Assembly (NCBI GenBank): GCA_965223865.1
Contig: OZ245020.1
Location: forward strand, 800,001-864,000
Length of the DNA stretch: 64,000 nucleotides
Source: Nitrosarchaeum sp.
GTDB lineage: Archaea > Thermoproteota > Nitrososphaeria > Nitrososphaerales > Nitrosopumilaceae
Reading direction: 5' to 3'
In this document: positions 1-64,000 of the stretch, piece by piece
How positions within the stretch are numbered: the stretch's first letter is position 1
Layout of the letters: each line of letters starts with the position of its first letter
Program-made: the position numbers and the translations under genes
Notes under the pieces: generated by a model
Told to the model about the DNA's origin: nothing
The model's input: the letters and a program-made list of their open reading frames with translations, nothing else
Databases searched by the model: none

Positions 1-486
1 CTTGAATCCAACCCGTTCTTGCAGGTCTTCATAACTTTCAAACTTTTTCTTTTCTCTTTCTTCTAGCATTGTCTTCATGTAGGTTTTTCCAATTCCAGGA
101 ATTAGCTCTAGCGCATGAATTCTGGGCGTTAGTGGTCGTGCGTTATTTAGATATTCTACAAATTTAGACTCATTTTCAGTTACAATTTTTTCTACCACTG
201 TTGGTAATTCACTTTGCGTAGAAGATGATACGTGTTCATAATCCATCTTTCCCAATACTGAGAGAACTTTTGTTCTTCCTTCCTTGCCAATGTATATTCT
301 TTCTCCAACTTCAAAAGTAGAGTTTGGAACTCCAAGAACTTCAAGCAATGTCAATCTATCCTCACCGATTGCTGTGATGATAATTCCTTCTCGTCCTCTA
401 ACGGTTGAAGATTTTCCTCTAGGATTAAAATCTAAAACGTATGCATATTCCTCATATTTTCTAGGTGGGGGATGTGCCCTGTACAA
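1..486 (-). CDS. DUF655 family putative nucleic-acid-binding protein (runs off window start)
   Basis: Manual translation MYRAHPPPRKYEEYAYVLDF...LTPRIHALELIPGIGK; follows rpl21e-rpoF in the conserved archaeal order. Confidence 0.85.
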   Translation of the reverse strand, partial: MYRAHPPPRKYEEYAYVLDFNPRGKSSTVRGREGIIITAIGEDRLTLLEVLGVPNSTFEVGERIYIGKEGRTKVLSVLGKMDYEHVSSSTQSELPTVVEKIVTENESKFVEYLNNARPLTPRIHALELIPGIGKTYMKTMLEEREKKKFESYEDLQERVGFK

Positions 487-506
487 AATTAGATACACCT
501 TAAAAA

Positions 507-833
507 TTAAGAATGCTCCTTGATTATTTTGAGCATTTTTTCTAGAGTTTCAGCAAGAATGAGTTTCTTCCATCCAAATGTAAAGGAACGTAGTTCTGCT
601 AGGCTTGTTGGTCTAATGTTTACAATTTCAACAGCTTCTTCTTCTGTCAATTCGCAATCTTTCATTAGTTTCTTTTTCATGTCTTTAGCTTCTTTAGGAT
701 CAATTTGGGCAAATTTGGAGACATAATCAAATGTCCATCGCTGAATTTGGTCCATCTGTTCAGCATCAACTTTTCCTAAAATCTCTTTAACTTCTGAAAG
801 GGAGATGCTTTGTTTCTTTTTTACTTCTTCCAT
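507..833 (-). CDS. rpoF: RNA polymerase subunit F (Rpo4)
   Basis: EAVEIVNIRPTSLAELRS motif; rpl21e-rpoF-DUF655 synteny. Confidence 0.9.
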   Translation of the reverse strand: MEEVKKKQSISLSEVKEILGKVDAEQMDQIQRWTFDYVSKFAQIDPKEAKDMKKKLMKDCELTEEEAVEIVNIRPTSLAELRSFTFGWKKLILAETLEKMLKIIKEHS

Positions 834-835
834 AT

Positions 836-1135
836 CTATACACCGAATGGTTTGATATGATCCAATCGAGTGATTAAGGTTTTCGATTTATTTCCCAATT
901 TCACATCTAATGTGACAGCACGCCTACCAACATCTGTGACAATTCCTACCTTTCCGTGGTATCGTCTGTGTGGTAATCCTTTGTGTTGTCTAGGATCGAT
1001 AATGACAAGTGCCTGCTGGCCCTCATGATACTCTCTGAGTAAGAATGATACTCCTCTTGGAGCTTTTTTCTTCATCACAGATCTAGACTTGTGTTTAAAT
1101 CCATGTGAACGACCAGAAGTTTTCTTAGTTGCCAT
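836..1135 (-). CDS. rpl21e: 50S ribosomal protein L21e
   Basis: HKGLPHRRYHGKVG motif. Confidence 0.95.
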   Translation of the reverse strand: MATKKTSGRSHGFKHKSRSVMKKKAPRGVSFLLREYHEGQQALVIIDPRQHKGLPHRRYHGKVGIVTDVGRRAVTLDVKLGNKSKTLITRLDHIKPFGV

Positions 1136-1193
1136 GTATGAGTAAAACCTCCAAAGACCCTATTTTAACACTTACGAAGTATCCAGGCATATT

Positions 1194-1808
1194 TTAGTGC
1201 AAAACGCCAAAAGAAGATAGTGAATCTTTCAATAGCCGAAAATTTGTAAAATGGATGGCATTTATCCCAGATCTCTTTGCAGCATCGATATTTGATTTCT
1301 TGTCATCAATAAAGATAGTTTGGTTTGGTTCAAATGACAGTTTTTCAATCACATATTCATAAATTCTAGGATCTGGTTTTGAGAAACCAATTTGATAGGA
1401 CATGAATTTGTACTCAAAATTATCCAATACATTCCAATCCTCAACTACGTTGTGAGTAATTTTTTCAATATTTGAGATTATTCCCATCGTGTAAGAATTT
1501 TCTTTGATTATTTTTGCAAGATGGATTACCTCATGATTTATTCTAGCTTTTTTTCTAAAGTACGTATTCCATAATGATTCAGTATTTTCTTTGAGCGATA
1601 TAGAATCTACATCACCTGCAATCTTGTCCCAAAATGTTTTCTCTTCAATCTTTCCTGAATCTAATTCATGAAGATATTTTGAAAATGCGTTTTCAATTAA
1701 ATATTCATTAATTTTAAATCGTTTTGAAATCTTAGATGTAATCCAAGACATGTGCCAATAAACTAAGACCCCTCCGATGTCAAATAATACACATTTTATC
1801 TTCGACAC
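1194..1808 (-). CDS. HAD-superfamily phosphatase
   Basis: LFDIGGV, KPDPRIY, FIDD motifs. Confidence 0.85.
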   Translation of the reverse strand: MSKIKCVLFDIGGVLVYWHMSWITSKISKRFKINEYLIENAFSKYLHELDSGKIEEKTFWDKIAGDVDSISLKENTESLWNTYFRKKARINHEVIHLAKIIKENSYTMGIISNIEKITHNVVEDWNVLDNFEYKFMSYQIGFSKPDPRIYEYVIEKLSFEPNQTIFIDDKKSNIDAAKRSGINAIHFTNFRLLKDSLSSFGVLH

Positions 1809-1863
1809 AAAAAGAAAAGCATTCTAGTCATATTCATACATTACAAAAGTAGAAAAAGAAGAA

Positions 1864-3006
1864 TTACTCTTCTATTGGTTCTGATTCATCTACAGATGTT
1901 TCTGTAGGCTCAACTGTAGTTTTAATATAAGTTGAGTCTGTTGGTGTTTCCACTTTGGGAGCTTCAACTGTTTCTTCTATTTCAGGTTCTTTGGTTTTTT
2001 TGGTGGTTGTTTTTTTAGTTGTCTTTTTTGTTTTCTTTTCAGCCTCTTCTGGGTCCATAACTCCAGCCTCACCTAGTGCAAAAATTATTTCCTCTTCAGG
2101 ATGATGTGGACTATCAACCATTCTTGCAATTCGTTTTTTGCCGGATTTTTTAAAGTATATTCTATATGTACTTGTATGTGCAACTACATTTCCACCAATT
2201 GGACGAGTTGGATCACCAAAGAAGACATCCGGAGATGCCATAACCTGGTTTGTTGCAATTGCAGCACAATTGTATGTCTCTGCAATTCTAGATAACAGAT
2301 GAACAAAATGATTTAGTTTCTGCTGTCTGTTTGAAAGTGTTCCTCTTCCAAGATATTCAGAACGGAACAGGCCTACTGCAGAGTCTGCAACGATTAGTTT
2401 TACATTGTTTTCCTCAATTACGGGTCCTGCCTCCTCTAGAATCAGTGTTTGGTGTGCACTGTTGTATGCACGTGCCACAATGATATTATCAAGAACTTTT
2501 TCAGGATCCATTCCATGCGCTTGTGCAATAGATACAATTCTTTCAGGTCTGAAAGTGTTTTCAGTATCAATATACAACACAGAGCCTTCTAGTCCGCCTT
2601 CCTCTTTTGGTTTCTGAACCATTACAGACATTGTATGTGCAAACTGTGTTTTTCCACAACCAAATTCTCCATAAACTTCTGTGAGTGCTTGTGTTTCAAG
2701 ACCACCATCAAATAATGTATCAAGACAATTTGTGCCTGTTGTAATTTTACCTATTGATTGTCTGTGTTTGTAAATCTCACTTGCACTAACAAAATCTTTA
2801 GCAAGTAATCCTCCTTCAACTAGATGTTGTCTGGCTTTGTTTACAATTTTTTCAGCAGTGTCCTTTTCCATTCCAGTTATTTCTGCAATCTCCACTGGAC
2901 CCCTAACTATCAGATCCATTACATTGTGAACACCCGCATCAGATAATTTTCTAGTAGTTACAGGACCTACGCCCTCTAAACTATCTAATCTTAAATCTTC
3001 TACCAT
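1864..3006 (-). CDS. radA: DNA repair and recombination protein RadA
   Basis: GEFGCGKTQ Walker A, YIDTENTFRPER, N-terminal HhH; Lys/Glu/Thr-rich C-terminal tail. Confidence 0.97.
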   Translation of the reverse strand: MVEDLRLDSLEGVGPVTTRKLSDAGVHNVMDLIVRGPVEIAEITGMEKDTAEKIVNKARQHLVEGGLLAKDFVSASEIYKHRQSIGKITTGTNCLDTLFDGGLETQALTEVYGEFGCGKTQFAHTMSVMVQKPKEEGGLEGSVLYIDTENTFRPERIVSIAQAHGMDPEKVLDNIIVARAYNSAHQTLILEEAGPVIEENNVKLIVADSAVGLFRSEYLGRGTLSNRQQKLNHFVHLLSRIAETYNCAAIATNQVMASPDVFFGDPTRPIGGNVVAHTSTYRIYFKKSGKKRIARMVDSPHHPEEEIIFALGEAGVMDPEEAEKKTKKTTKKTTTKKTKEPEIEETVEAPKVETPTDSTYIKTTVEPTETSVDESEPIEE

Positions 3007-3636
3007 ACCGTATGGTACGGTACCTGTACTTTATAAGAGTATTGTTTTAGGGTTCTGTTAAGTTATGGGGGCATTAGTCAAATTCTTTACGATAAGCTTC
3101 TGAATACGAGTTTAATCCATCTGTGATAATGATTTTTGATTTTGTAAATATTTGCCATATGTCGCTTCATTTCCAATGATTGGTTCTAAATAGGCATCAC
3201 AATCTAATTTTGATTTATCACGACTTGTAGAGTTTGTCAAAGATTTTAGAAAGTCAAATTCATCATTTGATATTATTGGTCCATCTGTAACTATGTGTTC
3301 AGATATTAATCAGAAAGCATCAGATAACGGAGTAGTTATAGGAGGGGACTTGCATGAAAGAGTAAAAAGTTTTAACGAATACAAATTCAAGCAGATTAAA
3401 GATTTCTCGCTGGGCTTCAAATTCTCTTACCCAGTTTATAGTGTAATGAGAAAATAACGAGAGTATTAACAATGATAATCGATTTTGAATTAATAAATTC
3501 TAAAAGAGGAAAAGAGATCATAAATCATCTTGATGCATTGAGTAAAGAGATATGGGATAAAAAACAGCAGTAAAAATCAACAAAAAATTCAAGATAAAGT
3601 TACGAATTAATGGGTTTTACTTAATTGATATTTTTA

Positions 3637-3819
3637 TTATCTTCTCTTTCTTCGTTGGCCAGGTTTATTCTGCCCTGGAACTCTACCAAGAACAAATCTT
3701 TTTTTGAAGTTACTCTTATTTCTGAGGCTGGAATTAGTACCAACTATTTTTCTTCCTTCAACTTTGGGCGTTTGACCTCTTACTTTACCTGCTTTTGTAA
3801 GCGAACCGTGAGTTGCCAT
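3637..3819 (-). CDS. rps30e: 30S ribosomal protein S30e
   Basis: HGSLTKAGKVRGQTPK motif. Confidence 0.95.
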   Translation of the reverse strand: MATHGSLTKAGKVRGQTPKVEGRKIVGTNSSLRNKSNFKKRFVLGRVPGQNKPGQRRKRR

Positions 3820-3859
3820 GTTTTAGTTACCGAGAATAGCGAATTTATGTATTTGTATA

Positions 3860-5584
3860 TTACCAATATTTGGCCTTTACAGTCTCTATGACTTTTTCGT
3901 GTTCATGTCCCTTTTTACGTGCATATCTTTCCATTGCACCTAGTGGAACACCTCCAAGTGATCGCGCAATAGCATTAAAGAAGTATCTCTGTGGACCCTT
4001 GGCACCGGTCTTAGTCATGAATTTTTGAATTCCGTACTTGAAATTGTGTTGCCAAGTCTTGTATAAGACTCCAAGTTGTGCAGGAGTCATTTCATTTCCA
4101 ATGTTAAAGAAGTCAGATTTTTCTAACAACCCAATAGGAACAAATGTCAAAGCAGTAGCAGTAAACATTGATTCTGGCTGTTCATGTTCTAGCTCACTAA
4201 GTAGCCTAATTGTTTCCCAAGAATCTTCAGGCGTCTCATCGTTATCAAGTCCCATAATTAATGTAAATGCAGGAATCCAGTAATGCTGATTTAGGCTTTT
4301 TACGCCCTCTTTGACAACCCAGTGCCATTCATCTGGAGAATATGGTGCAAGTTTTCTGTCTGCATATTTTCCAATCAATCTCAAACTTCCAGTTTCAAAA
4401 CCAGCCTGTACACCAATCATATTATCAGGTCCAGATTTGATTATTTTTGATAGATTTGGAATTAGTTTTTCATCAGCAATAGCTCCGGCCAATGTACCAT
4501 GTGTGGGGTTTGTATGTTCAACACCTGTAGACATGATTGCAGTAAACAATTCCTCAAGGGCTTCTCTATTTGGTTCCATTCCTTTTGCAGTTCGAGGGTC
4601 CATTCCATAAACAAAGATGTCATCACTATGAATCCATGCAGATTTTGAACCGCCTTTTCTCATGTTAATTTCAATTTCTTTTTTGACTTTTTCAGGAGGA
4701 TAGTATCTTAATGATCTTAATGTTACATCGCAGAATTTACAACCTCTTCCACATCCTCGCATAACTTCAACCATTCCGTGCATGCTTGGTTCAACAATGT
4801 CAGGAATTTCATCTAATTCAGGTCTATCCCAGAAATTTACAAATCTTCCATGGAGTTTTCTTCCATTTCTTTCAAATTCCTTGATGTTTACTTTAAAGTC
4901 ACTTCTCTTTCTGAAAGGATCCATGTTTTCAAAATCTCCGTTAATTAAGTAGTTGAAAAATCTACCAGCATGTCCGTCAATCTCAGGTGCAATTCCTCCA
5001 AGCTCTCCTTCTAAAATTGCATAAATTCCAAACTCTTCAATTTTTTCTGGATCATAGTTGTATTGCCAAGTTCCTGATGCACCAGAAATTACTTTTGCTT
5101 TACTTCCAGTTTTTGCTTTTGCAGCTTTGATTCTATGATGAAGTTCAGTATTGTAAAGCTCATCATATGAAATTTGTTTTCTACCATAAGTAAATGTCAT
5201 TGTTACTGGACCCATTCCAAGAGGATCCATTTCGTATGTACCTACAACTTGAGTCTCTGGTCCAATAAATTGTTCGATATGATCAGGATGAGCTACTACT
5301 ACTTCATCTCTTCTAAAACCGTCTCGAAGCAAACCTGCCTCAAGTTTTCTGAGTCCATATGGAGCATACTTTGCAACTCCGTTTGTATGAGGAATGTAAT
5401 TGCAAATAAAATCAAATAATATTTTGGGAGTAACCTGTTTTCCTAAAATTTTATACCAAAAGCTGCTTTTATCTCGATTTGGATCAATTGCTGGTGCACA
5501 TCCGAAAAATGTAGCTAACGATAATCCCCGATACGGAGACATCAAAGTTCGATCAGCTGTCAGTACGATCTTTGGGGTACCCAT
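3860..5584 (-). CDS. Radical SAM protein (B12-binding-domain-like N-terminus)
   Basis: RGCGRGCKFC CxxxCxxC; APYGLRKLEA motif; ATG at 5584 preferred. Confidence 0.85.
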   Translation of the reverse strand: MGTPKIVLTADRTLMSPYRGLSLATFFGCAPAIDPNRDKSSFWYKILGKQVTPKILFDFICNYIPHTNGVAKYAPYGLRKLEAGLLRDGFRRDEVVVAHPDHIEQFIGPETQVVGTYEMDPLGMGPVTMTFTYGRKQISYDELYNTELHHRIKAAKAKTGSKAKVISGASGTWQYNYDPEKIEEFGIYAILEGELGGIAPEIDGHAGRFFNYLINGDFENMDPFRKRSDFKVNIKEFERNGRKLHGRFVNFWDRPELDEIPDIVEPSMHGMVEVMRGCGRGCKFCDVTLRSLRYYPPEKVKKEIEINMRKGGSKSAWIHSDDIFVYGMDPRTAKGMEPNREALEELFTAIMSTGVEHTNPTHGTLAGAIADEKLIPNLSKIIKSGPDNMIGVQAGFETGSLRLIGKYADRKLAPYSPDEWHWVVKEGVKSLNQHYWIPAFTLIMGLDNDETPEDSWETIRLLSELEHEQPESMFTATALTFVPIGLLEKSDFFNIGNEMTPAQLGVLYKTWQHNFKYGIQKFMTKTGAKGPQRYFFNAIARSLGGVPLGAMERYARKKGHEHEKVIETVKAKYW

Positions 5585-5635
5585 ATCCTTCAACGCAATA
5601 ATTTCGCGATTTGCTTTAAACCTTGCTGGAAATAT

Positions 5636-6454
5636 CTAATAATTTTCAAGAATTCCAGCCTTGTTTCTATGAAAATGACCAAATTCAGGGTTAGAAAGTA
5701 GGTGTTTCCCATCAAAGACAGTACCATCTCTGCAAACCAAATCTTCACCCATACAACAGCTTCCACATATACCAACGCCACATTTCATCATACGCTCAAG
5801 ACTAGCTTGAACAAAAAGACCCTTAGAATGAGCAGACTGAACGGTTTTAAACATCATTATTTCAGGGCCACATGTGTAAACACCATCGTAATAATTTTCA
5901 TTAATTAATTTCTCGACCATGTTCGTGACATAACCTTTTTCTCCATAACTTCCATCATCTGTGGTTACGATTACCTGATGAGAATTTTTTTCCAAAAGAT
6001 TATTTGCTAAATCTTCAAAGAAAACCTCATCTTTTGATTTTGCCCCTATTAGAACAGTAACATTGTCATCGGGTTTTACAAAAGTTAGTAATCGCATCAT
6101 TGGAACAAGTCCAGTACCGCCACCAACAAGCAAAAGTTTTCCTTGTTTCAAATTAAAAGAATTTCCATATGGACCTCTGACACCAATCTTATCTCCGACT
6201 TTAACATTAAACAAGCCAGTTGATGCAGGACCATGTTTTCGTACTGTAAATGCAGCTTTTCCAGATTCATTAGCAATCATAACACTCATTGGCAGTTCAT
6301 TTATTCCAGGAACCCAAACCATTGCAAATTGTCCTGGAAGAACACTTGACATTATTTCATCAGAAAAAACAAGAGTCCTTACAGTAGGTGTTTCATCAAT
6401 GATTTTTTCTATTTTGCAAATTTTTGGATGATTATGATTTCTTTGCAAGACCAA
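5636..6454 (-). CDS. pyrK: Dihydroorotate dehydrogenase electron transfer subunit
   Basis: RGPYGN, GGGTG, CGVGICGSC 2Fe-2S motif; next to pyrD. Confidence 0.93.
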   Translation of the reverse strand: MVLQRNHNHPKICKIEKIIDETPTVRTLVFSDEIMSSVLPGQFAMVWVPGINELPMSVMIANESGKAAFTVRKHGPASTGLFNVKVGDKIGVRGPYGNSFNLKQGKLLLVGGGTGLVPMMRLLTFVKPDDNVTVLIGAKSKDEVFFEDLANNLLEKNSHQVIVTTDDGSYGEKGYVTNMVEKLINENYYDGVYTCGPEIMMFKTVQSAHSKGLFVQASLERMMKCGVGICGSCCMGEDLVCRDGTVFDGKHLLSNPEFGHFHRNKAGILENY

Positions 6455-7343
6455 TCATCTCCTCAATTTTTGAAAAACCATTATCATTCATGTATTTTTT
6501 TATTCCATTGTTAATATCATTGAATATATTTACCCAATGATCACCAAGTGCACTTCCTAATTGAACAGAAGATGCTCCTGCTAAGAAAAATTCTACGGCA
6601 TCTTCCCATGTTGAGACTCCTCCACAACCAATTATTGGAATTTCATATTTTGAAGAAATTTCATAAACACATCTAAGTGCAACAGGTTTTATTGGTGTAC
6701 CTGATAAACCACCAAACTTGTTACTCAGAATAGGTCTTTTTGTATCAACATCAATTGCCATTGCTCTAATTGTATTGATTGCAGTAATTGCATCAATGCC
6801 AGACTCTATTGCAGTTGCTACTGTATTGAGATAATGAGTCGTTCCCAGACCTACTTTAGCAATTACTGGAACAGGGGTTGTATTTTTGACGGTAGTTACA
6901 ATTTTTTTAACTAATTCAGGATCATCTCCTACTTCAAGACCAACTTTGGCAACATGAGGACAAGAAAGATTTAGCTCATATGCAGTAACATTACAATTTG
7001 CAAATTGTTTTACCATAAATTCAAAGTCCTCAGGAATAGAACCAACTAAGCTAACAATTATTGGGACATCCTTGTTTGTTTCTATCATTTTTGCAAAATA
7101 TGGAGCACCAGGATTTGAAAGTCCGACTGCATTAATCCATCCTCCGCCTTTCACGCTAAAGATGGTAGGATTAGCATAACCGTCCCAAGGTTCTTTACTT
7201 AGAGATTTTGTTACAACTGCTCCAGCTCCTGAGCGGTATAATCGATTAAAAACATCAAGAGATATTCCCAAAATGCCAGATGCCAACATTATAGGCCTCT
7301 CTAGGCGGATTTTACCTATAGAAGTAGCAAGACTTAATTCCAC
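6432..7343 (-). CDS. pyrD: Dihydroorotate dehydrogenase, catalytic subunit
   Basis: ELNLSCP, GGLSG, IIGCGGV motifs. Confidence 0.95.
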   Translation of the reverse strand: MELSLATSIGKIRLERPIMLASGILGISLDVFNRLYRSGAGAVVTKSLSKEPWDGYANPTIFSVKGGGWINAVGLSNPGAPYFAKMIETNKDVPIIVSLVGSIPEDFEFMVKQFANCNVTAYELNLSCPHVAKVGLEVGDDPELVKKIVTTVKNTTPVPVIAKVGLGTTHYLNTVATAIESGIDAITAINTIRAMAIDVDTKRPILSNKFGGLSGTPIKPVALRCVYEISSKYEIPIIGCGGVSTWEDAVEFFLAGASSVQLGSALGDHWVNIFNDINNGIKKYMNDNGFSKIEEMIGLAKKS

Positions 7344-7429
7344 TTTGATTCGTAAATCAAGTTTTGAATATAACAGTTGATTCGCATGTTTCTGTACCTT
7401 TTTTAAAGGAGACTCTGAATGAGCTAGTC

Positions 7430-8680
7430 ATGTATTCTGTGATTTTAACAGAATTGGGAATTTCAGTTTTCAAAGATGAAAAACTTGAAAAATCATTTCC
7501 ATTCTCCAATTTGGTAAAAGATTATCTAGATATTAAGAAAAAAGAAGCAAGATTAAATGACCTTGTGGAATTTCTTGGTTCCATTCAAAGAAGTGTTTTA
7601 GTCAGCGATGAAGCACTACTTGCAATACTAAAAAAAAAATATATTGATTCTCAATTAATGGATGAATCAGAATTAGAAAGAATTCAATCTTCTAAACCAC
7701 AGATTATTGTAGAGTCAGGTTTTGCTGTAAATATTCAAGATGCTCTAGGAAAGCTAAGAGAATTTGCAATGGGATTATCATCTACAAAAGTTACAGAAGT
7801 TTCTGAGAGTCCAGATCTTCATATAATTCAAGCAATTAATTCCCTTGATGAAATTGACAAAATCGCAAATGCATTGAGTTCACGATTACGTGAGTGGTAT
7901 GGATTACACTTTCCAGAATTAGACAATGTTATTGATAGTATTAATGGATATGCTCAAATTGTAATAGCAGGAAAACGTGACTCTTTATCAAAAGAAATCT
8001 ATGAAGATGCAGGTTTTCCTGATTCAAAAGTTGAAATGCTGTCATTAATTGCCTCAAAGAGTAGAGGAGGAGATATTTCAGATGTCAATCTTGCAATTGT
8101 TCAATCTATTGCAAAACAGATTCTAGATTTTCACGATTTACGAAAAAAAATAGAGGATCATATTGAATCTGAGATGGAATCTATTGCACCAAATATTTCT
8201 GCAATTCTTGGAACCGCAGTAGGTGCAAGAATATTATCAAGAGCAGGAAGTCTAAGAAGATTAGCATCAATGCCTGCAAGCACTATACAGGTACTTGGTG
8301 CAGAAAAGGCTCTTTTCAGATCTTTGAAGACAGGGTCTCAACCACCAAAACATGGATTGCTATTCCAGCATTCAATGGTTCATGCTGCACCAAGATGGCA
8401 AAGAGGAAAAATAGCTAGAGCAATTGCTGCAAAAGCAGTTATTGCCGCTAGAGTAGACGTTTACGGAGAAGGGCTCAACAAAACTTTGCTTGAAAAGCTC
8501 AATGTAAGAGTGGACGAAATTGGAAAGAAATACGAAGAGCCATCCGAAAAAGACACTAGAAAACCAGAATCATTTAGACGCGATAAAAGTAATTTTGGCA
8601 GAAGAAAGGATTCTAGAAGAAGAGATGGCGGAGATTCTAGAAAAAAGAGTAAAAAGAGAAAAAAGTTTGGAAGAAGATAA
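7430..8680 (+). CDS. nop5: Nop5/Nop56 box C/D sRNP protein
   Basis: REWYGLHFPEL, PASTIQVLGAEKALF, PPKHG; ATG at 7430 preferred. Confidence 0.95.
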   Translation: MYSVILTELGISVFKDEKLEKSFPFSNLVKDYLDIKKKEARLNDLVEFLGSIQRSVLVSDEALLAILKKKYIDSQLMDESELERIQSSKPQIIVESGFAVNIQDALGKLREFAMGLSSTKVTEVSESPDLHIIQAINSLDEIDKIANALSSRLREWYGLHFPELDNVIDSINGYAQIVIAGKRDSLSKEIYEDAGFPDSKVEMLSLIASKSRGGDISDVNLAIVQSIAKQILDFHDLRKKIEDHIESEMESIAPNISAILGTAVGARILSRAGSLRRLASMPASTIQVLGAEKALFRSLKTGSQPPKHGLLFQHSMVHAAPRWQRGKIARAIAAKAVIAARVDVYGEGLNKTLLEKLNVRVDEIGKKYEEPSEKDTRKPESFRRDKSNFGRRKDSRRRDGGDSRKKSKKRKKFGRR

Positions 8681-9341
8681 TCAATCATATTTCTGGATAA
8701 AAACAGAAGGGGAAAGCAAATTAGCTACTGAGAATTTAGTGGTAGGAAATCAAGTATACAAAGAAAAGTTAATCACAAAAAAAGGAATAGAGTATAGATT
8801 ATGGGATCCTTTTAGAAGTAAATTAGCAGCTGCTATAATGAATGGATTAGAAGAATTTCCATTTAAAAATAAATCAACTGTTTTGTATCTAGGAGTCTCT
8901 ACAGGTACCACGGTAAGCCATATTTCTGATATTGTAGGTCCTAGTGGCATAATATTTGGTGTAGAACATGCAAGTAGGGTTGCAAGGGATTTTTTAGACA
9001 GGGTTGCGTCATACAGAAAAAACATCATTCCAATTTTACAGGATGCTAGAAAACCAAAGGAGTATTTTTCTGTATTTGGTAAAGTAGATGTAGTTTATGT
9101 AGATATTGCTCAACCCGATCAAACAAAAATTGCAATTGAGAATTGCAATATTTATCTGAAAAAACAAGGATATTTCTTTTTGGTAATCAAAACTAGAAGT
9201 ATAGATGTTACAAAATCACCAAAACAGATTATTGAAGAGGAAGTTAAAAAAATAAAATCAAATTTTGATATTTTACAAATAATTGATCTTCATCCATATG
9301 ATAAGGATCATGCAATAGTTATTGCAAAATCATTAAGATGA
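8667..9341 (+). CDS. flpA: Fibrillarin-like rRNA/tRNA 2'-O-methyltransferase
   Basis: YRLWDPFRSKLAAAI, VLYLGVSTGTTVSHISD, DIAQPDQ; TTG start overlapping nop5 end. Confidence 0.95.
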   Translation: MEEDNQSYFWIKTEGESKLATENLVVGNQVYKEKLITKKGIEYRLWDPFRSKLAAAIMNGLEEFPFKNKSTVLYLGVSTGTTVSHISDIVGPSGIIFGVEHASRVARDFLDRVASYRKNIIPILQDARKPKEYFSVFGKVDVVYVDIAQPDQTKIAIENCNIYLKKQGYFFLVIKTRSIDVTKSPKQIIEEEVKKIKSNFDILQIIDLHPYDKDHAIVIAKSLR

Positions 9342-9959
9342 GTTAAAATTCAAAATTTTCTGAGTGGGTTTCCAACTTTTTCGCACAAATGTTGGAATGG
9401 TTTTGTGTGTTTTATAGTAGGATTTTACAAAGTTTATAGTCTTTGAGTCAGATGGATATCCGCTACCAATATTATAGTTTTTTCTGAGCCTAGAAATTGA
9501 TCTATCTCTTGAAACTTTGGCAATGATTGACGCCGCAGAAACTATAACAAACTTGCTATCAGCATGATGATAGGACTTGATTTTTTTATTATTTGATAAG
9601 ATTGAAATTTCTTTTCCAAATCTTTGGGGATTAACATCACATGAATCAACATAAGACGTATCAGGATCAAGTTTTGAAATTACTTTTGCCATATATTTTG
9701 CTTCTAGATGATTTAGATTATGTTTTATTACACTTGCATCAATAGATTTTGGAAAAATTCTCACTACACAGTAATCATCCACTAAAGAAATAATTTTTTT
9801 GTAGAGTTCTTCGCGTGATTTTGAAGGTAATTTTTTTGAGTCTTTAACTCCAAGAGACGATAGTTTTCGAAGTTTTGTTTTATTAAGAGAGATCCCAGCT
9901 ATTACAAGTGGACCCAACATAGAACCACGTCCTGCATCGTCTACTCCACAAATTTGCAC
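9333..9959 (-). CDS. rnhB: Ribonuclease HII
   Basis: GVDDAGRG, DSKKL, SAASIIAKV, GSGYPSD. Confidence 0.95.
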   Translation of the reverse strand: MQICGVDDAGRGSMLGPLVIAGISLNKTKLRKLSSLGVKDSKKLPSKSREELYKKIISLVDDYCVVRIFPKSIDASVIKHNLNHLEAKYMAKVISKLDPDTSYVDSCDVNPQRFGKEISILSNNKKIKSYHHADSKFVIVSAASIIAKVSRDRSISRLRKNYNIGSGYPSDSKTINFVKSYYKTHKTIPTFVRKSWKPTQKILNFNSS

Positions 9960-10020
9960 AAATTTTGTCTTTGAATTAGAGTATTAAACCATTATAGGTT
10001 TAAGAACTATAGAAAAATAA

Positions 10021-11163
10021 TTGCAAATTCCAGATGAAGATTTTAAAGATATAATAGAAGGTAAAACGAAATTATGTGTTCCTAAAAAATCAATTACAGA
10101 AAAAGTACCTCCAAAAGAACCAGCATTTTTCAATCCAAAAGCAAAATTGAATAGAGATTTGTCAATTATTGCATATGCATCATTTCTAAAAAATTTTGAA
10201 GGGCCAAAAATCTTTCTTGAAGGATTATCAGGATTAGGAGTCAGAGGTTTGAGAGTAGCAAATGAATTAGATGTAGATAATATTGTAATAAATGATCTAA
10301 ATCCCACTGCGCTTAAACTAGCTGCACATTCTGCAAAATTAAATAATTTAAAAAATATCAAGTTTTCTGAAAAAGAAGTTTGTAGATTTTTTAGTGATTA
10401 TTCCAAAAAGGGAGAAAGAGGCTCAATTGTAGATATTGACCCATTTGGTTCACCTACACCATTTTTTGATTGTGGTGTCAGGGCAACAATGCATGGAGGG
10501 ATTCTATCTGCTACTGCAACAGATCTACAAGTATTAAATGGATTATTTCAGAATGCATGCAAAAGAAAATACGGAGGAGTGCCGATAAGAGTAGAGTATG
10601 GAAATGAGATTGCTATCAGGCTCATTCTAGGATGTCTTAGATTGGTTACAGGAAGATTAGGAGTAAAAATAGTTCCTCTTTTTGTTGAAAGTGACATGCA
10701 CTATTACAGAACTTATGTTAGGATTTTGAATCGGCCAGACCAAGAAGAAAATATTGGATATATTGTGCATTGTAAAAATTGTGGAAACAGAAAAACATCT
10801 CTTGAACAGATTCACAAATGCGAGTTATGTAAATCAAAAAACATTTTTGCTGGGCCTCTTTGGATTGGAAAAGTTTTTGAGAAAGAATTTGTAGAAAATA
10901 TGCTAAACGAAATTCCAAATTTTACAGTGGAGAAAGCTTGTGAAAAAACATTACAAAAATGTTTAGTTGAATCTGAAATGCCTGGAACTTATTTTACACT
11001 AGATGAAGTTGCATCAAAATTAAAATCATCACCCCCAAAACTAGAAGAGGTTATTTCTAGACTTGGAAAAAATGGATATATTTCTAGTCCAACTTCCTTT
11101 TGTTCTACAGGTTTTAAGACTAATGCCACCATTGAGCAGATTATGAAATTAGCCTTTTCTTAG
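10021..11163 (+). CDS. trm1: tRNA (guanine26-N2)-dimethyltransferase
   Basis: FFNP..LNRDLS, DIDPFGSP, GPLWIG. Confidence 0.93.
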   Translation: MQIPDEDFKDIIEGKTKLCVPKKSITEKVPPKEPAFFNPKAKLNRDLSIIAYASFLKNFEGPKIFLEGLSGLGVRGLRVANELDVDNIVINDLNPTALKLAAHSAKLNNLKNIKFSEKEVCRFFSDYSKKGERGSIVDIDPFGSPTPFFDCGVRATMHGGILSATATDLQVLNGLFQNACKRKYGGVPIRVEYGNEIAIRLILGCLRLVTGRLGVKIVPLFVESDMHYYRTYVRILNRPDQEENIGYIVHCKNCGNRKTSLEQIHKCELCKSKNIFAGPLWIGKVFEKEFVENMLNEIPNFTVEKACEKTLQKCLVESEMPGTYFTLDEVASKLKSSPPKLEEVISRLGKNGYISSPTSFCSTGFKTNATIEQIMKLAFS

Positions 11164-11753
11164 CCCGTATATCCAAGACATACAAAGTATAATTCACTAC
11201 TTTGTTTTCTGCTTGCCTTGGGTTTTGTCATATTTATTCTTGCAAATTTTTTCTTTACATAATCTTTAAACTCCATAGAATATTCTCCATCAAATACCTT
11301 AAAGACAGCATTTCCTTTATGTGCTAAAACCTTATCCATGATTTTTGTACATTCGTAATTTAGTGAGATCTGTTTAGCATGATCGACTGACCAATTGCCA
11401 GTAACTTGGGGTGAAAGATCACAAATTACAGCATTAACCTTCCTTTCAAAATAAGACAGGATTTCATCAACAACAGACAAATCTTCAATGTTTTCTCGAA
11501 TTATATAAGCTCCGGGAATATCTTCAACGTATGAAAGATCAATTCCCATTATCTTTCCTTTGTTTCCTGCTAGTTTTACTGCCATTTGGGTCCAACCACC
11601 AGGAGCACAACCTAAATCAAGTACATAAAAACCAGGCCCAATGATTCGATAAGATTGATTTAATTCTTTGAGTTTGTACGCAGCTCTACTTCGAAATCCT
11701 TGTTCATGAGCTAGTCTTCGATAGTGATCTTTTCGTGCATCAATTAATTTCAT
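11160..11753 (-). CDS. rlmE: 23S rRNA 2'-O-methyltransferase RlmE/FtsJ
   Basis: RSRAAYKL, LDLGCAPGGW, KPKASR..SSE.Y. Confidence 0.93.
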   Translation of the reverse strand: MKLIDARKDHYRRLAHEQGFRSRAAYKLKELNQSYRIIGPGFYVLDLGCAPGGWTQMAVKLAGNKGKIMGIDLSYVEDIPGAYIIRENIEDLSVVDEILSYFERKVNAVICDLSPQVTGNWSVDHAKQISLNYECTKIMDKVLAHKGNAVFKVFDGEYSMEFKDYVKKKFARINMTKPKASRKQSSELYFVCLGYTG

Positions 11754-12502
11754 TTGGCTTTCTTTGGTTTTTTCATTTCTGCAAGTACCCAATCTTCAAT
11801 AAACTGACAATTTCTTGGGCTAATTTCTCCTTCAAGTGAACACTTTTGTTCTACTGGACATACAAGGCATGGAGAATTTTCAATTGATTGAGTACTGATA
11901 GGGGTTTTCTTTAAAATTAGTTTGTAAGTCCATCTGCCTTTTTCAAGAAGTTTTTCTCTAGTAATGATTCCCATTCTTTCGAGTTTTAATGCAAGTCGAG
12001 AGCCATCTCTACTGGTAAGTTTAAGTTTTTTCCAAAGTTCACTTTGAAACAGTCCATCAGATTCTTTTTCTGCTAGAATGTCACAGACTTTATTCGTCAA
12101 TCTTTCCATATCTACTTTTTCAATTTGGAAATTTTCTATTTCTTCATCAGTAAGTTGCTCTTCTAATTCTTCTTCAAGTGTTTTTTCAGCTTCTTTCTTT
12201 GCTTCTTCTATTTCTTTTTTAGTTAATTTCTTTTCTTTGGTTGGTTTTTCTGCTTTTGTTTTCTTTTCTTTGGTTGGTTTTTCTGCTTTTGTTTTCTTTT
12301 CTTTGGTTGGTTTTTCTGCTTTTGTTTTCTTTTCTTTGGTTGGTTTTTCTGCTTTTGTTTTCTTTTCTTTGGTTGGTTTTTCTGCTTTTGTTTTCTTTTT
12401 TAGCAACTTTGAATCCATATCTTTCTTTTTTTCCTTGAGTTCAGCCAATTCAGCTTTAATCTTTTCAGCCTCTTCAGTCAGATTATCTTTTTTCTTTGCC
12501 AT
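11750..12502 (-). CDS. Winged-helix/Cys-cluster protein with Lys-rich repeat N-terminus
   Basis: QSELWKKL...SRLALKLERMG wHTH; PCLVC...C...C C-terminus; 11-aa repeats. Confidence 0.7.
   Translation of the reverse strand: MAKKKDNLTEEAEKIKAELAELKEKKKDMDSKLLKKKTKAEKPTKEKKTKAEKPTKEKKTKAEKPTKEKKTKAEKPTKEKKTKAEKPTKEKKLTKKEIEEAKKEAEKTLEEELEEQLTDEEIENFQIEKVDMERLTNKVCDILAEKESDGLFQSELWKKLKLTSRDGSRLALKLERMGIITREKLLEKGRWTYKLILKKTPISTQSIENSPCLVCPVEQKCSLEGEISPRNCQFIEDWVLAEMKKPKKAK
12233..12397 (-). repeat. 5 x 33-bp in-frame tandem repeat (KKTKAEKPTKE)
   Basis: Directly visible, essentially identical repeat units. Confidence 0.9.
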
Positions 12503-12556
12503 TAAATCATCCTTATTTTAGCATAAAATTCCTATTTATTATACAATAGTGTATTC

Positions 12557-13033
12557 CTATTTAATAGTAAATTTCCCAGTTGTTGTAATATTATGTTTTT
12601 GAGCCTTGTCTTTCATCTCTGCTATAATTTCATACTGTCCTGGAGTGTTAATGACTTCAGAAAATTCATCTCCAATAGGTAATTGGGTGTTATTTTTAGC
12701 AAAACATTGCTCTAAAAAGCCGTTTTGGGCAACTATACTTTTGTCTGATGAATATATTGTGACATAAAGATCACCACAATCAAAAAAGGTGTCATTTACA
12801 GTAATGAAAATTTTTACTGGACTAGAAGTAGAATATTGTTGAGCAAGACCAATGATTTGAATAGATTTCTTGTGTGATTTATCAGATGAACCATCACGCC
12901 ACAGCATTAGTTCACGATCTGGTGCTTGTAAAACATCAGCCATAACAACTGAACCAAATACAATTGAAAATATTACTGGTAAAACAAATACAGCATATAG
13001 AACTCCTCTAGTTGCCATTTGGTTAATCTCCAA
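12557..13033 (-). CDS. Membrane-anchored hypothetical protein
   Basis: N-terminal TM helix, beta-rich remainder. Confidence 0.7.
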   Translation of the reverse strand: MEINQMATRGVLYAVFVLPVIFSIVFGSVVMADVLQAPDRELMLWRDGSSDKSHKKSIQIIGLAQQYSTSSPVKIFITVNDTFFDCGDLYVTIYSSDKSIVAQNGFLEQCFAKNNTQLPIGDEFSEVINTPGQYEIIAEMKDKAQKHNITTTGKFTIK

Positions 13034-13119
13034 TAATTCCCTTATATCTATTTAGCAAATTCAATAATGGTGATAAATCTGACGAATGAGTTAAATCGTA
13101 GCCAACTAAAGAACGCTAG

Positions 13120-15213
13120 ATGCGACTTAGAAAATTTCGAGTTAGAGCATATCGTTGCATTCATGATTCTGGAGAAATCAATGTAGGAGATTTAGCAGCA
13201 TTTGTTGGAAGAAATGAGAGTGGGAAAACTACAATCCTTCAAGCTTTGACACTGCTAAACAAGGATGAACATGTTTCAGATTTGGATCTTTGTGATGAAA
13301 TGTTTGAAGAGCTTAAGGAAGAAATTAGACTTGCGGAGGGAGAATTTGAATTAAGTATAAATGAAATAAGAATCCTAAAAGAAAGATTTCCAAATCTACC
13401 TGAAATGAAAAAAATCAAACTTTTTAGAACTAATAAAATCCCTAAAGTTCAATATGAATTTCAAGATATTCAATTAAGTGAGGATGAAAATAGAGGATTA
13501 AATTCCTGGGAAAATTTTGCAAAGCGAATTATTGATTTTTTAGATACAATTCCTAATCATCTAAGAATTCAAATTGATACAGGATTTTTTGAAGGAGATC
13601 CTCCTAAGAATCAAGAAGCATTTGACAGGGGAATGGCAGAATTTAGTAATCAATTTCATGTTATCGCTATTCAGGAGCCAAAGGTAATAGAAGAGTGGGA
13701 AAAAATCTATGAAAATCCTGAAAATCAATTTTCTAACCTTCTTAGTGGTGAAAGTGAAAAAACGGCATTAGAGAATTTTGTAGCAGCACAGTTACATCCA
13801 CGTTTCGTTTATTTTTCAGACTATAAGAAAATCTATGGAAATATCAACCTAAATGAATACATCAGAGAGAATAGAGGAGAAAGAGGTGAATCAATTGAAT
13901 ATATTGAAGAGTTTGATAAGGCAGAAACCGTAAGAAATCTGTTTTATTTGGCAGAATTAGATATTAAAGAATTAGATGAGGTTAAGGAGACACCATCAAA
14001 GTGCATAAAAATTCTCAATACTGCAAGTAACAGATTAACAAGTAAACTTAATCCTGCATGGAAAGGAGATCCGATTCATGTTGACTTGAGATACAATCCA
14101 GGAAACATCATGAGTGTAGTAATTTCAGATGTACACAAAGATGGAACTATTACAAACACAGGTTTGTTAAATAGACGAGCTGAGGGTTTCAAATGGACAT
14201 TTTCGTTTATTGTAAACTTTGCAGCAGAAACACAAAGAGCAGAACTAAAAGAAGCTATTCTTCTTTTAGACGAGCCAGCAAGAAATCTTCATCCAACACA
14301 ACAAATGGGAATATCCGATCTTCTAAAAGGGCTTGCAGGGTCAAACCAAGTGCTTTATGCAACTCACTCACCTTTTATGATTTTTGACTATACTCCTGGA
14401 AACTTGCTTGTAGTGGAATTAGATAAGAAAAAACATCTTAGCAGAATCTTTTATGATTATTGGAATGCAGATGATAAAACATTAACTCCTATACTTTACG
14501 GATTATCAAGAGGATTAGTAGAGTCAATAGTTGACCGAGAAATTGGAACTAATTCAAGACCAGTAATAATTGTAGAAACAATGTCTGATGCAATGTATCT
14601 AAATGCATTTGACAAATTTTTACAGGATCCTAACATCTCAATGAATCCATTAAATATAGTTGCAGCTTATAACAAAAATTCAGTCTTACCATTAGCAATA
14701 TTTTATAGAAATCATGGCTATAGAACATTTATTTTACTTGATAATACGGAAGAATCAAAACAGATTTCATCTCAACTAGCATCAAATGATTTCTCACCAC
14801 TGCAAACAATTTTCTTTGAAAGAGAGGCAAAAAAGCTAGAATCAATTGAAGACTATATTATTTTAGAAGACTATCTTTATGCAGTAAACCAAACTTATGA
14901 GATTAAATTAAGACATGAGGGGTATTCCAATCTCACACCAGAGGATGTATTATCAAAAGAAAAGAAGGGAATTTTAGAGAATCTAAGAAGCATTTGGGAG
15001 GATCATAGAGATGATGATTGGGGAAAGTTTGACAATGAAGAAATTACTCGGTATATTTGTGAAAAAATCACTTTTGAGGAGACTGATTTCTTATCAGATA
15101 AGACAAAAGACCAGTTTAGATCACTATACAGGATGATTGCAGAACGAATAAGACAATATCAAAATGTTGCCACAAAACCAGACTTGGACAAATATCAGCG
15201 TACAAAAGCCTAA
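13120..15213 (+). CDS. OLD-family-like ABC ATPase with C-terminal TOPRIM-like region
   Basis: GRNESGKT Walker A, LLLDEP Walker B, THSP H-loop, IIVE..SD and LLDN TOPRIM-like motifs. Confidence 0.8.
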   Translation: MRLRKFRVRAYRCIHDSGEINVGDLAAFVGRNESGKTTILQALTLLNKDEHVSDLDLCDEMFEELKEEIRLAEGEFELSINEIRILKERFPNLPEMKKIKLFRTNKIPKVQYEFQDIQLSEDENRGLNSWENFAKRIIDFLDTIPNHLRIQIDTGFFEGDPPKNQEAFDRGMAEFSNQFHVIAIQEPKVIEEWEKIYENPENQFSNLLSGESEKTALENFVAAQLHPRFVYFSDYKKIYGNINLNEYIRENRGERGESIEYIEEFDKAETVRNLFYLAELDIKELDEVKETPSKCIKILNTASNRLTSKLNPAWKGDPIHVDLRYNPGNIMSVVISDVHKDGTITNTGLLNRRAEGFKWTFSFIVNFAAETQRAELKEAILLLDEPARNLHPTQQMGISDLLKGLAGSNQVLYATHSPFMIFDYTPGNLLVVELDKKKHLSRIFYDYWNADDKTLTPILYGLSRGLVESIVDREIGTNSRPVIIVETMSDAMYLNAFDKFLQDPNISMNPLNIVAAYNKNSVLPLAIFYRNHGYRTFILLDNTEESKQISSQLASNDFSPLQTIFFEREAKKLESIEDYIILEDYLYAVNQTYEIKLRHEGYSNLTPEDVLSKEKKGILENLRSIWEDHRDDDWGKFDNEEITRYICEKITFEETDFLSDKTKDQFRSLYRMIAERIRQYQNVATKPDLDKYQRTKA

Positions 15214-15292
15214 GATTAAAGAAGATTTCTGATGATAGATACTCAATTAAAAAATACAAAAACTCCAAAATCCTTTAAGGTTTAAGTTAGAG

Positions 15293-17452
15293 ATGACGAA
15301 AAATAACTTCATGAATAAATCCTCGTTGAGAGGAATTTTCCTTTCAATTCTGATATTTTCTATTGGATTTGGAGTTATTCCTAGTGTGTATGCAGAATCA
15401 GTTACTGCAAAAAGTATTGCATTTGAAGAAACCACCATTATTGAATTTTTTAATCAAGGTACAAAAGACATCAATACCTTTAGAATTTGGCTAAGTAGTG
15501 ATTTTAATTTCAAGTCGTTTAAGACAGAAAAAGGTTGGACTGGTGAAAAAACGTTACAGGGAGTTATCGTCTTTAACTCTGAAGAAGCTATTAAACCAGG
15601 AGAATCAATAAAATTTGGAGTTAAAACAGACAAAGTAAGCTCAGGAATTAATTGGAAGGCACTTGACAACAATGACAAACAAATAGATGCAGGGAAATCT
15701 GTTGCAGATGATCTTCCAGAACCAATAACAAATACAAAACCTCAAGAAGATAGCACATCAACAAATGGAGTTTTGTCAGATTCAATTTTTAGGATCATAC
15801 CGGAGAAACCAAATGTTGGTTCAACAATTAGAGTAACAGGAGATAATTTTGGGTCATCCCAAGAATTTGATTTTTTGATAGATTCTAGGAAAATTGGAAA
15901 TTTTGTTACGAATGATGCAGGTTATTTTATGACAACTATGAAAATTCCAGATAATATTGACGCAGATAGAGTAAACTTTGTTGTAAAAGACAATAATAAC
16001 AAGGAAAAGACGATAAGCCTGAGATTAGGAGATGTAGAAAGTAGGATTCCCGAAGACAACGTGAAGCTCACCATCAAAGGAGTTCCAGACATAATGCATA
16101 GAGGAGATTTCTTGGAGATCTCAGGTACAGGTCAACCAGACAGTGCTGTTTCAGCAACAGTGTTCAATCCAGATGGAGAGATAATCAATACAAGAACGGC
16201 TGAAATAAATTCTAAAGGAAATTGGGAATTAGAAGAACCGATTATTGTTCCACTTGACACGGAATTTGGAGTATATAGTGCTGAGATTTCTGATGGAAGA
16301 GAAACCATTTTAAAGAATTGGACAGTCGAATCATCTAAACTAATTGTAATATCTCCAGAAGTTTTAAAGTTTGATCCTGGTGAAACTATGAAATACAATG
16401 GCACTGCAATACCAAATACCCCAATAGAATTGATTCTGGAAGATCCTTTAGGAGATGAGAGATTTGCGGACATTATCGAAGTAGATTCTTCAGGAATTGT
16501 AGAATTTGAATATCCTACCATTGCAAATGTAGACAAGGAGGGAACATGGACATTGATTGCCACCCAAGGCAAAAATAAAGAATTTATTTTTGCAGGATTA
16601 GGAGAAGTACCAACAATTCCAGTAAATTTTGAATTTGACAAGTTAAATTACAAATCATCAGAAACTGCATTAATTACGTTGACTGGAAAACCATCAGACA
16701 TTCTTAGCATGTTAATAGTTGACCCTTCAGATAAACCAAAAGGAGAAACAATTTCAATTCAGTTAGAACCAGATGGAAGATCCATTTATGAATTAGATTT
16801 AGACAAATATTCCTCAGGAGTTTATACTGCAGTGGTAAGTAAGGGAACAACAAAAAGTAGCGAGATTTTTACAGTAGGATTACAGACAGGATCTGGAGAT
16901 GTCGATATTAACACTACAAAATTAGAATATGGACCGGGAGATTCAGTGTTGATACTAGGGGATACAAATTCCAATGTACTCCTTACAATCACATTATACG
17001 ACCAAGATGGAAAGGAAATAAAATCTAAAGAAACATTCTCAGACAAGAATGGAAAAATTACAGAAGAAGGTTTCAGGATACCTTCTAGCGCCGAACCAGG
17101 AACATGGCAATTGAAGGCCACTAGTGGTTCAAACTACGATATTGTAGATATTGAAATAACTGCAGTTAAACAAGAAGGAATGGTAATCAAGGTAGTTGAA
17201 GGTACTGAAATTCCAGGTATTGGAAAAATAATAAACATTATGATTGATGGTGCAAATCCAAGATCTACAGTTTTGATCGAAATACAAACAGAAGATGGTG
17301 AGACTATTGATGATACTTTAAAATGTGTAGCTACAGATCAAGCAAGTTGTGAAATTCCGTGGACAATTTCCAAGGATACATTACCAGGCATATACAGTGT
17401 AAAGGCAAAAGACGGACACGATTCAGCTGAAACAACGTTTGTTGTAGATTAA
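15293..17452 (+). CDS. Large secreted multi-Ig-like-domain surface protein
   Basis: Signal peptide, acidic beta-rich repeats (G.W.L.A, GVY.A). Confidence 0.75.
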   Translation: MTKNNFMNKSSLRGIFLSILIFSIGFGVIPSVYAESVTAKSIAFEETTIIEFFNQGTKDINTFRIWLSSDFNFKSFKTEKGWTGEKTLQGVIVFNSEEAIKPGESIKFGVKTDKVSSGINWKALDNNDKQIDAGKSVADDLPEPITNTKPQEDSTSTNGVLSDSIFRIIPEKPNVGSTIRVTGDNFGSSQEFDFLIDSRKIGNFVTNDAGYFMTTMKIPDNIDADRVNFVVKDNNNKEKTISLRLGDVESRIPEDNVKLTIKGVPDIMHRGDFLEISGTGQPDSAVSATVFNPDGEIINTRTAEINSKGNWELEEPIIVPLDTEFGVYSAEISDGRETILKNWTVESSKLIVISPEVLKFDPGETMKYNGTAIPNTPIELILEDPLGDERFADIIEVDSSGIVEFEYPTIANVDKEGTWTLIATQGKNKEFIFAGLGEVPTIPVNFEFDKLNYKSSETALITLTGKPSDILSMLIVDPSDKPKGETISIQLEPDGRSIYELDLDKYSSGVYTAVVSKGTTKSSEIFTVGLQTGSGDVDINTTKLEYGPGDSVLILGDTNSNVLLTITLYDQDGKEIKSKETFSDKNGKITEEGFRIPSSAEPGTWQLKATSGSNYDIVDIEITAVKQEGMVIKVVEGTEIPGIGKIINIMIDGANPRSTVLIEIQTEDGETIDDTLKCVATDQASCEIPWTISKDTLPGIYSVKAKDGHDSAETTFVVD

Positions 17453-17491
17453 TTTCAAACAATTTTATTCCACCAGTTTTGAAATTTTTTT

Positions 17492-18004
17492 ATGAACCTT
17501 AAAGACAAAATTTCAGAATATCCGGATTTTCCTAAAAAAGGAATATTATTTAGAGATTTCAGTCCAATTCTGAAGGATCCATCAGCATTATCATATATTG
17601 CTGATGAGTTTACAAAGTATTTTCATCCAAAAGAAGTCGATGTTTTTGCAGGAGTAGAATCAAGAGGTTTTATTCTTGCCTGTATTATGGCTTCAAGATA
17701 TAACAAAGGCATGATAATGATTAGAAAGGCAGGTAAACTCCCTGGAAAAACTACGAAACTATCATACAAGATTGAATATGGTCAAGATACAATTGAAATT
17801 CAAAAGGATGTAATTCAAGAGGGGCAAAAAATAATCATATGCGATGATCTGTTAGCAACAGGAGGAACTGCCAAAGCTTCGGCAAGACTTATTGAAAAAG
17901 TAGGAGGTATAATATCGGGATTTGCATTTATCATTGAACTAACTGATTTGAATGGAATAAAAGGCATCAGCAAATACAATTGCAAATCATTGGTGAAGTA
18001 TTAA
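17492..18004 (+). CDS. apt: Adenine phosphoribosyltransferase
   Basis: [25 protein letters not shown]. Confidence 0.95.
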
Positions 18005-18795
18005 TGGAAAAAGATGTAGAGATTGGAATTTTTGGAGGAACTGGGATATACGACTCGGGACTGTTAGAAAACCCTCAGGAATTAGATATTGATACTCCTT
18101 ATGGGAAACCTTCAGATACAATTACTGTAGGTGTTTTCAGGGGAAAGAAAATTGCATTTTTGCCCAGACATGGAAAAAAACACTCAGTTCCACCTCACAT
18201 GATAAATTACAAAGCAAACATCTGGGCATTTAAGGAATTAGGAGTAAAAAGAATTCTTGCACCATCGGCAGTAGGTAGTTTAAAAGAAGAACTAGAGCCG
18301 GGACATTTTGCATTACCAACTCAATTTTTAGATTTTACAAAATCAAGAGAAGGATCATTTTCTGAAAATGGACGAGTAATCCACATTTCCGTTGCAGAAC
18401 CCTTTTGTCCAGAGATACAATCATCAGTTTTAAAAGTGGTAAAGAAACTAGATTTTAAAATTCACAAGGATTGTACATACGTATGTATTGAGGGACCAAG
18501 ATTTTCCACTAAAGCTGAATCAAAGTTTTACAGAACAACTGGTGCTGAAATTATTGGAATGACACTTGTTCCAGAATGTCAACTTGCAAGAGAAGCGCAA
18601 ATATGTTATACATCTATTTCAACTGTGACAGATTATGATGTCTGGGCCGAAAAGTCTGTTACGGCAAAAGAAGTACTAGAAACATTATCAAAGAATGTGG
18701 AAAGAACAAAGAAAGTTCTAATTGAATTAATAGATAGTATTCCTAAAACCAGAAGCTGTTCTTGTGCAAAGGCTCTTGAAGAAGCAGAATTCTAA
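18004..18795 (+). CDS. mtnP: S-methyl-5'-thioadenosine phosphorylase
   Basis: [29 protein letters not shown]. Confidence 0.93.
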
Positions 18796-18851
18796 TCATC
18801 TACATCAAAGAGAATTCAAAATCCAATACACAAAAATGGGAAGGATATTCG

Positions 18852-19205
18852 TTATTTTAGCCTCAATTTCCTAGCTTTACTAATAATTTTAGAATGATCA
18901 GCTCTAGCGCTTGTAGTCAGATACAGAAGATGGGCATCATCTAGCGGTATTACCAGACGCTTGATCTTGTCATACTCAGCAAGAGCATACTTTCCTTTGC
19001 CTATCTTTTGTGAGAGTTTGTTTCGAGCTTTCCAAATGTTTGCAGATGTCTTTAGTGATTGGAGACTCTCTTTTGCTGTTAAAAGATTTTTTACTCCCTT
19101 TTTGTGCCCGCTAGATTTTATTCTTCCATTGATGTCTGTGATGGTTGCATAACGAATTGCAGGGCTAATTTTCATAGCTTGTTCCTGAAGACTTTGATAG
19201 TCCAT
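18852..19205 (-). CDS. Thaumarchaeal roadblock/profilin-like small protein (DUF6659-like)
   Basis: IRYATI...G; KIGKGKYALAEYDKIKR pattern. Confidence 0.65.
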   Translation of the reverse strand: MDYQSLQEQAMKISPAIRYATITDINGRIKSSGHKKGVKNLLTAKESLQSLKTSANIWKARNKLSQKIGKGKYALAEYDKIKRLVIPLDDAHLLYLTTSARADHSKIISKARKLRLK

Positions 19206-19335
19206 GTGATATATAGGAATCTGCTATATGTTAAAGATTTAAAAAATTAGATTTTTAAAATACCCTTTTATTTTCAAAAATCTTCAGTTTCAAAAAAAAT
19301 TGATCACATAATTATGAGAAAGACAATTATCTATT

Positions 19336-19716
19336 ATGGCAGATCCAAAAAAGGAAGCTGAACATTTATGGAATTTGTATGTCCAGTCGCTTGAAACCTG
19401 GAAAAAAGCTCACTAATCATGGCAAAAATCAGGAGAATATGCACTAAAACAATAATGCCAAAGCCATGAATTTTTCATGGAAACAGTATGATGCAGGTCA
19501 GATAAACAAGTACAATGAGGCATGGGCAAAGACTTGGAGTGAAGTTGGAGAAAACCCATACAGATGGTATTTGAAAGCCTGGGAAAAAATATGGAAGGAT
19601 TCAGGATTTGTGTCATTAGGACTTTTAATCAACAATGGCAGAAGATATGGGTAAATTCTACTCAAGAAGTATTCAAAAAATATCTTGAAGTTCTAAAATA
19701 TTCAGAGAATAATTGA
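19336..19716 (+). pseudogene. Disrupted Trp-rich helical protein
   Basis: MADPKKEAEHLWNLYVQSLETWKKAH*SWQKSGEYALKQ, frameshift to AMNFSWKQY...DSGFVSL, frameshift to TFNQQWQKIW...SENN*. Confidence 0.6.
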
Positions 19717-19790
19717 TTCTCTACAATTTTTTGATGATAAAAATAAAGAGTAAATAATACTGGTATTTTCACTACGAAAATTCTTAGTTT

Positions 19791-20135
19791 TTATGAAATC
19801 AGAGATGCAGTTTCTCTTTTACTGTCATCATGAGGATCAAAACCTCGCTTTTTGTGTATAGTGTCTATTACGCCTTTGGTAAATTTGTCAAACTTTTCAT
19901 CTTTCATAGAGTCTATGACTTCATCTACTGTCTTTTTCATATCAATTTTCTTGCATCTGCGGTCTGCCTCAGAACAATAAAACTCGATATATCTTTGAAT
20001 GTAATCGTATTCTGGTCCCTCTATTCCTATTTCAAATCTCCTTCGGCTTAGTCTTTGCCTCCAGCTTTCACTCATAATGTTACTTTGCTCTTCTTTTGTA
20101 TTAAACCCTCTAACCATAAAGTTAACTTGATTCAA
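19791..20135 (-). CDS. Hypothetical protein
   Basis: ORF with coding-like charged composition; start uncertain. Confidence 0.5.
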   Translation of the reverse strand: MNQVNFMVRGFNTKEEQSNIMSESWRQRLSRRRFEIGIEGPEYDYIQRYIEFYCSEADRRCKKIDMKKTVDEVIDSMKDEKFDKFTKGVIDTIHKKRGFDPHDDSKRETASLIS

Positions 20136-20611
20136 AAATTTTTGCAGTAATACCTATTGTACGTATAGAAGATACAGAGGATGTAAACAAAACTCTTGAT
20201 GGAAACATTGCATCAAGAGCATTTACTGTATATCAACTAGCAAATACCATTATTCATGACTTTGTATTTGCAATCTTTCTCTTGACCTTCGTTAGATAGG
20301 CAATAATGCCACCTATAACTGCTGTAATAGCTGTGATTCCCGCTACTATGTCTGACACTGGTAAATTCTCCCATAAAATCAATGCAACTGTTTTCTTCTG
20401 CAATCAGCAATTTCTTTTTTTGTACATCTTGGTATCCTGATTTCCAATAGATTTTTGGTAAATCAAAAATGGAAAGACCTATAAGATTTTAGATAAATTA
20501 GATGAAAAACTGAGTTAATGTAATTTCAACAATTTGAATATCTGCATCAAATTCATCGTTTTAATAATGCTAAATTAAGACATTACAGAATAAAATCACT
20601 GCAAAGTTTAT

Positions 20612-20896
20612 CTAGTCATCTACAAAAGTCTCACGTCTTAGTCCTTCAGGTAATGTGAGATCCCCTTTCAAAAGATTTTCCTGAAGAGATATAATTACTT
20701 CATTAACATCATAGTCTAGTTTTTTCAATTCTTTTTCAGTAGTTTTTGAAATTTTTGCACCAATATTTTGACCTCCTATTCTACCAAATGCAATAGCACT
20801 AAATCTAAATTTATGATCATCAATCGTAAAATTACCGGTAATTTTTGCAGCCATTTGACTCCCGTGAATATTGTTAATGTGAACTTTAAGATTCAT
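20612..20896 (-). CDS. Conserved hypothetical protein
   Basis: AIAFGRIGGQN motif; operonic with neighbours. Confidence 0.75.
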   Translation of the reverse strand: MNLKVHINNIHGSQMAAKITGNFTIDDHKFRFSAIAFGRIGGQNIGAKISKTTEKELKKLDYDVNEVIISLQENLLKGDLTLPEGLRRETFVDD

Positions 20897-20904
20897 TTTA
20901 GAAA

Positions 20905-21303
20905 TCAGATTTCAACTGCCTTATTGATATGATCATCAATTAAAAAACTCCAGTGTTTGTCATCTTTAATTTTGAAGTTCTTTGTATTAAGAGAAATTAC
21001 CTGTTCATCTAGACATTCATGTTTTATTTCACCATGTTTTTTTAGTTTAACTAATTTCCACCTGTATTTTCCTTGTTGTAATTTGCATACAGTAACACCC
21101 CATTTTGCGTCAGGATCAATTTTTGGCATTCCTACTAAATCTGCTAATTCTTCAATACCTAGTTGTTTTTCTTCACAAAATCTTTTTTTACAAACTCCAC
21201 ATCTCCATACATCAATAGAACCTATTGTTCGTTCATCAATATTTATATTTACTACACCAAAATAGACTGGTTGGTGTTTGCATGTTTCTGTATCTATTGT
21301 CAA
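20905..21303 (-). CDS. Hypothetical Cys/His (putative Zn-binding) protein
   Basis: CKH...WRCGVC...FC. Confidence 0.75.
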   Translation of the reverse strand: MTIDTETCKHQPVYFGVVNINIDERTIGSIDVWRCGVCKKRFCEEKQLGIEELADLVGMPKIDPDAKWGVTVCKLQQGKYRWKLVKLKKHGEIKHECLDEQVISLNTKNFKIKDDKHWSFLIDDHINKAVEI

Positions 21304-21325
21304 TGCTGTTCACCATTCCTTAGTA

Positions 21326-21682
21326 TTATTTAGTTCTTGCATCATCATAGGGTTTTTCTAAAATTATTCCGATGTTATCGACAATCTTGTTTCTCTTAAA
21401 TTCAATATTATCTCTTTCACAAAGTCTTCTATACATATTAACAGATGTAAACCTTGGATGCATTGCCTCAAATTCCGTATCAGTGATATCTATGAATGCA
21501 CCTAATGCCATTAGATCCTTTGAAGTTTTCAATGATTCTTCAAGTGAGATTTTTAATTTTTCAGAAATTTTTTTTGAAGTCATTTTTCCATCGCAAGTTA
21601 CCAATAAAAAGACTTTAGCTTGTATACGACTCAATTTAATTTCTGATATAAGAGCTTCTTCAAGTTTTATGAGATCAATCAT
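21326..21682 (-). CDS. TrmB-like helix-turn-helix protein
   Basis: LS..QAKVFLLV...GKMT...ISEKL; FEAMHP. Confidence 0.65.
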   Translation of the reverse strand: MIDLIKLEEALISEIKLSRIQAKVFLLVTCDGKMTSKKISEKLKISLEESLKTSKDLMALGAFIDITDTEFEAMHPRFTSVNMYRRLCERDNIEFKRNKIVDNIGIILEKPYDDARTK

Positions 21683-21897
21683 TTTTTTACCAACAATTTT
21701 TTAGAAATTTTTAATGAAAATCCCATAGCAAGAAAATGAACAATTGCTCCAACAATTGCAGCTTGAATTAAATCATTTAGGATATTCCAACTTAGAAAAA
21801 ATGCTATAATCGAAGGGATTGTAACGATAATGGCAATAATAGATCCTTTTAAAATAATTTCTTTCAATGAAAGTATGTCAATTTTTTTCTCTGCCAA
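21679..21897 (-). CDS. Small two-TM membrane protein
   Basis: Two hydrophobic helices; 4-nt overlap with next gene. Confidence 0.7.
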   Translation of the reverse strand: MAEKKIDILSLKEIILKGSIIAIIVTIPSIIAFFLSWNILNDLIQAAIVGAIVHFLAMGFSLKISKKLLVKK

Positions 21898-22281
21898 TAT
21901 TTCAAATTTTTAAAATTGGTAATAAAAACTAAAGATAATTCATTATTTACATTATAATTTTTTTCATTCTTTATGAGGTATTATTTAATCAGTTTTTGAT
22001 ATAAAATTAATTCGATATAGATAAAAGAAAAAATAGATTATTGAATAAAATTTCCTTGTTTGTGAGGGATACACTCTTGATAAAGTTCGCTTCTAATTTC
22101 ATTGATTGTACAACCACATTTTACAACAATTAATTGAGAAAGTTCAGAATCATTCATAAATTAACCTTTATGAAATTTGTTTAAAATTTCATTTAATAGA
22201 GTCTATAAGGTCAACAGAATAGTAGAAACTAATAAAATTTCTAAGTGTACTTTATATTTGGTGAAGAGAGATTTTTGATGT

Positions 22282-22737
22282 TTGGCAAGTTATAAGGGTG
22301 CTTATTCAAATGAACAATCTCTAAATTTCATTATTCCAATTATGGTAATTTTATTTCTTGGAATAATTTATGTAATGACTCAAAGATCTGGTTCAGGTTT
22401 CGTAAGCTTTATTCTCATTGGAGCAGCTGCAATTACAATGTTTTATTGGATAAGAGTACTTAAGAAAATGACCAAGGATCAAAAACCACTTTATACTGCA
22501 AGGGAACAAGAAACCAAAAATTGGGTGTATGACCTTATCAAGGGAGAGGGTGAGTTTGTTTTTGTGGCAGAAGTTCCCGGTCCAGAAGACAAAATTGCAG
22601 TTAGATTAATTGATGGAATTTTATATATTCGTGGTTCTGGAGGTTTTTCTAAAGAAGTTCCTATAGAAGGATCTAATGAAATGCAGATTTTTGATTTTAA
22701 ATATAGAAATGGAGTTTTAACTTTAAGAATAAAGTAA
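22282..22737 (+). CDS. Hsp20/alpha-crystallin domain protein with two N-terminal TM helices
   Basis: FVAEVPG, YRNGVLTLRI. Confidence 0.8.
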   Translation: MASYKGAYSNEQSLNFIIPIMVILFLGIIYVMTQRSGSGFVSFILIGAAAITMFYWIRVLKKMTKDQKPLYTAREQETKNWVYDLIKGEGEFVFVAEVPGPEDKIAVRLIDGILYIRGSGGFSKEVPIEGSNEMQIFDFKYRNGVLTLRIK

Positions 22738-23847
22738 CTATAGACTTTTTGCTAGCTCTAATTTCTGTGGAAGATATTTTTCAGTAATATTAGTTAGACC
22801 ATATTTTGAAAATGCTTCTAGCTCTGCTTTTCTTTTAATACGTAAAAATACATCTAATTCCTTTTTCCAAATTCCTTCTTGATATCTTGGATCCTTTTGT
22901 AAATCATAGCATCTCTTGATGTCAGATTCAGTCATTGGTATTGTAGGAAGTTTGAATTTTTCAATATCTGTGGCCCACACCCCTACCCACTTTGCATCAG
23001 GTACAGTTAATTCTCTTAAATGTGCTGCATTGGCAGAACCAGATTTTATAACCATTGCAATATGTTCCCCATAAACATCTCCATCTGTTAGAACAATTAT
23101 GGGTAATCCCATTTCATCATGAAGTCGTTTAAGAAGAGTTCGAGTTGATCGAGGTGCTTGACCGCCAGTATTTATGATAATTGATTTGAATTTCTTATCA
23201 ACTTGTTCTTCTACAAATCTAGTAAACAAACCTCCCTTTTCTATGGCAATTACAATTTCTGCACTAGTATCAAGCAACTCAGCAGTAGTCAAACTAGGTC
23301 CTATAGAATATCCATCAGGATGGTTTGAAAGATTCATTGTCTTCCCTTCATACCCTGGAATAGTATATTCTATATTCAAATCACCAAAAATAGAACTTCT
23401 TTCTTCAGGAAATATATGAAAATCTTCTCTTGGTTTTGAGGTAACTGCTTCTAAATCTACAATAATGTTATCAGATTCAGCCTGATCTTCAAATTCAATT
23501 GCAAAAGCCTGAGAGGAGTAATAAACATCTCTTAAGGTTGATGATTTTTTTTCTTGAGTAAGTCGATTTGCAAAAAATGCTAACCACATTAATTGTGTAA
23601 AAGATCTCAGTTGAGATGAATTTCTTGAGCTGCGCAAAGATGTAGTGTTTCCTAAAATGTATTGTCTCAATTTTTTGTCATATACAATATTACTAACTGA
23701 CCTACTAGGAATTGAAAATTTTGGAAACTGACCATTGTCCAGATCTTCATATATTTTAGCTCCATGAGTTTTTAGAATTTCGATTACGTCCTTTTGTTTT
23801 TTTTCAGATTTTTTACGTATTTCTTTTGATTTTTTACTTGTTTTCAA
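22738..23847 (-). CDS. top6A: DNA topoisomerase VI subunit A
   Basis: TLRDVYY catalytic Tyr, IEKGG, DGDVYG, KAELEA. Confidence 0.96.
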   Translation of the reverse strand: MKTSKKSKEIRKKSEKKQKDVIEILKTHGAKIYEDLDNGQFPKFSIPSRSVSNIVYDKKLRQYILGNTTSLRSSRNSSQLRSFTQLMWLAFFANRLTQEKKSSTLRDVYYSSQAFAIEFEDQAESDNIIVDLEAVTSKPREDFHIFPEERSSIFGDLNIEYTIPGYEGKTMNLSNHPDGYSIGPSLTTAELLDTSAEIVIAIEKGGLFTRFVEEQVDKKFKSIIINTGGQAPRSTRTLLKRLHDEMGLPIIVLTDGDVYGEHIAMVIKSGSANAAHLRELTVPDAKWVGVWATDIEKFKLPTIPMTESDIKRCYDLQKDPRYQEGIWKKELDVFLRIKRKAELEAFSKYGLTNITEKYLPQKLELAKSL

Positions 23848-25672
23848 TGACTGTTTCCTCCTCTAGCATTTTCTTATAGCTTGGCTCTTTCTTCTTTCCA
23901 GCAAGTTCCGTGCAGAATTGAGCAATTAATGGAATATATTTTGCATAAAGATTTGCACGTTTTTTAGCCATTTCAGCTTGGCCTTTCTTTGACATGTATG
24001 CTGCAAGTTTTCTAGATAAGAATTGTAATGACAATCTCAACTCACGTTCTATTTCTGGTCTGTCTGCAACATTTTCTTTTCCAGCGGTTTTGTATGGAAT
24101 TCTAGTAGAACAAATATGAGAAACTATGATAAATGGTGGATCTCCTTTTACCTTGTATCTTCCCCAATCAGTATCATTAACAACTTTTAGAACAACATCA
24201 CTACCTTCATCATAAAGCAATGGGATTCGATTTGCATATCTGTAGACATGAGGTCCTCCAGATTTAATATCACCACCATAAGCTATTCCCATTTCAATAA
24301 TAAAGGGAAATCCAGAATAAGCAGATGCTGGACGTTGAACTACTGCTGTAAAATCAGGATTAAAGAATTTTTTTATTCCTTTTTCCAATGGTTCTTCTCC
24401 TAATGGTGCAAGACAACTTGGATCAGGAGAAAGGAAATCTTCAAATTTTTGTAAAGAGTCGCTTAGTTTTACTAATTCTTGATTTGTCATTGTTCCCATT
24501 CGTTTTTCAGGTTTAAATCCGGCAAATTCTGCAAATTTAACTGCAGTTGTAGGACCTACACGTTGGAACCTTTTTGTCAAAAATGTTGTTAGTGCTTCTC
24601 CTTGAACAGTGTTCGTAAGCTGTTTGTAATAGGAACTTTCAGGGTCCATATTAACTGATTTTGATTGTGAATCACCAAAATCCCAATAGTATAATTTTTT
24701 GTTAGGTACATCCATTTCTTCAATTCGTATTTTACGGAGTTTTTCAAAATCCATTTTAAGAAATGACATTAATGCAATTACAACTCTCACTTGACGTGAC
24801 AAATTTTTCCATTTCTTCCTTGCTTTTTCCATGATTGCAGTGAAACTAAAATTCTTTTTTGATAAACCCAAATCCTTTCTAACTTTTTCAATCATATTAT
24901 CATCAATAGTAGGAATTTCAAATTGAGATTCAACAATCATTCTACGTATTCTTTCAACATCAATTCCATGTGGATGAGGTCTAATTATAGTGGGCGGTGG
25001 AGGAATTTCTTTAACAAACCTAGAATGATGAAATTTTTGCCCTTTAGGATCATCAAAGGTAATCGTCGCATAAGGAGTAATTAAAGACGTTTCATAAACA
25101 TAATCTCTAATTTTTGTTCCTGCTTTGGAATAATCACCCTCTAAGCAGATACTAACTGAAAGACCCTTTTTTGATATATCTTTTGTATTATGTTTTAGAA
25201 TTACAGGTTTGTTTTTTTGAATGTCTAATAATATTTCAAATTCATCTTGAGTTTTTCCATCAGTAGAACTTTTTACAATAACTGGTTTGTTGGTAGTAAT
25301 TTGGCCGTAAAGAATAGCCATTGTTGCACCAAGTCCAAACATACCTCTGGCTTGTTTTAATCCAAATTTTGAACCATATAGAACTGTTCCAAATGCTAGA
25401 GGAATATGTTCAGCATCAATGCCAGGACCGTTATCTTTTACAGTCAAAATATAGGGTTTTGGGTCAGATTTTTCAGGATCTACTGCCTTAATTGTAAGGT
25501 GAACATCAGGAAGAATTCCCTTTTGGTCACAAGCATCTAATGCATTTTCAACAAATTCTCTTACAGCAGTATAAAGAGAACGAGTAGGATTACTAAATCC
25601 AGCTAAATCACGGTTACTATAAAAAAATTCACTAGGAGATATCTGATTGAATTGTTCTTTAATCAAAGACAT
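23834..25672 (-). CDS. top6B: DNA topoisomerase VI subunit B
   Basis: EFVENALDA, DNGPGI, RGMFGLG, RYANRIPLLYD, PYKTAGKE. Confidence 0.96.
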   Translation of the reverse strand: MSLIKEQFNQISPSEFFYSNRDLAGFSNPTRSLYTAVREFVENALDACDQKGILPDVHLTIKAVDPEKSDPKPYILTVKDNGPGIDAEHIPLAFGTVLYGSKFGLKQARGMFGLGATMAILYGQITTNKPVIVKSSTDGKTQDEFEILLDIQKNKPVILKHNTKDISKKGLSVSICLEGDYSKAGTKIRDYVYETSLITPYATITFDDPKGQKFHHSRFVKEIPPPPTIIRPHPHGIDVERIRRMIVESQFEIPTIDDNMIEKVRKDLGLSKKNFSFTAIMEKARKKWKNLSRQVRVVIALMSFLKMDFEKLRKIRIEEMDVPNKKLYYWDFGDSQSKSVNMDPESSYYKQLTNTVQGEALTTFLTKRFQRVGPTTAVKFAEFAGFKPEKRMGTMTNQELVKLSDSLQKFEDFLSPDPSCLAPLGEEPLEKGIKKFFNPDFTAVVQRPASAYSGFPFIIEMGIAYGGDIKSGGPHVYRYANRIPLLYDEGSDVVLKVVNDTDWGRYKVKGDPPFIIVSHICSTRIPYKTAGKENVADRPEIERELRLSLQFLSRKLAAYMSKKGQAEMAKKRANLYAKYIPLIAQFCTELAGKKKEPSYKKMLEEETVIENK

Positions 25673-26231
25673 CTTGATCTTCCCACAGTTTTATTTTTTC
25701 TTGTTTTTCTTTACGATTTACAGCTTCTAGTCTGTTGTAAACTGCACCATGCATACTTCCACTGGAAATAGAAGAAATTGCATCAACTGCTGATCTTAAT
25801 TTTGTGGTGTTGCCAATTATTGAAACCGTTTTTCCATAAACAGAGATATGTGTATCACTTAGATTTTCCATATTTCTTCTTGCCTTACCACCTTCTCCTA
25901 TGATCCTCCCTTTTATCCTTTCAATATTTGAGCTAGACTTACCGGCAAACTCTCTCAAATCGATCACATGTAACGTGTTGTCATTTTCTAACAAAGTCAT
26001 TGCTTTTTCGGGAGAAAATCCTCTCCCAATTGCAGTGACAATCTCAATTGCCTTAAAAGGTTGGATTTTTTCGATATTTCCAGCTGATTTTATTAATACT
26101 TCACCAGTATCTCCATCAATTTCCAAAGTCACAAGACATAGCTTTTCAATTGTTGATTTTGTTTTTCCAGATTTACCAATTAAAACACCTATCCTTTCAT
26201 TTGGGATACGAATCAATTTTTCAAAGCTCAT
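25659..26231 (-). CDS. KH-domain ribosome biogenesis protein (Dim2/Pno1-like)
   Basis: Two KH motifs IGKSG and IIGEGG; AIGRGF; next to rio1. Confidence 0.9.
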   Translation of the reverse strand: MSFEKLIRIPNERIGVLIGKSGKTKSTIEKLCLVTLEIDGDTGEVLIKSAGNIEKIQPFKAIEIVTAIGRGFSPEKAMTLLENDNTLHVIDLREFAGKSSSNIERIKGRIIGEGGKARRNMENLSDTHISVYGKTVSIIGNTTKLRSAVDAISSISSGSMHGAVYNRLEAVNRKEKQEKIKLWEDQDVFD

Positions 26232-27010
26232 TTTACAATTTCCTCAAATATTTCTGTTGGATTATTAACTGAAATACCTCTTTTAGAGAAGAATCGCGTT
26301 ATGTTATTAATATCTCTTTGAAGAAATTTTTTTGCATTGGGGTGTCTCAGATCAACTGCTGAGCCAAGATCAAAAACAATCAATCCCTTTTTCGTTTTGA
26401 AAATATTATATTCAGAGTAATCACCATGTACAAGTTTTGCATTTTGGTATAATTTTTTTAAAATCGATATAGATTCATGATAATCATTTTCAGAAATTTT
26501 TGATTCAAGTAATAATTTTGCAGGAGCTCCATTTTTACCTACAAATTTCATTGCCAATACATTATTTGTAACATAGAGGGGTTTAGGTACAGGAATTCCA
26601 CAATCAAAACATTGAGAAAGATTTCGGAATTCCTTTCTAGCCCAAAAATGAATCAAATTTTTAGTTCCTTTTTTTAATTTCGAAAATCTTGGATCTCCCA
26701 GAATATAGGGCTCTCTTTTTTTAAAATTTGAAGTACTTACCAAATAAATCTTCAAAGCTACATCTTCATTATTTTCATCAACTGCCCAAAATAGAAGAGA
26801 TTCCTTTCCACCGCTAACAGCTCCATTAACATATGCAATAATATGATTCCGTATCATATTGTATAGAGTCATAACAGTTGGCTTGTCTAAGACTTCGTTG
26901 ATTACTTTACCTTTTTTAAAACCATCATCAAGATTTTTCTTTTTAGATTTTGAAATTAATTTTTTTTCAATTTTTGATTCTAATTTTTTTTCAATTTCAT
27001 CTGACAACAA
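26228..27010 (-). CDS. rio1: RIO1 atypical kinase
   Basis: SGGKES, WARKEFRNL, HGDYSEYN, FDLGSAV. Confidence 0.93.
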   Translation of the reverse strand: MLSDEIEKKLESKIEKKLISKSKKKNLDDGFKKGKVINEVLDKPTVMTLYNMIRNHIIAYVNGAVSGGKESLLFWAVDENNEDVALKIYLVSTSNFKKREPYILGDPRFSKLKKGTKNLIHFWARKEFRNLSQCFDCGIPVPKPLYVTNNVLAMKFVGKNGAPAKLLLESKISENDYHESISILKKLYQNAKLVHGDYSEYNIFKTKKGLIVFDLGSAVDLRHPNAKKFLQRDINNITRFFSKRGISVNNPTEIFEEIVK

Positions 27011-27070
27011 ATTATTTTGCTGATACTAGATAAAATGGATTTCTTTTTATTTTTGTAAGTATTGAATAAA

Positions 27071-27367
27071 TCATGTATTAAAAACAATTAAGAAAGGTAC
27101 CCCTGAAATTTTTTTAATACCATTTTCTGAACCGATTCCTAATTCTATTGAAAGTGATACAGTATCATTTCCAACCATATTGATAATGGATGATTTTTTG
27201 AGTAATATTTCAGCTTCTTCCTTGTTTACAATTTTTTCTCCATAATAGCTCTTATTGATTTTCATAATCAATTCACCTTGAACAATTTCTTTTCCAAGTA
27301 AATCAAAATCACAAATATTTAACATCATATTTTTTTGATAATCAGTGGTTTTGACAGAAAATTTCAT
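27071..27367 (-). CDS. DUF424 family protein
   Basis: NICD..LLGK, YYGE, NMVG. Confidence 0.85.
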   Translation of the reverse strand: MKFSVKTTDYQKNMMLNICDFDLLGKEIVQGELIMKINKSYYGEKIVNKEEAEILLKKSSIINMVGNDTVSLSIELGIGSENGIKKISGVPFLIVFNT

Positions 27368-27789
27368 TATGCATATTTTCCTTTGAGTGTAGATTTTGCT
27401 CCACATGCTTCACACATCAAAAAAGAAATTCGATTTTCTTTGACAATTTTTGTATCAGGACTTTTGCATGTAGGACATTCCAAATAATCTTTCACATAAA
27501 TTTGAAATAACCGTGTAAAATCATCTGGTGCTCGTCTTCCAATAAACATAGCTTTGTCTCCTAAGCGCTCTGCAGGAACTGCAAATTCTTTTGATAGGTA
27601 CTGTAATACTTTGTCAGGATCTCTGCGTAATATCTTTGGAAATTCTGAGAAATTACGTAGAAATGTCTTTTGTCCCTCCCACATAACGTCAACTATAGGA
27701 AGTTCAAATCTTGCAGTGGTTTCTTTTTTAGTATTACCTATCTTATCCTGAATTCTTTTCAGCAGACGTTCATACTCGGATTTGGTCAC
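27367..27789 (-). CDS. eif2b: Translation initiation factor 2 beta subunit
   Basis: CPTCKSPDT...CEACGA zinc ribbon. Confidence 0.95.
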   Translation of the reverse strand: MTKSEYERLLKRIQDKIGNTKKETTARFELPIVDVMWEGQKTFLRNFSEFPKILRRDPDKVLQYLSKEFAVPAERLGDKAMFIGRRAPDDFTRLFQIYVKDYLECPTCKSPDTKIVKENRISFLMCEACGAKSTLKGKYA

Positions 27790-27859
27790 TAATATTTAGT
27801 GGACAGTACACCCTATATGGGTTTTTGAAAAAGAGAAATCGTGGATTTCTGTTAGTGTT

Positions 27860-28006
27860 TTATTCCATCTTTCCTATTCGGAAAACATTAGTTCCACATT
27901 TTGGACATACTCCTTTCACAGCAGGACGTCCATTTTTTAGTTTAGTTACTTTGGGACCTTTAATTTCCCTTTTAGCTCTGCATTTTACGCAATATGCTTC
28001 AACCAT
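27860..28006 (-). CDS. DUF5679-like small basic Zn-ribbon protein (48 aa, absent from ORF track)
   Basis: MVEAYCVKCRAKREIKGPKVTKLKNGRPAVKGVCPKCGTNVFRIGKME. Confidence 0.85.
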   Translation of the reverse strand: MVEAYCVKCRAKREIKGPKVTKLKNGRPAVKGVCPKCGTNVFRIGKME

Positions 28007-28255
28007 TCTAAAAAATGTCAAACTCGGTTCTATTTAGGAAGAGCCTGTGAAAATTATTTAACTATAGACTAGATGTGTGTAAATTTTTTAGAGTGTTAAG
28101 AAACAGACTTTATAAAAAATACAACTAATAATATGAATTTGTTAATAATTCTAAAAAGAATTGTGACAGAATTGATTTTTTTTAATATTTGTTCAAGAAG
28201 GATGTATTTTACGACTAGTTATCAGTTATAAACTCCCTGTTTGTAGGATCACAAA

Positions 28256-28753
28256 ATGGCATCAAAAAAAGGAATTACAGTTACTGTGATAATTCTAGCA
28301 GTTATTACAGGAGCAAGTTTTCTATTTTGGATAATGCCTGAGGAAACTGAATCAACCTTTGTGGTTTCAGATTATGAGGATTATTTAGATGGTATAAAAA
28401 ATATCCATGAAGTTTTGCAAGAATCAATAGATATAGAATTCCAAAATCTTATTGATGGAAAAATTACACCAGATGAGTATATTGCAATTACAGAGATAAC
28501 AACAACTCAAGTAACAGCAAAAATAAGTGAATTTGTAACATCAAAACCGTCAGAACCCTGGCAAGAAAGCTACATTAGTTATATGGATGCTCTAAAAAAA
28601 TTCAATTCATACATTGTAGAAACTAAAGTTTATGCAAATATGATTAAAGAAGGGAGTGATCAAAATGAAATGAAAGAAATTTTCCAAAAGATAGAAACGT
28701 TAAAAGAAGAATCCAAGCAGATTGCAAAAAATTCAGATAACTTACGACCATAA
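28256..28753 (+). CDS. Membrane-anchored helical hypothetical protein
   Basis: N-terminal TM, acidic helical body. Confidence 0.75.
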   Translation: MASKKGITVTVIILAVITGASFLFWIMPEETESTFVVSDYEDYLDGIKNIHEVLQESIDIEFQNLIDGKITPDEYIAITEITTTQVTAKISEFVTSKPSEPWQESYISYMDALKKFNSYIVETKVYANMIKEGSDQNEMKEIFQKIETLKEESKQIAKNSDNLRP

Positions 28754-28819
28754 ATAGCCTCAAAACCGAAGTATAATATTTTCAAAAGTTGGAAATCGTT
28801 AAAAAGCAATTTCACAAAT

Positions 28820-29974
28820 ATGAAGTCAATGTCTCAAAGTTCTGAAAAAATAGAAAAGGACGTAAATGCATCTACAGTCAACAAATTACTTGTAATTTGT
28901 GTGGATAGAGACAACGATATAGGCGAAAAAGCAGGTATCACTACACCAGTTATTGGAAGAGATGAGTGTATAGAGGCAGCTCAAAGATTAGCTTTAGAAG
29001 ATCCGGAAGATGCAGATTCAAATTCTATATTTGCAGCAATAAAGACCTATGAAGACCTAATAAGTAAAGGATACCAAGTAGAAGTTGTAACAATAGCAGG
29101 AGTAAAAGAACGAGGTGTACAAGCAGATGAAAAGATTTTATCTGAAGCTAGAAAGGTTTTGGAAAAATTTTCTGCGAATGGAGCTGTAATTGTTTCGGAT
29201 GGAGAAGATGATGAAAGTGTAATTCCTGTGATTCAAAATGTCCTACCAGTTGTATCGGTACAAAGAGTGGTAATGAAAGTCAGTAGAAGTGTAGAGTATT
29301 CTTATGCGGTTTTTGGAAAATATCTAAAAATGATAGCATATGATTCAAAGTATTCAAAATTTTTCTTAGGTGTTCCAGGAATCCTTTTGTTAATAGGCGG
29401 AATTGCAACTGTTTTCGGATATACTGCAGAAATTTTTGCAGTTTTAGTTAGTATTTTAGGAGGAGCATTTTTGATTAGGGCTTTTGATGTAGATAGAGCT
29501 TGGTCTAGCTGGACAAAACCCACTCCAATGGGATTCATCAGAATGTTTACAATGGTTGCAGGAGTTCTACTTATTCTGTCATCAGTTCCAGCTGGAATTA
29601 GTTCAGTAGATTCAGAATTATTAGAAAGGAATACAGAATTTATTTCAAAAATTACTGACAAAGTAATAATTGGACAATTTGTTTCAGGTGCATTACCAAT
29701 ATTATGGATTGGCATAGGTTCAATTTTTGCAGGGATTTTACTTAGTAATTGGATAGGAGAAGTTCCAAGACAAATTAGTGATATACTTAGGCTAATTGTT
29801 CTTGGAGCCTTGTATCCCACAGTATATCAATTTACAAACATCATGATAAATGAAGAAAATTCATTTACATTAATACCACCTTTGTTAGCAGGACTTGCAG
29901 CCACGTTAATCTCAGCAACGATTTTGTTTAAAAAATATAGAAAACACAGACATCAAGAAATGGTTTCAGATTAG
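28820..29974 (+). CDS. DUF373 family membrane protein
   Basis: VDRDNDIG, DPEDADSN, VSDGEDDE. Confidence 0.9.
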   Translation: MKSMSQSSEKIEKDVNASTVNKLLVICVDRDNDIGEKAGITTPVIGRDECIEAAQRLALEDPEDADSNSIFAAIKTYEDLISKGYQVEVVTIAGVKERGVQADEKILSEARKVLEKFSANGAVIVSDGEDDESVIPVIQNVLPVVSVQRVVMKVSRSVEYSYAVFGKYLKMIAYDSKYSKFFLGVPGILLLIGGIATVFGYTAEIFAVLVSILGGAFLIRAFDVDRAWSSWTKPTPMGFIRMFTMVAGVLLILSSVPAGISSVDSELLERNTEFISKITDKVIIGQFVSGALPILWIGIGSIFAGILLSNWIGEVPRQISDILRLIVLGALYPTVYQFTNIMINEENSFTLIPPLLAGLAATLISATILFKKYRKHRHQEMVSD

Positions 29975-30052
29975 GATTCGAATCATTTTTTAATATTTTT
30001 TTATCTGAAAAACACTGATATCTTCACATGTGTATTATACATCAAAAGGTGA

Positions 30053-30850
30053 CTGGATATTAGCAAGTTTTTAGATACAATATTTCAATTATCAGGCCTA
30101 TACAAAATTTACTCAAAGAGACTTGAAAATGAGGTTCGTAATGGAGATATCCCAAATCATGTTGCACTCATTTTAGATGGAAATAGAAGATGGGCAAAAA
30201 GACACTTAGTTATTCAAAAAAAAGGACATTGGAAAGGTGCAGATGCCGTGGAAAGACTACTTGATTGGTGTGAAGAATTTGATATTAAGATAATCACATT
30301 ATACGCACTTTCGGCTGAAAATCTTGAGAGAGATGATGATGAGTTGGAATACATATATGATTTGATTCGTATGAGATTAAGAAAATTGTACAATGATCCT
30401 AGAATCCATAAAAATAAAATGAGAGTAAAAGCAATTGGAAGGATAGAACTTTTACCAGATTCTATTAAAGAAGTTTTAAAGCTATTAGATGATGCTACAA
30501 AAAATTACAATAATCATTTTCTAAATATTGCACTTGCATATGGAGGACAGTGCGAACTTGTTGATGCAGTAAAGAAAATAGGTAATAAAATTAAGAATGG
30601 ATCTTTAAATGTAAAAGAGATAAATGAAAAAGAAATTGAATCAAATCTTTACACTTCGCATCTTCCGCAATCATCTCCAGACATGATACTTAGAACGTCA
30701 GGAGAAAAAAGATTGAGTGGCTTTCTAATGTGGCAAAGTGCCTACAGTGAATTAGTTTTTATGGATATTTTTTGGCCAGAATTTAGAAAGATTGATTTGA
30801 TGAGAGCAATTAGAACATTTCAAGAAAGAAAAAGAAGAATGGGAAAATAA
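30053..30850 (+). CDS. uppS: Cis-prenyltransferase (UppS family), non-canonical start
   Basis: PNHVALILDGNRRWA lies upstream of the track ORF; RTSGEKRLSGF; frame opens at CTG 30053. Confidence 0.92.
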   Translation: MDISKFLDTIFQLSGLYKIYSKRLENEVRNGDIPNHVALILDGNRRWAKRHLVIQKKGHWKGADAVERLLDWCEEFDIKIITLYALSAENLERDDDELEYIYDLIRMRLRKLYNDPRIHKNKMRVKAIGRIELLPDSIKEVLKLLDDATKNYNNHFLNIALAYGGQCELVDAVKKIGNKIKNGSLNVKEINEKEIESNLYTSHLPQSSPDMILRTSGEKRLSGFLMWQSAYSELVFMDIFWPEFRKIDLMRAIRTFQERKRRMGK

Positions 30851-30853
30851 AAA

Positions 30854-31273
30854 ATGATTGAAGAAACATCAGCAGGAGTAGTAATATTTAGGAGAGAAAA
30901 TTTGAAAATTTTGTTTTTATTGTTACATTATCCATCTGGACATTGGGATTTCGTTAAGGGGAAAATGGAAAAAGGAGAAACATTTCATCAAACAGCAATA
31001 AGAGAAACTAAGGAAGAAACAGGAATCACAGATATTACTTTTGTGGAAAATTTTGAAGAATGGATTGAATATAATTTTCAATTTCAAGGAGAACTTGTTC
31101 ATAAAAAAGTTGTGTTTTTCTTGGGTGAAACAAAAAATAAAGAAGTATTAATTTCTCATGAACATCTTGATTTTACTTGGATGGATTATCTTACCGCAAT
31201 AGATAAAACAACATTTGATAACGCAAAAACAGTTTTAACAAAATCATACTTGCTTCTTAGTAAGACTCTTTAA
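30854..31273 (+). CDS. Nudix hydrolase (Ap4A hydrolase-like)
   Basis: HWDFVKG..E.GE....A.RE..EETG Nudix box; SHEH. Confidence 0.9.
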   Translation: MIEETSAGVVIFRRENLKILFLLLHYPSGHWDFVKGKMEKGETFHQTAIRETKEETGITDITFVENFEEWIEYNFQFQGELVHKKVVFFLGETKNKEVLISHEHLDFTWMDYLTAIDKTTFDNAKTVLTKSYLLLSKTL

Positions 31274-31993
31274 CTTCAATTCTTTTGAGATTAAAGCAGG
31301 ATTTTTGTTATTAAGAATAGTCCTGCCTACAATAAGGTAATCAGTGCCTGCAGACATAACTTCATTGGCATTACCTCCTTGGGTTCCTACTCCAGGAGAA
31401 AAAATATTTAATTTTTTTCCAGCCTTTTTTGAACAGAATTTTATAATTTCTGGGTATGTAGCACCAACTACAATACCATCCACCTCCGCTGCGAGGGCCC
31501 AATCTAAAAATAGTTGGTAGAGTTGCTCTTTTTTTTTTATTTTAATTTCCATATCGTATGATAACTTTGCTTCAGGTGCACTCATATGACAAAGTGTAAT
31601 AACACCCTTGTTGTTTTTATGAGCAGATTTTACTAGATTCCTTAAACTTTCCAATCCCATGATTGGGTTTGCAATAACTGCATCAAACCCAAAATTCCAT
31701 AGATGTTCAGTCGTGATTTTATTTGTATTTCCAATATCGTTTAATTTAATGTCAGCAATAGTTTGTAATCCATATTGATGGGCTACCGTATTTATTCGAA
31801 TAATCTCTTTAGATCCAAGTGGTAACAATAAATGAAAATTTAACTTAATTCCACATAAAAAGGAATGAAGATTTTTTATATTTTGAATAGTTTTTGATTC
31901 CAAATTATGTATAGAGGTATCATAATCATTAGCAAGGATTACTTTACCATTACTTTTTGATATGTTTAAAAGTCTAGTTTTGAAGGTGGCCAT
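31244..31993 (-). CDS. pyrF: Orotidine-5'-phosphate decarboxylase
   Basis: DIKLNDIGNT, VVGAT, PGVGTQGG, IVGR. Confidence 0.95.
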   Translation of the reverse strand: MATFKTRLLNISKSNGKVILANDYDTSIHNLESKTIQNIKNLHSFLCGIKLNFHLLLPLGSKEIIRINTVAHQYGLQTIADIKLNDIGNTNKITTEHLWNFGFDAVIANPIMGLESLRNLVKSAHKNNKGVITLCHMSAPEAKLSYDMEIKIKKKEQLYQLFLDWALAAEVDGIVVGATYPEIIKFCSKKAGKKLNIFSPGVGTQGGNANEVMSAGTDYLIVGRTILNNKNPALISKELKLKSLTKKQV

Positions 31994-32636
31994 AATCTAC
32001 TAGGGGATGTGTATCTTTTAATTTTATTATTTTGATATATGAATATCCATGTTCTGATGGATTATCAACAAAAGTTGGGTCTAATCCATTATTTGTGGAA
32101 AATTTCAAAAAGGGTTTTTGTGGATCTTTATCAAGTACAACATGACAGAAATATGATGTTCCTTCTTCATTGAAATTCATAAAAACTCCTATAAGCCATT
32201 TTTCATTACGTGGGAACAAAAACAAAGGAAAAGGAATTTCTTCAAAACCCCAACTAAGTTTTGCAAGGCTAGCCATATCCTCTAATTCAATAGGTTGATA
32301 TCTATCAAGAGTGCCATTGCCAGGCTTGAGAGTTTCTGGAAGAGATTTAATTCTAACAATAGGAGAATATAGCTTACTAGAATCAGAAGTTGTATCCGCT
32401 ATTCCCGATTCTTCTTTTCCACCTTTTAATCCATAACAAATGTAATGTCCATTATTTTCTAGAGGAGTATAGTAAACAATTGGTTTTTCTTTAAGAATAT
32501 CCATTTGAACTGATAAAACTTTCTTACCATCATGTTCATGAAGAAAGGATACACGTGGAGCACGTTCAAGGGCACATACCAATCTTGAAAATTCTAAAGA
32601 AGAATAAACTTGAATATATCGAGGTAATTTATCCAC
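31974..32636 (-). CDS. Conserved hypothetical protein
   Basis: Intact ORF between purA and pyrF with internal sequence duplication pattern. Confidence 0.75.
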   Translation of the reverse strand: MDKLPRYIQVYSSLEFSRLVCALERAPRVSFLHEHDGKKVLSVQMDILKEKPIVYYTPLENNGHYICYGLKGGKEESGIADTTSDSSKLYSPIVRIKSLPETLKPGNGTLDRYQPIELEDMASLAKLSWGFEEIPFPLFLFPRNEKWLIGVFMNFNEEGTSYFCHVVLDKDPQKPFLKFSTNNGLDPTFVDNPSEHGYSYIKIIKLKDTHPLVDYGHLQN

Positions 32637-32685
32637 GTAAACTTTTTGCAGATATTCAAATTAAACTTATCCAAAAAAATTCAGG

Positions 32686-33687
32686 CTAATTTCTTCTATC
32701 AATAACATCATTGATTGCTGGACCTGTTCCAATAATTGTTACAGGCGTGTTTAACTCCTGCTCAATATTTTTTATGAAAGATTTTGCATTTTCAGGAAGA
32801 TCATTGTAAGAGGTCATGCCTGCACATGTAGGAAATATTACATCTAACTTTGTTATTGAGATTTGTGTCGCACTGTTTAGCATAATTGCACGCCTAGCTA
32901 AATCAAAATCAAAATCTGCAGCCCGTCTCTGCCTCCCAGTAACAGTTCCAAATTCAGACCATCCTTTTTTTTCAGCTTCTTCAGAGGTGAGTTCTTTTTC
33001 TAAAGGACCAGTACCTACACGTGTTACATATGACTTAAAAACAACAATGACTTCATCTACTTTTTTTGGACCAAGGCCTATATCGGCACAAATACCTGAG
33101 GCCGTAACATCTTTTGAGGTAACAAATGGATATGTTCCATGCCACAAAGAAAGAAAAGTTCCTTGAGTACCTTCTACTAAAACATTCTCATTGTTTGATA
33201 TAGCAGAATTGATTTGTTCAGGAACATCTACAACTAGTGAAGATAAAGAATCAAAATCTTTAGCAAGTTTTAATATTCTCATGGCTCTATCAGCATTTGC
33301 AGGTCCAGTGCCAGAGCCAGTACTACCAATTTTTTCCTTCAAGTCACCCTTTGAATCACGAGATAAATGAGTCTCTTCAATAATTCCGCAGTGTTTGTCA
33401 ATAAATGAACGTCCTGATGCATCAAAATCTTGAATTTCTTTAAACAAAACATCGGGATTGATTACAACGCCTGGGCCAATCATCACCTTAGCACTCTTAT
33501 TTAGAAATCCACTTGGGAGCATTCTAACTTTGTATACTTTTTTGCCATCTCTAATGGTATGACCTGCATTTGGTCCGGCACCTCCACGAACAATAATTTT
33601 TGGATTATCTTTAATTGCCAGATATGAAATAATTTTACCTTTTCCTTCATCGCCAAAAAATCCGCCAACTATAACTGTAGAAGTCAT
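32686..33687 (-). CDS. purA: Adenylosuccinate synthetase
   Basis: GDEGKGK, NAGHT, EGTQG, GTVTGRQRR. Confidence 0.97.
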   Translation of the reverse strand: MTSTVIVGGFFGDEGKGKIISYLAIKDNPKIIVRGGAGPNAGHTIRDGKKVYKVRMLPSGFLNKSAKVMIGPGVVINPDVLFKEIQDFDASGRSFIDKHCGIIEETHLSRDSKGDLKEKIGSTGSGTGPANADRAMRILKLAKDFDSLSSLVVDVPEQINSAISNNENVLVEGTQGTFLSLWHGTYPFVTSKDVTASGICADIGLGPKKVDEVIVVFKSYVTRVGTGPLEKELTSEEAEKKGWSEFGTVTGRQRRAADFDFDLARRAIMLNSATQISITKLDVIFPTCAGMTSYNDLPENAKSFIKNIEQELNTPVTIIGTGPAINDVIDRRN

Positions 33688-33767
33688 AGTGTTGAGCTCA
33701 AATTTGGTTTATTTAAGCTAAAGTGTTGTCATATGTTTTAATATCCAACAAATAATGAAAGTGATCG

Positions 33768-34229
33768 TTGGCAGGTCCAAATTATGCAGGTAACATCATA
33801 GTAAACTTGGCGAATCTTCCAGATTTTTTAAGAAAACCAATTTTAAAAAAAAGAATGATGGAATTTTTTATGCTATCAGAACCAGAAAAAAAAGAAATTA
33901 TCAACAATGCTCTTGAAGCAGGACCAAAAATTCCATTTCCAAATTTTTCAAAACTTTTCAAGACATGGTTAGAAATTTTAACAACTTTAACAGAAGAGCA
34001 AAGGGAAGGACTCTTCTTTGCATATATTAGTGAAATAACACAGTCACCACAAAAATTGATCACATTTAATTTGGATGGGATTTTAGAAATTTATCTCACA
34101 TTAGATGAAGAGAAAAAAGAAATTCTTGCTAAAACAATTAAAAAAATTATCGATAGTTTAGAGAATGAAAGAAAAAGGAGGGTTTTACTTGTTATTCCAG
34201 AAAATGCTAAAAAACTTTTGAGCCTCTAA
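33768..34229 (+). CDS. Conserved hypothetical protein
   Basis: Intact helical ORF. Confidence 0.75.
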   Translation: MAGPNYAGNIIVNLANLPDFLRKPILKKRMMEFFMLSEPEKKEIINNALEAGPKIPFPNFSKLFKTWLEILTTLTEEQREGLFFAYISEITQSPQKLITFNLDGILEIYLTLDEEKKEILAKTIKKIIDSLENERKRRVLLVIPENAKKLLSL

Positions 34230-34504
34230 ACAATTGGTTCATCTGGTTTTCTATTGTCTTCATTTGAGTAATCTACAATATCTCCTTCAGGCGTAAGAAC
34301 TCCTGCAAATATTTTTTCATGTTTTTTTAAGAGCTTCCTATGATCTGGCATAGACATATCAAGTCTCATTTCATTCATAACCATTACTCGGTATTCCTTC
34401 CATTCAGCCCAGCATTTGTTACATACAGGGTACTTTTCTGCCATCATGTCTAGTTCTTCTGTATCAGAAATAGTATTCTTACATTTTGTGCAGGTACGAC
34501 TCAT
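34226..34504 (-). CDS. Fe(II)-trafficking YggX-like protein with added CxxC pairs
   Basis: CWAEW....MVMNE.RL...DHRKLL pattern. Confidence 0.75.
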   Translation of the reverse strand: MSRTCTKCKNTISDTEELDMMAEKYPVCNKCWAEWKEYRVMVMNEMRLDMSMPDHRKLLKKHEKIFAGVLTPEGDIVDYSNEDNRKPDEPIV

Positions 34505-34580
34505 AAAGAAACCAAATGGAAACTCCTTTTATTTTTTATTGAATGTAAAGTAATAATAAATATCATTAAGAAAGTAACAT

Positions 34581-34790
34581 GTGAAGATCAAGTGTCCCAA
34601 ATGTAGTGAAAATGCAGAATTAGCCATGGATTTTTCTTTTGTTAAATGCGATAAATGTGATTTAGATATGAGTTATGGAGAATATGTAAAATTTGTTGCA
34701 CATAATGAAAAAACATACTCAGATATTCTAGGAGACTATGCAGGGAGTACAGAAGGTCAATCAGCAGGCTCTTTGGACGAATGGGATTAA
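34581..34790 (+). CDS. Small Zn-ribbon protein
   Basis: CPKC...CDKC. Confidence 0.75.
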   Translation: MKIKCPKCSENAELAMDFSFVKCDKCDLDMSYGEYVKFVAHNEKTYSDILGDYAGSTEGQSAGSLDEWD

Positions 34791-34850
34791 ACAAATTAGT
34801 AAAATCATCATCAGATTAAAATAATTAGTTAAACAAATTTCTAAACACCA

Positions 34851-35492
34851 TTGGAATTTTTATTAGAAAATATTCTTAACTTGGTAGGATTCTTAGTAGG
34901 ACTTACCATTGGAATAATGTCGTTAATTGGATTTAGAAATACAGGAAGTCCTACTTTATTTAGATTAACAATCGCTTTTTTTTCAATTAGTATTGGTTTC
35001 TTTGTAATTTGGGCAGGATATACCGTAGAGGATTTTATAATAAAATCAGGAAGTTTAGAAAGATGGATTCAAACGGTAGGAATCGGAATTCAAACGGTAG
35101 GATATTTTTTTATTGCATTTTCACACAGTATAAAATCATTTTTTCCAAAATCAAGATACTTTAGGTCGGTTGGCATATTCCCATTATTCCTAGTATCATC
35201 AGTACAAATAGAACATATTTTCCGATCAGTATCATTTATTCTATTAGCATATGGGGCAATTGAAACAATGCTTTCATATTTTGAAAATAAAAACAAAGGA
35301 GCCATATCTGTTGCCATAGGATTAGCTCTTTTAGCTCTTGGAGAATTTTTGGGATGGTATGCATTTGTATTTCCTGAATCCATTCTATATTCAGGATCCA
35401 TGATAATCAAAATAGGAGGTTTAATTGCGTTGTTTATTCCAGTCAGTAAAGTACCATTAACTAAAATAAAATTTGATGAAGATTTCAAATGA
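34851..35492 (+). CDS. Multi-pass membrane protein
   Basis: About 6-7 hydrophobic helices. Confidence 0.75.
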   Translation: MEFLLENILNLVGFLVGLTIGIMSLIGFRNTGSPTLFRLTIAFFSISIGFFVIWAGYTVEDFIIKSGSLERWIQTVGIGIQTVGYFFIAFSHSIKSFFPKSRYFRSVGIFPLFLVSSVQIEHIFRSVSFILLAYGAIETMLSYFENKNKGAISVAIGLALLALGEFLGWYAFVFPESILYSGSMIIKIGGLIALFIPVSKVPLTKIKFDEDFK

Positions 35493-35613
35493 TTGCAAGT
35501 ATAGGCTCAGATTTTGAAGGAAATTATAATTTGTCAAATTCTTTTATCTTTTTAGTATATTGCAAAATATCAACCCACTCTCATAGAAATTATAAAAAAT
35601 AACTTGCAGAAAA

Positions 35614-35901
35614 ATGGTAGAGTATAGAACGCATATGAAAATCATTGGAGACATTCTATCAACCACAAGAGATGATCTCCAGGATGAAGATGGGGCAACA
35701 GTAACATATCTGATTAGAAAAGCAAATATTTCACATTCAAGAATTTCTAGAATTCTAAAGACATTAGTATCACAAGGACTTTTGGAGCAGGTGGAATTAC
35801 AAGGTTCTAGCAAATATAAAATCAGTCAATCAGGCAGAGAATTTTTACAAGCATATTATACATTTAGTTCTTTTGCAAACACATTTGGATTAACTATATA
35901 A
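35614..35901 (+). CDS. Winged-helix transcription regulator
   Basis: YRT.M.I..DIL, KANISHSRI, YKISQSGREFL; paralog of 42773. Confidence 0.85.
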   Translation: MVEYRTHMKIIGDILSTTRDDLQDEDGATVTYLIRKANISHSRISRILKTLVSQGLLEQVELQGSSKYKISQSGREFLQAYYTFSSFANTFGLTI

Positions 35902-35984
35902 TCCACTATTTCCTCAAATTCATCTAGTTCATCATCAAAATCATCTTCAAAATCAGTATCTTCATAATCAGAGGGTTCAGACAT
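35856..35984 (-). CDS. Hyper-acidic microprotein (42 aa)
   Basis: MSEPSDYEDTDFEDDFDDELDEFEEI...; TTTTAAA about 30 nt upstream. Confidence 0.4.
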   Translation of the reverse strand: MSEPSDYEDTDFEDDFDDELDEFEEIVDYIVNPNVFAKELNV

Positions 35985-36060
35985 ATCTATTAAAGTGAAT
36001 TTTATCAAGTTTAAAACTTATTCAAAGGTAAATGAATAATTAAAGAAAAAAACAGAAGAG

Positions 36061-36660
36061 ATGTTGAAAGTTAATTGTGATAAAAAAGGGATTAGAAAAG
36101 CCACTAGCATAGTAAAAAAAGGAGGAATTATTGTTTTTCCAACAGACACAGTATATGGGATTGGTTGTGACCCTTATAACGAAAATGCAATTAAAAAAAT
36201 TTACAAAATAAAATTAAGAGAAAAGACAAAAGCCCTTCCTGTTTTGGTTTATTCAAAAGAAACAGCTTCAAAAATTGTAAATTTTGATAAACAATCAGAA
36301 AAATTAGCTGAAAAATTTTGGCCTGGTCCATTAACGTTGATATTAAATTTAACAGATGATAAATTAAAAAAATCTCTAAATCTTGATAAGAAAATTGCTC
36401 TTAGGAGTCCTAACAATAATTGTGCATTAAAACTGTTAAAGAAATGCAATCTCTTGATTGGAACAAGTGCAAATATTTCTGGACAAAAGTCAATTACAGA
36501 TCTATTGGATTGTCATCAAAACATTGAGGGTTTTGATCTTTTTTTGGATGGAGGAAAGATTTCAGGGATTCCATCAACCATTGTAGAAATTATTAATGGA
36601 CAGATAAAAATTCAAAGAGAAGGAACGTTAACAAAAGAGGAGATCATGAAAGTTCTTTGA
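36061..36660 (+). CDS. sua5: Threonylcarbamoyl-AMP synthase (Sua5/YrdC)
   Basis: PTDTVYG, FWPGPLT, TSANISG, PSTIV. Confidence 0.93.
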   Translation: MLKVNCDKKGIRKATSIVKKGGIIVFPTDTVYGIGCDPYNENAIKKIYKIKLREKTKALPVLVYSKETASKIVNFDKQSEKLAEKFWPGPLTLILNLTDDKLKKSLNLDKKIALRSPNNNCALKLLKKCNLLIGTSANISGQKSITDLLDCHQNIEGFDLFLDGGKISGIPSTIVEIINGQIKIQREGTLTKEEIMKVL

Positions 36661-37178
36661 ATTTGATTATTACTTGTGCAAGACACCTGGAGCCTGAAAC
36701 AAAGCAGGAGATAAGGAGCATCTTAGAGGAATTAGGAGATTTAGAACCAGATATCACCATTACAAGAATGTCGGGAATATTAACTGTAAATACGATAATT
36801 GAACCTACAGAAGTGGTAAAACAAATCAAAAATATGATAATAGATGAACCATGGTCAATCAGATATTGTTTAAGAATAATACCTATTCAAAAAATTACAG
36901 AATCTAAAATTGAAAGCATAGAAAAACAAATAGTAGATATGTCAAATTTAATTTTAGAAAATGAATCGTATAGAATTTCAATAGAAAAAAGGAATTCACA
37001 AATCTCAAGTCAAAAACTTATCGCAAAAATTGCCAAAAATATCAGAAATAAGGTTTCATTAGAGTTTCCAGATAAAATAATTCTCATAGAAATTTTAGGT
37101 AATCAAACAGGATTAGCTATTCTTAAAAAATCAGACATCTTGAGTGTGGAAAAAACGAAACGAAGTATATCAGAGTAA
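36657..37178 (+). CDS. THUMP-domain RNA-binding protein
   Basis: YRISIEKR, KVSLEFPD..ILIEI. Confidence 0.85.
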   Translation: MNLIITCARHLEPETKQEIRSILEELGDLEPDITITRMSGILTVNTIIEPTEVVKQIKNMIIDEPWSIRYCLRIIPIQKITESKIESIEKQIVDMSNLILENESYRISIEKRNSQISSQKLIAKIAKNIRNKVSLEFPDKIILIEILGNQTGLAILKKSDILSVEKTKRSISE

Positions 37179-37943
37179 AACAGTAGCTTTTTCAACAAGT
37201 AAATCTTCTAAAGAATTTTTTGATAATACGCTATCAAGTTGTTTTTTATTAATTTTAAATTGTTTTTTTAGAAATGAGTAGTTATTTTTTGAAAACGTAG
37301 CAATAGAGTAAGAAAGTAGTTTAGTTTTTAGAAGATCTAATTGTTTTTTTTCACCAATTGTAATGAGAAGGAAATTGTTATTTGGTTTAATGCCAGCAGT
37401 GAATATAGCCTCAGAAATTTGTAAAGTTAAAGCAAATCTCATTAGAATATCTGTTTCTAATTTGTTTGAAAGTAAAATGTTATTTTTTTGAGATGAAAAC
37501 GATAAAGAAAGAATCTTTTTTACATGAGATTTATTTAATATAAAATTGCTATCTATTGCTTGAATTTTTAATTTAGGAAAATCTTTTCTAAGATTGTCAA
37601 GAAAATTTACATCAAGATTTTTTTGGCCTTTAATTTCAAGAATTTGGATTGTTTTTTTAGAAATTTTAAACAGAATTCTTTTTGATGAGCCCCCATGAAT
37701 TACAGGGATAATGCTTACAATATCATTATTTTTCAGTAAAGTCATTTTTCCTTCCAAAGCCGATGAATCAACCCCATTGACTGCAATCAAAATGTTGTTA
37801 ATATCTAAATTCAAAGTATTTTCGGGTTTAAGAGAAAGAAGAATTTCAAGAAAATCATTAATAGAAATATCAGATTTATCTATTTCAAGATGATCAGTTG
37901 AAAAGGATTTTTTTGCTCCGCCTAAGAATTTAACAGTAATCAT
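37170..37943 (-). CDS. cgi121: Ubiquitin-like MoaD/ThiS domain fused to KEOPS subunit Cgi121
   Basis: VKFLGG...VNG...IIPVIHGG followed by LETDILMRFA..QISEAI..G. Confidence 0.85.
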   Translation of the reverse strand: MITVKFLGGAKKSFSTDHLEIDKSDISINDFLEILLSLKPENTLNLDINNILIAVNGVDSSALEGKMTLLKNNDIVSIIPVIHGGSSKRILFKISKKTIQILEIKGQKNLDVNFLDNLRKDFPKLKIQAIDSNFILNKSHVKKILSLSFSSQKNNILLSNKLETDILMRFALTLQISEAIFTAGIKPNNNFLLITIGEKKQLDLLKTKLLSYSIATFSKNNYSFLKKQFKINKKQLDSVLSKNSLEDLLVEKATVLL

Positions 37944-37968
37944 TTAAGATGATTTGGAAGATCAGGAT

Positions 37969-38322
37969 TTATTTCTTAATTATTTTGCTTTCTTCAACAG
38001 ATTCTGTTTCGGGGGATGCTTCAGAAACCTCAACTTCTACATTTTGAGGCATATCAACAGCATCAATGTTTTCTTCTTGAATAGGCTCTGTTTCAGCGTT
38101 AGTCTCAGTTTGGATAGTTGATCTTTGTGCTTGTTTTATTTTTTCTTCATAAATTTGTTTTTTGATGAATTTTGTAATATATCCTGCAACTTCATTTTTC
38201 AATCCCTTCGAGCGAATAATTGTGATCTGATCTAGGACTTTTTTGTTATCAGCAAAATCTTCACCAAATTTCGATTGGTGCTCATCTAATACTTCATAAG
38301 AAAGACGCTTGATTCTATCCAC
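37969..38322 (-). CDS. rps17e: 30S ribosomal protein S17e with acidic tail
   Basis: DFADNKK, SKGLKNEVAGYIT. Confidence 0.93.
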   Translation of the reverse strand: MDRIKRLSYEVLDEHQSKFGEDFADNKKVLDQITIIRSKGLKNEVAGYITKFIKKQIYEEKIKQAQRSTIQTETNAETEPIQEENIDAVDMPQNVEVEVSEASPETESVEESKIIKK

Positions 38323-38353
38323 TCCTCGTTTAATGAACTAGGGTTTTTTATAC

Positions 38354-39118
38354 CTATATTCCAAGGTAGTTTTTGGAGTTTGTTTCAAGTAGCAAAGACA
38401 TATCATCAAAGGTTTTTCCAAGAATTTTTGCCGCGCAAAAAATAACACTAGGGATAAAGCCTACCTGAGCTGATTTCATTTCAAAGCATCTTGAGAATCT
38501 AACAGGACCATCTGTTTCCACAAGGATTTTGGATTCGTGAGTTTTTGATAACAAGGTTTGTTTATCATTTGCATAAACCATGACGGGCCCATAAGATACA
38601 AAAAAATTCATGTCCATGGCTTTTTGAAGTTGCTTTTTGCTTCCATCAAACCAATGAAGTAAGGCGTGTTTGGTGTTATATGAGGTCATTATTTGAAGAA
38701 TGTTATCAAGACTTTTTCTTGAATGAATTGAAATTGGTTTTTGGTATTTTTCAGCTAATGAGAGAAGAGTTTCAAAAACTTGAACTTGTCTCTTTGAGTC
38801 AAATTCAGATTGGGCATAAGTTGGGTCTAATCCAATTTCACCAACACCATTAATTGATTTATAATTTTTATTAATTAATTCTACCATTAATTCTAAATCA
38901 TCATTGGCATATTCAGGATGAATTCCAATAAAAGGTAAAACTAATTCAGTAGATTTTGCAATCGTCAATGTTCTTTTTGCATCATCATTATTCATTGCGA
39001 CACAACATGCTTTCAGTTTAATTTTTTCCATTCCTGATAAAATGTAATCCAAATCATCATAATAAGACGGATCGGATAAGTGGACATGAGAATCATAATA
39101 CCAAGTCATTTTTATCAT
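38354..39118 (-). CDS. tatD: TatD family hydrolase
   Basis: DSHVH, GIHP, GEIGLD, HSR, ETDGP. Confidence 0.92.
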   Translation of the reverse strand: MIKMTWYYDSHVHLSDPSYYDDLDYILSGMEKIKLKACCVAMNNDDAKRTLTIAKSTELVLPFIGIHPEYANDDLELMVELINKNYKSINGVGEIGLDPTYAQSEFDSKRQVQVFETLLSLAEKYQKPISIHSRKSLDNILQIMTSYNTKHALLHWFDGSKKQLQKAMDMNFFVSYGPVMVYANDKQTLLSKTHESKILVETDGPVRFSRCFEMKSAQVGFIPSVIFCAAKILGKTFDDMSLLLETNSKNYLGI

Positions 39119-39203
39119 ATGTGAGACTAGTCTGTATAAATCGATTTCTTGGTGATATTTTTTTACTCACAATCTTTTATCATTATCATTAAAAAGAAAA
39201 TTA

Positions 39204-39425
39204 ATGAAGTCATCTGAGTTAGGTCTTTCTGCAATGTATAGGATTTTGAAAAAAGCAGGAGCTTCAAGAGTAAGTGATGAATCAGCAGACGAACTCAGAA
39301 GAATTATAGAAGAATTAGCTGAGGGTATTGCGAAAAGTGCAGTGGAAATGGCTTCACATGCTGGAAGAAAAACAATCAAAGGAGACGACATCAAACTTGC
39401 CTCAAAACCATTTACAAAATTCTGA
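39204..39425 (+). CDS. Archaeal histone
   Basis: RILKKAGASRVS...HAGRKTIKGDDI histone fold. Confidence 0.95.
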   Translation: MKSSELGLSAMYRILKKAGASRVSDESADELRRIIEELAEGIAKSAVEMASHAGRKTIKGDDIKLASKPFTKF

Positions 39426-39464
39426 TCTAAAGAGTTTAATTGTTCATTTTGTGTTTTTCAAAAC

Positions 39465-39536
39465 GGTACTCTGGCAGAACGGTTATGCGTGGGCCTGCAA
39501 AGCCTATACAAGGGGGTTCGACTCCCTCGGGTACCT
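39465..39536 (+). tRNA. tRNA-Cys(GCA)
   Basis: Acceptor GGTACTC/GGGTACC, anticodon loop CT-GCA-AA, GTTCGACT T loop, U73. Confidence 0.93.
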
Positions 39537-39950
39537 TTATTCAACTATAACTTGTCCGTCCATCCAAGGATGTAAAGTACAATAGTAATCATAAAGTCCA
39601 GTTTTTTCAAAAGTAAATGAAAATGACTGGTAGGGATCTAGGTAACCACTATCAAAAAGTTCTGTTGGAGAATCATATAATCCAGAAGTTACGCTGTGAA
39701 ATGCAGAGTCCTCATTTAGCCAAGTAACAGAATCTCCTTTATTGATCACAATTTTTGATGGAATATAACAAACATCGGTTTCCTCACATCCAGGACGAGA
39801 AACTTTTGTTGGCATGATAACATCAGCTGTGACTGACATATTTTCAGGTTCATTTTCCTCTTTGATTGAATTTTCAGTGGGAGTAGAAAATGCCATAATT
39901 AGAATTGCTGCAACAATTGCTGAACTAATGGATATTATTATTTTCTTCAA
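39537..39950 (-). CDS. Plastocyanin/azurin-like blue copper protein
   Basis: HSVTSG, YYCTLHPWM; N-terminal anchor. Confidence 0.93.
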   Translation of the reverse strand: MKKIIISISSAIVAAILIMAFSTPTENSIKEENEPENMSVTADVIMPTKVSRPGCEETDVCYIPSKIVINKGDSVTWLNEDSAFHSVTSGLYDSPTELFDSGYLDPYQSFSFTFEKTGLYDYYCTLHPWMDGQVIVE

Positions 39951-40025
39951 ATCACATCACATGTAAGATCTAGTTATTATGTAATTACCAAATTCTCTAA
40001 ATATATAGCATATTAGAAAACCTGA

Positions 40026-41777
40026 ATGACACAAAATGGTAATGGGTTATTAGAATATATTCCAGGTTCACAGACTTTGTTAGTTCAAAAAAATTCTAGT
40101 CCTCCTCTAGAAGGATTTTCAGAAAATATTAGAGGAAGTATTAAGGAATATGCAGAAAATTCAAAAAGTGAAGTAGAGAAGGGAAATAACTTTCTTCAAT
40201 GGGTTTTAACAAGAGTGTTTGAGGCTACTGAAGATGATGCTGCAGATGCAATTATTGATGGTGCAAATGATCTAGGAATTGATGCCTATCTTCCTGTAGA
40301 TTTTTCTGATAATACAATTCGCTTATTTCAATCAAAATATGGAACATCCCATTCTATTGAAGCAATAGCTAAATTCAAAGAAGACGCAAAACGTCTTCTA
40401 GGAAAAGATGTTACTAAAATGAGACCAGAGATTGCTCAACTTGTTACTAAAATTAAAGAAAAGAATTTGAAGATAAAATGTTGCTATGTAACTGATCAAA
40501 AAGTCGAGTATGAAGATGACTTGATTGAGGTAATTGATGTTGAAAAAATTATTCAAAAATTATGGGACAGGATTAAAAAACCTGCTGCAGGTAAAAAATC
40601 ATCAATAAAATTAGAGAGAATGCTCAGACATGAGAATACAATTTTAGGAATTTTAAAATTAAGAGAACTGACAGAATTCGTAAGTAAAAACAGAGATTAT
40701 GTTTTTGAATCAAATATCAGACAATGGATGCAATTTAAGACTACAGTAAATAAAGGACTAAGAGAAACCCTCCAAACAGATCCTGAGAAATTTTTCTATT
40801 ATAATAATGGGATTACAATAGTAGTAAGTGATTTTGAAGAATTGGGAGGCAACATGATAAAACTATATGCACCACAAATTGTTAATGGCGCACAAACATC
40901 AAATTCGATTCTTGATCATTCTAAGCGAACAAAAAACATGGATGGCTCAATGACAGTTACAATCATAAAAGCAGATGATGAACAGGAACAAAACAACATT
41001 ACAAAATACAGAAATTCTCAAAATTCTGTAAGAGGAAAAGATCTTGTTTCATTAATGGATTTTCATAAATCAATAAAATCTCAACTAAAAAACTGCGGAT
41101 ATTTTTACGAAATTCAAGCTGGTTCCTTTGACACAAAATCTAAATCTAAACAATGTGAATATGAGGGAGATTCTACATACAACAACTATTTACCCGATAA
41201 CCACAAAAAAGTAATTGTTGCAAAAGACGCAATTCAAGTACTTGTTGCAGGAATAGAACAGAGACCTACAGAAGCATATAGTTCTCCAGCTCAGTTTCTT
41301 CCAAGAGGTAGTAAATATGATGACATTTTTAATGACAATCTCAAAGACGATTACAGAATATTGTTTTATCCATATCTTGTCAAAGAATATGCAAAAAAGA
41401 TTCTAAAATATGGAAAACAAGGAGGGCATAAAACGAAAAGATATGCAACCTTATTTTATGTAGCTGTGTATTTTAGGATTCTTCATAAGAAAATCCTCGA
41501 AACAAGAGGAGATTTGAAGGTAGACATACGGAAATTAGAGCCCATATTTCGTAGTTTTAAGCTAAACTCTAGAATTTTAAAATTAACAGACATTATTGTG
41601 ACTAAATTTTTGGAAGATACTGTAGTAGATGATGAAATAGAATTAGCAAATACAAAACATAATTTCTTTTCACAGCACGTATGGAATGATACTATGCTAA
41701 GAGTAGTTGATAAAAAAATAAGACAAGAAGAAGATGAAATTTTAGCCCTAAAAAAACTAGTTAGTAATTTACTTTAA
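40026..41777 (+). CDS. AIPR family protein
   Basis: D.GIDA..FQSKY nuclease-like N-terminus; FESNIR, FFYYNNGIT, QIVNGAQT, NSQN. Confidence 0.9.
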   Translation: MTQNGNGLLEYIPGSQTLLVQKNSSPPLEGFSENIRGSIKEYAENSKSEVEKGNNFLQWVLTRVFEATEDDAADAIIDGANDLGIDAYLPVDFSDNTIRLFQSKYGTSHSIEAIAKFKEDAKRLLGKDVTKMRPEIAQLVTKIKEKNLKIKCCYVTDQKVEYEDDLIEVIDVEKIIQKLWDRIKKPAAGKKSSIKLERMLRHENTILGILKLRELTEFVSKNRDYVFESNIRQWMQFKTTVNKGLRETLQTDPEKFFYYNNGITIVVSDFEELGGNMIKLYAPQIVNGAQTSNSILDHSKRTKNMDGSMTVTIIKADDEQEQNNITKYRNSQNSVRGKDLVSLMDFHKSIKSQLKNCGYFYEIQAGSFDTKSKSKQCEYEGDSTYNNYLPDNHKKVIVAKDAIQVLVAGIEQRPTEAYSSPAQFLPRGSKYDDIFNDNLKDDYRILFYPYLVKEYAKKILKYGKQGGHKTKRYATLFYVAVYFRILHKKILETRGDLKVDIRKLEPIFRSFKLNSRILKLTDIIVTKFLEDTVVDDEIELANTKHNFFSQHVWNDTMLRVVDKKIRQEEDEILALKKLVSNLL

Positions 41778-41787
41778 GTTTTAAAAT

Positions 41788-41848
41788 AGGCAGCAGCCTA
41801 ACCAAGTAAAAATTTGCAGGAGGTTTACATTGGCCAGACTAGCTACCT
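41788..41848 (-). ncRNA. Candidate hairpin small RNA
   Basis: 23-bp stem with 4 G-U pairs that form only on the minus strand; TTAAATAA about 25 nt upstream; U-tract downstream. Confidence 0.5.
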
Positions 41849-41937
41849 AAATTTCCTATAAACCAGTATTATTTAACATGATTTTTTCTGATACGCCTAG
41901 AATGTTTTTTATATAGATTGAAAAGAACAAAAGCACT

Positions 41938-42102
41938 TTGGGTTTGAAAGAAAAATGTTCAATTTGTAGTGAAAAAATTGAATTGCAATTTAACCCAATG
42001 CAAGAATGGAAAATTAAAGGGCCTCTTTGTGGAAACTGTTATTCAAAAAAACTAGATGAGTATTATCCAGGAGATCATATCAGAGTTAACAAAGAAAATT
42101 GA
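41938..42102 (+). CDS. Small Zn-finger protein (54 aa, absent from ORF track)
   Basis: MGLKEKCSICSEKI...PMQEWKIKGPLCGNCYSKKL; TATA-like element upstream. Confidence 0.8.
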   Translation: MGLKEKCSICSEKIELQFNPMQEWKIKGPLCGNCYSKKLDEYYPGDHIRVNKEN

Positions 42103-42103
42103 G

Positions 42104-42688
42104 TTAGTCAGCCTTTGAATATTTGTTTACATATAGACAATTCCATACTAGTGGGTCTTCTTTTACATTTTTTTCATCTAAAAAGGAAATATCAGTAACA
42201 GTTTTTTTTCTTTTTAGCAGATTTATTTGAAAACTAGAAAATTTTTCACATTTACATACATTATACAAACACACATCATTATCTCCTTCATCGTGATCTT
42301 CTGCGGTATGTCCACAATTACATATTGCGTCTCTTTTCGCTTTGTCTAAATTTTGTTCAGAATAAACACCCAATCTAAGATAGGCCTCACCATCATGACC
42401 TTTCTTAAAACGTTCATAGTTATCAGATCTTGGTAATTCCTTGAAAAATGAAAGATTTGAATCAGGTTTTTGAGATTCTGAACCCATGATAAACCAGTAT
42501 TGATCACCAATTTCGACAAATCTAATTTTTATTGATGGATTAACCCACCAATTTATTGTCTCATGCCAAAGATTTGTTGCCTCTTTTCTATCAGAAAATA
42601 AAGGAATGACATTCATTCTAAGATCATAGTATCTATAAGCTACGCCAAGAAAGTCATCAAACCAAGGTACAGGAGACTGGGAAGACAA
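42104..42688 (-). CDS. Hypothetical protein with Cys/His metal-binding insert
   Basis: CNCGH....H......C....CKC..F. Confidence 0.75.
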   Translation of the reverse strand: MSSQSPVPWFDDFLGVAYRYYDLRMNVIPLFSDRKEATNLWHETINWWVNPSIKIRFVEIGDQYWFIMGSESQKPDSNLSFFKELPRSDNYERFKKGHDGEAYLRLGVYSEQNLDKAKRDAICNCGHTAEDHDEGDNDVCLYNVCKCEKFSSFQINLLKRKKTVTDISFLDEKNVKEDPLVWNCLYVNKYSKAD

Positions 42689-42772
42689 CTCACAGAAATC
42701 AGGCTAGAGCATATTTATCTGATCTGAATTGATGGTAATACCCTTATATCTTGGTTTTATACTTAATTTCGT

Positions 42773-43054
42773 ATGGTTTCCTATAGGACAAGTATGCAAA
42801 TTGTTGCAGATCTTTTGACCGTCACTGAACAGTCTGGTCAACAAGGTATCAAAACAACATCATTACTTACAAAGGCAAATCTTTCACATTCCAGACTATC
42901 AAGATTCTTGGAAAATTTGACTGGATCTGGACTTATAAACAGAATTGAATTTGATGGGAAAAACACATTTGTTATAACCGAGAAAGGCAGACAATATTTA
43001 GAATCCTACTCAAAATTCTCAAGTATTGCAGAATCCTTTGGTCTCGAACTTTAA
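42773..43054 (+). CDS. Winged-helix transcription regulator
   Basis: YRTSMQI, KANLSHSRL, ITEKGRQYL. Confidence 0.85.
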   Translation: MVSYRTSMQIVADLLTVTEQSGQQGIKTTSLLTKANLSHSRLSRFLENLTGSGLINRIEFDGKNTFVITEKGRQYLESYSKFSSIAESFGLEL

Positions 43055-43057
43055 AAT

Positions 43058-43276
43058 CTACCTTTTAGATTTTCTTCTTCTTTCTGCATTTGCTTTTCGT
43101 CGTTCTTGTCTTTCCTTATACGAACTATAAATTATAATTATGCATATTCCGGCAATAGAGGCATAAAACAATGGAATAACTGGCGGAACTATCAATTCTC
43201 CGTTTGCTGGATTTACAAATGACATAGGAATTCCAACCACACAAAAAATCAAGATCACTAAAAGGTACTTGTCCAT
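43058..43276 (-). CDS. Small two-TM protein
   Basis: Two TM helices, basic tail. Confidence 0.7.
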   Translation of the reverse strand: MDKYLLVILIFCVVGIPMSFVNPANGELIVPPVIPLFYASIAGICIIIIYSSYKERQERRKANAERRRKSKR

Positions 43277-43339
43277 AACTTTTATGATTTACAAAACCAT
43301 ATATCTTTTTGAGTTAGCTATTATCTTAACTGAAGAAGC

Positions 43340-43522
43340 ATGACAAAAATTTTAGAAGTAATAGGACTGGTTTTAGTAGGGATTATGTTCTTAGCATTTG
43401 TTGGAGTAATTCCCCAGGTTGAATCAGGATTATCTCCAGTATTTTGGGGATGTGCTGGTTGTGCATTAATGATAATCTTCTATAGAAAGATGAAAAGAAA
43501 ACAACAAGAAGAAAAAAATTGA
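43340..43522 (+). CDS. Small two-TM protein
   Basis: Two TM helices, basic tail. Confidence 0.7.
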   Translation: MTKILEVIGLVLVGIMFLAFVGVIPQVESGLSPVFWGCAGCALMIIFYRKMKRKQQEEKN

Positions 43523-43611
43523 TTTAATTCAAGACAATGCTAAGAACTGATCAAGTATTGATCAACCGACAGATCTATAAAGGAGAATTAAAGTAAAAGT
43601 TTGGGAGGAGC

Positions 43612-43698
43612 ATGAAAGAAGAAACTAAGCAATGGTGGGAAGGTTTAGGAAAGGAGTTAGAAGTTGACATTGAAGCCTTCGACGAATCAAGCTCTTAA
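43612..43698 (+). CDS. WWEG microprotein 1 (28 aa)
   Basis: MKEETKQWWEGLGKELEVDIEAFDESSS; GGAGG RBS and AGATCTATAAA promoter; paralog at 43933. Confidence 0.6.
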   Translation: MKEETKQWWEGLGKELEVDIEAFDESSS

Positions 43699-43730
43699 AA
43701 ATTTCATATTAAAAAATAAAATAATTTTAA

Positions 43731-43768
43731 AGCCTCGAACGGGATCTGAATGCAACCGTTCAGAGCCC
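43731..43768. mobile_element. att-like site: tRNA 3'-end remnant overlapping an 11-6-11 inverted repeat
   Basis: GGGATCTGAAT-GCAACC-GTTCAGAGCCC; minus strand reads TTCAGAT CCCGT TCGAGGC T. Confidence 0.6.
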
Positions 43769-43932
43769 TAACAAATTAAGAGATTATTTCATTGAATTAT
43801 AAAATAAAAAATGAAAATTATTGCTCTATTTGATCACAGAAAAACAGGATTGAGTATGTTATATGAGGAGCAATTTGATTTTGAATTAATTTTATAGCAA
43901 GATCTATAAACAATGATCCTTCCCATGTTGTA

Positions 43933-44010
43933 ATGTCTGATTCTGTTATTCCTAAATGGTGGGAAGGAATGAAAGGGTTAGAGACAGATATTGAATGTGA
44001 GATGTCTTAA
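43933..44010 (+). CDS. WWEG microprotein 2 (25 aa)
   Basis: MSDSVIPKWWEGMKGLETDIECEMS; same AGATCTATAAA promoter, leaderless spacing. Confidence 0.6.
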   Translation: MSDSVIPKWWEGMKGLETDIECEMS

Positions 44011-44334
44011 TTTAGCATATATTCCTAAAGGGCCTTAAGCTAAATCTTGAAGGCCCTCGAGGGGTGTTGCAATATTAGTTCAGGGCCCCTGTAATGTTAG
44101 AGTCAAAATTTGAGTTATTTTCTAGGTTCAACAAAGTTTGACGTTGAGAGAAGGCTACAATGACAAATCTCCCTGACTCTCTTCTGGTTTTGGGTCTTAT
44201 TTTAGTCCCAAGAAAGCATATGGACCCACAGCTACTTTCAACAAATCACTAGATTGAAACTAGTGAAAAAACTCATCCATATAATCACAGTACTAAAGAG
44301 AAGATTTAACTCATCTAGTATTAAGTACAAAATT

Positions 44335-45063
44335 ATGAAACTGAAGTTTTCAGCTTTGATATTATCATTTGTTTTGCTTGCAGGTTCTATTCCCTTTTCT
44401 ATTGCCCAACAAGAATCTACACTGATTCCAGAATGGATAAAACAAACTGCAAAATGGTATTCTGAAGGAACCGTGTCTGAACGAGAATTTCTGGATGCAA
44501 TAAGATTTCTTGTTCAAAACAAGATAATCATCATAACTGAGGAAGAATTCACAGAAGATCCAACATTACAAACTGATCAAATCACCGTCACAAAGCCAAG
44601 GATCAAACAATGTGAGGTTTTGTTCCAATCCTACAAAAATATTGGTGAACATAGATTCAAAAGCAAATACTCTCATGTTGCCTACTTGAAAGATTGCATA
44701 TCTCTTTACAAAGATCCTGTGTGGAAATACCAGGGAGAAGATCGTCACGATAAATTGTATCAAAGGCTAATAGACATCCAACAAACAAAACCAGAACAAA
44801 AAAAACTGTCTTTTCAACCTGAAGTAAATATTCTATCAAAAATTAACATTGGAAAAGAAAAGTATGATGTAAAGTTCAATGTATGTGCAGGAGACAAGAA
44901 AATTGACAAGGCAAAAGTATTGATCAAATCTCAGATTGAAAGTATTGAGTATGGCACCAACAAGGACATTGCCGAAAATACTTGTAGAACTTATGTTTAT
45001 CAAATAAACGCCAAAAATCCCGATAATATTTTCATTACAATTCTAGAACAAGTACTGGAATAA
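44335..45063 (+). CDS. Secreted protein with thaumarchaeal IPxWIK motif
   Basis: Signal peptide from ATG 44335; IPEWIKQTAKWYSEG..SEREFLDAIRFLV. Confidence 0.8.
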   Translation: MKLKFSALILSFVLLAGSIPFSIAQQESTLIPEWIKQTAKWYSEGTVSEREFLDAIRFLVQNKIIIITEEEFTEDPTLQTDQITVTKPRIKQCEVLFQSYKNIGEHRFKSKYSHVAYLKDCISLYKDPVWKYQGEDRHDKLYQRLIDIQQTKPEQKKLSFQPEVNILSKINIGKEKYDVKFNVCAGDKKIDKAKVLIKSQIESIEYGTNKDIAENTCRTYVYQINAKNPDNIFITILEQVLE

Positions 45064-45136
45064 TTTAACAATCTCTGTAAATAACAAAATTTGGACCTAA
45101 CTTACAGTTGACGTGTTATATTTTGTCTCCTAATCC

Positions 45137-45742
45137 TTATCTAATGGGGGTCGCCGCATTTAGAACACCAATGAATCTGCCATGACTGTCTTTGATTTTT
45201 AGAACAATATCAGCTGATAATATTTTTGCACTCTCATCCCACAATACTTCCCTTACATGAACATCTTGTTTTAATGCCCTGAGCCATCATCCCTCATCTC
45301 CTTGATTGTAGTCATCAGTTCTGCCAGTTATTGCCACATTTGCCCCAAACTCATTGGTTATTATGATTTCAGGAAATATTACATCGCCAAATTCCTCAGT
45401 TGAAATTGTTTGTTTTTGCTTAAGGATTTTTGAGATGTTATTTTCAATCAAGGATCCCATAAAAGGAGATGGCTTGTCTTTTGGAGTGCTCTTCCATTCT
45501 TTGTCTCTATCTACAATGTATGTTTCAGGGTCTTGCATTGCTTCCTGCATGAACTGCCTGTTTTGTCCCATATTCTCTCTCATCTGCTACCTGAATTCTG
45601 GATCTGACATCAATTCTGGCATCTGTTGCGGGGACATGGCCATAGGACCAGGAGAAGAGTTCTGCATAGCTGCAAATCCTATTCCAATTCCTGCAACAAA
45701 AACGCCAACTGTAATGCCTATCCAAACATATTGGCTAACCAT
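45137..45742 (-). pseudogene. Chimeric pseudogene: Met/Gln-rich anchored protein joined to Cache/PDC-like sensor domain
   Basis: One frame with in-frame TAG (45587) and TGA (45287); EIIITNEFGANVA..TDDYNQGDE.*W, WDESA..IGVL. Confidence 0.7.
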
Positions 45743-45886
45743 AACTTGATGACGCTTTTTGATTCTTATGTTTATGTCCAGTTTTCAATGAATGTTATCA
45801 TGTATTGTTGTTTAATTATGGAATCAAGATATAGAACAACTACATCATCTTGATATTGTGTTTTATCTAATAATTATTCAATCACG

Positions 45887-47584
45887 ATGACAACTGTTCA
45901 ATCTATCTCTAAATTATGCCAGGATAAACTATGGAAATTAAGAATTCTCACATTTACTGCCGGTGCAGTGGTCATGGGCTTGGAGATTGTAACAAGCAGG
46001 ATACTGACGCCTGTTTTTGGAAGTACAATATACACGTGGGGAAGCCTGATTGGAGTAATTCTGAGCGGTTTAAGCCTAGGTTACTATTTGGGTGGAAAAG
46101 TTGCTGATGACCATCCAAAATTTGAAAAGATTTGTGGGATTGTTTTTTCAGTTGGATTGTTTATTGTAGCAATTCCATTTTTTGCCTCTTCAGTAGTTGA
46201 TTTTACTATTGCAGTATTGCCTGGCACCCAGTTCACTTCCTTGGTTGCAACGTTTTTGTTATTGATGCTTCCTTCTGTTTTGCTTGGCTTTGTATCACCA
46301 TATGTGATCAAGCTTGGAACAAGCACATTGCAAAGAGTTGGAAACATTTCTGGAAACCTTTATTCAATTGCCACAATTGGCAGCATCTTTGGCACATTTG
46401 TAACGGTCTTTGTCTTGATTCCAAATGTTGCAGTAAACCAGATAATTTTTGGACTCGGAATTGCATTGATTGCAAGTTCCTTGATTGGTCTCAAAGCATC
46501 TCCTAAAATCATTGCAGTTGCGATTGTAGTAATTCTGATAGTTCCTTGGTCTTCATTGTCGGTAAATACAATATCACATAATGGAAAGCTAATCTATGAA
46601 AAAGAGACTCTTTTCAGTCATTTGGACATTGTAGAGTATGGAAGTAACATAAGCATGTATCTTGATGGTATGAGACACAGCTCAATGAATGTCAATGATC
46701 CTCTAGATTTGGTAATAGATTATACTGAATACTTTCACTTAGGTATGCTGTTTAATCCCACAGCCAATGATGTTTTATTTGTTGGTGGTGGAGGGTTTAC
46801 CGGTCCAAAAAACTTTCTTGCATTATATCCTGATACAAAGATAGATGTAATTGAGATTGATTCAGATGTGATTGATGCGGCAAAGACATACTTTAGTTTG
46901 GAGGATAACAATCCAAGGCTTCAGATATTCAATGATGATGCAAGAAAACACCTATCTACATTTGAGAAAAAATACGACGTGATAGTTTTAGATGCATATG
47001 CAGCAAACTATGTGCCCTATCATTTAATGACACAAGAATTCTTTCAAATTATTGAGAAAAGACTAGAACCAGATGGTGTTGTGGTATCTAATTTCATAGG
47101 CTCCATTGAAGGAAAAGATTCTCAGCTAGTTAAGGCTGCATACAAGACAATGAAACAGACATTTCCAGTAGCATATATTTTTCCTACAGAAGATAAACCA
47201 ACAAATGTACAAAATATCATGATAGTCTCATCAAACCAGCCTTACGAATTTGATAGATTGTTACTACTAGAGATGGCAAAAAACAGTCCTGCAGACTATC
47301 TAGTGGATGAACTAAGCAAACCTGAGCACTTTTACCAAGAAATAGTTGATACTTCGGAGGCTCCATTTCTTACTGACCAACACAATCCATCTGAAGTTCT
47401 GATCAACCCCCTTACTAGCAAGCCCTATGTTCAGGAATTTCAAGATGAGCAAATAGAAAAGAGAGAACATCGAGACGATCTGATAAATGTGGGATTGGGC
47501 ATAGGATTATCTGTGATTGCAGCAATATGGTTTCTCTATTTTAAAAAGAAGGTTTGGAATCCAGAATTAACTTTACCATCTTAG
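45887..47584 (+). CDS. Fused membrane domain/spermidine synthase-like SAM-dependent protein
   Basis: GAVVMGLEI..RILTPVFGS TM domain; VLFVGGGG, VIEIDSDV, DVIVLDAY, LTD. Confidence 0.88.
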   Translation: MTTVQSISKLCQDKLWKLRILTFTAGAVVMGLEIVTSRILTPVFGSTIYTWGSLIGVILSGLSLGYYLGGKVADDHPKFEKICGIVFSVGLFIVAIPFFASSVVDFTIAVLPGTQFTSLVATFLLLMLPSVLLGFVSPYVIKLGTSTLQRVGNISGNLYSIATIGSIFGTFVTVFVLIPNVAVNQIIFGLGIALIASSLIGLKASPKIIAVAIVVILIVPWSSLSVNTISHNGKLIYEKETLFSHLDIVEYGSNISMYLDGMRHSSMNVNDPLDLVIDYTEYFHLGMLFNPTANDVLFVGGGGFTGPKNFLALYPDTKIDVIEIDSDVIDAAKTYFSLEDNNPRLQIFNDDARKHLSTFEKKYDVIVLDAYAANYVPYHLMTQEFFQIIEKRLEPDGVVVSNFIGSIEGKDSQLVKAAYKTMKQTFPVAYIFPTEDKPTNVQNIMIVSSNQPYEFDRLLLLEMAKNSPADYLVDELSKPEHFYQEIVDTSEAPFLTDQHNPSEVLINPLTSKPYVQEFQDEQIEKREHRDDLINVGLGIGLSVIAAIWFLYFKKKVWNPELTLPS

Positions 47585-47591
47585 CAGAGAA

Positions 47592-48788
47592 CTAACAAGA
47601 TTTTGCATTTGCTAGTTTCTGTCTAGAAATAACAAACAACATAACAATTGCAGCGCCACACATCACCATACTGTATCCATAAGCCTGTTGTGTGCCAAAA
47701 TTCTCTAGCAATACCCCAAAGACCGTATTTGCAATCAAAAATGACACGCCAATAAACAGATAATATATTCCAAATGCAGTACCTCGGAGCTTCTCAGATG
47801 CTAATTTTGAGACTATCGTTTTCTGGCTGGTAATGGACATTCCCAGGTATATCCCAAATATTGAGGCCATTGCAATTGTTACATGCCATGTATCTGCATT
47901 AGAAAATCCTAAGAGAGCAACTGCAAAGAACAAACCGAATCCAATGAGCAGAATTTTTTGAGGACCAATTCTGTCAGACAAGATTCCTGCAGGATATCCG
48001 GAAATGGCATGTGCGATGTTTATCACCACATAGACAATTGGGATCAGAGCGGCTGTCAGCCCTGCATCCATTCCCTCTAAAAGTATGAAGGAGAAATTGA
48101 ACGCGCCAAGAGAAAATACCGTAAAGACTATCATGAATAACAAAAATCGACCACGCAGCACTTCCCTAAAGTTTGAAAGTATGGTTGCATCCCTTGGTAT
48201 GATTCTTTTTTCTTTGACAAAGAACAGAATTATCACCAGTGCAGCAGCTGCAGGTATCAATGAGATCCAAAATATCTCTCTAATGCCTAAAAGAGGAATC
48301 AGCAAAAATGCAATTAACGGACCAACTACTGCTCCAACAGAATCCAGACTTCGATGCAGACCAAAGGCACGTCCCACTTGAGTTATGCTGACAGAGTCAC
48401 TAAGCAGGGCATCACGTGGTGAGTTTCTTATCCCCTTTCCCAACCTGTCTGAGACTCTTATTGCCAAGACATGCTGCCAAGCTGTAGATATTGCAAACAG
48501 TGGTTTTGCTACAGTAGACAGAAAATATCCCAAAAACACCAACGGCTTTCTTCTTCCTAGCTTGTCAGATAGTGCACCAGAAAATGTTCTGGAACCATAT
48601 CCTACTGATTCTCCAAGACCCTCAATGAATCCAAAGATTCCTTTTCCTAACCCAAGCTCATCGATCATGAATACCGGCAATATGCCAAAGATCATCTCTG
48701 AGGAAATGTCAGTAAACATGCTGACAAACCCCAGATTCTTTACGTTGCTTTCATAATTGGTCTTCTTTTTGGCCAAACAGTAAACCAA
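47592..48788 (-). CDS. MFS transporter
   Basis: DISSEM, GALSDKLGRRK, DRLGKGIR.SPRDAL. Confidence 0.92.
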   Translation of the reverse strand: MVYCLAKKKTNYESNVKNLGFVSMFTDISSEMIFGILPVFMIDELGLGKGIFGFIEGLGESVGYGSRTFSGALSDKLGRRKPLVFLGYFLSTVAKPLFAISTAWQHVLAIRVSDRLGKGIRNSPRDALLSDSVSITQVGRAFGLHRSLDSVGAVVGPLIAFLLIPLLGIREIFWISLIPAAAALVIILFFVKEKRIIPRDATILSNFREVLRGRFLLFMIVFTVFSLGAFNFSFILLEGMDAGLTAALIPIVYVVINIAHAISGYPAGILSDRIGPQKILLIGFGLFFAVALLGFSNADTWHVTIAMASIFGIYLGMSITSQKTIVSKLASEKLRGTAFGIYYLFIGVSFLIANTVFGVLLENFGTQQAYGYSMVMCGAAIVMLFVISRQKLANAKSC

Positions 48789-48938
48789 GTCAATTATGAT
48801 TTTTTAATGTCATTAAACTGAGATTATATTTTGTAATTTTGTAATAAAATTGTGGAATAACTCATAGTACAATACAATTCTCAAATTAGAAAATCAGATA
48901 TTCCAATTAAGTATTTGAAAATTCTTTTTTTTTTGTTT

Positions 48939-49416
48939 ATGGCAACAAAAAAACCAGTAAAAGAGAATCAGGACTAGCTCCATTTTGGACATCAAGTTGG
49001 ACAGACATTGACAAGTCTATTGAAAATCTGAGAAAAGACATGGAAAAGGCATTCTCATCATTTCCTTCAATATCGATGCCAAAAATGCCGGAGACCTCTT
49101 GTGATGTTATAGATGAAGGTAACCAATTTCGTGTAAAGATGGACGTTCCTGGAGTAAAGAAAAATGAGATTAGTCTTAATGTGACTGATAATTCATTGGA
49201 AGTGTCAGCAGAACACAAGGAAGAATCTGAGGAAAAGAAGAAAAACTATCTCAGAAAGGAACGAAGCCATGTGTCATATTATAGAACACTGCCAAGTCTG
49301 AAGACGTGGTTTCAGGTAAAGTAAAGGCAAAACTCACCGATGGAGTGCTAGACATCACACTGCCAAAGGCAAAACCAACTAAAACACAAAAGAAAAAGTC
49401 AATATCAGTACAATAA
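48939..49416 (+). pseudogene. Hsp20 small heat-shock protein with two frameshifts
   Basis: MDVPGV, YLRKERS; C-terminal KAKLTDGVLDITLPK in another frame; ATG 48939 out of frame across an A7 run. Confidence 0.85.
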
Positions 49417-49511
49417 TTCTTTTTTATTTTTTTATTTCAAAAATGAGCATTGATTTCTAATCTTGATTTTATGTTACAACATTAAAAAATTACAAATTCA
49501 ATATCAATAAC

Positions 49512-50738
49512 GTGGTAACTGAATTTGATGTAGTTCCTACCATTATTGGAATTTTGGTCATTGTTATTCCTTCCATGTTGCTCGGAAGACTCTGTGCCCG
49601 ATTTAAAATATCTGAAATATTTGGATTTATTTTGGGCGGGGTTATTTTTGGCCATTTTGCAATTGGTGGATTGATTCCATTTCATGATGAACCAATAGTT
49701 GTAATGGATGATCTAATGTTGTCAATTTGGCAAGTTTCAGGAATAATCATTCTGTTTTCTGCAGGACTGCACTTTACCTTTCATGATCTGCGCCGAGCCG
49801 GAATGAAGGCAGCTTCTGTAGGAATTGGTGGCGTGATAGTGCCGCTGATTCTGGGATATCTTGTGACGAGTATCTTCGGATACGAGTGGCAAGCTGCAAT
49901 TGTAATAGGAGCCACTCTAAGTGCCACCAGTATTGCAATTTCTGTCACAGCATTAGAAGAGCTCAGAAAAGAAAAGACCACTGAAGGAAACGTACTTGTC
50001 AATGCAGCAGTGTTAGATGATGTTTTGGGAATTGCAATCTTGTCTGCAATTCTCTCAATTATAGTGACAAACTCTATTCCTACAATCGAGACAATTACAC
50101 TGCAGACAGTAGAATCCATCGGATTCTGGTTTGTGTTATTGTTAGGAGCAGTATTTTTGCTGCCCCGAATAGTCCACATGACGACAATTGCTCATCCAAC
50201 TTCACTTGAATCACGCGGAATAAATCAAGCCGTGGCTTTAGGTTCTGCCTTTGGATTGGCTGCAATTGCTGGAGGCCTTGGCCTGAATCCGATAATTGGA
50301 GCATTTGCAGCAGGCATGGGGTTAGCTGATTCCAAGCTAGCAATGCAAGCACGTGAATTTGCTGGAAGACTCAAGGTGATTTTCACTCCTCTGTTTTTTG
50401 CAGTAATTGGTGCACATGTAAATCTGGGGGCTATTTTTGATATCAATATTGTTGTGTTTCTTGGTATTTTGGGAGTTGCCATATTTAGCAAAATTCTAGG
50501 ATGTGGTATTCCTGCGTCATTTTTGCTAAAAAATCGTAAAAAAGGATTGCGAGTAGGATATGGGATGATTGCAAGGGGCGAGATAGCATTTGTTACGATT
50601 GGATTGGGTTTATCATATGCTGTTATAGATCAAACAATGTATTCTACGATTATTTTTGTTATCTTGGCAACAATTTTCATTGCACCAGAACTTTTGAGAT
50701 TATCATATAGAAATGAAAATTCAAAAAAATCAGCCTAG
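49512..50738 (+). CDS. CPA2 cation/H+ antiporter
   Basis: ATSIAI, AAVLDD, IIGAFAAG, ARGE. Confidence 0.92.
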   Translation: MVTEFDVVPTIIGILVIVIPSMLLGRLCARFKISEIFGFILGGVIFGHFAIGGLIPFHDEPIVVMDDLMLSIWQVSGIIILFSAGLHFTFHDLRRAGMKAASVGIGGVIVPLILGYLVTSIFGYEWQAAIVIGATLSATSIAISVTALEELRKEKTTEGNVLVNAAVLDDVLGIAILSAILSIIVTNSIPTIETITLQTVESIGFWFVLLLGAVFLLPRIVHMTTIAHPTSLESRGINQAVALGSAFGLAAIAGGLGLNPIIGAFAAGMGLADSKLAMQAREFAGRLKVIFTPLFFAVIGAHVNLGAIFDINIVVFLGILGVAIFSKILGCGIPASFLLKNRKKGLRVGYGMIARGEIAFVTIGLGLSYAVIDQTMYSTIIFVILATIFIAPELLRLSYRNENSKKSA

Positions 50739-50976
50739 GACCAAAAAATAATTCTTCTTTATTCTTAATCGTTCAAAATAGAAGTATTTAGGAAATTCTG
50801 GTTTTGAATCATTTTCTGAAATTTTTATTATAGTTTTCATTATGCCGAAAATTATGGTTACACGAAGCCGGCCCTATCTATACCCCAGCACAACTTGTAT
50901 GTGATAATAGGAGTAAGCCTTTTTTCTTCACAAACGTTACAGTTTGAATGTATTGAATTTTGATAATGGATTTCTA

Positions 50977-51954
50977 TTAATTCAGATTGTCCTCAAAAAA
51001 TTTCAATGTCTTTTGCCATGCATCCTTTGATTCTTCCGGTGCATATCTATCACCGGATGGATTTGCAAATGCATGGTTTACTCCGGGATATATGGTGATG
51101 TCATTGTCAATTCCAACTGTATCCAGAGAAGTCTCAAACTCGTTTACAGTCTCTGGGGGAATTCCGTTGTCGAGCTCAGCAAATATTCCCAATACTGGCC
51201 AGTTGATCTTAGATAATTCTTCAGTGTCTGTTACAAGCTGACCGTAATAGATTACTGTAGCATCCATGTCTTCATTGTTTAATGCCAGGTTCAGTGATTG
51301 TCCACCTCCAAAACACCACCCAATTGAACCCAAGCTAGATGAAGAATAATTTTCTTGTAGGTAAGATACTGCAGTATTCATGTTTTCTGTCCAATAGGAT
51401 TGCTCAAAGGAGGTACGTAGCTGTCTTGCCTCATCAGCAGTTGTGCCAACCTGTCCATCATACAAATCAACTGCAAACACGACATATCCATGTGATGCAA
51501 GCTTTTCTGCCATCTGCTTTATGTTGTCATTTAGTCCCCACCACTCATGAATCATTATCACTCCAGGATAACTTCCATCTGTTTGTGGTTTTGCCAAGTA
51601 TCCGTTAGAATTTCCAAAGTATGAAACATTTGTTGTCTCTACCTCCAAGTCTCCTGTTTCAAATATTACAGAATTGTTATTGTCATTTTTTTCATAATCT
51701 GGTAAAACATGTATTGCCCATTCTCTTTCGATCAGTTTTTCAACTGATGATGGTTTGACACATGCAGGTTGTCCGTTTGAGACTTTCATTATTAACTCAA
51801 GGCCTTCAGTACATGTCACGTTAGAAGGATCCGTACCATCCTGAATCTGCTTTAATGGTGGAGGAAAATACGCTATACCATATACATCATCGTAAACTTG
51901 AACGGTCAAAATTAAAGATGAAAATATTGCCATGATGAAAAATGAATTCTTCAC
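50977..51954 (-). CDS. Secreted dienelactone hydrolase family protein
   Basis: HEWWG, GWCFGG, HAFAN; N-terminal PPLKQ...PACVKP thaumarchaeal module. Confidence 0.9.
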   Translation of the reverse strand: MKNSFFIMAIFSSLILTVQVYDDVYGIAYFPPPLKQIQDGTDPSNVTCTEGLELIMKVSNGQPACVKPSSVEKLIEREWAIHVLPDYEKNDNNNSVIFETGDLEVETTNVSYFGNSNGYLAKPQTDGSYPGVIMIHEWWGLNDNIKQMAEKLASHGYVVFAVDLYDGQVGTTADEARQLRTSFEQSYWTENMNTAVSYLQENYSSSSLGSIGWCFGGGQSLNLALNNEDMDATVIYYGQLVTDTEELSKINWPVLGIFAELDNGIPPETVNEFETSLDTVGIDNDITIYPGVNHAFANPSGDRYAPEESKDAWQKTLKFFEDNLN

Positions 51955-52306
51955 AACAGTGATTATAATTTGTAATATTTTACTTTTGAGTAGAAAAATA
52001 ATCTGAGATTTTTTATTTGTTAATTAAACAAAAGATTACATTTGTGATAAAAACAGGTCAATGAAATTTCAGTTTTGCAGTTATCTAGATTTTGTACAAG
52101 TAAAAATAATGATTAGAGAGTTTTTCGGATTCATTTGGGATTTGATTTCTGGAAATTAGCTTCGTATTCATAATTTTGAACCAACATTTGAATTTTCATT
52201 TCCAGATTACAAATAAGACATTTTTGTATCAGAAATTTCGTAAATCTATGTTACAACCATAGAGAACACTCAGCAACCTTAAATCTTGGGTTGACCATAT
52301 TTTCCT

Positions 52307-52735
52307 ATGACCAAAGTGTTAGTCCCTACACTGTTGCTTTCTTTTCTGGCAGTGGTGATGGTGTTTGGTTCTGTCGCTCCTGCAATGGCTGATTCAGAAG
52401 GAGACAAATCCTACAAAAGAAATTGGGTTGTGCCAATTGGTGAAGCAGTTGGAACAATAGAGATTTCTGAAGATACTAACATTGATGATGTAAGAGATCT
52501 TGCAATTTCTGAAGAGCAAGCAAGACAAGGATACGATGGTATTGACAAGGCCAAACTCAAAAAAGCCGTAAATGACGCTGGTCAGTATTTTCTGGTATGG
52601 AAACTAATTGACTATACAGAATCTGATACAAAGATAAAGTATATCCTTGATGCAGGAACCGGAGAACAACTAACTGAACCAATTGTCAAAGAAAAGGGTT
52701 CATGCGGTAAACACAAAACTGGTGAGAACGCATAA
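52307..52735 (+). CDS. Secreted hypothetical protein (PepSY-like)
   Basis: Signal peptide; ISEEQA...YILDAGTGE. Confidence 0.6.
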   Translation: MTKVLVPTLLLSFLAVVMVFGSVAPAMADSEGDKSYKRNWVVPIGEAVGTIEISEDTNIDDVRDLAISEEQARQGYDGIDKAKLKKAVNDAGQYFLVWKLIDYTESDTKIKYILDAGTGEQLTEPIVKEKGSCGKHKTGENA

Positions 52736-52756
52736 CCAACTTTTTTCTGATTTAAG

Positions 52757-53126
52757 ATGAATAAAATAGATATTTTGTTTTATGCTGCTGCAACTACTGT
52801 AATTGCAGGAATCATCCATGTAGTTTTAGGATATGATTCAGGCAGGATAAACACAGATCCTATTTCTTGTTGGAGGGGTCGCACAGATATTTTGGGCAAT
52901 TCCGATGGCAAGAAAATGGGGACCCGTATGGTATTCGGTAGGATTAGGAGGAACAATTATCTTTATTCTAATTTGGGTAATTACTAGAATTCCTGATAAC
53001 TTCATTACCGGCAGAGGAGGAAGAATAAGTGATAATGGCATACTGACAGAAGTATTTCAGATAGCATTTGTTGGTATTGTTATTGCAATTTTAGTTCTAG
53101 AGAAGAAAAGATTATCTCAAAATTAA
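52757..53126 (+). pseudogene. Frameshifted four-TM membrane protein
   Basis: IAGIIH N-terminus continues in another frame near 52853 as ILFLVGGVAQIFWAIPMARKWG. Confidence 0.75.
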
Positions 53127-53255
53127 CTTTTTTTTAAAATTTCTTAATTCCTTTTTACTTCCACGTGGGTCTTTTATTAAATCAACTAACTATATCCTCA
53201 TACATGTAGTACTCCCAGTCAAATTTTGAACCATATGATAAATGATTACCGTTAC

Positions 53256-53294
53256 GTACTGTTACCAGGATTAGAACGCAACCGTTCAGGTCTC
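53256..53294. mobile_element. att-like site: tRNA 3'-end remnant overlapping an 11-6-11 repeat
   Basis: AGGATTAGAAC-GCAACC-GTTCAGGTCTC; same spacer as the 43741 site. Confidence 0.55.
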
Positions 53295-53363
53295 TCAAAA
53301 TAGATCTGCATGGTTATCACACAATCACAAAAAGGTTTTAGGTAAAATCTGTAGTAGATACTC

Positions 53364-53448
53364 GTTGGCGTTGTCAAGTTAGGAATGACGAAGGTCTGAA
53401 AAACCTTTCTGGTACCATGGATCGTGGGTTCAAGTCCCACCGCCAACG
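53364..53448 (+). tRNA. Atypical long-variable-arm tRNA, anticodon GAA, G73
   Basis: GTTGGCG/CGCCAAC, GTCA/TGAC, AAGGT-CTGAAAA-ACCTT, 16-nt V region, GTGGG-TTCAAGT-CCCAC. Confidence 0.85.
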
Positions 53449-53486
53449 GGTTTCTAAATTCTATAGGAAGATATTATTATTAAAAC

Positions 53487-53702
53487 TTAGTTCCTCTTTG
53501 CAACCAATAACATTCTACATCTTCCCAAAGTTCCTCTAGGTTTTGTTCTCAATACATAGTTACAGCATGGACAATACTTGCCATCCCATTTCATAAAAAT
53601 TTGGCAGTTGGTGCATCTCTTCTGTCCCAATTCATACCTGCTAGCCATTCCAATTCTGGTAGCTTTGTATCTTGTACATATTCCCTTACAGACATACCTC
53701 AA
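53487..53702 (-). CDS. Thaumarchaeal Cys-rich small Zn-binding protein, paralog 1
   Basis: CKGIC...RY..GQKRCTNC...WDG.YCPCC..LRTKPR. Confidence 0.85.
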   Translation of the reverse strand: MRYVCKGICTRYKATRIGMASRYELGQKRCTNCQIFMKWDGKYCPCCNYVLRTKPRGTLGRCRMLLVAKRN

Positions 53703-53840
53703 GAATCTTATTTTGATATTATTTATGAATCAAGATGCTTTTTTGTGCAATTAATTTCAGAATTGCAAAATGTGTTGACCTTGATCGAATACGAAATTAA
53801 CCAATTCTTTCAAATTATGTTTTAATGGAATCACAATTCC

Positions 53841-53960
53841 ATGAGTGAGTTGCTAAGATTTAGAGGACTATGCAAACAATGCTATTCATCAGGTGTTGAA
53901 CTGATATTAAATGAGGAGACGTTTGAGGCAGTTTGTGAAAAATGCAAGAAGAGTAATTAA
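53841..53960 (+). CDS. Zn-ribbon microprotein (39 aa)
   Basis: MSELLRFRGLCKQCYSSGVELILNEETFEAVCEKCKKSN; paralog at 63874. Confidence 0.7.
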   Translation: MSELLRFRGLCKQCYSSGVELILNEETFEAVCEKCKKSN

Positions 53961-53969
53961 TTTTAAAAT

Positions 53970-54018
53970 CCATCCATTGCCAAACAAGCGTGCACTTTCT
54001 TGCCGTATAGATGGATGG
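53970..54018 (-). ncRNA. Candidate hairpin small RNA
   Basis: CCATCCAT/ATGGATGG closing stem plus GGCAAG/CUUGUU with G-U pairs on the minus strand. Confidence 0.4.
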
Positions 54019-54064
54019 TATAATTTAGTATATGATCGATATATTCCTAGATCTCACCTATAGT

Positions 54065-54181
54065 TTATTCCAATGGAAAATCAACCTTACAGTTTGGGCA
54101 TTTGCTTCTCTTGCCCTTGTAATGTTCATCATAGTATGCCACAATTGTAAACGAGCAGTGTATACAGACAAGTTCAGACAT
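54065..54181 (-). CDS. Zn-ribbon microprotein (38 aa)
   Basis: MSELVCIHCSFTIVAYYDEHYKGKRSKCPNCKVDFPLE. Confidence 0.7.
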   Translation of the reverse strand: MSELVCIHCSFTIVAYYDEHYKGKRSKCPNCKVDFPLE

Positions 54182-54190
54182 TATGTTTGA

Positions 54191-54352
54191 TTATTCTTTT
54201 TGAATCATTAATCTTTTGCCTGAAACCTTTGCATGTAATGAGTCACCTTTTTTCCATTTTAGTTGTGCAACAACATCAGGTGAGACAGGGATGTACCACT
54301 TGTAATATTCCTCGTCTCCAACTTTCCGGTTTAGTTTTCTCTGTAGTTTCAA
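54191..54352 (-). CDS. AbrB/SpoVT-like DNA-binding protein (53 aa)
   Basis: MKLQRKLNRKVGDEEYYKWYIPVSPDVVAQLKWKKGDSLHAKVSGKRLMIQKE. Confidence 0.75.
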   Translation of the reverse strand: MKLQRKLNRKVGDEEYYKWYIPVSPDVVAQLKWKKGDSLHAKVSGKRLMIQKE

Positions 54353-54486
54353 TACTATAAAATAATGATTTCTTACACTATTTAGAGTTTAGGGCCCTAA
54401 ATATTAATATACCAGATAATTGTACTATTAGGTATGTTGAGCATGATTTTGAAGAAGGCCTTTTATGTAAACGGAGGCAATATTAC

Positions 54487-55254
54487 ATGAGTAACACATT
54501 GACTAGTCCATATACTCAGAGATTCGAAGATTTGCTAAAACCATTACAATCTAAATTATCAGAACTAGAACAAAACCTAGATTCTATTAGTGATGATCAT
54601 CCATACAAGCAGCAAGCTAGACTAGATGTTTTAGAAGAAATTAACAAAATTAAACAAGATATCGAAAACACTAAAAAGAATTTGGAATCTTCTAAAAAGA
54701 TGGAAATAATTCGTTCTGACAAATTACCTTCTAACATTCCAGATCATAATGTTTGGAATGATTGTTGGTATGATGAGGAAAGAAAGTTGTATGTCACATT
54801 TAACGAATATTTTATGGAAGGAGAAGATGCGTGGATACGCCCTCATCAGAAACAATACACAGAAGAGACAGGGATTAAAGCAGCCATTATTTTACCTGAA
54901 CAGATAGAATTTAGATTTGGATATCCTGCTATGTTACAGAAGGATATACAAGGACGAAATGTTTCGTATCTTCTTCCTACACTATCGGATTCAATGTTAA
55001 CGACACAAATGTTGGAATCTAGATTCAAACCAAAAACACAAGATGAAGCTATTCTATACTCTGTTGAATCAGAAGAATGGATTGAAGTTTTGGGAACCAA
55101 ATTATCAGAAAGAGAATATTTGTTGGCCTGTGAAGTATTACCTCATTTGGTAAAGACACCAATTGAGGTTGCTAAATTTATTCATGACAGACCGTATGAT
55201 CCAGTGTTGTACAAACAACAAATGGAGCAAATGAATCAAACAGTACAAAATTGA
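54487..55254 (+). CDS. Orphan protein with N-terminal coiled coil
   Basis: Intact 255-aa ORF, GGAGG RBS, no family recognised. Confidence 0.75.
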   Translation: MSNTLTSPYTQRFEDLLKPLQSKLSELEQNLDSISDDHPYKQQARLDVLEEINKIKQDIENTKKNLESSKKMEIIRSDKLPSNIPDHNVWNDCWYDEERKLYVTFNEYFMEGEDAWIRPHQKQYTEETGIKAAIILPEQIEFRFGYPAMLQKDIQGRNVSYLLPTLSDSMLTTQMLESRFKPKTQDEAILYSVESEEWIEVLGTKLSEREYLLACEVLPHLVKTPIEVAKFIHDRPYDPVLYKQQMEQMNQTVQN

Positions 55255-55315
55255 ACATACCTAAACTAAGACAACAGTAATCTTTTTACATCTTAGAATC
55301 ATATATCCCGTAAGG

Positions 55316-55406
55316 CGGTAGAGGTGGGATTTGAACCCACGAATGTCTACGGGAAACATTACCGGTTATCAGCCAGTCGCTTTTGACCAAGCTGAGCCAC
55401 TCTACC
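55316..55406 (-). tRNA. Atypical long-variable-arm tRNA, anticodon GAT, G73
   Basis: GGTAGAG/CTCTACC, GCT/AGC, ACTGG-CTGATAA-CCGGT, 20-nt V region with 7-bp stem, GTGGG-TTCAAAT-CCCAC; TTAAATA about 25 nt upstream. Confidence 0.87.
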
Positions 55407-55444
55407 AATATTTCATTACAAAAATTCTATTTAATCACGTGGTT

Positions 55445-56134
55445 CTAGGCAAATCCTCTAGAAGGAGAATCTGTTCTGAACCTATTTTCATTCATTCTTG
55501 CTGCATCTACAATCTTTCCTGCAGAAGCAGGATGATTATGTAATTGTTCTAAGAATTTCTGATCTGCCTTTTCTTGAACGGAAGGCATCATTTTATCAAA
55601 TCCTAAAATGTTCTTGTGTTGTACATCCAAGTATTCTTGTTGTGATTGTGGCGTATCCATTATGTGTAATCCTCTGTCAATTGAGGATGCGTTGTTTAGA
55701 GAATCTCCTGGATTCATCATCATGAACAGCTTGAATAATCTCCATATTACTGAGATTCTCCCTTACAATCTGACTTTTTGGTAACCTATCCCCTGAAATG
55801 TATTCCAGTTTAATTTGATCCAAAACATCACTTAGTGGTTGGTGTGACTCCAGATGAACCTGCATCACTGGCATGTCTACTGTCTGACCTTCAACAGTTA
55901 TGGGAACCATCTTCGTGATATTGTAATTTTAATTCTGTCTTCAATTACTCTTAGAATATCAAAGAACTGGCCCATCTTTTGTGCCTGATTTTCTTCTGAT
56001 AAATTGACAAAGTTGGTTGGGATTATGCTATAACTGTACTTGAATTGTAGTTTTGATTCTACTGGTTTGTTGTTTTGATTATTCTGTTGTTTGTTATTCT
56101 TTTTACCTTTAGAAAGGATTGAAATCGATTTCAC
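55445..56134 (-). pseudogene. Fragmented gene(s), N-terminus resembling a VirB4-like conjugation ATPase
   Basis: Three overlapping short ORFs; YSIIPTNFVNLSEENQ..K...F...IKITISR pattern; no P-loop left. Confidence 0.4.
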
Positions 56135-56295
56135 AAATTATGATATAGGATTTAATAAAAGGAGGAAAACTGAGGAATAATCATTTTTAGATTTTGTACA
56201 AATCACTTGAACAAATCAATAGAAAAGAGAGAAAAACTCTATCTTTTCTACTGACAATGAAGACTATAGGTTGAGTAATATAGGAAGTTCTTACT

Positions 56296-56400
56296 CAAAA
56301 ACTTTTATGCTTTCTATGAGCCAAACCATTAATGAAATTAACGACAAAAACTTTTATGCTTTCTATGAGCCAAACCATTAATGAAATTAACGACAAAAAC
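56296..56400 (+). repeat. Exact 49-bp tandem duplication of promoter and start codon
   Basis: 56296-56344 equals 56345-56393, bounded by CAAAAAC. Confidence 0.92.
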
Positions 56401-57253
56401 AATGACATTCTTTTCAATACTGACAGTAACCATTGCAAGCCTAATGCTAATGACAGTTCCTACATCTGCTTATGCAGAAACCATGGTAAGTGTTCCAGCT
56501 GGTACTTCTGTCCCTGGATGTGAGGAGACAAACGAATGCTACATTCCATATGAGGTAACGGTAGGTGTTGGCGAGACAGTAATTTGGTCAAATGACGACA
56601 CTGCGGCCCACACCGTAACCAGCGGAACTGCTGCTGATGGTCCTGATGGAATCTTTGATTCTAGTCTGTTCATGGCAGGAACCACATTCTCCCACACGTT
56701 TGAGGAAGAAGGTACCTTTGACTACTTTTGCATGGTACATCCGTGGATGATTGGCAGTGTAACGGTTGGAGCAGGCATGGGTAATGGCGGTAACGGTGAT
56801 GATGGTGATACCAATGGTTCTGGTGGTGACACTGAAGAACTAATGGTAGAGATTGTAACGGGTGAGGCAGCTCAAGACCAAATGCTGTCAATTGATGTAA
56901 CCTTTACCACACTTGACGGAATGAGCGTGGAGCATGTCAACTATGACATCATGGCAACCCAAGGAACAGAAACCGTTCTTGATGACAAGGGAGTACATGA
57001 TCATGACGGAGTCATGAATCATATGACTGCACCACTGCCTGCAGGAGCATCTGATGAAATGCCAGTAGACATTACTGTGACATTTAACGGATTTGGTGTT
57101 GAAGAGCCATTTACTGGTCCAACAGGACAAGTGGCAACAAAACAAGTAGTTCCAGAATTTGGAACAATAGCTGTTATGATTTTGGCAGTTGCAATAATAT
57201 CAATAATTGCGATATCTGCAAAGTCAAGACTCAGTATAATGCCAAGACTGTAA
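56381..57253 (+). CDS. Blue copper (cupredoxin) protein with PEFG-CTERM sorting signal
   Basis: HTVTSG, YFCMVHPWM, VPEFG + TM + basic tail. Confidence 0.93.
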   Translation: MKLTTKTMTFFSILTVTIASLMLMTVPTSAYAETMVSVPAGTSVPGCEETNECYIPYEVTVGVGETVIWSNDDTAAHTVTSGTAADGPDGIFDSSLFMAGTTFSHTFEEEGTFDYFCMVHPWMIGSVTVGAGMGNGGNGDDGDTNGSGGDTEELMVEIVTGEAAQDQMLSIDVTFTTLDGMSVEHVNYDIMATQGTETVLDDKGVHDHDGVMNHMTAPLPAGASDEMPVDITVTFNGFGVEEPFTGPTGQVATKQVVPEFGTIAVMILAVAIISIIAISAKSRLSIMPRL

Positions 57254-57364
57254 AAATCAACAAAACCACTTTTTTCTTTTTGTTTTGATAATATGTATTA
57301 CTTGGCAAGTAACAGTTTGATTTCTTGCTACATAAGATAATAAAAAAAGGAAAAAAGAGATCTG

Positions 57365-57634
57365 TTATTTGTTCTTGGCATTTGCTACTGCCCTTGCAAC
57401 TATGATAGTCAGAATTACGGCTATTATGGTAACTATGATTGTATAAAGCAACATTGGACCAATAGTTGACTCTTCGCCAAATACCTCCTTGAAGATTGTC
57501 TTGATTGCATCATTCCAGCCTAGTCTTCTGATGATGCTATCAGGAATGTTGACTCTGTGCTGCACATATTTGGTTTTCTTGTCTGTTCCAAGGTATGTCC
57601 TGTGTTGGAGCTTGACTGTCTTGTTATTCATCAA
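57365..57634 (-). CDS. Apparent chimera of AbrB-like N-terminus and DUF5654-like membrane C-terminus
   Basis: VNIPDSIIRRLGW joined to NDAIKTIFKEVFG...LYTIIVTIIAV. Confidence 0.55.
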   Translation of the reverse strand: MMNNKTVKLQHRTYLGTDKKTKYVQHRVNIPDSIIRRLGWNDAIKTIFKEVFGEESTIGPMLLYTIIVTIIAVILTIIVARAVANAKNK

Positions 57635-57673
57635 AATGGTATTGCAAATTTTTTAAAAAAGTAACAAATCAAA

Positions 57674-58150
57674 TTAGAATGCATTGCTGTGATCCCATGT
57701 TGCAAAGTATTTTGGCTCTAGCTCCAACAGTACAGAAGAGCCATTCTTGACACCATCTAGCAGAAATTTTGCCACCTTGTTTTCTAGATCACCTGTATAC
57801 TTTACCATTATCTTTTCTGCAATTGGGAGCATCTTTGATACATCATCCTCAATTATTGTTGCCAAAGCCTTGCCTCTGACTCCCTTGTATGGGACTTTCT
57901 CATCGTCAATGCAAAAGTATACTGTCTTTTTGTTGCTGTTGCGAATATTTTGAGCCTTTTTTGTGGTTTTTCCAGTCTCGACATACAGTCTTCCGTTCTC
58001 ATAAAGGAACCATACTGGATGGATATTTGGTTCACCATCTTTGTCAATGGTTCCCAAAAGCAAATTCAGCTTAGAGTCTGTCAGAAACTCATTTACCTGG
58101 GATTCTGATAATGCAGAGCCAAATCCTGGACTGGCATGTGTAATCTTCAT
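57674..58150 (-). CDS. Pyridoxamine 5'-phosphate oxidase-like flavin/F420-binding protein
   Basis: LGTIDKDGEP...PVWF, KKAQNI, PYKGVRG, TWDHS; ATG 58150 preferred. Confidence 0.88.
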   Translation of the reverse strand: MKITHASPGFGSALSESQVNEFLTDSKLNLLLGTIDKDGEPNIHPVWFLYENGRLYVETGKTTKKAQNIRNSNKKTVYFCIDDEKVPYKGVRGKALATIIEDDVSKMLPIAEKIMVKYTGDLENKVAKFLLDGVKNGSSVLLELEPKYFATWDHSNAF

Positions 58151-58292
58151 AGTCTTGGTTTGTCTTTGAATTTTTCTGATATAAAATATTGCTTGAGATG
58201 ATTGATGATTATCTGATATGTTCTTTGACAAAAAGTAATTGTTCTGCAAACAAGAACCAATCTAAACAACACACAACTGAAAAAATTACAAA

Positions 58293-60266
58293 TCAATTAT
58301 CTTGTTGGTATTTTCTAATAATCCAAAATATGACAAGTACCATCAGCAAAAATACTAAAACTATGACTATCCATGATTCTAGCACTCCATCAAATATCAA
58401 ATGTTCTGCATCAGGCGGTTGTGGATTTAGTTGTGTTTCATCAATTTCTGGCAAAATTGTAGATGCTTTTCCATTCCAAATGTTGATTGCGACAATATTT
58501 AGCTCGTCTAATTGATGTTCTTGTGGTACTGAGATTACACAAGTGTTTGGTGATTTTATTTTAAAGCATTTTGGTAAATTGTCTTCAGTAATTGTAACAT
58601 CATTTATCTTCAATGATTTTATTTTTCCAAAATTATCATCGTATTGATACAGCAAAACCCTAGGATTTGCAGGATCTCTTTTGATGTCTAGTATATTATC
58701 ATCATTCATGTTTATCTCATATGAATAATCTATAGAGAAATCATACCACGTCTGATCAAATGTGTTTGTGATTTCATCGATTCCATTATTTGCCGTAATT
58801 GATATGGTAAATGGCGATAGTGCATCCAAACCAGTTGTCAATGGGATTGGCAGTATTGCGTCTTGAGTGTCCAACAGATACTTGTTTGAAACATCAGTCA
58901 CATCATCATTTGAAAACGTTTGATCTGCTATCATGTCATATTGTGTAAATGATGACAGGATTCGTCTAGTTTTGTCTATGGATGTAGAACCAAAACCAGA
59001 TTTTTCAATCTCATCCAAAGTGTAAATGTCATGTCCATTGACTATAGCAATTGGATTTTTGTCAATGTCTAGACCGGTAATTATCTGGGAGAATCCATCA
59101 TCTTGCGTGTCAAACAAAATTTTATCATGCATGTATCCGTCAATGTATTGTGTGCCTGAAATGTCTAGTCTTGGGATGATTTCTAGGATAATTTCAATAG
59201 AACTGTCTTGATTTCCTTCTGAATCAACTGCTTTTACACCCAGAGAATTATGGAAAAAACTTTCAGGATACATGTATTCCGTATTTGTAAGATGAGTAAC
59301 TTTATGTCCTGCAAAATATGATGACTGCAACGTGTCAAACACAGTAGCATTTTCAAACCTAGGAATGTTCAGTACAGGATCCACCAAAACATCATACAAA
59401 CCTGGATATTCAAACTTGATTTTGCCATATCCTGCCTTTACAAAGTTTGCAGTCTCGTGTTGTTCTACCTCAAATGGAATTATTTCTGGAAATTCAGTCA
59501 GAATCAATTGATCTGCAATGTCTTCAGATTTTTGTACAGGTGATTCGTTTGTTATTATTCCAACATCATGTGCCTCATCCCAAACTAATTGAATATCATT
59601 AGAATAATCTGTATCAGATACAGTGCCGTCTAGCAGATCATACTCCCAAGGGTCTGCATCCCAAGTAGAGTAAAAATAATTATTTATTTTGGAACGTCTA
59701 TCTTCATGAATACCTATCTCATCATCTGGATTTTCATCCGTACTCTCAGAACCAAAATAATGCAGTGCAACACCTATCCTGTCATGAATAGCTAACTTTT
59801 CATCATCAGACAGCACGGGATATACATATGTGTCATAGATTGGCTCGTATTCCACAACTAGAACATTTGTTGAGTTGATGTTCTGATCTATTTGAGGTAC
59901 AATGTTGTAAAGTGTTGTGGTATATTCTATCTCATGCTCTCCAATGTCATCTAGTGATGTTGCATTGTACACTGTGTTACCACTACCATAATCAAATGTG
60001 TAAGTCCATGGTAAGAATCCCGATACTTTCATTGTGTTTATGCAACTTGCAGATTCACAAAAGAATTCATCCTCTAAAACCAACGGATCATAACTTTTCT
60101 CAATCTCTACAAATAAGGTGCCGACTCTGTCGTTTTTCCACTTGTATGATGGATTGTGGACCACATTAATTGCATCCCAGACATAATAATATTCATCAAG
60201 GTTTCTTGATATGTAACCAGCTTCTTCTGTAAACTCATATCCTACAGTTTCCATTGTGACTACCAC
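58293..60266 (-). CDS. Large acidic C-terminally anchored surface protein, probably 5'-truncated
   Basis: C-terminal TM and basic tail; no signal peptide at ORF start. Confidence 0.65.
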   Translation of the reverse strand: MVVTMETVGYEFTEEAGYISRNLDEYYYVWDAINVVHNPSYKWKNDRVGTLFVEIEKSYDPLVLEDEFFCESASCINTMKVSGFLPWTYTFDYGSGNTVYNATSLDDIGEHEIEYTTTLYNIVPQIDQNINSTNVLVVEYEPIYDTYVYPVLSDDEKLAIHDRIGVALHYFGSESTDENPDDEIGIHEDRRSKINNYFYSTWDADPWEYDLLDGTVSDTDYSNDIQLVWDEAHDVGIITNESPVQKSEDIADQLILTEFPEIIPFEVEQHETANFVKAGYGKIKFEYPGLYDVLVDPVLNIPRFENATVFDTLQSSYFAGHKVTHLTNTEYMYPESFFHNSLGVKAVDSEGNQDSSIEIILEIIPRLDISGTQYIDGYMHDKILFDTQDDGFSQIITGLDIDKNPIAIVNGHDIYTLDEIEKSGFGSTSIDKTRRILSSFTQYDMIADQTFSNDDVTDVSNKYLLDTQDAILPIPLTTGLDALSPFTISITANNGIDEITNTFDQTWYDFSIDYSYEINMNDDNILDIKRDPANPRVLLYQYDDNFGKIKSLKINDVTITEDNLPKCFKIKSPNTCVISVPQEHQLDELNIVAINIWNGKASTILPEIDETQLNPQPPDAEHLIFDGVLESWIVIVLVFLLMVLVIFWIIRKYQQDN

Positions 60267-60344
60267 GTTGTCTGTCTAATGCATAGCCAAACTTTGTTAG
60301 AACTTTGAGAACCTCCCGCCAGCTGTGGTTTCTAAGGCTCATGA

Positions 60345-60563
60345 TTATGATGATGTAGGAATTGTTACCGTGATCTTTTCTTCAGGAGGACAGTCCTTCT
60401 CAATTGATTCCAGTACTAATTGTATTACCTTTTTCATGTTTGTCATCAATTCATCCATTGTTTCACCCTGGCTTATTGCTGCTGGAAGCTCAAGACATCT
60501 GCCAGAGCATCCACCTGTAGGGTCTTTGGTGGCCCTTACTGTAAATCTTCGTTCTTCTCCCAT
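60345..60563 (-). CDS. hicB: HicB-family antitoxin (no HicA seen)
   Basis: C.ELPAAISQGETMDEL..NMK..I.L. Confidence 0.8.
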   Translation of the reverse strand: MGEERRFTVRATKDPTGGCSGRCLELPAAISQGETMDELMTNMKKVIQLVLESIEKDCPPEEKITVTIPTSS

Positions 60564-60748
60564 GAGATGATTTTATTTTTTTGATATTTAAAATTAGGTA
60601 GGACTACTAGACATTAACATTTATCAAACAAGTCTTCGAGTTCTGTCATATTTTGCATGCAACATCTCAAAAGTTTTAACGTTAATCTTTAGAATTCCTC
60701 TAAATGCCCAGTACACCAGGTTTCTCTCTTCTAGTTGCTTTATTGATT

Positions 60749-61510
60749 TTAAGATTTTATTTTTCGTGGACCTGTCTTACCATCTACAGAAATTATTGCG
60801 CCAAACTTGTCAAATTGGACATGCTTGATGCGAAGCGATAACAGTTCACTTGGTCTGGTGCCAGCTTCATAGTGTACCGCAATCGGTGCCTTTACTCTGT
60901 AATTCTTTTCGACAGCCTTTATCAACTGTCTGTATTCCAAGTCCGTCAAGAGTTCTTCTCTTACTAGATAGTCTTTTACTTGTCGTGCCTTGACTCCTTT
61001 TGTTTCGGGAGGATCTCCTACATCTTTGAAATCCCTTGAGCCAAGCTTAAACCATCTAAAAAATAATTTTAGTATCTTTTTGTGATCATAAGTGTAATTG
61101 GTCTCTTGACCTTTCTCATTTCCGTACATACTCATAATCTTAAAGACGACCTCATCAATGTCAGATTTTGTAGCATCTGTCCAGTCTTTTTTCAATATTC
61201 TTGAAAGGTTCAGGACTGTCTGCAAATGCTTTAGTCTAGTTGATTTTGCAAGAGATTCTTGTACCATGTGTTGATTGTATTTTTTTATCAGTCTGGCGTT
61301 GTACTCTGAAAGATCTCTGTCAATTACCTCATAAACTCTCTCTAGTTTTGTATTATATGGATGGATATCAAATCCTTCGCTTTTCTTTGATGTCTTTGAT
61401 ATGCGGAGTTGCTTTACTATGCTAGAGGGAATTCCAAGATATACTGTTTCTCCATTTCCGCCAACCCATGGCTTTTTGACTGAAAGAAATGGACTTTGTG
61501 TTTTTCTCAT
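60749..61510 (-). pseudogene. Truncated tyrosine integrase with fused AbrB-like N-terminus
   Basis: YEAGTRPSELL.LRIKHV, VDGKTG.R present; HxxR and catalytic Tyr region missing. Confidence 0.85.
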
Positions 61511-61541
61511 GGTTTGTTGTGTATGATTTCATTTAAGGACA

Positions 61542-61585
61542 GTCCTGACTGTCAAGCTGTCCTGACTGTCAAGCTGTCCTGACTG
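61542..61585. repeat. 17-bp tandem repeat, 2.6 copies (GTCCTGACTGTCAAGCT)
   Basis: Directly visible upstream of the integrase chimera. Confidence 0.85.
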
Positions 61586-61770
61586 CTCCTATCACAACAG
61601 AGATGACACAAATTATCTCCATTTTAGGCACAAATTCTCACATTACAGACCAATTATGAATACAATTCACAGGACAAAAGAGTTCGCAATTATACTATTA
61701 TTACATAATCAATTAATTTCTAAATCACAACTCATCTTTGATTCCACCGGCAATCTGTTCTTTTGATAAT

Positions 61771-61902
61771 TTAGATGAGAATGATTTTTCTTCTTTGAGT
61801 GTCAATTGTATACAGACACTCCGAACAAACCTGTAATGAATCATCATACTCTGAGACATGTCTCTTGTTAAGACAAATGTCACAAAAGATATCTCCTGTC
61901 AC
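61771..61902 (-). CDS. Zn-finger microprotein (43 aa)
   Basis: MTGDIFCDICLNKRHVSEYDDSLQVCSECLYTIDTQRRKIILI. Confidence 0.55.
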   Translation of the reverse strand: MTGDIFCDICLNKRHVSEYDDSLQVCSECLYTIDTQRRKIILI

Positions 61903-61997
61903 TGGTACCTATCAGAAGTTTTAGTATATTTGAAATTCTATGTTTCTATTTTTCACATAACATGTGGTATTAATACACAAAATGACATCTAGATACC

Positions 61998-62153
61998 ATG
62001 TCACAACGAATTACAATAATGTTAAGTTCAGAGATTTCATCTAAGCTACGCAACATACAGTCAAGGATGATAAAACCCTCTGACAAGTCGATTAGTTTCT
62101 CCAAAGTGATTAATGATGTTCTAGAAGAAGGACTAAAACACTACAAGCTATGA
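61998..62153 (+). CDS. Ribbon-helix-helix-like small DNA-binding protein (51 aa)
   Basis: MSQRITIML...KLRNIQSRMI...SISFSKVINDVLEEGL. Confidence 0.75.
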   Translation: MSQRITIMLSSEISSKLRNIQSRMIKPSDKSISFSKVINDVLEEGLKHYKL

Positions 62154-62243
62154 TATCTCCAGTGAACATTCATCAGAACATATTCTTCTGTTAAACACAT
62201 CCTCATACTCTCGATTACAATGTACACATCTTCTAAAGCTCAT
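62148..62243 (-). CDS. TRASH-like Zn microprotein (31 aa)
   Basis: MSFRRCVHCNREYEDVFNRRICSDECSLEIS. Confidence 0.55.
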   Translation of the reverse strand: MSFRRCVHCNREYEDVFNRRICSDECSLEIS

Positions 62244-62276
62244 AATACTATTACACAGTTCAAGAATATAATCTAG

Positions 62277-62483
62277 TCAGATTCTGATCTTTGTCTTTTT
62301 CTTTCTGTACTGGTTGCCCTTGGGTTTACTTCTTAGCATGTATCCGCAACACGGACACCACAGTCCTTCCCACTTTATGTAAATTGAACACGTGGTACAT
62401 CTCTTGGCACCCCTTGTATACCATGACTCATACCTTTTTCCTTTAGTCATTTTGTACCTGTGGCATATTTCCTGGCATACCAT
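62277..62483 (-). CDS. Thaumarchaeal Cys-rich small Zn-binding protein, paralog 2
   Basis: CQEIC...GAKRCTTC..IKWEGLWCPCCGY.LRSKP. Confidence 0.85.
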   Translation of the reverse strand: MVCQEICHRYKMTKGKRYESWYTRGAKRCTTCSIYIKWEGLWCPCCGYMLRSKPKGNQYRKKKTKIRI

Positions 62484-62598
62484 AATAACCTCATACCAAA
62501 ATTATCCTAATTATTTCTGTTTTCACTATACATTTGTGGGCATGATTTTTCAAATTAAGCTAAGTGATCTTTAAAGATCATAAAAACCTGAAGCAATC

Positions 62599-62826
62599 AT
62601 GGCCGAATATGTCCAGTCATGGAGAAAGAGACTGAGACTCAAGCATCTTGTAGATCTTGCACAAAAAGAACTGGGAGAAGAATATGACTATAAGGACATT
62701 GAAAAAATCCAAGAAAAACTAGATTCTGAGATGAAGAAAAAGTGGAAGCTGATAAAAAGTACCAGAAAAGAGTATCTTGAGATTGTACAAAAAATTCTGA
62801 GAAAAGAGTATGTGCTTCAAGTCTAA
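62599..62826 (+). CDS. Small basic helical hypothetical protein
   Basis: Intact ORF with TATA-like element about 25 nt upstream. Confidence 0.7.
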   Translation: MAEYVQSWRKRLRLKHLVDLAQKELGEEYDYKDIEKIQEKLDSEMKKKWKLIKSTRKEYLEIVQKILRKEYVLQV

Positions 62827-63000
62827 AATTATTAATAATTGTCATTTCATGATTGGGATATTTTTTTTGAATCAATGGTATCTCAGGTAAGATAATCAAG
62901 TAAAGCTAAATCAAAAACTAATGACATTAGACAACAACAATTAACTTGCAGTAAGATGTTGTATCTTTATTCGTTATTACAATAATGAATAAAATCAATT

Positions 63001-63106
63001 GGAAGCTGACTATCGGTCGTGCACACCCTTTACGTAGCGTCACTGTATGCTTCGCCAGCAAACCGATGTAAAGTATGAGACTGTCGGGAAAACAGTGTCA
63101 GCTTCC
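63001..63106 (-). ncRNA. Candidate multi-branched structured RNA
   Basis: 10-bp closing stem GGAAGCTGAC/GTCAGCTTCC, four inner helices with minus-strand G-U pairs, TTTTTAT about 25-30 nt upstream. Confidence 0.55.
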
Positions 63107-63263
63107 TTATATTATATAACTGAATTTGAGATAAAAAAGATCCGATCATCGTTATTTTATTTAAAAAATATACAAAAAACAAATTTTATTCTGATTTGTT
63201 GCCAAATCAATCAGTTTGCATCTGTAAATTCTGCAAGTCGCCAACCATCCAACCAAAATTTAA

Positions 63264-63530
63264 TTGTCTCAAAAAACGTCTTATCGTGTGGGCAAAGGCA
63301 TCATCATAGGAATTATCATTGCCATTGTTGCAGTTGGCTTTATTCTGACATATACTAACACTGCTGATGTGCTAAAGCCTGAGATCGAATCATCAGTGGA
63401 TACTGCAAAAGATGCAATATCCCAAGTGGATAAAGATGAGGTGGTAGAAAAAGCCGAGCAAGTAACAGAGAAGATCAAAGACGTGACTGGCAAGATCAAA
63501 GTGACAAATCCTCTAGAATCTGAAAAATAA
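63264..63530 (+). CDS. Membrane-anchored helical hypothetical protein
   Basis: N-terminal TM, amphipathic helix. Confidence 0.7.
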   Translation: MSQKTSYRVGKGIIIGIIIAIVAVGFILTYTNTADVLKPEIESSVDTAKDAISQVDKDEVVEKAEQVTEKIKDVTGKIKVTNPLESEK

Positions 63531-63557
63531 CTAGCTAACTCTAAAACTGGCTTTATT

Positions 63558-63758
63558 CTATATTCTGTTGATTTTAGCCTCGTTTCTGTACTTGATTGAC
63601 TTGGTTTTGAGCTGATATTTGCAGCATGGACATCTATTCTCATCAATCTTCATAAACACTGCGCAATGCGAACAGTATTTCTGTCCTGATTCATATCTTG
63701 AGATGCCAGTATCGGGTTTTTTGACTCTATACTGATGGCAGATGTTGGTGCAGGACAA
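63558..63758 (-). CDS. Thaumarchaeal Cys-rich small Zn-binding protein, paralog 3
   Basis: CTNIC...RYESGQKYCSHC...CPCC..LKTK. Confidence 0.85.
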   Translation of the reverse strand: MSCTNICHQYRVKKPDTGISRYESGQKYCSHCAVFMKIDENRCPCCKYQLKTKSIKYRNEAKINRI

Positions 63759-63873
63759 GTGTAAAGATGATTGAAATGCTTGATAATTAATTTCAATGAT
63801 GTAAATTCTGTTGACCTGGATCGAGGCAAAATTAAATTTTATAATTCAAATTATATCCTGACAGGTTTTTCTC

Positions 63874-63978
63874 ATGATAGGGTTGTGCTGCAAATGTTAT
63901 TCTTCAGGAGTATCTCTTGTGTTAGATGTAGATGTCATTGAGGCAGTTTGCAATAAGTGCAGAGAAAAGAAGAGTTAA
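63874..63978 (+). CDS. Zn-ribbon microprotein (34 aa)
   Basis: MIGLCCKCYSSGVSLVLDVDVIEAVCNKCREKKS; paralog of 53841. Confidence 0.7.
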   Translation: MIGLCCKCYSSGVSLVLDVDVIEAVCNKCREKKS

Positions 63979-64000
63979 AACTTGACAATCCTTGGATGCG

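Follow-up and report, generated by a model that had tools for sequence, protein, structure and literature searches.

The window (the whole 64,000-nucleotide stretch of Nitrosarchaeum sp. DNA that was analysed) carries a functional-looking accessory tRNA gene which, judged from its sequence, combines the phenylalanine anticodon GAA with a class II body and a 7/5 acceptor/T geometry. The gene belongs to a family that is sporadic and often multi-copy in Nitrosopumilaceae and occurs in differing neighbourhoods, and it is well supported that this family travels with mobile or island DNA. Our best reading, put forward tentatively and at a little below an even chance, is that the gene encodes a mobile-element-borne missense tRNA of the seryl type, charged independently of its anticodon; it would then correspond, in an archaeon, to the allo-tRNAs of bacteria and the nev-tRNAs of nematodes.

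Structure of the GAA tRNA gene and the tRNA set of its host

ARAGORN and the Rfam model RF00005 both predicted a tRNA at 53363/4-53448/9 on the forward strand. The Rfam score was 54.1 bits (gathering score 29, E 7.6e-09, model positions 1-71), and the covariance model of the family (R1) gave the gene 85.4 bits. The sequence and both programs confirmed the original prediction of a tRNA with GAA at 53398-53400, A37, a 16-nt variable region and G73. The features of the locus are as follows.

53336 to 53347, forward strand: TATA-like A/T-rich box TTTTAGGTAAAA, a putative promoter about 17-28 nt 5' of the gene, picked by eye
53360 to 53363, forward strand: leader ACUC, which pairs with G73 and the trailer GGU (53448-53451)
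53364 to 53448, forward strand: accessory class II tRNA gene with anticodon GAA, 85 nt, with A37 and G73 and without an encoded CCA
53398 to 53400, forward strand: anticodon GAA in the loop CUGAAAA, the same loop as in 23 of the 27 aligned family rows
53408 to 53423, forward strand: variable region UCUGGUACCAUGGAUC, 16 nt, in which a 4-bp stem closes a 6-nt loop and 2 nucleotides stay unpaired

The acceptor stem (GUUGGCG/CGCCAAC) has seven of seven pairs and is followed by U8 and U9, the D arm (GUCA-AGUUAGGAA-UGAC) has a 4-bp stem and a 9-nt loop, the anticodon arm is AAGGU-CUGAAAA-ACCUU with A37, the T arm (GUGGG-UUCAAGU-CCCAC) has a canonical T loop, and G73 lies at 53448. The register of the anticodon is fixed by the perfect 5-bp anticodon stem. 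By eye, a similar A/T-rich box lies at an equal distance from family copies and from ordinary tRNA genes. Within the variable region, the 4-bp stem UCUG/UGGA followed by UC is the best pairing, as had been proposed; it is a weak stem with two G.U pairs, and the minimum-energy fold of the window sequence alone favours another hairpin over the anticodon arm and the variable arm. Because the window copy's own minimum-energy fold differs, it is the alignment of the family that supports a cloverleaf with a fifth arm.

RNAalifold, applied to a MAFFT alignment of 18 members, returned a cloverleaf with a fifth hairpin and compensatory changes at 18 of the 26 pairs. Among 27 model-aligned rows, whose pair counts lean towards structure since the alignment was fitted to the model, 95.3% of cells were paired, compared with 73.0% after shuffling (0 of 500 shuffles reached the observed value) and 40-46% with slid partners; the MAFFT-based result agrees. 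In the same 27 rows, 21/26 pairs had changed on both sides, and all five helices covary. The variable-arm helix had changes on both sides at all four of its pairs, with 89.5% of cells paired. On this covariation, the long arm is a genuine variable arm of class II and not an intron, and a scan for splice motifs is supportive of this without being proof.

The scan looked for two 3-nt bulges around a 4-bp helix whose removal would leave a variable loop of 4-6 nt. The strict scanner, which we wrote ourselves, recovered a 12-nt tRNA-Ile intron and the 16-nt variable-loop intron of tRNA-Val(CAC), and it returned no bulge-helix-bulge candidate in the GAA gene or in a second odd tRNA gene (GAU) of the window. 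Its sensitivity is limited, the true site lying outside the top-ranked candidates for four other intron-bearing tRNAs, and its strict hits fell in 3/18 family rows versus 1/5 genuine Ser/Leu arms. The shortest arm in the family (CC-UUCG-GG, in L062) is too small for the splice motif. We therefore consider it highly improbable that the gene is an ordinary class I tRNA-Phe with a short bulge-helix-bulge intron in its variable loop, excised by the archaeal splicing endonuclease. The tRNA-Val(CAC) of the window genome does have an intron at this place, many of its other tRNAs have introns too, and removing 11 nt from the window gene would leave a loop of 5 nt. However, the window copy is without the 4-bp central helix and the outer helix, the family hit rate is near that of true arms with the positive control found, the body looks class II (U8-C9 in the family, and the alignments), G73 and A37 are not Phe-like, and a canonical tRNA-Phe is already in the genome. 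The suggested splicing of the long arm thus failed to find support: the scan was empty for the window gene while the tRNA-Val(CAC) control was recovered. In global alignment, Leu and Ser tRNAs rank above tRNA-Phe for the window gene, and of the canonical tRNAs, tRNA-Ser(GCU) scores highest with the family model, at 71 bits.

The window genome (2.01 Mb, 34% G+C) has a tRNA set of archaeal style with many introns. A search for a canonical tRNA-Phe elsewhere in this genome, which the original prediction had named as a check, was positive: it lies at C1:1228852-1228925 and has the loop CUGAAGA, a 5-nt variable loop, G37 and A73. A canonical, intron-bearing tRNA-Ile(GAU) lies at C1:695780-695866. 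The Ser (four tRNA-Ser), Leu (five tRNA-Leu) and Ile sets are complete, the UAA isoacceptor of tRNA-Leu having been recovered by a T-arm search; all five tRNA-Leu have A73, and the variable arm of tRNA-Ser is uniform, with a 5-bp stem from position 44, a GNAA loop and one unpaired C. A hidden tRNA-Leu(UAA) or tRNA-Ser(GGA) was considered and rejected, as both exist elsewhere with introns. One SerRS-type gene and one PheRS alpha gene were found, and a search of the genome for a second SerRS or PheRS found none. The GAA gene of the window does not replace the cell's own tRNA-Phe. The earlier statement that it is no normal tRNA-Phe is supported by its class II body, its A37 and G73, its membership of an accessory family and the presence of the canonical tRNA-Phe besides.

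It had also been claimed that the flanks can lengthen the acceptor helix and that an 8/5 fold is possible. The first part is correct, as four extra stacked pairs (-1:73 to -4:76) form between ACUC and GGGU. The 8/5 fold has no specific support: leader-trailer pairing is common among the genome's ordinary tRNAs, the D stem has 4 bp, the 5-bp T stem covaries, and the anticodon is not UCA. A -1:73 pair is present in 30/42 tRNAs of the window genome, and an extension of at least 3 bp in just 3/42. In the family, a leader AACCU or ACUC with a trailer GGGUU(U) gives 4-8 extra pairs in many copies and others have 0-1; the two leaders pair with the same trailer. The extension is not universal in the family and short extensions are normal in the window genome; we read the acceptor extension as probably a property of the precursor rather than as an 8/5 mature fold. 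By eye, one copy (L050) may be 7/4 or 8/4 in acceptor/T geometry; the family consensus is 7/5.

Distribution and conserved features of the family

Close relatives of the window gene were found by blastn in genomes G030 (two copies) and G038. We searched 401 genomes of the same taxonomic family with a pattern made of the loop CUGAARA, a gap beyond that of any class I tRNA, and a T arm. The pattern was present in 24 genomes, with 35 matches versus 4 for the reversed-pattern control. By genus, the carriers were 2/6 in g1 (a figure that leaves out the window's own genome, the 24th carrier), 12/63 in g10, 5/99 in g13 and 4/41 in g20. Among 30 returned pattern loci, 25 fold as GAA tRNAs of 84-95 nt and five do not. 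The count is a lower bound, as a looser T-arm pattern added copies in G211, and several carrier genomes have 2-4 copies. An unpublished genome (G205) is the source of one aligned row (L064/L415) and of 4 among the 35 matches; a second unpublished genome (G077) gave one spurious match. In the congeners G003 and G054, no family tRNA was found by blastn, by pattern or by covariance model.

We built a covariance model from the family and used it to search 151 genomes with a completeness of at least 90%. ARAGORN assigned the best 30 loci to 10 GAA, 1 GAU, 1 UUC, 1 CAA with G73 and 17 ordinary tRNA-Ser, so that, among these best 30, an odd class II tRNA is present in at least 13 of the 151 genomes. 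A scan of public genomes placed family members in Nitrosarchaeum, Nitrosopumilus and 'Thaumarchaeota' assemblies (L249, L270, L290, L273). Further afield, Ser-bodied GAA tRNAs with G73 and the loop CUGAAGA were found in a Thermoplasmata assembly (L245), in a Methanobacteriota assembly (L301, two copies) and at L325, and each of these three genomes also has a class I tRNA-Phe. Pattern scans of IMG/VR (at least 116 loci and 63 loci) gave no family member among the matches listed. The long GAA-pattern matches in IMG/VR were rejected as phage tRNA-Ser(UGA) read in another register.

The anticodon loops of the 27 rows are CUGAAAA (23), CUGAAGA (2), CUGUCAA (1) and CUGAUAA (1). The last aligned base is G in 25 rows and A in two (L057, L059); A73 is found in three copies of genus g20, these two and L416. 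U8-C9 is present in 26/27 rows, as in the host Ser and Leu tRNAs. The variable region ranges from 12 to 22 nt, and the geometry of the arm is heterogeneous. When the pattern was freed of the anticodon and required the trailer GGGTT, it gave 13 distinct matches, of which 12 were GAA and one GUC. Members with different anticodons can have nearly the same body: the acceptor and D arm of L408 (GAU) are those of a GAA copy in G030, and L367 (GUC) and L384 (GAA), both in G211, have a common acceptor and D arm. A G73 that stays constant while the anticodon changes would be expected under charging that ignores the anticodon, and these common bodies point to such charging.

Some members are degraded. 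Rows L047 and L048 are damaged or out of register, L046 and L048 have 4/7 acceptor pairs, and L043 and L057 have short T loops. These damaged relatives, together with the weak variable stem of the window copy and its place on an island with a truncated integrase, would fit a decaying duplicate without function. We think a pseudogene very unlikely, since in the window copy all seven acceptor pairs form, the D, anticodon and T arms are intact and the T loop is canonical, the TATA-like box is kept, and the changes across the family are compensatory, which is not the signature of decay.

The island in the window and the neighbourhoods of the family

The surroundings of the GAA gene in the window contain the following features.

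53247 to 55730, no strand assigned: module in common with the congener G030, where it has another neighbourhood (blastn, about 85% identity)
53487 to 53702, reverse strand: small four-cysteine ORF directly 3' of the GAA tRNA (tblastx, 89% identity to G030)
54487 to 55254, forward strand: module ORF of 255 aa with no family match in Pfam, PHROGs or NCBIfam
55316 to 55406, reverse strand: second accessory class II tRNA, with anticodon GAU, a 20-nt variable region and G73
60345 to 60563, reverse strand: HicB-like antitoxin ORF (Pfam E 0.0031; phrog_497 E 5.1e-06)
60749 to 61510, reverse strand: C-terminally truncated tyrosine recombinase (integrase) ORF (Pfam PF00589, phrog_1, archaeal XerA model)

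The blastn matches to G030 at 85% identity cover 53247-53790 and 54423-54945. The dienelactone hydrolase and plastocyanin-like genes that flank the module in the window lie more than 1 Mb from the matching segment in G030. Contigs from four DNA runs gave fragmentary cover, with contig loose ends at 53247; stretches that lack cover, such as that around the GAU tRNA in three of the runs, are uninformative. The four-cysteine ORF has no match in Pfam, PHROGs or NCBIfam; its paralogues at 62277-62483 and 63558-63758 bring the small cysteine-rich ORFs to three. The integrase ORF matches PF00589 with E 1.1e-05 over the first 62 of 172 profile positions only, phrog_1 with E 1.4e-10, and the archaeal XerA model at positions 2-152 of 263. 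Apart from the integrase and HicB, the ORFs of the island gave no informative match in Pfam, PHROGs or NCBIfam. No tRNA remnant adjoining the truncated integrase was found at E up to 1, and no copy of the tRNA 3' end was found elsewhere within the window.

The GAU tRNA was predicted by ARAGORN and scored 52.5 bits with Rfam and 66 bits with R1. It lies 1.9 kb from the GAA tRNA, the two genes converge, and their 3' halves form a 27-nt inverted repeat that is 85% complementary. Its D and T arms are similar to those of the host tRNA-Leu. A pattern search identified L412 in G360 as its orthologue: the two have identical acceptor stems, and the region upstream is conserved. The matches of this pattern are mostly intron-bearing canonical tRNA-Ile or tRNA-Leu and a conserved UAU-loop gene, and its tallies are not family counts. 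For relatives of the GAU tRNA, blastn returned only partial T-arm or tRNA-Leu/Ile matches, and the GAU tRNA was looked for and not found in the syntenic module of G030.

Elsewhere in the family, an archaeal phage-type integrase gene and a PriX primase gene face the 3' side of the tRNA in G290 and G038, and conservation takes in both genes, the tRNA and some 60 nt on its 5' side. In G290 there is also a 1.6-kb inverted duplicate interrupted by a transposase. Insertion-sequence (transposase) genes adjoin the tRNA in G321, toxin-antitoxin genes adjoin L412 and L064, and at L051 the 3' half of the tRNA is directly repeated about 215 nt upstream. We found no neighbour protein common to 30 loci within 1.5-kb flanks, and no attachment-site repeats within about 10 kb of 8 loci, save the 1.6-kb inverted duplication in G290.

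These neighbourhoods bear on the possibility that the locus is a non-translational tRNA-shaped site or RNA, either an attachment site or a decoy or regulatory RNA directed, for example, against tRNA-targeting toxins. The integrase adjoining the 3' end in G290 and G038, the direct repeat of the 3' half at L051 and the toxin-antitoxin neighbours all point this way, allo-tRNAs too being linked to toxin-antitoxin loci (PMC5389517), and tRNA genes are the targets of 39 of 68 thaumarchaeal integrated elements (available part of PMC6563490), which counts for an attachment site. However, attachment needs a short stretch only, yet five helices covary and the T loop is canonical; moreover, a partial attachment-site repeat is absent within 10 kb of the 8 loci, and a conserved protein partner is absent across the 30. 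We judge a non-translational role unlikely.

Charging, decoding and comparison with known systems

If the gene encodes a missense tRNA of the seryl type, the GAA tRNA would be transcribed from its own TATA-like promoter, and its precursor would be processed to a normal 7-bp acceptor end before CCA is added. The host's single SerRS would charge it through the long arm and G73, without the anticodon. The seryl-GAA tRNA would then read UUY codons in competition with Phe-tRNA-Phe, and the outcome would be Phe-to-Ser substitution at a low level or decoding specific to the element. Since the anticodon is ignored by serine and leucine synthetases, a class II tRNA with a foreign anticodon would be the simplest natural route to codon reassignment or mistranslation. 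The choice of SerRS as the proposed charging enzyme follows from an identity rule, as SerRS recognises the long arm and G73 (PMC7609411, in its available part) and G73 is conserved in tRNA-Ser and A73 in tRNA-Leu (PMC3333845, likewise). The window gene has this serine identity set of G73 and a long variable arm; a serine anticodon (NGA or GCU) is absent, the anticodon being GAA.

Several points weigh against this reading, among them the weak variable stem of the window copy and the A73 of the three g20 copies. The arm geometry of the host tRNA-Ser is not matched by the window copy, and the orientation of the arm may matter to SerRS. In the T arm, and to some extent in the D arm, the window and G030 copies are as tRNA-Leu-like as they are tRNA-Ser-like. 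Substitution of Ser for Phe across the proteome should do harm, and there is no evident benefit. Conservation of the loop could in part reflect an integrase crossover site rather than decoding.

PheRS recognises its tRNA mainly by the anticodon GAA, so that charging with phenylalanine may occur. The gene might accordingly be a spare tRNA-Phe, charged by PheRS through GAA despite G73 and the long arm, which would serve the extra decoding of abundant UUY codons in island or element genes or provide resistance to a host tRNA nuclease; G73 would then merely block charging by LeuRS of a body derived from tRNA-Leu. GAA is dominant (12/13 anticodon-free matches, 25/27 aligned rows) and is one base change away from tRNA-Leu(UAA), the T arm is identical to that of the host tRNA-Leu, the genome has 34% G+C, and mobile elements often carry extra tRNAs. 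We nevertheless find a spare tRNA-Phe unlikely, because the window gene is without A73, G37, a short variable loop and a D-loop G (read as position 20), and because nearly identical GAU and GUC bodies keep G73, which is hard to fit to three anticodon-reading enzymes. Duplicating tRNA-Phe itself would also be a simpler origin.

Extending the seryl-type missense reading to the other anticodons, mobile elements of ammonia-oxidising archaea might carry a set of such tRNAs, a toolkit that re-reads Phe, Ile, Asp, Glu or Leu codons as serine. We regard this broader proposal as doubtful. If it were true, it would mean a natural, transferable ambiguity of sense codons in archaea, in which the element manipulates or poisons host translation or decodes its own genes differently, and the toolkit would possibly be present in other archaeal phyla as well. 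Were the seryl reading true, the family could put a wrong amino acid at ordinary codons. What stands in any case is a defined, covarying archaeal tRNA family linked to integrated elements of nitrifiers that dominate in the environment and can in part be cultivated. Annotation pipelines, going by the anticodon, will label such genes tRNA-Phe or tRNA-Ile, and the scaffold of the family may suit genetic-code engineering.

The family resembles several known systems. With the host tRNA-Ser and tRNA-Leu it has in common U8-C9, the long arm, G73 (Ser) and an identical or nearly identical T arm (Leu). In contrast to these tRNAs, the anticodon of the window gene is neither Ser nor Leu, its D stem has 4 bp with a 9-nt loop, its variable arm fits neither the host Ser nor the host Leu pattern, and it has G73 where tRNA-Leu has the discriminator A73. 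It also differs from tRNA-Sec (8/5 in bacteria, 9/4 in archaea), in which the anticodon is UCA, the acceptor and T stems together make 13 bp and the D stem is long. The tRNA-Ser(CAG) of CUG-clade yeasts is a serine-type tRNA with the anticodon of a hydrophobic amino acid, whose codon is ambiguous or reassigned; it is encoded on a chromosome and fixed in its lineage, and its effect on the code has been shown. Unlike it, the archaeal GAA gene is accessory, its decoding is putative, and the normal tRNA-Phe is retained.

A literature search outside subscription papers and supplements found no report of an archaeal counterpart of two further systems, the nev-tRNAs of nematodes and the allo-tRNAs of bacteria. 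The nev-tRNAs are class II tRNAs of canonical fold with foreign anticodons (Gly CCC, Ile UAU) that occur in addition to a complete set of normal tRNAs and whose charging does not depend on the anticodon, as described in the available part of PMC3333845. The window gene is like them in its class II body, canonical fold and anticodon that is neither Leu nor Ser. However, according to the same part of that source, all 115 nev-tRNAs have A73 and are leucylated and their genes are nuclear, whereas the archaeal family has G73 (25/27), which would point to serine, and its genes are linked to mobile elements.

The allo-tRNAs have a long variable arm with G73 or U73 that is read as seryl identity, their anticodons vary widely and are for the most part not those of serine (GUC is among them, and once Phe), and their expression in E. 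coli leads to missense or nonsense suppression (available part of PMC5389517). The archaeal family is like them in being accessory, sporadic and toxin-antitoxin-linked, with a long arm, G73 and a non-serine anticodon. As far as the available part of PMC5389517 goes, the allo-tRNAs are bacterial, have 8/4 or 9/3 acceptor/T geometry and a tRNA-Sec-like D arm, and rarely have GAA. In contrast, the archaeal family has covarying 7-bp acceptor, 5-bp T and 4-bp D stems, and GAA is its dominant anticodon. The archaeal family unites a 7/5 fold of the canonical type with G73 and a predominantly Phe anticodon, and it is carried on mobile DNA; its fold, its coherence as a family and its mobility are well supported.

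Small ORFs and repeats around the module

The segment shared with the congener genome G030 (the module, window 53247-55730) carries one of three paralogous small ORFs that encode four-cysteine, zinc-ribbon-like proteins:

window 53487-53702, minus strand, four-cysteine ORF, paralogue 1 (protein 89% identical to its G030 counterpart)
window 62277-62483, minus strand, four-cysteine ORF, paralogue 2
window 63558-63758, minus strand, four-cysteine ORF, paralogue 3

Searches of Pfam, PHROGs and NCBIfam returned no family match for any of the three.

Two kinds of repeat were found near the module. Immediately left of its boundary at 53247 lies a repeat some 75-80 nt long (window 53159-53236) that is dispersed, with 9 matches in the own genome and at least 12 in G030. 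Beyond the other end, a perfect tandem duplication (49 nt x2, the copies 100% identical, window 56296-56393) overlaps the start of a plastocyanin-like ORF (window 56381-57253).

At locus L051 (1297-1340 and 1468-1560), the last ~45 nt of the GAA tRNA are partly repeated in direct orientation, together with the gagtctaattaaa motif that follows. This partial repeat precedes the complete GAA tRNA gene by about 215 nt and looks like an attachment-site scar.

Intron-bearing tRNAs of the same genome

Outside the window, the tRNA-Val(CAC) gene at C1:1080626-1080716 has a 16-nt bulge-helix-bulge intron inside its variable loop, and its loop motif UUUCCCG is similar to the loop on the variable arm of the GAU tRNA in the window. 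One own-genome match of the dispersed repeat lies about 200 nt from this gene. The tRNA at C1:2114-2219 also bears an intron, and leader-trailer pairing extends its acceptor helix by 7 bp, more than in any other tRNA of the genome. It is probably a tRNA-Gln with anticodon CUG, the Leu label given by ARAGORN being wrong.

Related tRNAs and gene segments in other genomes

Class II tRNAs (with a long variable arm) that have G73 and anticodons other than GAA were found in relatives at L367, L408, L412, L424, L425 and L438. Three of these loci carry GAU (Ile), one of them with C33, which is unusual. The other anticodons are GUC (Asp), UUC (Glu) and CAA, the last combining a Leu anticodon with G73.

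In genus g10, a conserved gene segment (such as G010:C1:163370-163409, with counterparts in some 30 further g10 genomes) has the loop CUUAUGA, which reads as anticodon UAU, followed by an 18-nt insert that contains AUAUCCCUAU and may be an intron or an arm, and then a T arm of the tRNA-Leu type. ARAGORN gave no tRNA fold for this segment. It is recurrent in g10 and present also in genera g5 and g8, and genus g26 has a UAA-loop relative.

The anticodon GAA itself occurs on a Ser body, with G37 and G73, at L245, L301 and L325, from Thermoplasmata, Methanobacteriota and a third assembly (L325). Each of these three genomes also has a class I (short-armed) tRNA-Phe.

Follow-up and report, generated by a model that had tools for sequence, protein, structure and literature searches.

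The stretch of DNA analyzed here, referred to as the window, is 64,000 nt in length and corresponds to C1:800001-864000 of a 2.01-Mb genome that is 99.98% complete. It contains a tRNA gene with a long variable arm and the anticodon GAU, designated tRNA(GAU), and approximately 2 kb away a sister gene with the anticodon GAA, designated tRNA(GAA). The features of the region are as follows, with positions counted from the first nucleotide of the window.

55316..55406, minus strand: class-II-shaped tRNA gene of 91 nt with anticodon GAU and G73 (G1 at 55406, G73 at 55316)
55368..55370, minus strand: anticodon GAU (GAT) in the 7-nt loop CUGAUAA, with U33 and A37
55341..55360, minus strand: variable region of 20 nt, with a 7-bp stem (one U-G pair), the 5-nt loop CCCGU and one unpaired C before the T stem
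55428..55434, minus strand: TATA-like box TTAAATA at -28 to -22 from G1, promoter-like by position and conservation
53364..53448, plus strand: sister class-II tRNA gene with anticodon GAA, G73 and a 16-nt variable region (Rfam 54.1 bits; family covariance model R1 84.6 bits)
54487..55254, plus strand: 255-aa ORF converging on tRNA(GAU), with the same cassette in congener G004 and in genome G001
55445..55723, minus strand: 92-aa ORF directly upstream of tRNA(GAU) on the same strand, with the same cassette in G004
53487..53702, minus strand: 71-aa ORF just downstream of tRNA(GAA), 91% identical beside a G004 relative, with two paralogues in the window
60749..61510, minus strand: integrase-like ORF, listed for context

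The acceptor stem of tRNA(GAU) is GGTAGAG/CTCTACC, followed by T8 and G9. The D stem has three standard pairs and a C13/A22 mismatch, with an 11-nt D loop and G26 following. The anticodon stem ACTGG/CCGGT closes the loop CTGATAA, the T arm is GTGGG-TTCAAAT-CCCAC, and the discriminator G is followed by CCT so that CCA is not encoded. The acceptor and T stems give the 7/5 arrangement of the ordinary cloverleaf, and U8, G18-G19, the T loop and the 7-nt anticodon loop are all canonical. The anticodon on the minus strand, the fully paired 7-bp variable stem, the three-pair D stem, the acceptor sequence and G73 followed by CCT had all been described in an earlier note on this DNA, and each is present in the sequence. 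ARAGORN called tRNA-Ile(gat) at 55314-55406 of the window. The earlier note had also proposed a comparison with covariance models, which gave a match to Rfam tRNA RF00005 of 52.5 bits (gathering score 29; E 2e-8 over the 64 kb of the window), spanning the whole model from 1 to 71. The family covariance model R1 described below gave 75.6 bits. The minimum free energy of the single sequence was -33.5 kcal/mol compared to -22.0±3.3 kcal/mol for 200 shuffled sequences (z -3.49), none of which was as stable. The acceptor, 7-bp variable and T helices are present in that fold, and the D and anticodon part deviates from the cloverleaf. With a score far over threshold, an intact cloverleaf, a promoter-like box and compensatory changes across the family, it is hardly credible that the locus is a decaying duplicate or a chance look-alike, even though it is an additional copy within accessory DNA. 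Judged from its sequence, the locus is a real supernumerary tRNA gene that appears to be under selective maintenance.

The host genome has 42 Rfam tRNA matches, several of which are long owing to introns. ARAGORN applied to the whole genome located a normal tRNA-Ile(GAU) (C1:695779-695867), which is interrupted after position 37 by a 12-nt intron and has A73 and the variable loop AGGTC, as well as a normal tRNA-Phe(GAA) with A73. The four host tRNA-Ser (UGA, GCU, CGA and GGA) all have G73, and the host tRNA-Leu set has A73 throughout. Since normal Ile(GAU) and Phe(GAA) genes and full Ser and Leu sets are present, tRNA(GAU) is an extra gene. A free-standing 3' piece of a tRNA-Leu, comprising variable arm, T arm and the 3' strand of the acceptor, lies elsewhere in the genome (C1:694320-694375, plus strand) and may be a leftover from an integration event. 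The genome encodes one SerRS, identified by a single Seryl_tRNA_N match. A dedicated extra synthetase was considered and rejected on that count, with five class-II core matches read by their size as the usual enzymes. The sequences give no indication of genetic-code reassignment, since the normal tRNAs are present and 29 homologues of the neighboring 255-aa protein do not vary at the Phe and Ile positions.

In its anticodon GAU with A37, tRNA(GAU) is like a canonical archaeal tRNA-Ile(GAU), which would have A73 and a short variable loop of 4-5 nt where this gene has G73 and a 20-nt variable region. It is also unlike tRNA-Sec, for which a 9/4 or 8/5 fold, a long D stem and the anticodon UCA are expected; the gene has the 7/5 fold, a 3-bp D stem and GAU. 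One explanation for the long variable region is that it is a non-canonical intron, in which case the mature RNA would be an ordinary class-I tRNA-Ile. Thaumarchaeota have numerous non-canonical tRNA introns according to PMC8450103, and the 16-nt insert in the variable loop of the host tRNA-Val(CAC) has the string TTTCCCG in common with the arm. For these reasons a script was written to scan for bulge-helix-bulge (BHB) motifs, defined by a central helix of 4 bp between two bulges of 3 nt and by helices on either side, using host Val(CAC) and the normal Ile gene as controls. The 16-nt intron at 44/45 of Val(CAC), excision of which leaves AGGTC, and the 37/38 intron of the normal tRNA-Ile were both recovered. 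In tRNA(GAU) and the sister tRNA(GAA) no motif was found that would excise the arm; those returned were spurious, since cutting at them would remove the anticodon or the T arm. Furthermore, the variable stem is fully paired and therefore no loop of 4-5 nt can remain after excision, and an intron would leave G73 and the presence of a normal Ile gene unaccounted for. Thus, splicing out of the variable region, which the earlier note had named as an outcome that would speak against its proposal, finds no support in the scan, and the intron explanation is very improbable. The variable arm of tRNA(GAU) probably stays in the mature RNA, since no excising BHB motif was found and the arm is a perfect hairpin. 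The Val(CAC) gene used as a control (C1:1080626-1080716, minus strand, 91 nt, with its 16-nt BHB intron in the variable loop) is the sole tRNA-Val(CAC) of the genome; long Val(CAC) genes are present in G004 and G392 too.

The long arm and G73 of tRNA(GAU) are those of a tRNA-Ser, combined with an anticodon that is neither NGA nor GCU. The earlier note had recognized the combination of class-II shape, Ile anticodon and G73, in which the two serine determinants that reviews rank strongest accompany the anticodon of another amino acid. The body was further described there as a Ser(GCT) type, which is not borne out by comparison with the host genes. Global identities of tRNA(GAU) are 69, 68 and 66% to host Leu(UAG), Leu(CAG) and Leu(GAG), 64, 63 and 58.5% to host Ser(UGA), Ser(GCU) and Ser(CGA), and 57% to the normal host tRNA-Ile. 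The D arm (3 bp with an 11-nt loop) and the entire T arm agree with those of host tRNA-Leu, and in full-length BLAST comparisons Leu(UAG) genes came first, at 71-73%. Three of the four host Ser bodies have a 4-bp D stem with a 9-nt loop, and the same proportion have a G-rich T stem and a GCAA variable loop; the 3-bp D stem, 11-nt D loop and Leu-identical T arm of tRNA(GAU) do not conform to that pattern. Model R1 ranks host Ser(GCU) (74.5 bits) over Leu(UAG) (67.9 bits). The gene is not a tRNA-Leu either by the rule established for Haloferax in PMC9976931, having G73 and the variable loop CCCGU compared to UCAG in the host Leu genes. The body, as compared by sequence, is of a generic class-II type slightly nearer to host Leu than to Ser(GCU).

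The search for relatives of the two genes indicates that tRNA(GAU) belongs to a diversified family. BLAST of tRNA(GAA) against 60 relatives led to two loci of congener G004 that share its 3' end. Both have a long tRNA(GAA) with the same acceptor, G73 and conserved flanks, and their D, anticodon and variable stems have diverged from those of the window gene yet are compensated. A pattern based on the acceptor and T arm, applied to 401 genomes of the order, matched in five genomes and added new members in G384 (GAU) and G392 (two GAA), with a match in G040 lacking a tRNA call. A pattern extending from the anticodon loop to the T loop, applied to 301 genomes of the family, returned many chance matches together with clear members by the dozen, of which a single published genome has as many as four. 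That pattern forced the anticodon to GAA or GAT; the covariance model R1, built from 30 members, is blind to anticodon choice, and the search with it added members with GAA, one with GAG and one further with GAU. In total, 40 distinct members were parsed from Nitrosopumilaceae-type genomes and one viral contig, with none taken from three unpublished genomes. The anticodon is GAA, the commoner type, in 35 members, GAU in four and GAG in one, the GAA share being inflated because most members were obtained with the forcing pattern; the 17 members from outside it comprise 12 with GAA, four with GAU and one with GAG. Position 73 is G in 38 of the 40 and A in two, and position 33 is U in 38 and C in two. 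The members with C33 instead of the near-universal U33 are the GAU members L082 (429-514, minus strand) and L282, from G004 and G001, which have the loop CCGATAC. The variable regions of nearly all parsed members form hairpins of 3-7 bp that differ in sequence, with no stable fold for that of the window tRNA(GAA), and many other members have a Ser-like D arm with a 4-bp stem and 9-nt loop. A serine tRNA body retargeted to Ile codons had been proposed; instead of the product of a single C35-to-A change, tRNA(GAU) is by sequence comparison one member of a family with the anticodons GAA, GAU and GAG that is undescribed so far in the literature searched. No account of such tRNAs in Thaumarchaeota or Nitrosopumilus was found in full-text searches of open articles.

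In an alignment of 30 members, 96.5% of the cells in the four stems are paired, a value that is partly circular and inflated because stems had to be mostly paired for a member to pass the parsing scripts. That circularity does not extend to the number of compensatory pair types. Changes on both sides were found for 17 of 21 pairs, and all four stems contain compensatory changes. The alignment has 152 cells with both-side changes compared to 40.5±5.2 after shuffling and 17-27 when the partners were slid. Position 37 is A in all four GAU members, G in the GAG member and, among those with GAA, A in 31 and G in four. The co-variation of base 37 with base 36 according to decoding rules suits use on the ribosome.

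Boxes similar to the TATA-like box of tRNA(GAU) precede the host tRNA genes, at a distance greater by a few bases. In the G004 cassettes, the segment upstream of the tRNA is conserved even where the tRNA bodies differ, as are the cassette flanks; the comparison with G001 shows the tRNA without flanks. The -1 base of tRNA(GAU) can pair with base 73, as it can in 30 of the 42 host tRNA matches, a complementarity that appears to be a general habit of the tRNA genes of this genome.

With R1 at E <= 1e-14, matches were found in 13 of 121 genomes of the family, each at least 95% complete. Seven of the matches are 84 nt long with 75.4-75.5 bits and are the sole match in five genomes; the one that was checked is a tRNA-Ser(GCU). 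Strong family members are thus present in eight of the 121 genomes, and stricter R1 filters drop weaker members such as the window tRNA(GAU) at 75.6 bits. At the level of the order with E <= 3e-15, matches were confined to the family of the window, in four of 39 genomes in addition to the genome itself, with none in 111 genomes of 13 other sampled families. The bacterial origin offered in the earlier note as one possibility finds no support in this restriction to the archaeal family of the window at the threshold used, in the archaeal-type TATA-like box or in the absence of an encoded CCA. The idea of a Ser(GCU) body of bacterial origin was therefore only partly right, the body itself being slightly nearer to Leu (69%) than to Ser(GCU) (63%). 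The viral origin offered as the other possibility has some support, as a link to viral or mobile DNA seen in integrase-like genes, a patchy region and a viral contig.

The 5.5-kb region around both tRNA genes is a mosaic of which pieces recur in G004, G006 and G001. Genomes G003 and G005 match mainly a copper-protein gene and repeats; G003 matches over one short piece further upstream too, and in neither does a match cross the tRNA cassette. The copper-binding genes of the plastocyanin type found within the window agree with an ammonia-oxidizing archaeon as host, and so do the names of the sources of 255-aa protein relatives given below. The cassette of 255-aa ORF, tRNA and 92-aa ORF has two occurrences in G004, one of which contains GAA and the other GAU, and recurs in G001 with a near-identical GAU gene, and the genome of the window has two paralogous cassettes in which no tRNA lies between the ORFs. 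Members of multi-copy ORF families lie near the tRNA genes in the window. The integrase-like ORF has paralogues adjoining tRNA-Thr, tRNA-Glu, tRNA-Met and tRNA-Ser genes elsewhere in the genome. A 657-aa ORF (58293-60266, minus strand) has six paralogous places in the genome (57-95% identity) and together with small ORFs and integrase-like genes marks repeated accessory modules. Elsewhere in the window (39465-41777) a tRNA-Cys is closely followed by an AIPR gene of the abortive-infection type, a possible defense island at a tRNA gene. Searches of Pfam and PHROGs returned no family for the 255-aa, 92-aa, 71-aa, 142-aa and 657-aa ORFs. The 255-aa protein, which belongs to a multi-copy family found solely in Nitrosopumilaceae-type sources (named Nitrosarchaeum and Nitrosopumilus), has a confident predicted fold (pLDDT 89.6) that combines an alpha/beta domain and, at the N terminus, a long helical hairpin. 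Foldseek against the PDB returned nothing at E <= 0.001 for the model. VIA-align matched only the N-terminal helical hairpin, with a generic Z of approximately 8-9 and the SerRS arm among many unrelated helical proteins.

The contexts of family members in other genomes include DDE transposases (G392), Kelch, TPR and Fic genes (G004) and a multicopper oxidase beside housekeeping genes (G513). When a recurrent partner gene was sought in seven contexts, only two small ORF groups recurred in at least three. One member is located on a 6.6-kb viral contig of IMG/VR between a 377-aa ORF and a 642-aa ORF, the latter matching head-morphogenesis and minor-head PHROGs (E 1e-8) and, weakly, Phage_Mu_F. 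A check against viral tRNAs suggested by the earlier note thus had a divided outcome: the narrow pattern for acceptor type (a) had no matches in IMG/VR, whereas a looser pattern matched at least 115 loci, and among the matches listed most are ordinary tRNA-Ser(UGA) and one is the family member. The IMG/VR loci L163, L166 and L258 hold genes resembling tRNA-Ser of the bacterial type, which have a long arm, a D arm like that of bacterial tRNA-Ser, and CCA or CC after G73. With the loop CTGAAAA their anticodon reads as GAA, and they could be phage-borne bacterial counterparts of the same idea. In view of the patchy distribution, the mosaic region, the integrase-like and transposase neighbors and the viral contig, the family is placed, on genomic context, in the flexible, mobile-element-rich fraction of these genomes.

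Identity rules established in other archaea and in eukaryotes, lineages other than the one studied here, were used to evaluate which amino acid the gene is likely to accept. According to reviews (including PMC9976931 and PMC7609411), G73 is a strong determinant and G30-C40 a weaker one for archaeal SerRS, human SerRS relies mainly on the long arm and G73, and the exchange of A73 for G73 switches Leu tRNAs to serine acceptance. LeuRS of Haloferax is reported to require A73 and specific bases of the variable loop (PMC9976931). Reviews include A73 in the Ile and Phe identity sets and name the anticodon as a major determinant for IleRS and PheRS. The pair G30-C40 is present in tRNA(GAU). Charging by SerRS is considered most likely, because the gene is without A73 and a host-type Leu variable loop and possesses the long arm and G73. 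In the proposed sequence of events, tRNA(GAU) would be transcribed from its own TATA-like promoter and processed as are host tRNAs, the variable arm would be retained, and the mature tRNA would be charged with serine by the single SerRS of the cell and function on the ribosome in decoding AUC and AUU. When expressed, it would then insert serine at isoleucine codons, and its sisters would do so at Phe and Leu codons, which would make tRNA(GAU) a passenger of mobile DNA that mistranslates, or is toxic, under certain conditions. The reading of tRNA(GAU) as a functional AUY decoder with a serine identity set, probably serine-charged and acting as a conditional mistranslator on mobile DNA, is assigned a probability of roughly 0.42.

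Several observations are at odds with serine charging. The anticodons are confined to G-A-N, a narrow range that is not expected since SerRS ignores the anticodon, and the anticodon itself could be the charging determinant for PheRS or IleRS. UUY and AUY together make up approximately 11% of host codons (about 110 per 1000), and therefore serine insertion would be broadly harmful, to a carrier virus as well, unless tightly controlled. A73 is found in two members, C33 takes the place of U33 in two of the GAU members, and the body is nearer to Leu. A broader proposal, regarded as doubtful, is that mobile elements and viruses of ammonia-oxidizing archaea carry a family of serine-accepting tRNAs aimed at UUY, AUY and CUY that would serve as a mistranslation weapon or suicide device when switched on, for example in host takeover, abortive infection or element addiction. 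If true, it would give the Archaea their first known natural system of tRNAs that mistranslate sense codons.

The restricted anticodons, with base 37 tuned to each, would be more readily understood if tRNA(GAU) were charged with isoleucine and its sisters with phenylalanine or leucine through recognition of the anticodon, on which IleRS and PheRS rely strongly according to reviews, the genes then being oddly shaped spare isoacceptors. Such isoacceptors might, for instance, stand in for host tRNAs with G34-A35 anticodons under attack by a nuclease or another factor that they themselves escape, as is the case for some phage tRNAs. The member among viral head genes is in accord with that use, and phage tRNAs that evade tRNA-targeting defenses provide a precedent (PMC10264068, PMC11464382). 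Cognate charging is nonetheless judged unlikely in view of G73 in 38 of 40 members where host Ile, Phe and Leu tRNAs have A73, and one body type bears different anticodons. In addition, no tRNA nuclease was identified, and compared to the host both the island and the viral contig make less use of UUY and AUY (small samples of approximately 1,800 codons each), so that codon supply is not an obvious need. Charging with leucine alone, as for the nev-tRNAs of nematodes, would result in a mild substitution of leucine for isoleucine and could be argued from the D and T arms that match host tRNA-Leu, the top full-length BLAST matches to Leu(UAG) at 71-73%, the member with the Leu anticodon GAG and the two with A73. 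It is quite improbable for tRNA(GAU) itself, which has G73 and the loop CCCGU compared to UCAG in host Leu genes, when archaeal LeuRS needs A73 and specific loop bases (PMC9976931, for Haloferax).

A role outside translation, in which the tRNA-shaped RNA serves as a recombination target, primer, decoy or regulator on mobile elements, would be in keeping with the patchy and multi-copy occurrence near transposases, integrase-like genes and hypothetical cassettes, with C33 in two GAU members, and with the linkage of bacterial allo-tRNA-like genes to transposons and toxin-antitoxin systems (PMC7609411). Such a role appears improbable, however, since the anticodon loop is canonical in 38 of 40 members, bases 36 and 37 co-vary, and the four stems and T loop are conserved as in working tRNAs. 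Repeats of the attachment-site kind were sought for tRNA-Met, tRNA-Cys and tRNA-Ser(GCU) over 110 kb, and only chance matches of 12-13 nt were found.

The serine-charged reading has its nearest parallels in tRNAs that combine a class-II shape with anticodons of other amino acids. The nev-tRNAs of nematodes are class-II tRNAs with Gly or Ile anticodons that are charged with leucine (PMC3333845, PMC4033280), and the table in the 2014 review of these tRNAs has no archaeal case (PMC4033280). In common with them, tRNA(GAU) has a long-arm class-II shape with an anticodon of neither Leu nor Ser, namely the class-I anticodon for Ile, and belongs to a lineage-restricted family that is extra to the normal set. 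The nev-tRNAs are encoded in eukaryotic nuclei, Leu-charged and endowed with the anticodons CCC and UAU for rare codons (PMC3333845, PMC4033280), whereas the present family is archaeal, nearly always has G73 and addresses the very common codons UUY, AUY and CUY, and the variable loop of tRNA(GAU) is not of the Leu type. The allo-tRNAs likewise have serine identity elements (long arm and G73) on non-serine anticodons and a patchy distribution, with a suspected link to transposons and toxin-antitoxin systems, and some insert serine at Leu codons in E. coli (PMC7609411). They are bacterial, have a 12-bp acceptor/T domain arranged as 8/4 or 9/3 and span 35 of the 64 anticodons (PMC7609411), in contrast to tRNA(GAU) with its normal 7/5 cloverleaf in an archaeon and a family with G-A-N anticodons only. 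Compared with host tRNA-Ser and tRNA-Leu, the long arm and G73 are shared with Ser, and the D arm, T arm and best identity with Leu; the anticodon is of neither, the variable stem has 7 bp compared to 3-5, and the variable loop is neither GCAA (Ser) nor UCAG (Leu).

A human tRNA-Ser variant with a Phe anticodon mistranslates (PMC9956149), and since SerRS does not read the anticodon, the present family is predicted to have the same effect, with serine placed at Phe- or Ile-type codons. Such mutants are single-base variants of bona fide tRNA-Ser (PMC9956149), in contrast to a diverged, conserved family with acceptor stems and variable arms of its own. Defense-evading phage tRNAs are similarly extra, carried by viruses or mobile elements and provided with particular anticodons, although they keep their cognate identity and are altered mainly in the anticodon loop (PMC10264068, PMC11464382), where here the whole shape class and the discriminator differ. 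In those parts of a survey of Thaumarchaeota mobile elements that deal with tRNA genes (PMC6563490), the genes appear solely as integration targets. By analogy, the family would work at most like nev-tRNAs or allo-tRNAs, since it departs from the allo-tRNAs in architecture and from the nev-tRNAs in taxon and identity. Gene finders, ARAGORN among them, label such genes plain tRNA-Ile or tRNA-Phe, a point of importance for annotation. The archaeal family would be a third, independent case in which class-II tRNAs have class-I anticodons, this one in culturable organisms, and makes it possible to test whether natural tRNAs deliberately mis-assign common sense codons and how archaeal SerRS, LeuRS, IleRS and PheRS distinguish class-II shapes.
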